A stretch of DNA of 32,628 bases, taken from contig JBILDU010000027.1 in NCBI GenBank assembly GCA_044352465.1, positions 1 to 32,628 on the forward strand, read 5' to 3'. Source of the stretch: Bdellovibrionota bacterium (GTDB lineage Bacteria > Bdellovibrionota_C > UBA2361). Within the stretch, counting starts at the first letter, position 1; every line of letters starts with the position of its first letter. Shown here in pieces: positions 1-32,628 of the stretch. The notes below the pieces were generated by a model. The model did not search any database. It worked only from the letters and a program-made list of their open reading frames with translations, and was not told the DNA's origin. A program made the translations under genes and the position numbers.

Positions 1-391
1 TCGCCGAAATCTGGATCGTCTCACCGGTCGCTGGGTTGCGGCCCATGCGCGCCTTGGTGTGGCGAACGTACATCTTGCCAAGACCAAAGAGCGGGATCTT
101 GTAGCCACGGCGGAGCGAATCCTTCACAAAGGACGCAATGTCCTCGATGAGCTCGCGAGCTTGCGAGCGCTTGTCGAGACCACAGAAGCCACGGACGTTC
201 TCGATGAACTCAGACTGAGTGTAGCTGAGGGTGCTCGTGTTCTTCGGCTTCGAGGCGGAGCGCACCTTCTGAACCTTCGCCGGAGCAGCAGCCTTAGCGG
301 CAGCCTTCGGAGCGGCCTTCTTCGCAGCAACTTTCTTAGCCGGAGCGGCTTTCTTAGCTACCTTCGCCTTCTTGGCGATTTTCTTTGCCAT
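1..391 (-). CDS. HU-family DNA-binding protein with N-terminal Lys/Ala/Pro-rich (histone H1-like) tail; 3' end runs off the window
   Basis: Manual translation of the reverse strand from ATG at 391: MAKKIAKKAKVAKKAAPAKKVAAKKAAPKAAAKAAAPAK...YTQSEFIENVRGFCGLDKRSQARELIEDIASFVKDSLRRGYKIPLFGLGKMYVRHTKARMGRNPATGETIQISA. The GLG and GRNPATGETIQI segments match the HU/IHF signature. SD-like AAGGGGA lies upstream. Not in the supplied ORF track. Confidence 0.92.
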   Translation of the reverse strand, partial: MAKKIAKKAKVAKKAAPAKKVAAKKAAPKAAAKAAAPAKVQKVRSASKPKNTSTLSYTQSEFIENVRGFCGLDKRSQARELIEDIASFVKDSLRRGYKIPLFGLGKMYVRHTKARMGRNPATGETIQISA

Positions 392-872
392 ATACAATTC
401 CCCTTTAAGGAGTGAATAAATATTCGAAACTTTCCATCACGCCGCTTCCGGTGGTCCCCCTCGACATCTCCAAGACAACGAGGAGAAACACTCAAAATCG
501 GCGTAAAAAGCCCGAAATGCCGCAGCATTTCGCGGTTTATGATAGAAACACTGTGGACATTAAATCAATAAAAAAAAGAGCGAAAGATACATTTTTGAAT
601 TTTAGATCGCTCATAAAAGGGCGAAAAACCCCACGAAAAGCACGTTTTCTCTTCCCCCGCGGGGAACTCAGGCCAACCGACGGGGTCGCGCAGCCTCCCT
701 GCATAGCCCAAAAAAAAGGGGCGACGGCAACGCGACACGCCTCCGCGAGACGCTCGCGAAAAGTCTCTTAAAATGCCGTAAATACGCCCATTTTAGACAA
801 AAAGCGGTCCCCTGTGATGCCGGACGGAACCGGGATCCGCAGGACACAAGGGTCACCGCGAGACAGCGCCCC

Positions 873-899
873 AGGTTCAGGAGTGAAGGTTCAGGAGTG
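873..899. repeat. Perfect 13-bp direct repeat AGGTTCAGGAGTG x2 (period 14)
   Basis: Copies at 873-885 and 887-899, read directly. Confidence 0.85.
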
Positions 900-1568
900 C
901 GCTATCAGCCAAAGCAAGGTGTCTCAATAACCCTTCAGCGAGGACACTTTTAAGCCGCAAATCGTCCGTCCGAGCCCCCTACTTTCCCCACGATTTGTCG
1001 ATTCAACCAGGAGTGGCCGGCCTGAGCATCGCCTGGTGGGACGCTTCATAGCTAAACGCTTCCCCGATCCGGGTGAGGAATCGGTGGAAGGTGTTCGGCG
1101 CCCGACGCAACGCGAAGGAGGGCCCATCTTTCAGGCTCTCCACAGTTTGGAGCGCGTTCGCGTTAGGGCAGACTTCGGCCGTGGCATCGACGAGCTCGTC
1201 GGAGTCAGCCGAACGGAGCCCAAAGGCGAACCGGACCAAGAAGCGAGTGCCCCGCCCCCGGCTCAACTCTCAGGTGAAAAATGTCGGGAGGGAGTGTCCG
1301 CCCCCAATTGCACCCCCCTTTGATGACCTCAGAAACGGCTCACCAAGCCGGTCGTCCTTGCCTCACAATACGTTTTAAGCCTCGAAAATCCGATTTTTAT
1401 CCAATAAATTCATAAGACTAAAAAAGTGGTGCGCAAAAAGCACACCAAGCCTCGAGCGCCTCATATCACTTTTAGAGTTTCGATTGACGGTTGTTTTCGA
1501 AGCTCTCGGTTGAGGTCAGGGTTTTTACCCGCCCCCGATTCAGGGCGGTAAGCGAAAGAGGTTGTAAA

Positions 1569-1895
1569 ATGGAAAATTCACAAAGTCAGAACGTGGCGCA
1601 GATTCAACACCTCCCCAGATTAAGTCGCACATCACGGCGCGGCAGGAAGCCGGAGTACCACGACCCGCGTCTTGTCGAACTCCTTTTCCAGTGCTGGCTC
1701 GAGCGCGAGCGGATGTGTGCGAAGCGTTTAGTGATTCAATTGGAGTCGTGGCTCAACGAGTTTGAGTCACGCAACGGCGCGACTCCTGAGGAGCTCAGGA
1801 AGATATTCCTGGAGATCAGCGCTGCCACTATCGACCGGGTTCTTAAGGGCCGCCGGGATGAGTGGTACGCCACGAATGGCAAGCTGCGGGCCTAG
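1569..1895 (+). CDS. Small protein (108 aa) resembling the non-catalytic DNA-binding portion of DDE/integrase-core transposases (ISNCY-like); no catalytic domain
   Basis: RRGRKPEY...LFQCW...MCAKRL...W...LLEISAATIDRVLK-like sequence (here FLEISAATIDRVLK) matches, from recall, the RGRxxxY...W...CGKRL...ISAATIDRLL block that precedes the DDE core in these transposases. The ORF stops about 14 codons later. ATG at 1569 has AAAGAGG upstream; the track start at 1491 is TTG. Confidence 0.65.
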   Translation: MENSQSQNVAQIQHLPRLSRTSRRGRKPEYHDPRLVELLFQCWLERERMCAKRLVIQLESWLNEFESRNGATPEELRKIFLEISAATIDRVLKGRRDEWYATNGKLRA

Positions 1896-1897
1896 AG

Positions 1898-1987
1898 TTT
1901 CGAACAACCCCCTCCCTAACGGGGCCCGGCCGGCCTCCCCCAACCCCCCCCACAAAGGGTCGGCTGGGCCTCGTTAGGGATTTTTTA
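1898..1987 (+). ncRNA. Putative structured small RNA, unit 1 (leader - 24-bp stem - 20-nt C-rich loop - U6)
   Basis: Leader TTTCGAACAACCCC at 1898-1911. Arms 1913-1936 and 1957-1980 pair 24/24 with 4 G-U. Loop CCCCCAACCCCCCCCACAAA at 1937-1956. TTTTTT at 1981-1986. Confidence 0.65.
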
Positions 1988-2007
1988 ACTCGATGTAAGG
2001 AATAAGA

Positions 2008-2097
2008 TTTCGAACAACCCCTTCCCCGGTGACGCTCGGCTCGCTTCCCCCAACCCCCCCCACAATAAGCGAGTCGGGTGCCACCGGGGATTTTTTA
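2008..2097 (+). ncRNA. Putative structured small RNA, unit 2 (same geometry, different stem sequence)
   Basis: Leader TTTCGAACAACCCC at 2008-2021. Arms 2023-2046 and 2067-2090 pair 23/24 with 3 G-U and one A-C mismatch. Loop CCCCCAACCCCCCCCACAAT at 2047-2066. TTTTTT at 2091-2096. Offset from unit 1 is exactly 110 bp. Confidence 0.65.
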
Positions 2098-2187
2098 TCT
2101 CTGGGGTTCGGCGCACCCGGTGGTGTTCCACCCCCGTAAGGTATGCCAGGATGTAAGGAATCTCTTTGACTGACACCGGGTAGCTTC

Positions 2188-3417
2188 GTGTGGGTGGTAT
2201 TTTTTTTCTTTCTGGGGACTCGGGCGGCGCTGGCCGAGGGGTTTTTCGCGAGTGCGGGACACGGTTTCTCGTTAGAACTTCCGGCGGGATACCAGGTGAT
2301 CGCGATACCCGAGCCCCGCGTGGCGCTCGCGGCGCGGCCGAGCGGTGGAGGATTCCCCACCCTGACCGTGACGGTTGAGCCTGGCCCGTTCCACGGGGAA
2401 CAACCGCAGGTGGAGCTCCGCGGAGCTCGTATCCTGGAGAGCTATCGGGCTATCGGGCTTATCGATGCCCAACTAAAAGGAGTTTCGACTCCCAGTGGGC
2501 GTGAGCGGACAACAGTAAACGCGCAACTTGAATACACTCAAGGGGAAAGACGCTTCCTCGCCGAGGTGACCGAGATAACCGTTCCAGAGCGACGAATCAC
2601 GGTTACGTGGCTCGGACCGCGGGAGGTTGTTCAGCATTCTTACGCTGACCTAAACAAGGTCAGGGAGTCGTTACGAGTGGAATCGGTGACAACCGTCGAT
2701 CCCGCTACTGCGCTGCGCCCTCTCGACTTCGGCCCCATCTACGCGGAAACCGAGATGGGGCGCTTTCCGGTCGAGCCGTGGAATACCGCCAGTAATTTGG
2801 TCTTTCTTCTGGTCCTCATCGTCTTTGCACGCCGTACCGCACTGGATAGACGCCGCTACCCTTTCCTCGTCCCAGGGCTCCTCGTTCTCGCCGTTGGATT
2901 TGTCGGTGGCACAGTTTATCACGCCACGCGGAGCCACAATGTTTGGCTCCTCCTCGACTTCTTGCCGATCTTAATCCTCACCGGAGCGGCCTCGATCTAC
3001 TTCTGGTGCGCCGTGGTGGCAAATCGCTACCTCGCGATAGCCCTCTGCCTTGCCTTGCTCCTCAGCGGGAGGCTTCTCCGGGTCTATCTGGAACTTCCGA
3101 AGAATCTGGGCATCACCCTAAGCTACCTCGGGGCCGCGCTCGCAATCCTCATCCCGGCGGCGCTTCACGCCCAACGTTGTGGACGGGAGCACCGCCGCTT
3201 TCTGGGGTGGGCCACGATCTTTTTCGCCCTCGCCCTCACCTGCCGGTATGTCGACAAAGGGGCCGGGATGACGTGGCTCCCTATGGGCACTCACTTTCTG
3301 TGGCACATTCTCGGAGGAATGAGTGTCTGGGCGCTCCTTCATTATATCGCGCGAATTGAGGAAGATGCCCAACGCGGCAAAGCGCAAGGTGACAATCCCC
3401 TCACGAGCGCACCGTGA
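2188..3417 (+). CDS. Membrane protein: signal peptide + soluble N-terminal domain (PsbP/DcrB-like by inference) fused to a CREST-superfamily ceramidase-like 7-TM domain
   Basis: The C-terminal half has YAE...EPWNTASNLVF, GGTVYHA, LDFLPI and GTHFLWH, typical of the alkaline-ceramidase/CREST Zn-binding motifs, with about 7 hydrophobic segments. The N-terminus is hydrophobic and ends in ALA, followed by GFSLELPAGY. GTG start is uncertain. Confidence 0.72.
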   Translation: MWVVFFFFLGTRAALAEGFFASAGHGFSLELPAGYQVIAIPEPRVALAARPSGGGFPTLTVTVEPGPFHGEQPQVELRGARILESYRAIGLIDAQLKGVSTPSGRERTTVNAQLEYTQGERRFLAEVTEITVPERRITVTWLGPREVVQHSYADLNKVRESLRVESVTTVDPATALRPLDFGPIYAETEMGRFPVEPWNTASNLVFLLVLIVFARRTALDRRRYPFLVPGLLVLAVGFVGGTVYHATRSHNVWLLLDFLPILILTGAASIYFWCAVVANRYLAIALCLALLLSGRLLRVYLELPKNLGITLSYLGAALAILIPAALHAQRCGREHRRFLGWATIFFALALTCRYVDKGAGMTWLPMGTHFLWHILGGMSVWALLHYIARIEEDAQRGKAQGDNPLTSAP

Positions 3418-3489
3418 TCCTCGCTCGCACCAGGATTCGGTTTCAGCGACAGGGCGTTTCGGATTATTCAAGGGCGGGGTCGTACAAAA

Positions 3490-4386
3490 CTAACTCGACG
3501 GACTAACCTCGCAGCCAAGCCGTCGCCTTAAAAGGGGCCTCAACCGCTCGATCGTCTCGGGGGAAACAGCGTCGAGGGGGGTAATCAGCGCCGCATCGAG
3601 GGCACACGCAGCCAGTTGCGAGGGGGCCTCCTGCCGCAGCCCCGCGGCGATACCAGCGATAATGGCCTTCGCATGGAGCGCGTTCGTCTGCATGGTTGCC
3701 ATTACCTGGGCTACATCGACATCGTGACCATCCCCCTTCCAACAGTCGTAATCGGTCACGAGGGCAAGGGTCGCGTAGGCGAGCTCCGCCTCACGGGCAA
3801 GCTTGGCCTCCGGCAAGGCGGTCATCCCGATAAGGGAAGCTCCCCAATAACGGAAAAGATGCGACTCTGCGCGGGTCGAAAACGCTGGCCCCTCCATACA
3901 GACGTAGGTGCCTCCACTAACGAGATTGAATCCAGCCTCCCGAGCGATTGAGGTCCCCACACGGTCCAAGACGGCGCGCAGGGTCGGGCAGTACGGATCG
4001 GCGAAAGCGACATGGGCGACGAGCCCATCACCGAAAAATGTACCGGCTCGCCCCACGGTCCGGTCGATGAGCTGATCGGGGATAACGATCGTTCCAGGGG
4101 GCAACTCCTCTCGCAAACTGCCTACCGCACTCACCGAGATACACCACTCCGCCCCGAGTGACTTTAAGGCGAAGATGTTAGCTCGATAATTAATCTCACT
4201 TGGGGAGAGCGCGTGTCGCAGGCCGTGCCGCGGGAGGAACAGAAGAGTTGCACCGTTCAACGTTCCACACGTCACCGGCCCGGAGGGCTCACCAAATGGG
4301 GTATCAACGACCACGGTTGAGACGTCCTGAAGTCCGTCCATTGCATACAAGCCTGAGCCACCGATAATTCCGATTTTTGTCGCCAT
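3490..4386 (-). CDS. mtnP: S-methyl-5'-thioadenosine phosphorylase
   Basis: IGIIGGSGLY, TPFGEPS, FLPRHG, INYRANIFALK, SAVGSL, MEGPAFSTRAES, GMTALPEAKLAREAE and VTDYDCW motifs. Start moved to ATG at 4386 (MATKIG). Confidence 0.95.
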   Translation of the reverse strand: MATKIGIIGGSGLYAMDGLQDVSTVVVDTPFGEPSGPVTCGTLNGATLLFLPRHGLRHALSPSEINYRANIFALKSLGAEWCISVSAVGSLREELPPGTIVIPDQLIDRTVGRAGTFFGDGLVAHVAFADPYCPTLRAVLDRVGTSIAREAGFNLVSGGTYVCMEGPAFSTRAESHLFRYWGASLIGMTALPEAKLAREAELAYATLALVTDYDCWKGDGHDVDVAQVMATMQTNALHAKAIIAGIAAGLRQEAPSQLAACALDAALITPLDAVSPETIERLRPLLRRRLGCEVSPSS

Positions 4387-4677
4387 GTGCGTAAAACTCC
4401 GCTTTCTGGTCCTTACTCCGCTCCGTGGTTTCAGTAACCACTTCCATCGGGGTCTTGGAAAGAGTTTTTCACAAATCTCTGGCAAGCGCCGGGGCTGTCA
4501 TCCCCTGGCAGCCCGAGCGCTGAACGGCTGCTCTGGTGAAAAGACCTTCGAGAAACCCCACTAGCCATATGATTAAACTAAAGATTTCGAACCAAAAGGC
4601 TTTAGAAATCTCCCCGAAAGACCGACCCATACTGTCAGCGGAAACTCGGCGACCCTCGCCCTCGAGCCTCTAAGAAT

Positions 4678-5412
4678 ATGATATCACCAAAGAAAACCAG
4701 GCTTTATCAGATCCTTGATGGGGATCGGGAACTGTCATCACCGCTCATTGAACGTTCGAGCCTTATACTGATCGCCGAGAAACCCCGACCGGTACTTCCA
4801 ACTGCGAGCGCCACTTGGATGACCGGAACAGCGCTCCTCGCCTTCCTCGGACTCCTCGCTCACGAATTCCGCGGGTACCTGACCGATCCGATTTATCAGG
4901 CGGGAGCCATCAGCATCTTTGTCTCGGTGCTCGTTGGTACCACACTGTGGGCTCGTTCGGGTTATCAAGAGATTCGGAATTTCGCCGCGACGTTGCGGCA
5001 ACCTCTGCGAGAGCTTGATGACATCCTCAGCTACCTCCAAACCTATCAAGCCGATCTTGACCGGAGGACTAGCCGCTATTTTCACTGTGTTACCAATACC
5101 AAAGTAACGTCGTATTTTGTGTTGTCACAAATCATCCTGGCGCTTCGAAAGCGTAGCGAGGAGGTCGCTGAGCTCCTCGACAATCCGGTGCGTGAGAATC
5201 TTCTGATCGCACACGAGTCGCTCTCGGGCACCCTCGTTTTTCGGGACTCGATGTCCCAGACCCACGGCACCGTCCACGTGATTCCGCTCGCTCGATTAAA
5301 GGTGACGATCGTTCAATTAATTGAATTTATCGATGAGGAGATTGCGAACCTCGAGCGTGAGCTCGTGATTGAACAGCAAAACTTCTCGACCGGCTCAGAT
5401 CTACCGAACTGA
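4678..5412 (+). CDS. Hypothetical membrane protein (two N-terminal TM helices, helical C-terminal region)
   Basis: 244-aa ORF filling the gap between mtnP and pepF. Hydrophobic segments WMTGTALLAFLGLLA and AGAISIFVSVLVGTTLW. No recognised motif; start uncertain. Confidence 0.7.
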   Translation: MISPKKTRLYQILDGDRELSSPLIERSSLILIAEKPRPVLPTASATWMTGTALLAFLGLLAHEFRGYLTDPIYQAGAISIFVSVLVGTTLWARSGYQEIRNFAATLRQPLRELDDILSYLQTYQADLDRRTSRYFHCVTNTKVTSYFVLSQIILALRKRSEEVAELLDNPVRENLLIAHESLSGTLVFRDSMSQTHGTVHVIPLARLKVTIVQLIEFIDEEIANLERELVIEQQNFSTGSDLPN

Positions 5413-5468
5413 CCCACTCACGCCGCCGGACTTATCCAGGAGCATCACAATATCAACGGCAAGCCGCT

Positions 5469-7328
5469 TTAACGGCTTTTGCGCCGCGCCATTACCTCGA
5501 GCTCGCCGACCATACGAGCAATGACATCGATACCGTCTTGCCAAAAGAGGCGCCGCGTCAAATCGACTCCGAGCGGTTTGAGAATCGTCTGTGGATCGGC
5601 GCTCGCCCCTGCCCCCAGAATGTCGAGATAATGCTCGACGAATCCGGGACGCTGCTGCACGTATTGCTCATAGAGCGACAAAGTCAAAAGCTCGCCAAAA
5701 GCGTACGCATAGACGTAGAACGGACTGTGAATAAAGTGAGGTATATAGCTCCACCACAGGTCATAGTCTGGCGTGAGCCCCACTGTCGTCCCAAACATCG
5801 CAGACTGGGTCGACCGCCAGATCTCATTGATCCTTTCAGTTGAAACCTCGCCCTCCTCACGCCGTGCCCGGTGCAGCGCTTGCTCAAAGGTGAACATCGC
5901 TATTTGGCGGTGCACGGTGCTGAAGATACTCTCCACTTTGCTTGCAACAAGCGGGAAGATCTCCCTCTCATTGAGCTCTCGCTTTAAGTAATCGAAGACG
6001 AGCATCTCACTAAACACGCTCGCAGTTTCGGCGACGGTGAGAGGTACATCTGAATTAAGGTAACCTTGGGGAGCCATCAACACGAAATGGATGGCATGCC
6101 CCAATTCGTGGGCAAGCGTGAGTACATCACGCAAGGACCCGGTGAAGTTCGTGAGGACATAGGGATGCTTCGAAGGGGTCACCGGATGACAGAAAGCCCC
6201 GCCGCGCTTCCCGGGACGTACGGCAGCATCGATCCAGTTACGCTCGAAAAACTGTTCCGCCAATCGGCGATAGCCCGGAGCGAATCGTTCGAAAGCGATA
6301 AGGACGATCTCACGCGCTTCCGCGTATGAGAAAATCCGCCCCTCGCCCTTCGACATCGGTGCATACCGGTCATAATCAAGGAGCGCCTTAATCCCGAGAA
6401 CCTTCGACTTCAACCGGTAGTACCGGTGCACCAGTGCATAGCTCGACCGCACCACATCAGCCATCGTGTCGACCATCGGAGCGGACATCTCGTTACTCAG
6501 ATGACGCGCGCTCTCCGGCTCTACGAAGCGGCGATACTTATCTTCAATTCGCTTGTCCTCGTACAGCGTATTAAACACGAAGGTGTTCAGCTTCGCCCGC
6601 GTCCTCAGACCAGCGGTAAGGCCCTCGGCCGCGGCGCGACGCACTTTCCGGTCGCTGTTTTGGAGAAGTTCGAGCGTTTCCGTCCCGGTGAGCGAGGCGG
6701 TCTTGCCCTGAATTTTAACCGGGTAGCGTAGCTCGGCGTGTTCTTGATCGAACAAACGATTAAAAGCCGCACGCCCTGTGAGGTTCCGTTCCTCGATGAG
6801 TCGCTCCTCTGCCTCACTCAAACGGTGGGGTTTGTAGGTGAGCACCTTCTCGACGTAGTGGCGCAGGCGCTTCATCTCAGGCGCGCGGACGAAGCGGCGT
6901 AATCTCCCTTCAGGGAGCGCGGCGAGCTCAAGCTCGAAAAAGAGAAGCTCTTGAGAGATAGCGACCAGTCGTGCACTTACTTTTTGGAGGAACGCTCCCC
7001 GCGCCGCGTCAGCCGGAGCTTCAGCGTAACGCAGGTAAGCATAGGCTCCGGGGACAGCTAAGTCCTCCTGAATCGTCTCGTATTCATTAAGGATCTCGGC
7101 AAGTGCGGCACCGCTCGAGACACGCTTTGCGAGCTTCCCGCGATAACGGCTCTGGAAACTTTGCGCCGCTTTCTCGCCACGCCGCATCTCGCGCTCGATC
7201 GCTGGATCGGTGAGATCGCGATAAAGATCGCTCAGATCCCATGCAGGGACCTTCCCCTTTGCCAATCGCGCTTTATTCGAGCGGGCCCCACCCTTCGATA
7301 CGACCTTGTGTGACATGCCTCTACTCAT
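5469..7328 (-). CDS. pepF: M3B oligoendopeptidase F
   Basis: N-terminal WDLSDLY, WIDAAVRPGKRGGAFC, zinc motif TLAHELGHAIH, AETASVFSE and HFIHSPFYVYAYAFG. Start placed at ATG 7328 with GAGGAG upstream. Confidence 0.93.
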   Translation of the reverse strand: MSRGMSHKVVSKGGARSNKARLAKGKVPAWDLSDLYRDLTDPAIEREMRRGEKAAQSFQSRYRGKLAKRVSSGAALAEILNEYETIQEDLAVPGAYAYLRYAEAPADAARGAFLQKVSARLVAISQELLFFELELAALPEGRLRRFVRAPEMKRLRHYVEKVLTYKPHRLSEAEERLIEERNLTGRAAFNRLFDQEHAELRYPVKIQGKTASLTGTETLELLQNSDRKVRRAAAEGLTAGLRTRAKLNTFVFNTLYEDKRIEDKYRRFVEPESARHLSNEMSAPMVDTMADVVRSSYALVHRYYRLKSKVLGIKALLDYDRYAPMSKGEGRIFSYAEAREIVLIAFERFAPGYRRLAEQFFERNWIDAAVRPGKRGGAFCHPVTPSKHPYVLTNFTGSLRDVLTLAHELGHAIHFVLMAPQGYLNSDVPLTVAETASVFSEMLVFDYLKRELNEREIFPLVASKVESIFSTVHRQIAMFTFEQALHRARREEGEVSTERINEIWRSTQSAMFGTTVGLTPDYDLWWSYIPHFIHSPFYVYAYAFGELLTLSLYEQYVQQRPGFVEHYLDILGAGASADPQTILKPLGVDLTRRLFWQDGIDVIARMVGELEVMARRKSR

Positions 7329-7375
7329 CCGCTCCTCTCCCCAAGAAATAGCCACCTCAGAAAGGCTGGTCGCCC

Positions 7376-8866
7376 TTAAAGGGTCTGGCAAATCCGGAGT
7401 GCAAACTCATAGAGAGCCGAGGGGAAGACACCAAAGTAGATTACCCCGAAAGCGCATATGCCGAGCGCTCCGACCATCGCACCTGAGAGAGGTGCCGCCG
7501 GAAGACGAGCCTCCCCTTCCTCCTTCGCCTCGACAAAGTACATCGCAACGATGACCCGCAGGTAGTAGTAACAAGAGACCGCCGAAGCGAGGACACCGAT
7601 AATGGTCAGACCGAGATACTGGGCCTTTACGGCGGCGGTGAAAATGTAGACCTTCCCGAGGAGCCCCGCCATCCCGGGGGGAATACCAGCAAGGGACAGC
7701 ATGAAAAGGCTCATAACGAGGGCCAACACGGGGCGCTTATATCCCAGTCCGTGGAACCGCGAAATATCATCACCGTTTGGATCACCTGAGGTCTGCCCCG
7801 TTACCGCGAGCACAATCGCGAAGGCGCCCATCGTCATACAGGTGTAGCCGATGAGGTAGTAGAGGATCGCTGCGCCACCGCCAAGCTCTGGTCCGTGGGC
7901 AAGAAAAGCAACCAGGAGGTATCCCGCATGCGCGATGCTTGAATAAGCCAGCATCCGCTTGAGGCCGCGCTGACGAAGAGCGATAAGATTCCCTATCACC
8001 ATCGTCAATACCGCGATGACCCAGATAGCATCGGCCCAAAATAGGATCTCGCCACCAAATGCACCCCACAGGACGCGGAGCGCTGCTGCAACCGCCGAAG
8101 CTTTGATAACACATGCCATATAAGCCGCAATTGGCGTCGGTGCCCCCTCATAGACATCGGGTGCCCAAAAGTGAAATGGCACGGCTCCGATCTTGAAGAT
8201 AAGCCCCACGAGGATGAGCCCCAGAGCGACAAAAAGGATGCTCTGATCGGTGGGTGAAATCCCCTCGGCGAGCCCCGCTATTCCAGCGATCATTGTCGTC
8301 CCGGTCAGTCCGTAAACGAGGGATATCCCGTAGAGGAGAAACGCCGAGCTAAAGGAGCCAAGCAGGAAGTACTTCATTGCTGATTCGGCGGATCGACGCC
8401 TCCCGAGCGCCGCACCACAGAGGCAATAGAGCGCCATCGACATGGTCTCAAGACCGAGGAACATTGTGATAAGCTCCGCCGATGACGCGAAGATGATTGC
8501 GCCGACCGTCGAGAGGATAAGAAGCGTCAGGTACTCTCCGTGCGATTCAACGCCCTCCCCTTCCAAACGACGCGCTCCGACTAAAACGGCGAGAATCGTT
8601 CCGGCGATGAGCAACGCCGTAAAGAAGAGCGCCAATGGGTCAGCGTATACGAGTCCATTGAAGAGGAACTTCCCCGGACTATAATCTCCTGTGGTGCGCA
8701 GCAGCGCCACTAACGCCACCAGGAGAAAGCCCACCGTCACGGTCTCCCGCGCCCACGAGCCTTTTACAAATACCTCGAGGAGCATAATCACCAACGCTCC
8801 GAGGCTCAACACGATGAGCGGGAGGCTCGTACCGAGATCGGCAAGTAATGTCTCAGACATAATCAT
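7376..8866 (-). CDS. nuoN: NADH-quinone oxidoreductase subunit N
   Basis: ESAMKYFLLGSFSSAFLLYG, FKIGAVPFHFWAPDVYEGAPTP and KRMLAYSSIAHAGY motifs. ATGA overlap with nuoM; alternative ATG at 8860. Confidence 0.97.
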   Translation of the reverse strand: MIMSETLLADLGTSLPLIVLSLGALVIMLLEVFVKGSWARETVTVGFLLVALVALLRTTGDYSPGKFLFNGLVYADPLALFFTALLIAGTILAVLVGARRLEGEGVESHGEYLTLLILSTVGAIIFASSAELITMFLGLETMSMALYCLCGAALGRRRSAESAMKYFLLGSFSSAFLLYGISLVYGLTGTTMIAGIAGLAEGISPTDQSILFVALGLILVGLIFKIGAVPFHFWAPDVYEGAPTPIAAYMACVIKASAVAAALRVLWGAFGGEILFWADAIWVIAVLTMVIGNLIALRQRGLKRMLAYSSIAHAGYLLVAFLAHGPELGGGAAILYYLIGYTCMTMGAFAIVLAVTGQTSGDPNGDDISRFHGLGYKRPVLALVMSLFMLSLAGIPPGMAGLLGKVYIFTAAVKAQYLGLTIIGVLASAVSCYYYLRVIVAMYFVEAKEEGEARLPAAPLSGAMVGALGICAFGVIYFGVFPSALYEFALRICQTL

Positions 8867-10482
8867 CCCTTCGAAATCGAATCAGCCCCACCATCAGCTA
8901 CCAAGTTCGGCGAGGGTGCGGGTTCTTCCCCCTCCGGAGTCCCGAGCTCATCGGCACGTAATCGCTCACCCCGCGCCTGCACATCGGCGATATAAGCCGT
9001 GAGGGTAGGCTCCATCAGCTTTATAAACGGCTGGGGGTAGATGCCCAGCACGAAGACAAGCACAAACAAGGGCGCAAACGTTACCAGCTCGGTGCGATTT
9101 ACATCGGTCAGGTCTCCGTTTTTTGCCTCATCGATCGTGCCGAAAACGGTCTTCATGTAGAGGGTCAACATGTAGACTGCACCGAGCACGACCCCGCTCA
9201 CCGCAATAGCGGTCAGTACGGGATAGACCTGGAAGCTTCCGGTTAGGATCAAAAACTCTCCCACGAAACCGTTCGTCAGGGGCAACGCAATCGAACTTAA
9301 GGTGAACACCAGGAACAGGAAGGCGAACACTGGGGCTTTTGCAGCGATGCCACCGTAATCGGCGATGAGGCGAGTATGTTTCCGGTCGTACAGCACCCCC
9401 ACCAGGAGAAACAGCGCCCCCGTTGAGATCCCGTGGTTGACCATCTGAAGGATCGACCCACTTGTTGACACCAAATTGAACGCCACAAAACCGAGGACGC
9501 AGTAACCGAGGTGCGAAACCGAGGAGTAGGCAACGAGCTTCTTCATGTCGGTCTGGGCCCACGCGACAAGCGCGCCGTACACAATACCGATAACGGCGAG
9601 GGTTGCTATCACGGGAGCAAAGAACTCTGCACCACGGGGAAAGAGCGGATACGCAAACCGTATGAACCCGTAGAGGCCCATCTTGAGCAGCACCCCTGCC
9701 AACACGACCGATCCACCGGTCGGCGCTTCAACGTGAGCATCCGGCAACCAGGTGTGGAAAGGAAAGATCGGGACCTTGATGCCGAAGGCGAGCGCAAATG
9801 CGGCGAAGAGCCAGATCTCCTCCTTGAGAGTGAGGTGCGTAGCCTCGAGTAGCTGCGGCAGCACGAACGTCATTACGTTCGTCTCCTCATAATACCGCCA
9901 CACGGCGTAGAGTATCGCTACCAGCATCAGCACCGAGCCGAAAACGGTGTAGAGTACGAATTTCAGGGTTGCATACACCCGGCGCTTCCCACCCCACACA
10001 CCGATAATAAAATACATCGGGGCGAGCATGAGCTCCCAAAAGACGTAGAAGAGAAAGACATCGAGCGCCACGAGGGTGCCGAGCATCGCAGTCTCAAGAA
10101 CGAGCATGCTCGCCAAATACCCGCGCAGGTGGTGGTGCACCGAATGGGATGCGAGCACCACAATCGGCATCAAAAAGGTGGTCAGAAGCACTAACAGAAT
10201 ACTGATCCCATCGACCCCGAGGAAGTAACTCACACCGAAGGACGGAATCCACGGTGCCCGCTCCACCAGTTGGTAGCCTGCCTCCGCCGAGTTGAATCCT
10301 TGGAGCATCACCAACGAGACCGCAAAGGTTGCAAGTGTCACGGTAAGGGAGGCCGTGCGGGCCCGGAGCCCGGTCGGATCAGCCTTCTCCCGGAACATCG
10401 GAAGAAGGTACAAGATCGCCGCACCCAAGAGGGGTAAAAAGACGATGTAGCTTAGGAGTGGCGACCCAGCCGATGTATCCAT
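8863..10482 (-). CDS. nuoM: NADH-quinone oxidoreductase subunit M
   Basis: FLFYVFWE, KVPIFPFHTWLPDAHVEAPT, LLKMG, KKLVAYSSVSHLG and LPLTNGFVGEF motifs. Confidence 0.97.
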   Translation of the reverse strand: MDTSAGSPLLSYIVFLPLLGAAILYLLPMFREKADPTGLRARTASLTVTLATFAVSLVMLQGFNSAEAGYQLVERAPWIPSFGVSYFLGVDGISILLVLLTTFLMPIVVLASHSVHHHLRGYLASMLVLETAMLGTLVALDVFLFYVFWELMLAPMYFIIGVWGGKRRVYATLKFVLYTVFGSVLMLVAILYAVWRYYEETNVMTFVLPQLLEATHLTLKEEIWLFAAFALAFGIKVPIFPFHTWLPDAHVEAPTGGSVVLAGVLLKMGLYGFIRFAYPLFPRGAEFFAPVIATLAVIGIVYGALVAWAQTDMKKLVAYSSVSHLGYCVLGFVAFNLVSTSGSILQMVNHGISTGALFLLVGVLYDRKHTRLIADYGGIAAKAPVFAFLFLVFTLSSIALPLTNGFVGEFLILTGSFQVYPVLTAIAVSGVVLGAVYMLTLYMKTVFGTIDEAKNGDLTDVNRTELVTFAPLFVLVFVLGIYPQPFIKLMEPTLTAYIADVQARGERLRADELGTPEGEEPAPSPNLVADGGADSISKG

Positions 10483-10491
10483 GGGGAAACC

Positions 10492-12378
10492 TTAGAGCAC
10501 AAAGTAAAAGGTGATCATGATGAGAGCGGCGAAAAACATGTAGAGAGCATAGTGCCGTACCTGGCCGGTCTGTGGACCACGCGCCACCTCGCCCCCGACC
10601 TGTAGGACCGCCGCGGTGCCATTGACGGCTCCGTCTATCAGCCCCTGATCAAAGAAACGCCATAAAAATGCGGCTATCTTCTCGAGCGGCCGGACGATCA
10701 AGGCGCCATAGATCTCATCAAGGTAGTATTTACCGGCGAGGAGCCGCCCGAGCGGTCCTGCCGCAGCATAGACTTTGCCGGGGAGTGCCCCAAGCTTCGT
10801 GTAGGCGATAAGGGCGAGGGCGATACCGAGGAGTCCGACCCACGAGTGCATCAGCCCCTCGATAATCGATTCAGCATGGTGCTCCCCCCCTGCTGGAAGG
10901 ACGGTGCTCAGGTAGTGCTGCAACCGCCCACCGTGCTCTCCCCCACCGAGATACAGACCGCCCACCGTAGCGAGCGCCGCGAGGACGACAAGCGGTGCAG
11001 TCATGATGACCGGAGACTCATGGGGATGGGCGTGCCCCCGGTAGCTCCCCAAAAATGTCAGGGCGAACGAACGGGTCATGTAAAATGCGGTGATAAATGC
11101 GGTCAACGTCGCGACTCCGACAAAGACCCCCCCGTACTGCTGAATGAATGGATTCTCGGTGCCCTGAAGCGCCGCGATAATCGCGTGCTTCGACTGATAG
11201 CCCGCAAAGGGATAGATGCCGGCGATCGCCAAGGTGGAGATACCATAGGTGATGGCGGTTACCGGCATAAGCTTCAAAAGACCGCCCATATGCCGCATGT
11301 CCTGCTCGTGGTGGCAGCCATGAATAACGGACCCCGCCCCGAGGAAGAGGCATGCTTTGAAGAAGGCGTGAGTCACCACGTGGAAGAGGGCCACCCAATA
11401 AAACCCCGCGGCTGCGGCGAGAAACATAAAGCCGAGTTGACTCACCGTCGAGTACGCCAGCACCTTCTTGATATCGTTCTGTGCGAGCGCGGTGGTCCCG
11501 GCAACGAAGGCCGTCACAAGAGCTACGCCACAGATGATAAACATCGCGTAAGGAGCGAGATCAAAGACGAAGTTCATCCGCGCCATCATGTAGATGCCCG
11601 CAGTCACCATGGTCGCCGCGTGAATGAGCGCCGACACCGGAGTCGGACCAGCCATCGCATCGGGTAACCACACGAACAGTGGGAGCTGGGCCGATTTACC
11701 TGCCGCACCAACAAAGAAACACGCCGAGATAACGGTCATTAATGTGGCATCCCCCTTGCCAGCGACAAGCTGGGCGAGTTGGACGAAATCGAGGGTGCCG
11801 TAGTGCTGAAACAACAGAAAGATGCCGAGGAGAAACCCAGCATCACCGATCCGGTTCACCACAAAAGCCTTACGACCGGCGGCCGCGTAGGCTGAGTTCG
11901 TGTGCCAAAACCCGATCAAGAGATATGAGCACAAGCCGACCCCTTCCCACCCGACAAAAAGGACGAGGAGATTGCCCCCCATCACGAGCAGGAGCATCGA
12001 GAACATGAAGAGATTCAAATAGGCGAAGAATCGGGGACGAGACTCATCCTCGTGCATATACGCCACCGAGTACAGGTGGATGAGCGTCCCGATACCGGTA
12101 ATAACGAGGCACATCACCGCCGTCAGATGGTCGAAGCGAAAGAGGAAATCGATCGACAGATCACCGACCGCAAACCAGGAGAAAACCCGGTGGAGGTAGC
12201 TCGCATCGTCCGGCAGGCTGAAAAAGAGTTTCAGAACCCAGGCGAATGCTGCAGCGGAGGCAACGGTAGCTATCCACCCCGCGAGGTTCGGGATCCGTCG
12301 CCCGACCAGATATGCGAGGGCAGCTCCGATAAGGGGGAGGAGCGGGACCAAACCGAGTTGGGCATCGTACGTATTCAT
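10492..12378 (-). CDS. nuoL: NADH-quinone oxidoreductase subunit L
   Basis: GWEGVGLCSYLLIGFW, KAFVVNRIGD, KSAQLPLFVWLPDAMAGPTPVSALIHAATMV and HAFFKACLFLGAGSVIH motifs. Confidence 0.97.
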   Translation of the reverse strand: MNTYDAQLGLVPLLPLIGAALAYLVGRRIPNLAGWIATVASAAAFAWVLKLFFSLPDDASYLHRVFSWFAVGDLSIDFLFRFDHLTAVMCLVITGIGTLIHLYSVAYMHEDESRPRFFAYLNLFMFSMLLLVMGGNLLVLFVGWEGVGLCSYLLIGFWHTNSAYAAAGRKAFVVNRIGDAGFLLGIFLLFQHYGTLDFVQLAQLVAGKGDATLMTVISACFFVGAAGKSAQLPLFVWLPDAMAGPTPVSALIHAATMVTAGIYMMARMNFVFDLAPYAMFIICGVALVTAFVAGTTALAQNDIKKVLAYSTVSQLGFMFLAAAAGFYWVALFHVVTHAFFKACLFLGAGSVIHGCHHEQDMRHMGGLLKLMPVTAITYGISTLAIAGIYPFAGYQSKHAIIAALQGTENPFIQQYGGVFVGVATLTAFITAFYMTRSFALTFLGSYRGHAHPHESPVIMTAPLVVLAALATVGGLYLGGGEHGGRLQHYLSTVLPAGGEHHAESIIEGLMHSWVGLLGIALALIAYTKLGALPGKVYAAAGPLGRLLAGKYYLDEIYGALIVRPLEKIAAFLWRFFDQGLIDGAVNGTAAVLQVGGEVARGPQTGQVRHYALYMFFAALIMITFYFVL

Positions 12379-12421
12379 AAAGCGCTACCTATCGAAACTC
12401 TTTTTTCGGCTGAGGCTTCAT

Positions 12422-12724
12422 TTAAAGCCGCATCTCCGCTGCATCACTCGTCTCGATCGATTTTGTCGAACGGAAGAGTGAGATAATAATCGCCAGACCC
12501 ACCGCGGCCTCAGCCGCAGCGACGACCATCACAAAAAATACCGCGATCTGACCATCGAGGTTCCCCACCGAACGGGAGAACGCGACGAAACTCAGGTTGA
12601 CCGCGTTGAGCATCAACTCGATGCACATGAAGACGACGATTGCGTTACGCCGCACGATCACCCCTATCACACCGAGGGTGAACATGATCGCCGAAAGGGT
12701 AAGATAATAGCTGATCGGTACCAC
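12422..12724 (-). CDS. nuoK: NADH-quinone oxidoreductase subunit K
   Basis: [20 protein letters not shown] and [13 protein letters not shown] motifs; 100 aa; GTG start. Confidence 0.97.
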
Positions 12725-12725
12725 G

Positions 12726-13244
12726 TTACGGTTTCCTCATCGAAAGTTGGGGAGCTGCGCGACGACGTTTCGCCAACATTACCGCACCGACGATCGCTGC
12801 GATGATGAGGAGCGAGGCCGCCTCAAAGGTAAAGACGTATTTGGTGTAAAGGATCTGCCCGATCTCACGCACACCACCCGAAAGCTCCTTCGAGGGATCG
12901 GCGACACCGGCGAAGCCCGTTGAAAAGAGCTTCACGAGAAGCCCGATAAAAAGCGCGCCGATAACCCCGGCTGACATCAATATGGCTGTCCCGTAGCGCT
13001 TCGCCGCTTCGATCTTAATGTTCAACAGCATGATCACAAAGAGGAAGAGAACCATGATGGCACCGGCGTACACGATTACCTGCACCGCCGCGAGGAAGTG
13101 GGCATCGAGCATCGCAAAGAGCGCTGCCACCGCGAGGAGGTTCACCACCAGGGAAAGAGCGCTATGGATGGGGTTCCGTAGAGCCACCACCGCTAATCCG
13201 GAGAGCACCACCACGGCGCTCAGGAGGTAAAATAACGGTAACAT
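12726..13244 (-). CDS. nuoJ: NADH-quinone oxidoreductase subunit J
   Basis: [34 protein letters not shown] and FEAASLLI motifs. Confidence 0.96.
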
Positions 13245-14482
13245 CAGAGCACCCCTCCAACTTTAAGCGCCGCATACACCATAAGGTTCACCATGCTGAG
13301 GGGGAGTAAGATCTTCCACCCCAGATTCATAAGCTGGTCATACCGAAATCGGGGCAGGGTCCAGCGGATGACGATCTGTAAGACACAGAAGAAAACCACC
13401 TTCCCCATCAGGACACCGTGCCCGATGAGCGCGGCCCACCAGGCATTGGCGGGGAGTTCCACGAAAGGAAGATGCCATCCCCCAAAGAACAATAACGTAA
13501 TGACGAGAGAGAAGAGCGCTATCTCAGCGAACTCACCGAGCCAGAAGATCAAAAACTTCATCCCTGAATACTCGGTGAAGTAGCCCGCGACGAGCTCCGA
13601 CTCGCTCTCGGGAAGATCGAAAGGACCCCGCTTCGTCTCGGCCATCCCCACAACGAAGAGGATCAAGAACGATATCGGCTGGGTGACCACCCCCCACATC
13701 CCCTTCTGGGCCTCGACCATCTCATAAAGATCCATGGTGCCGTACACCACGATGACCGCAACAATCGCGATACCCATCGCGAGCTCGTACGAGATCATTT
13801 GAGCGGAAGCGCGCAGCCCACCGAGCAGAGAGAATTTATTCCGTCCACACCAGCCGGCGAGAGCAACGCCGTACACGGCGATCGACCCCATCGCCAGGAA
13901 GAAAAGTATCCCCGCATCCAGCGAGGAAACCTGCGCCCGGACGATCTGTCCCCCGACCTCAAAATCTGGTGCGAGTGGGACGATTGCGAACGCCAAAAAG
14001 ACCGGGAATACCGCCAGAAACGGCGCCAGGCAGTGCATAAAGTTCGAGGTACCTTCAGGCACGAAGTCCTCCTTCATGAGGGCCTTCACCGCATCGTTGA
14101 GGAGGGTGTTAATCACACCTAACACTCCCAGGCCCCGCACAATGTGCGGCGCCGCCGCAACGCCCAGCGCTCCCGCTCCCAGAGCCACCATCACGATCGA
14201 AGCGGTCAATCCGGGCAGGTAAGCGACACCGGAGGTCAGGAGGTTGACCAACACAAATCCGCCCCCAAGGACAAAGAGCGCGGCACCGAGAAGAAGGTGG
14301 ATCGCTAGGAACTTCTTGAGGAAAGGATTGGTGATCTCGAAAACCGCCCCGGCTCGATTGGCCCCGATACGGTCCTGTATGAGGGCCGACCCCTTTCGCT
14401 CTACCCATGTGCAGAGCGAGGCAAGTCCCATGATGACGTTAAAAACGATGAAAACTTTCACCGCGAGGATTAGTATCTCCAT
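13244..14482 (-). CDS. nuoH: NADH-quinone oxidoreductase subunit H, with an approximately 74-aa hydrophobic insertion
   Basis: ERK...QDRIGANR, DAVKALMKE, LLGGLRASAQMISYE, AETKRGPFDLPESESELVAGYFTEYSG and RWTLPRFRYDQLM motifs. Confidence 0.95.
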   Translation of the reverse strand: MEILILAVKVFIVFNVIMGLASLCTWVERKGSALIQDRIGANRAGAVFEITNPFLKKFLAIHLLLGAALFVLGGGFVLVNLLTSGVAYLPGLTASIVMVALGAGALGVAAAPHIVRGLGVLGVINTLLNDAVKALMKEDFVPEGTSNFMHCLAPFLAVFPVFLAFAIVPLAPDFEVGGQIVRAQVSSLDAGILFFLAMGSIAVYGVALAGWCGRNKFSLLGGLRASAQMISYELAMGIAIVAVIVVYGTMDLYEMVEAQKGMWGVVTQPISFLILFVVGMAETKRGPFDLPESESELVAGYFTEYSGMKFLIFWLGEFAEIALFSLVITLLFFGGWHLPFVELPANAWWAALIGHGVLMGKVVFFCVLQIVIRWTLPRFRYDQLMNLGWKILLPLSMVNLMVYAALKVGGVL

Positions 14483-14512
14483 GTTCTTCCCTTTCCTTGC
14501 TGCCCGCCGCTA

Positions 14513-16150
14513 TTAAACGCCCATCGCCGCTTGCCCGGCGCGGCTTGGCTCATAGGTGTTGAGATCAACCCCACACGATTTGATTGCTCCGATGGTGAGA
14601 CCTTGCAGCCGTGAATCAAGAGCAAGGTACCCAATGGTCAGATCACGATCGGTCTTCGCTTCGGTGACCTTCCCCCCAAGTGCGGCCGCGAGGCGGTTGA
14701 CCATCCGCCACTGCGGTTCCGTGCCGTTCGGGAAATCAAGGAAAGCATTGGTGTACTGGAGTCGCCCCGCGCGGTTCACCATAAGGCCAGATGTCTCAAG
14801 GATGCTGCGCGCTGGCAAAACGACGTGGGCCGCTGCCGCAAGCGGCGCGGCACCATCGGCGATACTCGCAACCGAGAACTGAGCACCACGTACCGCCGCG
14901 ATGACCTTATCATCCACGTCGTTGGCAAGAATACCACGGTCGCCAAATATCAGGACATTGGGGAACCCGTTCGCCTTGAGCTTCAACAGCGCTTCATCGT
15001 ACTTCGACTCGAGATTACCGGTCACGAGCCCGCCGTACTGTGCACCGAAGACGTTCGCTGCATAATCGGGGCTGACGAGGACCTTCTCTACGTCGTTGAG
15101 CTTTCGCTCGCGGTATCCAACCACCACCTCGACGCTCTTCACATGCTTTGTAAGGAAAGCTTTGATCAAAGCATATTCCTCGAGGAGGAGGTCGGGTCCC
15201 ACAAACACAACGGTCGGAGCCGAACGGAGCTTCCCCACGTCCCTCAACGCTTCGTCGATCGTGGCTACGGTCTTTCCGTGTACCGTTGGGGCGGTAACGC
15301 GCTGCGTGGGGAGAAAACGGTGGAAACCGTACCGCCCCTCGTCGCACAACCACTCCTTGTTCACCGCGCTATTAAGGCGGGCCTTCACCTGGACGACCTC
15401 GCCATCTCGGACTGCCACCTTGACATTGCAGCCGGTGGAACAACCGGGACAGATACCGTCGCTTTGCTTCGTAAACCAAATACGGGTGTTAAAGCGCCAA
15501 TCCCGATGGGTAAGCGCGCCCACCGGGCAGAGATCCACCACCGTGCCCGACAACGGATTATTCAACTCTCGACCCGGATTGATGGCGATAACAGAGCGGT
15601 CACCCCGATTGAGCATCCCCAGCTCCGAGGTCTTTGTCACCTCGTCACAAAAGCGGATACACCGGGTGCACATGATACATCGCTCACCATCCAGAATGAC
15701 CTTGGGGCCCAGCGGCTCAGCCTTTACCTTGTGCTCTTTCTGCTCAAGAAAGCGGCTGGGACGCGCGTTGTACTCGTAGTGGTAATCTTGGAGTTTACAA
15801 TGCCCTGCTTGATCACAGACGGTGCAATCGAGGGGGTGATTGATCAGAATAAACTCAAGCGTCGCCGCCTGCGCGTCCGCTACCGCCTTACTCGTGTGTT
15901 GAGTAAGGACCTCCATCCCCTCCTTCACCTGCGTATTACAACCGATGTCGAGCTTGGGAGCACCTTTCACCTGCACCTGACACATCCGGCAGTTACCTGC
16001 CACCGACAGATGGGGGTGGTAGCAGTAGTAAGGAACATCAACGCCAGCGGCCTTCGCCGCGTCGATGAGATTAGTGCCTTTCGGTACCGTGATAGCCTTC
16101 CCATCAACGGTGAGGTTCACCATCTCCGGTTTCGTGCCCTGTGCTGTCAT
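14513..16150 (-). CDS. nuoG: NADH-quinone oxidoreductase subunit G (short form, 545 aa)
   Basis: Fe-S motifs CYHP..AGNCRMC..C, HPLDCTVCDQAGHC, CIMCTRC...CPVGAL and CPGCSTGC...WLCDEGR (N7-type). Confidence 0.93.
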   Translation of the reverse strand: MTAQGTKPEMVNLTVDGKAITVPKGTNLIDAAKAAGVDVPYYCYHPHLSVAGNCRMCQVQVKGAPKLDIGCNTQVKEGMEVLTQHTSKAVADAQAATLEFILINHPLDCTVCDQAGHCKLQDYHYEYNARPSRFLEQKEHKVKAEPLGPKVILDGERCIMCTRCIRFCDEVTKTSELGMLNRGDRSVIAINPGRELNNPLSGTVVDLCPVGALTHRDWRFNTRIWFTKQSDGICPGCSTGCNVKVAVRDGEVVQVKARLNSAVNKEWLCDEGRYGFHRFLPTQRVTAPTVHGKTVATIDEALRDVGKLRSAPTVVFVGPDLLLEEYALIKAFLTKHVKSVEVVVGYRERKLNDVEKVLVSPDYAANVFGAQYGGLVTGNLESKYDEALLKLKANGFPNVLIFGDRGILANDVDDKVIAAVRGAQFSVASIADGAAPLAAAAHVVLPARSILETSGLMVNRAGRLQYTNAFLDFPNGTEPQWRMVNRLAAALGGKVTEAKTDRDLTIGYLALDSRLQGLTIGAIKSCGVDLNTYEPSRAGQAAMGV

Positions 16151-16191
16151 ACGCTCGTTCCAGTCGAAAAATCTGTCGGTTCAGCGGGCGA

Positions 16192-17517
16192 TTAATGCGC
16201 CCCCTCTCCGAATTCGTAATTCAAGGGAGCCTTGCTCGGCTTATTGATCCCTACGAGAGACTCCCCAATCCGTGCCTTAAATTCCTCGGGGAATTTGCGC
16301 ATAAACGCCTGTGCAGGCCACGATAACGCTTCACCAAAAGCACAAATGGTGTGTCCCGCGATCTGCCCACACAAGCTCTCGGCGAGTTGTACGTCTCCGG
16401 CGAGCCCGTGTCCGAGTGAAATCCGGCTAAAAATCTTCTCTATCCAGTGACCACCCTCGCGACACGGAGTGCACTGACCACACGACTCATGGGCGTAAAA
16501 GTGCGCCACGTTTCGAGCGGCCTCGACCATATCGGTCGTCTCATCCATCACCATGAAGCCGCCGGAGCCAAGGTGCGAGCCCGCTTTCACAAGCGACTCG
16601 TAGTCGATCGTTACCCCGGCAAGCTCATCAGCGCGGAGGACCGGCATCGAAGATCCACCGGGAATGACCCCTTTCAGTTTTTTGCCGTCACGAATTCCGC
16701 CGAGCTCTTTCTCAATGAACTCAAGGATCGGATAGCCGAGCTCGATCTCGTAGACGCCGGGCTTGTTGATATGCCCTGAGGCACTGATGAGCTTCGTCCC
16801 CGTTGATTTTCCTACCCCGATAGCGGCGTAGGCGGCACCGCCGTTTTCAAGGATCCACGGAAGCGCCGCAAGGGTCTCGGTGTTGTTGACCACCGTTGGA
16901 GCACCGTAGAGACCGATCGCTGCGGGGAAGAATGGAGGCTTGAGGCGAGGTTGCCCCTTATTGCCCTCAAGCGACTCAAGCAACGCGGTCTCCTCTCCAC
17001 AGATGTAAGCACCCGCACCGCGGTGCACCACCATATGATGGGTAAATCCACTCCCGAAGATGTTCTCTCCTAGATAGCCCTTCTGGTAAGCCTCCTCTAC
17101 GGCGCGCTTCAACTGCACATAAGGATACCCGTACTCACCCCGAATATAGGTGCACGACCAATTGCTCTGTACTGCCCATGCAGCGATCAACATCCCCTCG
17201 ATAACAAGATGGGGATCGCGTTCAAGCAGAACCCTATCTTTGAAGGTACCGGGCTCGCTCTCGTCGGCGTTGTTAATGAGGTACACCGGCTTCCCCGAGT
17301 TGCGCGGGATAAAGCCCCACTTCATACCGGTGGAAAAGCCGGCGCCACCACGACCACGCAAACCTGAGGTTTTCACCTCGTCAACGACTTTAAGGGGATC
17401 CATCCCCAAGACCTTGCGGATAATCTGATATCCACCCCGACTCTCGTAGCCAGCAAGGGTGTGTTGGTTCGGCTCGCGAACGTGCTTGAGAAGAATCTGC
17501 TTATGCTGCTTCGCCAC
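16192..17517 (-). CDS. nuoF: NADH-quinone oxidoreductase subunit F
   Basis: SGLRGRGGAGFSTG, NADESEPGTFKDR, GAGAYICGEETALLESLEG and ESCGQCTPCREG...TIC motifs. GTG start with AAAGGGAG upstream. Confidence 0.97.
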   Translation of the reverse strand: MAKQHKQILLKHVREPNQHTLAGYESRGGYQIIRKVLGMDPLKVVDEVKTSGLRGRGGAGFSTGMKWGFIPRNSGKPVYLINNADESEPGTFKDRVLLERDPHLVIEGMLIAAWAVQSNWSCTYIRGEYGYPYVQLKRAVEEAYQKGYLGENIFGSGFTHHMVVHRGAGAYICGEETALLESLEGNKGQPRLKPPFFPAAIGLYGAPTVVNNTETLAALPWILENGGAAYAAIGVGKSTGTKLISASGHINKPGVYEIELGYPILEFIEKELGGIRDGKKLKGVIPGGSSMPVLRADELAGVTIDYESLVKAGSHLGSGGFMVMDETTDMVEAARNVAHFYAHESCGQCTPCREGGHWIEKIFSRISLGHGLAGDVQLAESLCGQIAGHTICAFGEALSWPAQAFMRKFPEEFKARIGESLVGINKPSKAPLNYEFGEGAH

Positions 17518-17529
17518 GGCGATCTCCCT

Positions 17530-18090
17530 TTATCCCAAAACCTCTGACTTCGGCCGACCTTTAAGCCCCTCACCCAACGAATCACGCAAGGTCGAAAACC
17601 GAAGATCGGGTTGCTCCTTGGCGATCTGATCGAGTACTTGGTCGAGTTTCTCAGGGGTGAGGTTTTCAAAGAACGTGTCGTTGATCTCAGCCATCGGCGC
17701 AGTGCCACACGAGCCTAAGCATTCAACCTCCTCGTAGCTCCACATCCCATCCGCGCTCACTTCGTTCGGCTTCAATCCCAGCCGCTCCTTCAATCGTGCG
17801 GAGAGCTTTCGCGCGCCACACAGCGCACACGCCAGGGTCCGACACACCTGGACGTGATACTTTCCGACCGGCTTTTTGTAGTACATGGTATAAAAGGTAG
17901 CGACCTCCATCACATGCACCGGCGCCATCCCCACCTTCTCAGCCACCCAATCGATCGCGGCTGGCGTAATGTGGCCCAGCTCCTCTTGGGCGAGATAAAG
18001 CGCCGGCATCACCGCCGACTTCGGATCGGGGTAGAGCCGCTTAATCTCTTCAATGCGCTGCTCGGCTAACGGGGAAAGTTTCGTACTCAT
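17530..18090 (-). CDS. nuoE: NADH-quinone oxidoreductase subunit E
   Basis: EVATFYTMY, VCRTLACALCG and VECLGSCGTAP (2Fe-2S ligands). ATG at 18090 preferred over GTG at 18096. Confidence 0.95.
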   Translation of the reverse strand: MSTKLSPLAEQRIEEIKRLYPDPKSAVMPALYLAQEELGHITPAAIDWVAEKVGMAPVHVMEVATFYTMYYKKPVGKYHVQVCRTLACALCGARKLSARLKERLGLKPNEVSADGMWSYEEVECLGSCGTAPMAEINDTFFENLTPEKLDQVLDQIAKEQPDLRFSTLRDSLGEGLKGRPKSEVLG

Positions 18091-18097
18091 ACTCACC

Positions 18098-19345
<1,248 letters not shown>

Positions 19346-19354
19346 GTGTCTGCC

Positions 19355-19948
19355 CTAGCCGTTAGCGGTCTGCTGCTTCGCCCGCCGATTGATAGAAACG
19401 AGGTTCGGTCGCGCCATATCCACCGCGGTGTTGCGCACTTCCGGGGAACGTAGTGGGATGCGCGGCTGTTTTCCTTGTACCGGGTAATCTTTACGCAGCG
19501 GATGCCCCTCAAACTCATCGTACATGAGTATACGCCGTTGGTCGGGATGGCCCTTAAAGGTTACCCCGTACATGTCCCACGCCTCACGCTCCATAAAATT
19601 CGCTGCGGACCATAGGTCGCTTACCGAATCGACCTCGGGGTTACTCTCGGGCACCGCGATCTTCACCCGGAGTCGGGCACGCTGCGCCAAGTTGAGCAGG
19701 TGGTAGACCACCTCAAAGCGGTTCGGTCGCGCATCGAGCCAATCGACCACCGTCACATCGATAAACATCGAGAAACCGAGCTCCGCATCGAGCTTGAGGA
19801 GACGAAAGAACTCATGCATGCCCTGGCGCGGGATCTGTATCACCGCGTCGCCGAGACTCACCTCGGCCGACAATATCTGAGAGCCCAACTTGGACTGAAG
19901 CAAGGCGACAAGCGCTGCACTCGTGCCTGGTCCGTTGACGTCGTTCAT
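19355..19948 (-). CDS. nuoC: NADH-quinone oxidoreductase subunit C
   Basis: RFEVVYHL and WSAANFMEREAWDMYGVTFKGHPDQRRILMYDEFEGHPLRKDYP motifs. ATG at 19948 with AAAGGA upstream. Confidence 0.95.
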   Translation of the reverse strand: MNDVNGPGTSAALVALLQSKLGSQILSAEVSLGDAVIQIPRQGMHEFFRLLKLDAELGFSMFIDVTVVDWLDARPNRFEVVYHLLNLAQRARLRVKIAVPESNPEVDSVSDLWSAANFMEREAWDMYGVTFKGHPDQRRILMYDEFEGHPLRKDYPVQGKQPRIPLRSPEVRNTAVDMARPNLVSINRRAKQQTANG

Positions 19949-20405
19949 ACCGCAATCCTTTCTTCCACGCGGGGCACCTGGGGCTACCGGAAGCATTGAC
20001 CGCCCCCAGCCCGGAGACTCAGAACGGGGCTATGGAGAGCTTTGCCGTCGCCGCTCCGCCCGTCTATTAAGCCCAAGCACGCGGCAACCCCCTTAAGGAC
20101 AGACTGAACTTGTTCAGCGTCTCCTTAAAACAATCACCACCTTAGGCTTCAAGAGCTTATCCCCAGGACACCTAAAAAAAAAGCCCCCTTCGCCCCGGCT
20201 TTGGGTGTTCTAATACCCCATCGCCACACTTAAACCTAGCCTCAATTTTCAGTCACTTGAAGTTACCGCTGAACGGAGAAAAAAGACTCGAAGCCCCTTG
20301 TCATGCCGCCTCGATTTTGGCGTTATGGGAGCCCTCGTTGCGCTCTGGCGCCCTAGGCGGTGGAAGGATCCCCGCCGTCAACTTTTGGATCGAAGCTGAA
20401 ACCCG

Positions 20406-22487
20406 ATGGAGACACACCCCGCTGAGAGCGAAACCATGCCAAACCCACCGGGGCAACACGAGGAACTCCCCATTGAGGCGCGGGATGCGATAGAGGCGGA
20501 ACTTGGCTCTCTTAAAACGACGATTGATTCTCTTAAGTCCCAGCGTACCGCCGGGGAGCATAAACTTCACCGTGAGGCAGCCCGGGCCCGCGAACTTACC
20601 TCACAGATCGTAGCCGCCCGACGGGACGAGGACAAGGCGATGCTCGCCTCGGACGAGGCCGTCTCCCACGCGCTGAAAGATCAGAAAGAGGCGGAACTAC
20701 AGGCTATCGAAAAGCTCCTCGACAAGCCCTACTTCGCCCGAGTGGTGCTAGAGGAGGAGACCCCAACCGGCACCAAGGCGATCGAATATAAGCTCGGATT
20801 CGCCGCCAACGTGGATTGCCGGATCATCGATTGGCGCAAAGCTCCCATCTCCAAGCTCTACTACGACTACAAAGAGGGCGATTACTACTCCGAGACGATC
20901 CAAGGACGGGAACGGGATGGCAAGGTGGCGCTCCGTAACACGGTCGAGATCGAGCGGGGCGAGCTGAGGAAGCTCTCGTGTCGACACGGTTCATTCACGC
21001 GCACGCTCGAGGGGTGGCGGAGCGCCGCTGCAGGCCGTACCCGCGCAGCCGGGGGACTCAAAGAGATCTTGGCACTCATCACGTCCGAGCAATTCGAAAT
21101 GATAACCACGGCGGCACGTACCGCGATCCTGATTCAGGGGATCGCTGGCTCCGGAAAGACGACGGTCGCGCTCCACCGCCTCGCGTGGCTCCTCCATGAG
21201 GATAACTCCCCGTTACAGCCGGGCGACTGTGTCGTTATCGCTCTGAGTCGAACGCTTCAGTCCTACATCGCCACGACCCTTCCCTCCCTTGGGGTCCACG
21301 GAGTCACTATTGTGACGTTCCACGATCTCATGGCTCACACCCTTCGGCGCGCCGCTCCATGGGCACTCGGCGACAGCGGAGATTTCCGCCGAGCGAGCGA
21401 GCCAGCGCCACACGGTATCGACCGGGTGATGCGTTCGATGGCCCTTCTGAAGACGATCGACCAAAGGCTGAAGGGACGCTCCGCGCTGGCCTCAGCGACA
21501 CTCGGCCCAACGGAGATCGCGCACGCGCTCGACGATGCCCTTGCCGAAGCCGACGCGATCGTTCGGCTCGATGAAACCAAGCTCCTGACCCTCGATCTGG
21601 TGAAGAGCGCCCGCACACGTTTTGCCCGCAACCTCGCTGATGGGGTTCTCGACCGATGCGCCGAGGCACCGCTCGTGCGAATCTTCGAACTTATCACCGG
21701 GGGGCTCATTCGCCCCGATGGTCGCCATGGGAAGCTCGGCCACATCGTGGTTGATGAGGTCCAAGACTACGGCCCCCTTGAGCTCGCGTGCCTTATCGGT
21801 GGCGTGAGTAAGCTCGATCAACTTACCTTGGTGGGAGACACAGCTCAGGGGCTCAGCGGAGCTGAGAGCTTCCCGGGATGGGAGAAACTGCGCCATTACT
21901 GGTCACTCGGTGAGGAGATGTCGCGGTACGTCTCGCTGACCATCAGCCACCGTTCGACCCTTCCGATCATGCGCCTCGGTGATTACGTCCAAGGTCGCAC
22001 CACGGTAACCGATGGGCGCGCCGGGCGCGCCCCGATCTGGTTCGTATGCCCCGACGAATCCATCGGCATCAAAGCAGCGATCGATTGGCTGAATCGCGCG
22101 ATCGAACGGTATCCTACAAGCCTCACAGCGGTTGTATGCGCCGACCCGGACGAAGCGCGGGAGGTTCTTTCGTTCCTGAAGCCCACATTTGGTGAGCTGG
22201 CTCGACCAGGAGATCGAGATACCTTCTCGTTCCAAGAGGGGATCATCGTCACGGACGTGAGAGAGTCAAAGGGCCTCGAGTTCGTTAATGTGCTTATCTG
22301 GAATCCCACCGCAAAAAATTATCCGAGTGACCAAAGGGGAAGGAACGCCCTTTACATCGCACTCACCCGGGCAGAGGAGAATCTGTGTGTGGTGACGTGG
22401 GCCAGGCCAAGCCCGAACCTACCGCCGAGCTCGTCACCACTGATGCGCTTCGTCGACATGACGCCCCCCGAGGACCCTGAGGATTAG
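20406..22487 (+). CDS. HelD-like SF1 (UvrD-family) ATPase, putative RNA polymerase recycling factor
   Basis: N-terminal coiled coil, then PYFARV and IIDWRKAPISKLYY (HelD N-terminal signature). Walker A IQGIAGSGKTTVALHRLAWL, Walker B HIVVDEVQD, plus VGDTAQ, HRST, KGLEF and LYIALTRA. Confidence 0.85.
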   Translation: METHPAESETMPNPPGQHEELPIEARDAIEAELGSLKTTIDSLKSQRTAGEHKLHREAARARELTSQIVAARRDEDKAMLASDEAVSHALKDQKEAELQAIEKLLDKPYFARVVLEEETPTGTKAIEYKLGFAANVDCRIIDWRKAPISKLYYDYKEGDYYSETIQGRERDGKVALRNTVEIERGELRKLSCRHGSFTRTLEGWRSAAAGRTRAAGGLKEILALITSEQFEMITTAARTAILIQGIAGSGKTTVALHRLAWLLHEDNSPLQPGDCVVIALSRTLQSYIATTLPSLGVHGVTIVTFHDLMAHTLRRAAPWALGDSGDFRRASEPAPHGIDRVMRSMALLKTIDQRLKGRSALASATLGPTEIAHALDDALAEADAIVRLDETKLLTLDLVKSARTRFARNLADGVLDRCAEAPLVRIFELITGGLIRPDGRHGKLGHIVVDEVQDYGPLELACLIGGVSKLDQLTLVGDTAQGLSGAESFPGWEKLRHYWSLGEEMSRYVSLTISHRSTLPIMRLGDYVQGRTTVTDGRAGRAPIWFVCPDESIGIKAAIDWLNRAIERYPTSLTAVVCADPDEAREVLSFLKPTFGELARPGDRDTFSFQEGIIVTDVRESKGLEFVNVLIWNPTAKNYPSDQRGRNALYIALTRAEENLCVVTWARPSPNLPPSSSPLMRFVDMTPPEDPED

Positions 22488-22499
22488 GTTATGGCTGTG

Positions 22500-22548
22500 C
22501 CGCGGTGGTTTCGAAAATAGGCTGGGGCGGTCTTCGAAACCAACGCGG
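22500..22548. terminator. Inverted repeat just downstream of the HelD-like gene (possible terminator or mRNA-stabilising hairpin)
   Basis: CCGCGGTGGTTTCGAAAA versus TCTTCGAAACCAACGCGG, 16/18 complementary. It starts 12 bp after the stop. No immediate U-tract. Confidence 0.45.
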
Positions 22549-22635
22549 AGCCTCCCCTTTTCCTCTCATCTTATTAATAACTTGCAAATATTAAGGTATC
22601 CGCCGGCGATTAACTGCGACGTGGTGCCGGAGCAC

Positions 22636-22644
22636 TGCCATAAT
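22636..22644 (+). promoter_or_regulatory. Candidate extended -10 promoter element (TGcCATAAT) for the lipoprotein gene
   Basis: TG-n-CATAAT lies 47 bp upstream of ATG 22692, downstream of an AT-rich stretch. Confidence 0.35.
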
Positions 22645-22691
22645 ACAGAGTAAGTTTTTTGAGCACGCCAAGCGGCTCAAGGGAACCCACT

Positions 22692-23015
22692 ATGGCGAAG
22701 CAACCGAAAACACTGCCCTCAATCATGAGCGCACTGACGCTCGGCCTCGCCCTTGGATTTTTGACCGGTTGCGATGGCCCTCCGACACCGAACCGCGCCT
22801 ACCACAACTGTGTCGGGCGGACTATCCAGAGGCTCGGCGGCTCGAACGCGAGCGAACTCTCGAATTTTTCTAAGGACCTCCACCGCCGTATCGCCGAGCA
22901 AGAGTGCGCGCAGGTGATCGAGACGTGTAAAGACGCCGAGGGGACCCGCGCATGCCAGAGGATGTTAAAGAAGTATCAAAAGCCACCGAAGAAACAGTCG
23001 GTACGGCGCGAATAA
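22692..23015 (+). CDS. Small Cys-containing lipoprotein, unknown function
   Basis: MAKQPK..., hydrophobic ALTLGLALGF, lipobox LTGC and four further Cys residues. ATG at 22692 with AAGGGA upstream. Confidence 0.7.
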   Translation: MAKQPKTLPSIMSALTLGLALGFLTGCDGPPTPNRAYHNCVGRTIQRLGGSNASELSNFSKDLHRRIAEQECAQVIETCKDAEGTRACQRMLKKYQKPPKKQSVRRE

Positions 23016-23122
23016 CTCCCCCACTCTCGATATATCTCTCGTTCCGTGGGCGAACGGAGGCCAATCTCACCGGCTGTGGGCGACTGGTGCGCCATCCCGC
23101 GATGTTGTGGTACTGTTGGCCC

Positions 23123-23380
23123 ATGGAATCGTCGCGACAAGTTCTGCCTCCCCTCGTTTGCCCACTGACAAAGCTCCCCCTTCATCGGTGTCCCGCTGAC
23201 CTCCTGAGCGAACTCAATCAAAAGATCGCCCGAAGAGAGCTCATCTCGAGCGCAGGAGAACTGATTGTTGAGCCGCTAGAGGCAGCGCTCCTACGGGCCG
23301 ATGGCAAAGTTGTTTATCCGATTCAAAGGGGCATACCAGTAGTGATTCCAGAGGCTGGGATCTCCGTCAGCGACGCCTGA
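23123..23380 (+). CDS. Trm112-like (UPF0434/YcaR-type) protein
   Basis: LVCPLTKLPL at the N-terminus and VYPIQRGIPVVIPEAG at the C-terminus match the family pattern, with a central helical insert. Start moved to ATG 23123. Confidence 0.8.
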   Translation: MESSRQVLPPLVCPLTKLPLHRCPADLLSELNQKIARRELISSAGELIVEPLEAALLRADGKVVYPIQRGIPVVIPEAGISVSDA

Positions 23381-23407
23381 TCCCCGACGCTTACTCGAGC
23401 TCCCCCG

Positions 23408-23468
23408 GAGACCTTGGTTTCCGAAGACTGTAGGTTCCAAAGTCTGTAGGTTCAGAGACTGGGTTGCC
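23408..23468. repeat. Degenerate ~15-16-bp tandem repeat (4 units)
   Basis: AAGACTGTAGGTTC at 23424-23437 and AAGTCTGTAGGTTC at 23440-23453 (13/14 identical). Flanked by the looser GAGACCTTGGTTTCC and GAGACTGGGTTGCC. Confidence 0.6.
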
Positions 23469-23797
23469 GAAGGCCCGCGAGAAGCGACCTGCGAAGATGG
23501 TCTCGCGCCTTTTGAGGAGATAGCTTCTCGCACTCCCGCCGTGAAATTTTATACATCGAAAGAACAGGGGTGTCGGGAACTTTTCCCGGGGGTATCCCGT
23601 CCGATAACATTTTTTCACCTGACAGCGGAGCCCGCAGGCGAACCAGAAAAAAGAAGCTCGCCCGAAGGGAATGGGATTAATTCGGGAAAGAGCTAAAGCG
23701 ATAACTCTTTGCCGCTATGGAAGGTGGCTCACGACTCAGTTCGCTGCGGATCTGGCGCGGTGCCAAGCACACGCGGCAACTGGGATACACGGGAGAA

Positions 23798-25309
23798 CTA
23801 TGCAAGGTCGAGGGAGATGAGTTCTCCCCGTTCGTTGACGGGTGGGGCTTCAGGCCACGTAATAAGGATGGAGGTCCCCTCGCCCACCTTACTGGTGACC
23901 GCGATCTCGCCACCGTGAGCCGAGACGATACTTTTCACGACGAAGAGGCCGAGGCCACTCCCCTCCACTTCACGATGCCGTTCGAGTCGCGAAAAACGTT
24001 CAAAAACACGCTGCACCTCAGCCGGCTCCATCCCCGACCCGGTATCCGAGACCCCCAGCTGGAGATCACTCCCGTGAAGAGACGCAACGACACCAACGTT
24101 TCCCCCGGACGGGGTAAACTTCAATGCGTTTGTCACGAGATTCCCCAAAACACGCAAAAACCCCATCCGATCGACGGAGATCGTCGTCCCCGCCGGGGTC
24201 CGGTTCTCAATGTGTAAGGTGATGCGCCGCGCCTCGGCGATCGTTGCGTAATCACTCAGTCCGATCTCAAGGAGCTCCGCGATAGACTGCCGCGTTGGCC
24301 GCAAGAGCAGGCTCCCCTCTTGAATGCGACGGGCACTCAAAAATTCATCGATGAGATGAATTGCGCCCTGCGCCGAGGAGCCGATTCGAAGTGCTAACTC
24401 ACCCGACTTCCTACCGTCGTGCATCGTCTCGCGCAGAAGCTCGGCGGAGAGAAGTATTGCACCGAGCGGCCCTTTTAAATCGTGCGTTGTTGTGGAGAGA
24501 AGTTCCCGCTGAAACCGCTCGCGACGCTTCAGCTCGCTACGATCGCGGATACGGACCACCGCCTCGCGGACCGGGCCACTCGCTGGGAGAGCACTCTCAA
24601 CGACGGAGAGGGTAAGGTCATAGGCAAGGTCAGCGCCTTCCTTGAGCGTCAACTCAGTTGACCACACTCCACCACCGGAGAGACCGACCAACTTATCACG
24701 TACCCCCTCGAGGAGGGTCGCCGCTTTATTGACGCGCTCAGAGAACAGGCTCAAGAGCGACGACTCATCACCACCACACCTCTTCGCAAATATTCGGAAA
24801 GCTGAATTGGCGTAGATAATCGCACCCTCGGCCGATACAATCGCGAGCCCTTCATCCCCGTTCTCGATGGCGCTACGCAGGACCCCCATCTCACGCTCGA
24901 GTTTTCGCCGCGCCTCCTCTCCAATGACCGCCGCGTAGAGCCGCTCGAGTGACAGAGTGAGGATATCTCGAAAGTCACGATCAAAGGTCTTAACGATGAA
25001 ATCTCGTGCGCCCAGCTTCATCGCGGTCACTGCGTCAGTCAATGAGGTTGACGACGTCAGCACAACGATCGGAGTGGTGGAGGCGGCGACGCGAAAGCCC
25101 TCCACGTGGCTCACAGCGTGAGAGTCGGGCAGGTTCAGGTCGGTCACGATGAGGTCAAACGAGCCACGGACAAGTGTGGCGTTCGCGGCGGCAACCGTCC
25201 CAACCTGCTCAATCTCGCCGCACCGCTCAGCGAGGACACGTCTGATGAGCAGAGCGTGCGAAGGATCATCTTCGACGAGAAGCACACGCTGAAATAAAGC
25301 TCGTTCCAT
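23798..25309 (-). CDS. Cytoplasmic hybrid sensor kinase: N-terminal receiver, PAS-like, HisKA and HATPase domains
   Basis: VLLVEDD, DLIVTDLNLPD and ARDFIVK (REC). IIYANSAF (PAS-like). TTHDLKGPL (H-box). NLVTNALKFT, VSDTGSGM and GSGLGL (ATPase). No TM segment seen. Confidence 0.93.
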   Translation of the reverse strand: MERALFQRVLLVEDDPSHALLIRRVLAERCGEIEQVGTVAAANATLVRGSFDLIVTDLNLPDSHAVSHVEGFRVAASTTPIVVLTSSTSLTDAVTAMKLGARDFIVKTFDRDFRDILTLSLERLYAAVIGEEARRKLEREMGVLRSAIENGDEGLAIVSAEGAIIYANSAFRIFAKRCGGDESSLLSLFSERVNKAATLLEGVRDKLVGLSGGGVWSTELTLKEGADLAYDLTLSVVESALPASGPVREAVVRIRDRSELKRRERFQRELLSTTTHDLKGPLGAILLSAELLRETMHDGRKSGELALRIGSSAQGAIHLIDEFLSARRIQEGSLLLRPTRQSIAELLEIGLSDYATIAEARRITLHIENRTPAGTTISVDRMGFLRVLGNLVTNALKFTPSGGNVGVVASLHGSDLQLGVSDTGSGMEPAEVQRVFERFSRLERHREVEGSGLGLFVVKSIVSAHGGEIAVTSKVGEGTSILITWPEAPPVNERGELISLDLA

Positions 25310-25411
25310 CTCCCTATTTTCGATTAAAAGAGACGAATTGGGAATGAAAAAGTAGGTTCTGGGATGATTTTCACCCCTACTCGCTTGGCTGGCGAGCGCA
25401 CCGACGGAAGT

Positions 25412-26017
25412 TTAGCCTCGCCAACTCCGACATGCGGCCACCCTCACGTTGCCGCCGTTCCCCTCACTCCCCACGCATTCGATAAATCCGTCCGAACCGA
25501 GGTGGAGAGTGGCGTTCTGATCACTCGTCATCACACGGTAGCCGCTCAAAAGATCGTGACCACGCGAAGAAACGAGATACCCCAAACCCGCTACCGCAAG
25601 GAGCGGCGAGGATACGTCGATCATCCCCTGTTGAGCCGCCGCCTCGCGGGTTATTCCCGCACTTCCCGGGACGCATCCCTCGATCTTCACCACGAGGTCG
25701 CCGGGACCACGCTTTAAGAACCGGGGATCGGTAGCCCAATCAGCCAGAGTTGTCTCAGATACCGCCGGGCGCCCACTAAACCACGAGGCGAGCTTCAAAA
25801 CCTCGCGAATGAAAGCGAAGGGGGGCTTATCTCCGAGCCCGACCACGATCACCCCCTCTTGAGGCTGCACGATCCCAAACCGAAGCATGGTCGCAGCGCG
25901 CATGTCCTCGAGGAGTTCGTCCCGGGCTTGAATCGCGGCGGCACGATCCCCTGACAACGTCTCGTTTGCTGCGGGGGCTACTTGAGGGGGGAGAAAAAGG
26001 CTCGTTTCCTTCGACAT
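25412..26017 (-). CDS. Hypothetical protein (201 aa)
   Basis: ATG with GAGG upstream. Fills the gap upstream of the kinase on the same strand. No recognised motif. Confidence 0.6.
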   Translation of the reverse strand: MSKETSLFLPPQVAPAANETLSGDRAAAIQARDELLEDMRAATMLRFGIVQPQEGVIVVGLGDKPPFAFIREVLKLASWFSGRPAVSETTLADWATDPRFLKRGPGDLVVKIEGCVPGSAGITREAAAQQGMIDVSSPLLAVAGLGYLVSSRGHDLLSGYRVMTSDQNATLHLGSDGFIECVGSEGNGGNVRVAACRSWRG

Positions 26018-26441
26018 ACAGCTTTAACCTCATCCAGATCCCCACCCGAAAGAACTTCGTGGGGATCGCCGATACTACCATACCCAAGCCGCTTGCATCG
26101 AACAGATAAGTCGAGACCACACCGACCCCGCGCTGAGGGCACGCCGTTGTCTTTCTCAAACGCACGTGGGGCAAACACCAGAGATGGTGGTGGGATTTGA
26201 GGGTTTGACTTTGGCCAGCGGAGGTTCCTAAGATAGCGGCCGCTGTGGGTGGGGATTTTTCGGCGCGGGACGCTCAGTTAAACCCTCAGAAGGGCTGGGC
26301 GCAGTCCGTCTATGCGCCCACCTCGGTCGTGTGCTCGGCTCGACTGCGCTCGTTGAGGTCAATCGGACCGTGCCGATAAACGAGTCGATGCGCGACGCTA
26401 CCCGCAACAGCAACGCAAATGTCGTTCGAACGCGATACCAT

Positions 26442-26978
26442 ATGATTAAACCGGACCACTGGATTAGGAGCTTTGCTGCAAACGGGGGGATTTTGCCCTT
26501 CAAACCCGAGCAGATTAACCCGGCGAGTTACGACGTGACCTTAGGTAATCACTGGATCTGCCCTACTCGCGAGCCCGAGGAGTCTACCGCCGACTCGTTC
26601 ACCCTTTTCCCGGGAGAGGTGATCCTGGCAACGACTCAGGAATACTTGAAACTTCCGCGGGATGTCGTATGTGACTTGAAGTTAAAAAGCTCGCTCGGTC
26701 GACTGTGGCTCAACCACAGCCTGAGCGGTTGGATCGATTGCAATTTCCAGGGTCAGGTAACACTGGAACTTCAAAATCTCGGTCCCTACCCCCGGGTTCT
26801 CACCGCCGGTATGCGTGTAGCCCAACTTGTCTTCATGGGTATGGAATCACCCCCTGAGGTCGCCTACGGTGAAGGCGGTCGGGGCCACTATCAGGGGCAA
26901 ACCGGAACTACTCGCTCGTGGAGCGATGACTTTTTCCCCAAGGTTGACAGCGAATCAACGCTCAAGAAGGGTCGATAG
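26442..26978 (+). CDS. dcd: dCTP deaminase (trimeric dUTPase superfamily)
   Basis: QINPASYDVTLG, LATTQE, KSSLGRL, GWIDCNFQGQVTLEL, GMRVAQLVF and YQGQTG motifs. Start moved to ATG 26442 (MIKPDHWI). Confidence 0.9.
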   Translation: MIKPDHWIRSFAANGGILPFKPEQINPASYDVTLGNHWICPTREPEESTADSFTLFPGEVILATTQEYLKLPRDVVCDLKLKSSLGRLWLNHSLSGWIDCNFQGQVTLELQNLGPYPRVLTAGMRVAQLVFMGMESPPEVAYGEGGRGHYQGQTGTTRSWSDDFFPKVDSESTLKKGR

Positions 26979-27081
26979 TTAAGCTGCGCTGCTCCCCTTT
27001 CCACAGGAATATTCCGGGGCAGCTTTTTCCGATTACGAACGTTTTTAGGTGCTTGAGGCTCATTTTCAAGGGGCCCACGAC

Positions 27082-27110
27082 TTGATTGGCCCTTAAAATG
27101 CTGCTAACCT
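27082..27110 (+). promoter_or_regulatory. Candidate sigma70 promoter of rpsT
   Basis: TTGATT (27082-27087), 17-nt spacer, TAACCT (27105-27110), with an extended TG at 27102-27103. SD GAGGAG precedes ATG 27142. Confidence 0.55.
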
Positions 27111-27141
27111 CCAAGGCCTTCAGTCGTGAGGAGTTTTTGTA

Positions 27142-27414
27142 ATGGCCAATCATAAGTCTGCTATTAAGCGTCACCGTCAAAGCCTTAAGCGCCGGGATCG
27201 TAACCGTGACGCGCGGGCGAACGTCCGTACTGCAATCAAGAAGGTACGAGCCTTGGTCGCATCGGGAGATGAGAACGGGGCGAAGGCTTCCCTCGTCGAG
27301 GCTGAGCGGGCTATCGCGAAGGCCAGCGCTAAGGGCCTTTACCATAAGAAGAATGCGGCACGGAAAATCAGCCGGCTTGCGTCAAGTGTAACCAAACCGA
27401 AGAAGGGCTCATAA
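27142..27414 (+). CDS. rpsT: 30S ribosomal protein S20
   Basis: MANHKSAIKRHRQ...RN...RTAIKK...KGLYHKKNAARKISRL. Confidence 0.98.
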   Translation: MANHKSAIKRHRQSLKRRDRNRDARANVRTAIKKVRALVASGDENGAKASLVEAERAIAKASAKGLYHKKNAARKISRLASSVTKPKKGS

Positions 27415-27473
27415 GGAGTAGTTGGGCCGCGGGTCCATCTGCTGGCTTAGCGCTAGTCCTGAGTTCGATGAAG

Positions 27474-27499
27474 AACCGAGCCGTGAGCTCGGTTTTTTT
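27474..27499 (+). terminator. Rho-independent terminator after rpsT
   Basis: AACCGAGC-cgtga-GCTCGGTT perfect 8-bp stem running into a T7 tract. Confidence 0.85.
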
Positions 27500-27851
27500 G
27501 TATAAAAACGAGCCACACCGCGCAGCATGCGCCCGTGACCGCAACGCGGCTCTCCCTGATAGTCAGCCCTTTGCTGAAAAAACTCCTCGGAAAAACACCA
27601 ATCGTTTCATGCAAGTATCTTTATAAGCATTCCCATCCCCCGCTGCCCTTCGTCAGGTCCGATGACATTGAAGGCCTCAATAAGCTGTAAATTCATTGCG
27701 TTAAGCCCGGCTTCAGATCAGCACACCAGAGTCAATAACTAACCGCAAAAGGGTGTGCCTCATTTTTGCTTAACGGCCCGCGCTATGGTACCCAAGAGTC
27801 GCATGGTTCGGCGTGCCGTCTAAAAACACCTCGATATTGGAGGATACTGTT

Positions 27852-29099
27852 GTGACCCGATTTCTTTCCTCAATCTGCGCCTTGGCCCTCGTGTGTAGTC
27901 TGGCGACACTTACTCCTGCGACACCGGCTCAGGCTGCGGAGCTCGTGTGTGTAAAGTACGAATTCGTTTGTCGCCCACGCGAACGATGCCTCAAGAAAGC
28001 TGCCACCGCCATTAAACTTCAGAGTCAAAAGTGCCCGAAAGGCTACACCCCGACCTATAGTGTCCTCGGAATCGACGACGTGGAGGCTGTCGTTAATACC
28101 AAGGTATCTTCATTGAGCTCGGGGCCCCAAGGTCCGACCGGTCCCCAAGGACCGGCTGGACCATCTGGACCGGAGGGACAGCCAGGTGCTCGCGGAATTG
28201 CGGGTCCGATGGGGCCAGCTGGCCCAGTGGGGCTAACAGGACCGGCTGGTCCGGTCGGCCCCCAAGGGCCGCTAGGGCCGCAAGGACCTGCCGGCCCACA
28301 GGGGCCGATGGGAATCCAAGGCCCTCCAGGAGTCTCGGGAATAAGTGCGGACACCGCCAACGCGCTTATTAACCAACGGCTCATCCTCCCTATCCCCTAC
28401 CTCAGCTATGAGGTAGGCCCGGTTCGCTTCAAGGTGGGGACCGCGAACGCGGTGGCTTACGGAACCGCGCGCTTGGGAGGCGATGGGATCTGGGAGACCC
28501 AAGTCGTCATGAAAGTTGCCTCAGTGGGAGACACCACACCTTTCTTGAGCGCGTCACCGGTTGCGTGCGATACGGGCTTTGTGCGAATCACCGGGGGAAA
28601 CTTTAACCTCTCACGGTGCTTCGCGACCTCCTCGAACTTGCCCCTGGTTGCTTGGTTCAGAGCTCCGCTCGGGGGCCACCAGTTTCCGATACTTCGCGCT
28701 ATGAGCGGCACTTCGAACTACAGCGGAGCCTTCCAGTGCGGTCAGGGGCCGATCGACATCCCCTACTCGGACCGGATCGACTTCCAAAACGCGACCAACG
28801 GTCAGTGTAGCTTCGGGTCCCGCTTCACGAACGTGGGAGCTGTGTCGCTAACAAACATTCCATCGGCTCCGATACCGGGCCCGGGGAGCGCGTACCAAGC
28901 TGATGCGGCTACGATGAACAAGATCTGCCAGCTCTACGGGTTTGCGGGGTATGCGACCTTCACTGCGAGTGGATTCTCGAGCTGCGGTGATAACAACCAT
29001 ATCCGCTGGAGCAACGAGCTGAACGCGTGGAACATCGTGCCGGCGTGTCAGTTAAACTCGCATATCAACTCACTGACCTGCTATCAGCTGACGTACTAA
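27852..29099 (+). CDS. Secreted collagen-like protein with Cys-rich N- and C-terminal domains
   Basis: Signal peptide ending AQA. 25 uninterrupted Gly-X-Y triplets at 28122-28346. GTG at 27852 preceded by GGAGGA, preferred over the track start at 27813. Confidence 0.88.
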
Positions 29100-29105
29100 G
29101 AGAGT

Positions 29106-29165
29106 GGGGTTTTGCCCGTTTGGGAGTCGCCATGCGCTTGCATTGATTCCCGAACGGGCGACCCC
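29106..29165 (+). terminator. Long hairpin between the convergent collagen-like and rhomboid genes
   Basis: GCCCGTTTGGGAGTC (29114-29128) pairs with GATTCCCGAACGGGC (29145-29159), 15/15 with two G-U on the + strand. Extended by GGGGT/ACCCC. No U-tract. Confidence 0.5.
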
Positions 29166-29255
29166 CTCATCTTATCCCTGCGTGGCCACCACGACAGGGG
29201 TACCCCCGCGACCAGAGCTCCTCTAGTCGGCACGAAAGAACGTAGTCTCGGCAGC

Positions 29256-30746
29256 CTACCGCCTAAGAAGGCTACGTCCTAACAGATACCCGAGCCCCGC
29301 CCCCAGAAGATGCGCGGTGCCGCTCGTCTGCGGCACGAGAATATCAAAAAGCACCTGCAGGCCGATGATCGCCCCGACCGCGCGTAGCCGTTCGCGAGCT
29401 ACCCGCGACCCCTCATTGAGTGTTGCCCGATGGAGGATTGCGCCCGTGGCTCCTACGAGGCCCATAATGCTCCCCGAAGCCCCCACCACGAGACGCTCTT
29501 CGAGAGCACCCAGAGCAGTGGCGCCAAGGATGAGAAGAAGGCCGCCGCATCCCGAACCGATATAGACGATGAGGAACCGCCACGAGCCAAGGGTCCGTTC
29601 AACAAAAGGGGCGAGGCTTCGAAGCGCCACGGCGTTAAACGCAACGTGTGCCACTCCGACGTGCAGAAAAAGGGCCGTTACCACCCGCCACCATTCCCCT
29701 CTCACCAGGACCCCAGAGGGCCAAAATGCCCCGAGCTCAAAGAGACTCACGCCATGTCCCCAGAAAGACTCAACAACGAAGACACCGCCGATCAGCCAGA
29801 GCAGAAGGTTTGTCATCGGCCCTATCGAGCGCTCGTCATCCCCGAAACGAACTTCATCCTCCACGGCAAGCCCGACATACCTTCCGAGCTCCGGCGAGAG
29901 CGGGGAAGCCGTGCGCCCGGGGGCGGCTAAACGGCGGCGGGCTGCGGCTGCAACCCCGGGGAGGAGACTTCGCCCCAAAGCTTCGAAGATCGGGTTCGCC
30001 CGCCCAGCATCACCCGCTCGCTCGTAAGTGGTAGCGGTCCAAAAATCTTTAATGTCTGCCGGTATAAATGATAATCGCTCGGCGAGAAGGTAGCGGACGA
30101 AAGCGACCTCTCCATGAAAGACACCCAACATGAGCCGCGCCATCGTCAGCCCCGCCCCGGCGAGATAGCGATCGAAGGCGAGGAAATCGTGATCAAGCGT
30201 CTCGAGCTCTCCCAACTCACCACACGCGCGTAGATGGAGGATAAAAGGCGTTACCTCAAAGACCTCCCGGCTAAGCGCCGCCGCGGAAGCGCTGAGGACC
30301 CCATGCCAGTCCCCTTCCGCGGCACGGGACTCAAGTCTGATGAGCGGAAGAACCTCCGGTGATAGCTGCTCGGCGCGACGTAGGAGAAACTCACCCCGAG
30401 AGCGCTCCCCATCGAGGACCGCGCGGAGCCCGCATGCAGCCAGCCCACGCGCTCGCCAGCGCCGCTGAGGGTGAAAAACTGCAACCCATTTGCCGTAGCG
30501 TGCCCCCTGGTGGTAATCCCCACACACCAGAGCGGTGGCAAGGCGCCCCTCGCAAAAACGCGGCAATCCGATTAGCCCCATCCACGCGAGCATGGCAACG
30601 AACCCGCTCAACTGAGGAAAGAGGACCACCCCGCTCAGGAGCACGAGCAGAATGAGCCCTTCAAGGAGAGGAATCCGCCGGAGACGGAGCGCCGTGGAGA
30701 CACACAGCACCACAACCACCGCTGAAAGGATGAGGTTGAGGTTCAT
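29256..30746 (-). CDS. Rhomboid-family intramembrane serine protease with a long N-terminal TM + helical (TPR-like) region
   Basis: GEWWRVVTALFLH..AHVAFN, catalytic VVGASG and TAHLLGAGLG motifs. Confidence 0.9.
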   Translation of the reverse strand: MNLNLILSAVVVVLCVSTALRLRRIPLLEGLILLVLLSGVVLFPQLSGFVAMLAWMGLIGLPRFCEGRLATALVCGDYHQGARYGKWVAVFHPQRRWRARGLAACGLRAVLDGERSRGEFLLRRAEQLSPEVLPLIRLESRAAEGDWHGVLSASAAALSREVFEVTPFILHLRACGELGELETLDHDFLAFDRYLAGAGLTMARLMLGVFHGEVAFVRYLLAERLSFIPADIKDFWTATTYERAGDAGRANPIFEALGRSLLPGVAAAARRRLAAPGRTASPLSPELGRYVGLAVEDEVRFGDDERSIGPMTNLLLWLIGGVFVVESFWGHGVSLFELGAFWPSGVLVRGEWWRVVTALFLHVGVAHVAFNAVALRSLAPFVERTLGSWRFLIVYIGSGCGGLLLILGATALGALEERLVVGASGSIMGLVGATGAILHRATLNEGSRVARERLRAVGAIIGLQVLFDILVPQTSGTAHLLGAGLGYLLGRSLLRR

Positions 30747-30805
30747 GTCCAGGCTTATGGAGTTATTGCGTCAGAACACCCCGAGAGGATGTCATTCGAT
30801 GCCCC

Positions 30806-31393
30806 TTAAAAATCGGGCATCACCGCTTGATCGTATACCGTACGAGCAGCTTGTTCCGCTAAGTTATTCAGCGCCTCTTGCTCCTGACCACGCGAGACCT
30901 CCCGTCCACCGAGACCACGGAGGTCGGTCGCACCGAGTGAGCCGCCTGCAAAATCAACCGAGGAGGTTACCACGGTATCACTCGAGGTCGCGAAAGCCTT
31001 GGTGACAACGATCCGCGGATTGCGCCACAACACTTGCCCATCGGGACGGACGAGCTCGGCCGCGAGAACCATACTCGTGTCCTGCTGCCGCGCCCCGTCG
31101 TCTCGAGCGGAGACGGTGCTTGTTGCCCGACGGACCCTCAAAATTCGCGCATTCAAAATCGCATCTGCATCCTTACGCTCCTCGACGACAGCGATGACGC
31201 CGTACCGCTCGAACTGGTCCCGAAACGCCTCGGTAACTACGGTGGCTAACCCCGTCTCCGTCGACGAATTCTCAACGAGCGGAATCTCAACCTTCTTCAC
31301 GTCGGGCGGAAGCACGCTTCCCCCACCGCTAAAGGAGTAGCCACACCCCACGAGCTGACATGCCATGAGGCATAGAGCGAGTATTCGAGCCAT
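30806..31393 (-). CDS. lptE: LptE-family LPS assembly lipoprotein
   Basis: Lipobox LVGC followed by GYSF, then LPPDVKKVEIPLVEN, ADAILNARI and a C-terminal helix; about 195 aa. Confidence 0.8.
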   Translation of the reverse strand: MARILALCLMACQLVGCGYSFSGGGSVLPPDVKKVEIPLVENSSTETGLATVVTEAFRDQFERYGVIAVVEERKDADAILNARILRVRRATSTVSARDDGARQQDTSMVLAAELVRPDGQVLWRNPRIVVTKAFATSSDTVVTSSVDFAGGSLGATDLRGLGGREVSRGQEQEALNNLAEQAARTVYDQAVMPDF

Positions 31394-31402
31394 CTTTCCC
31401 TC

Positions 31403-31777
31403 CTAACCGGGACGAAATCTCTTTGTGCTTAGCTGCTTCGGAAGGTGGTCGGTGTAAGCAACGAGCCCCTTACCCCTCCGCCTTAAACCCTTCGCCTCAA
31501 TGTCCGTAATCTCCATCACCGCCGCAGCGCGCTTTATCACCTCGCCGTGACGCTCCTCAAGACGCTTGAGCATCTCCATACCACCAAGGGGTGCACTCTC
31601 TCCAGCATCGATCACCGGCTTCGCCACTGCATACCAACGATCAAACGCCTCAACGTAAGCAACAATCCGATCGGTAACGGTATCGAGATTCTCACACGTT
31701 GCCAGCGCCTCATCGGCAAGCCCCACCAGGGCGGCCGCATCTGGGCTCACGGTCTTCGGCGAATCTCCCTCTCCCAT
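31403..31777 (-). CDS. Hypothetical all-helical protein (124 aa)
   Basis: ATG with GGAGAG upstream. Tightly packed between fabI and lptE on the same strand. Confidence 0.7.
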   Translation of the reverse strand: MGEGDSPKTVSPDAAALVGLADEALATCENLDTVTDRIVAYVEAFDRWYAVAKPVIDAGESAPLGGMEMLKRLEERHGEVIKRAAAVMEITDIEAKGLRRRGKGLVAYTDHLPKQLSTKRFRPG

Positions 31778-31804
31778 ACCGCTCTCCGCGCCTGCTGAAT
31801 GATA

Positions 31805-32572
31805 CTACAGACCCATGATATTGAATCCACAATCGACGTACGTGGTCTCTCCGGTGACACCTGAGCTCCACGGGCCGAGGAAGAAAAGTCCCGTTTGGGC
31901 GACATCCTCGAGGGTTACATTGCGCTTGAGAGGCGCCTTCTCGGCAAAGGCCGCGAGAAGCTCCTTGAAATGAGGGATTCCTGACGCGGCCAACGTTTTG
32001 ATCGGGCCAGCAGAGATAGCGTTAACCCTAATGTTCCCACCACCGAGATCGGCCGCTAGGTATCGCACGCTCGCCTCGAGAGCCGCCTTCGCCACCCCCA
32101 TGACATTGTAATTGGTGACAACCCGCTCGGCTCCAAGGTAACTAAGGGTCACAATCGAGCCTCCGTTCTTCATCAGAGGCGCTGCGCGACCGGCGACGGC
32201 CACAAGCGAATACGCCGAGACATCGAGCGCGAGTTGAAACCCTTTCCGCGTGGTCTTGGAGAACGGATTCTGCAGATCCTCACGCTCTGCGAATGCAACG
32301 GAGTGGACGATTCCATCGATCGTTCCCCACCGTGCCTCAAGCTCACCAAAAAGCGCATCCAGCTCTGCATCTGACTGCACATCACATTTAAGAACATTCG
32401 GACAGGCGATACTCTCAGCGAGTGGGCGCACCCGCTTCTCGATAGCCTCATTGACGAATGTAAATGCGAGTTCCGCCCCCTCACGGTGGAGTGCTTGGCT
32501 CATCGTCCAGGCGATACTCCGCTCATTCGCGACCCCAAGCACCAAGATTTTTTTTCCAGAAAATAATCCCAT
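31805..32572 (-). CDS. fabI: Enoyl-ACP reductase (NADH)
   Basis: GVANERSIAW, VHSVAFA, YNVMGVAKAALEASVRYLA, RVNAISAGPIKTLAA and GVTGETTYVDCG motifs. Confidence 0.97.
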   Translation of the reverse strand: MGLFSGKKILVLGVANERSIAWTMSQALHREGAELAFTFVNEAIEKRVRPLAESIACPNVLKCDVQSDAELDALFGELEARWGTIDGIVHSVAFAEREDLQNPFSKTTRKGFQLALDVSAYSLVAVAGRAAPLMKNGGSIVTLSYLGAERVVTNYNVMGVAKAALEASVRYLAADLGGGNIRVNAISAGPIKTLAASGIPHFKELLAAFAEKAPLKRNVTLEDVAQTGLFFLGPWSSGVTGETTYVDCGFNIMGL

Positions 32573-32628
32573 AAAGACTCCCCCTAAAAAATTCGGTAGA
32601 CATTCTCTTCAGTCACCCGCGCCCACCC

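Follow-up and report, generated by a model that had tools for sequence, protein, structure and literature searches.

The locus analyzed here raises the question of whether two tandem hairpins, alike in their loops and different in their stems, belong to a structured RNA family, and what such RNAs would do in a bacterium of the Bdellovibrionota. Both hairpins lie behind a short gene in the window, that is, the whole stretch of DNA that was analyzed (32,628 nucleotides), and the genome to which it belongs is denoted G000 below.

Tandem hairpins with covarying stems

The two units and their parts occupy the following window positions:

1898-1987, + strand: unit 1, with leader, stem, C/A loop and T tract; spacing to unit 2 of 110
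1903-1910, + strand: AACAACCC, the conserved part of the unit 1 leader
1913-1936 paired with 1957-1980, + strand: unit 1 stem, 24 bp by pair recount
1937-1956, + strand: unit 1 loop
1981-1986, + strand: unit 1 T tract
2008-2097, + strand: unit 2, with a leader as in unit 1
2023-2046 paired with 2067-2090, + strand: unit 2 stem, 23 pairs and one A-C mismatch
2047-2066, + strand: unit 2 loop
2091-2096, + strand: unit 2 T tract
1893..1898, + strand: TAGAGT, possible -10 box of unit 1 as read from the sequence, overlapping the stop codon of the upstream gene
2003..2008, + strand: TAAGAT, possible -10 box of unit 2, read in the same way

The first-pass annotation had described tandem units with covarying arms, and its figures were all reproduced: the unit spacing of 110, the loop identity of 19/20, the arm identities of 14/24 and 10/24, and the tally of the 24 pairs, of which 9 are the same in the two units, 8 have both partners replaced, 6 have a single partner replaced (wobble switches) and 1 is broken. 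The accompanying claim, that selection maintains pairing on the + strand, is borne out by the folding contrast between the strands and by a simulated null. Each unit folds on the + strand as a single hairpin of 23-24 bp, with RNA folding energies of -50.1 and -42.1 kcal/mol for units 1 and 2 (z of -5.48 and -6.50; 0 of 200 shuffles as good), whereas the corresponding z values on the - strand are -1.12 and -2.24. Transitions account for 20 of the 24 arm differences between the units, and this bias was built into the null because transitions tend to spare pairing through G-U. When the 10 + 14 substitutions were placed randomly with the observed bias, at least 23 pairs were kept in 13 of 200,000 trials, and with transitions only, in 514 of 200,000. 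The simulated nulls so rarely keep this many pairs that the pairing pattern is selected rather than due to chance.

A separate T tract follows each hairpin, in line with the terminator-like unit ends originally proposed, and unit 1 is likely to double as the natural terminator of the gene before it, which codes for a helix-turn-helix (HTH) protein. A copy of CAACCC lies in the 5' tail, and the same word recurs in the loop. The -10-like boxes (TAGAGT and TAAGAT in G000, TAAAGT in the same-genus genome G001) are located a few bases ahead of the AACAACCC tail; no TAnnnT occurs at the unit 1 position in the metagenome contig L030, where such boxes are not kept, and a scan with the sigma-70 consensus reported no promoter for either unit. 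A GG-N10-GC motif ahead of unit 1 was rejected as a promoter, being accounted for by the codons of the protein and absent before unit 2. A peptide encoded in the units was also rejected, given the lack of a start codon and of a conserved frame.

Several other features of the window were recorded. The 12-mer GATGTAAGGAAT occurs exactly twice in the genome, at 1992-2003, before unit 2, and at 2150-2161, where it precedes a T8 tract (~2199-2206) and may mark a decayed third unit or part of a promoter; the segment 2098-2212 folds no better than shuffled sequences. TAAAGATTTCGAAC, which is similar to the sequence ahead of the units, is found at 4579-4590, in the divergent spacer between a phosphorylase gene and the gene at 4678. 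In the frame behind unit 2 (2188-3417), a ceramidase-like membrane domain (PF05875) is recognized, but not before residue 195. In the nuo operon (13244-16150, - strand), nuoJ comes immediately after a nuoH-type gene (NADHdh, 412 aa, unusually long), nuoI being absent from the place between the two; NuoG, at 545 aa, is short.

A narrowly distributed family

Comparison with Rfam 15 at the gathering threshold yielded no match in the window (the best score over the two units was 21.7 bits, against a threshold of 53.1), nor was there a match over the units of L030 and L005; the family is uncatalogued, as had been suspected. A REP or MITE, the alternative named in the first-pass annotation, is incompatible with the copy number: loop and leader each occur exactly twice in the 3.13-Mb genome, at one locus and in one orientation, so the units are neither. 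A covariance model run on G000 recovered the two units together with their antisense echoes, every other match having an E of 0.58 or worse; the candidate third copy at that value (contig C113) is antisense and inside a gene, and was rejected. A descriptor scan for hairpins with C-rich loops pointed to 10 places, with the long stem and the T tract present at the two units alone.

Homologs with maintained pairing were found in the form of three further units, one in G001 and two in L030. The G001 unit, a third version, lies directly 3' of the orthologous upstream gene, and a second unit cannot be judged there because the contig ends ~25 bp after the first. The L030 contig carries two units behind an ortholog of the HTH gene (71% identical). 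These additional units fold at z of -6.7 to -7.9. The HTH gene is followed by a unit at 3 of 3 unit loci, with unit 1 starting at the stop codon in all of them, in a comparison that covered the flanks of 3 of the 16 other close HTH homologs. Two units are kept in two lineages despite a different downstream gene, which is co-directional in G000 and apparently convergent in L030.

In the alignment of the five units, 115 of 119 cells are paired, compared with 29-56% in slid controls, a result to be read with the provisos that related sequences can beat shuffles and that five sequences are too few for R-scape. Double changes affect 11 of the 24 pairs, and on the + strand there are 15 G-U cells vs 3 A-C cells. 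The stems are about 22-25 bp long in all units. Most pairs vary, so that the initial impression of a free stem sequence holds for much of the stem, but 6 of the 24 pairs never vary, including the fixed UCCC/GGGA base. The covarying hairpin pair is, with high confidence, a real feature, and the compensatory change is unusually clean for an uncatalogued structured RNA.

The unpaired portions are conserved to different extents. The 14-nt leader, at first taken as invariant, is identical in the G000 units, changed in L030 unit 1 and absent from L030 unit 2, which has another leader; the part common to the family is only AACAACCC, present in 4 of the 5 units. The conserved, exposed C-rich loop proved more general: an unpaired C-rich loop sits on a stable stem in all five units, with 10-15 C and 0-1 G, and, edge bases excepted, consists of C and A alone. 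The exact 20-nt loop is not general, however, as in L030 the loops have other lengths and another arrangement of C runs, leaving the core CCCCAACCCC with variable C runs. Between G000 and G001 the loops are identical, even though the adjacent gene, with a dS of 1.74, is close to saturation at its synonymous sites.

Among 61 relatives, the exact loop pattern matched G000 and G001 alone. The R1 model, with which at most 50 candidates per genome were scored, produced strong matches in 2 of 91 genomes of the order; a third match, in G032 (locus L120), is weak (29 bits) and unconfirmed, and corresponds to a roughly 14-15-bp terminator with a similar loop. Two G032 hairpins of ~14-15 bp with C/A-rich loops (L120:1501-1567 and L133:1501-1563), one of which has a T tract behind a gene, are possible distant or convergent relatives of the units. 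A looser pattern matched 14 of 124 genomes, with the motif inside a long stem at 0 of 13 new loci, and outside the order, in 33 further genomes from its class and phylum, it yielded no confirmed unit. The exact pattern gave six matches in species genomes, five without such a stem and the sixth being a unit already counted; one and six matches in viral collections, none significant; two chance 25-nt matches in phages; and none in plasmids. Several of the searched genomes are incomplete, and absence here means not found among those searched. The family is narrow, comprising five units at three loci in an Oligoflexia-like lineage. Literature on sibling and C-rich-loop RNAs, on Oligoflexia RNA motifs and on the loop string offered no description of it, within a coverage that left out most subscription journals. 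We conclude that this is a new, narrowly distributed structured RNA family that resembles C-rich-loop small RNAs (sRNAs) but failed sequence-level tests of membership in them.

The upstream gene and its half-sites

The following features precede the units:

1358..1365, + strand: TTGCCTCA half-site, identical in sequence to the end repeat's outer half in the parent insertion sequence (IS) family; putative binding site of the encoded HTH protein
1433..1447, - strand: sigma-54-like GG-N10-GC motif, pointing away from the HTH gene; identical in G000 and G001
1457-1465, + strand: CGCCTCATA, a second half-site-like sequence within the conserved block 1457..1506
1474-1483 with 1497-1506, + strand: 10-bp hairpin (inverted repeat), the loop of which holds GGTTG
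1569..1895, + strand: P0001, a 108-aa stand-alone Myb/homeodomain-like HTH protein, according to homology, tree and predicted fold

P0001 belongs to no Pfam or NCBIfam family; it aligns at 36% identity with residues 86-163 in an rve transposase of 424 aa, a member of an IS481-like group. It corresponds to the second HTH subdomain of these transposases (PF00665, ~390-420 aa), without the first HTH and without the catalytic domain, and the upstream half-site corresponds to their end repeat; the IS family name is approximate because full-length relatives score 36 and 28 bits against the IS481 cut-off of 224. Searches recovered 16 homologs of P0001, of 100-167 aa, one assigned to Oligoflexia in its source record, and 79 of the 80 metagenome loci kept are rve transposases or broken copies of them. 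The short HTH proteins are not random fragments, given their dN/dS of 0.10-0.18 (purifying selection), the gap in profile search scores (at least 125 bits for stand-alone proteins vs at most 84 bits for others), and a tree in which a 100/100 branch separates 20 stand-alone rows from 24 other rows, the latter having been hand-picked from the matches and the root being a midpoint only. P0001 is modeled as a bundle of helices (pLDDT ~89 for residues 31-100), the best fold matches of which are Myb/SANT/homeodomain-like, with the Tc3 and TnsB transposases lower, all at Z of 6.0 or less, which is below the level showing kinship. Foldseek with this model gave no match at E 0.001, and in the protein atlas P0001 matches unnamed clusters only, with rve clusters appearing by structure.

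The HTH gene was detected in 3 of 91 genomes of the order. In one of these, G050, which belongs to another family, no unit lies within 16 kb around it, so the RNA is either a later addition or was lost in G050. The order HU-HTH-unit is kept in G000 and G001, and the position of the HTH locus behind the HU gene in both implies that it is not currently mobile. An active IS481-like insertion sequence was rejected: there is no rve/DDE domain, the half-sites are upstream only, no right end is present, and the copy is single. The HU-family protein (window 1-391, - strand) has a long Lys/Ala-rich N-terminal tail of histone-H1-like composition, a design shared with G001. A 3'-5' exonuclease gene (PF01612; G001:C138:10789-11535) is inserted between the HU and HTH genes of G001; tblastn found no counterpart in G000, where ~950 bp (window 400-1350) without a recognized gene take its place.

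The end motif that we presumed for the IS481-like group was compared with transposase flanks, and a permissive 6-mer search matched all 56 upstream flanks and 47 of the 51 downstream ones, many of the loci being near-copies. The end repeat of the full-length relatives reads TTG(A/C)CTCA..N..GT(A/T)ACC, mostly twice per end in the displayed contexts. TTGCCTCA, without the GT(A/T)ACC half, precedes the HTH gene by 211 bp in G000, 220 bp in G001 and 215 bp in G050, whereas the background frequency of this 8-mer is 0.011 per 400 intergenic bases; the full end-repeat pattern occurs once in G000, elsewhere than at the HTH locus. The same arrangement of HTH gene and half-site is seen at window 1358-1895, L005 911-1457 and L011 about 1468-2030 (minus strand). 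Retention of one subdomain together with one half-site suggests a domesticated, self-regulating DNA-binding protein, with the binding itself being a prediction. The stand-alone HTH gene is a clear candidate for a case in which a bacterium domesticated the DNA-binding subdomain of a transposase along with its half-site. Across the whole genome, 33 of 81 TTGCCTCA occurrences are intergenic, vs 21 +/- 7% for 40 shuffles; this excess was not counted as regulon evidence because the complement holds a stop codon and GAGG. An intergenic inverted pair, TTGCCTCAT..ATGAGGCAA (G000:C96:2750-2776), upstream of a gene for a secreted-looking protein, resembles a two-half-site operator for the HTH protein.

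The block 1457..1506 is nearly invariant across G000, G001 and L030, with a folding z of -1.9 to -4.0. In its 10-bp hairpin, 30 of 30 cells pair, with one-sided variation only and no double changes. The GG-N10-GC motif at 1433..1447, compared between G000 and G001 given that the L030 contig starts downstream, looks toward the HU gene and the stretches of conserved non-coding sequence at 1358-1425, and a divergent RNA may start there.

Possible functions of the units

Our preferred reading, to which we give slightly less than an even chance, is that the units are Hfq-independent sibling sRNAs whose terminator loop pairs with G-rich mRNA. The units would be non-coding RNAs of ~80-85 nt, transcribed either from their own -10 boxes or by processing of, or read-through from, the HTH mRNA. 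The hairpin base and U tract would end transcription and protect the 3' end, and the stem of 22-25 bp would serve as a stiff support, drifting in sequence while changes are compensated. Function would reside in the C/A loop, with the core CCCCAACCCC, providing seed pairing with G/U-rich mRNA stretches, with the core GGGGUUGGGG, without Hfq. Consisting only of C and A, the loop cannot self-pair and stays open, and it can pair only with G/U-rich RNA. The neighboring transposase-derived HTH protein may control the units through the retained transposon-end half-sites. The observed elements of this reading are the structure, the covariation, the strand, the copy number and the place behind the HTH gene at all three loci. 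Hfq was not found in any of the 4 genomes tried.

The search for targets weakens the pairing part. When 2662 G000 start regions were ranked for loop pairing, G-rich candidates were seen, and two were rejected as not kept in G001: an ion-channel leader (-33.7 in G000) and the mdh-sdhC spacer (rank 14 of 2662 in G000). The start region of the HTH gene itself was rejected as well, its pairing being average (51st percentile). Starting from GGGGTTGGGG sites in G001, of which 21 are non-self, the 10-mer is kept in G000 at 0 of 15 that could be aligned. Looser sites gave 98 matches in G001, of which 29 loci were used for 26 alignments, some duplicated; pairing of -24 kcal/mol or better is kept in 2 of the 26, neither at a predicted start region, in a comparison of two genomes, one of them (G001) 78% complete, that covered part of the sites and used starts called by a simple script. 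The G000 ribosome sites are of ordinary AGGAG types, which a U-free loop matches poorly, and the UCCC/CCUCC anti-Shine-Dalgarno motif is absent from the unit loops. The base-pairing reading is further weakened by C-run lengths that differ between G000 and L030, and by the number of units, five only.

With no conserved target and a poor fit to AGGAG, a role as a protein-titrating sponge or decoy becomes a serious rival, even if in itself a rather unlikely one. Here the C/A loop and the CAACCC tail would bind a single-strand RNA-binding protein (an RRM protein, the C-preferring site of Rho, or a cold-shock or KH protein), the stem would be a handle, and the two copies would raise the dose. The recurrence of CAACCC in tail and loop fits such a role, C-run variation is tolerable for a protein site, the failure to find a conserved mRNA target between G000 and G001 is in its favor, and three RRM domains are encoded in G000 and 2-3 in three relatives tried; yet RRM proteins are also present in the RNA-less relatives G002 and G050, and CsrB-type sponges use many short GGA hairpins, not one long stem. 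We consider it unlikely that the units are instead the cis-acting 3' end of the HTH mRNA. In that case they would be tandem terminators and stabilizers governing how much HTH protein is made, either through pairing of the CAACC tail back onto GGUUG motifs in the 5' untranslated region or through stems that act as sites for RNase III, an enzyme able to cut a stem of this length. The start of unit 1 at the HTH stop codon at each locus is what this reading would predict, neither the GGTTG of the upstream loop nor the one next to the ribosome site varies, and in G000 the pairing probability between the tail and the 5' region reaches 0.99, with no more than 2 of 2608 leader regions pairing equally well. 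The fold-back does not, however, stand out in G001, where 108 of 2608 regions do as well, or in L030, where 1322 of 2608 do, and it is absent from the predicted folds of both; the conserved loop and the second unit are left unexplained; and the HTH gene of G050 has no nearby unit. RNase III (PF14622) is present in G001, G002 and G050 but was not found in G000 (94.9% complete), which may reflect an assembly gap.

That the units are a DNA-level element left by an insertion sequence (a REP/MITE, transposon end, single-stranded DNA hairpin or G-quadruplex site) is very unlikely. They adjoin a transposase-derived gene, their opposite strand is G-rich, and DNA folding slightly favors the + strand (-24.2/-21.0 vs -20.6/-17.6). 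Against this, two copies lie at one locus in one orientation, the T tract is one-sided, the HU-HTH-unit order is kept in G000 and G001, and no R1 match above 22 bits was found in 79 transposase-type loci, the ends of which carry a different repeat. We attach hardly any probability to a template or mimic RNA, whether for a reverse transcriptase or acting on a protist predator or host. The loop resembles C4A2, the telomere repeat of ciliates, and CAACCCCAA, the template of Tetrahymena telomerase; the latter string is exact in the L030 unit 1 loop (L030:528-546), and CCCCAACCCC occurs in ciliate literature. The G000 loops have C5 and C8 runs rather than C4, a low-complexity likeness arises easily, so that CAACCCCAA in L030 is probably a coincidence, and a reverse transcriptase (PF00078) was not found in G000 or G001.

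The units may form part of a larger module derived from a domesticated insertion sequence, in which the second HTH subdomain of the transposase would have become a transcription factor recognizing half of the end repeat, and the tandem single-hairpin RNAs of the new family, each with a U-free C/A loop on a two-turn helix, would be its output arm, acquired in one sub-lineage and working either by pairing with G/U-rich RNA or by titrating a C-binding protein, possibly with feedback on the HTH mRNA; we regard this as conceivable but doubtful.

Comparison with known RNAs

C-rich-loop sRNAs include cuckoo/CcsR, RsaE, FsrA and sX13, some of them in tandem behind a small gene; these present CCUCCUCCC/UCCC anti-Shine-Dalgarno loops on short stems, whereas the units lack any Rfam match. 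In RepG of Helicobacter pylori, a terminator loop that is rich in C and U acts on a G-repeat target (PMC8295292). The likeness is in a C-rich terminator loop as the proposed working site, for which a G-rich mRNA target would fit; the units differ in having a C/A loop, a single hairpin of 22-25 bp and tandem copies. LhrC1-5 of Listeria monocytogenes are multicopy RNAs that measure 111-114 nt, contain two stem-loops, carry UCCC motifs in the loops and the linker, and are almost identical from copy to copy (PMC4132741). The units share with them the multicopy siblings and a C-rich motif in a single-stranded stretch and a terminator loop, and differ in having one hairpin, stems diverged by compensation and a loop without UCCC. 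The 6C RNA of Actinobacteria has two C-rich loops (L2 and L3) per RNA on stable stems, is conserved across high-GC Gram-positives, and pairs with G-rich leaders independently of a chaperone (PMC6486639). The C-run loop on a stable stem is common to both and chaperone-free pairing is the model mechanism, whereas the units have one A-interrupted loop each, their own T tract, a narrow Oligoflexia-like range and no Rfam match.

Other classes fit less well. TROVE/Ro60, looked for as the partner of bacterial Y RNAs, was not found in 4 of 4 genomes (G000 being 94.9% complete), and none is adjacent to the units; as regards retrons, the window contains no reverse transcriptase, and PF00078 was absent from the searches of G000 and G001. 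The failure to find Ro60 and reverse transcriptase in G000 and G001 speaks against Y RNA and template roles. A CRISPR- or TIGR-type guide array was rejected, the variable parts being fully base-paired together and no effector being present among the 26 window proteins scanned. In comparison with type I/III toxin-antitoxin systems, the neighbor models as a DNA-binding HTH protein, and the 5' fold-back is strong in G000 only.

Implications

Domestication of transposase DNA-binding domains is well described in eukaryotes. The candidate domesticated HTH described above was previously unnoted in the literature on transposase domestication covered here, which excludes most subscription journals. The unit-bearing lineage is a phylum-level group, with the reach of the finding limited by the lack of cultured hosts and by the narrow range. 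If the loop binds a protein, the units would represent a new sponge design; if it pairs with mRNA, chaperone-free regulation by C-rich loops would extend to a loop that is free of U and is not a plain anti-Shine-Dalgarno sequence.
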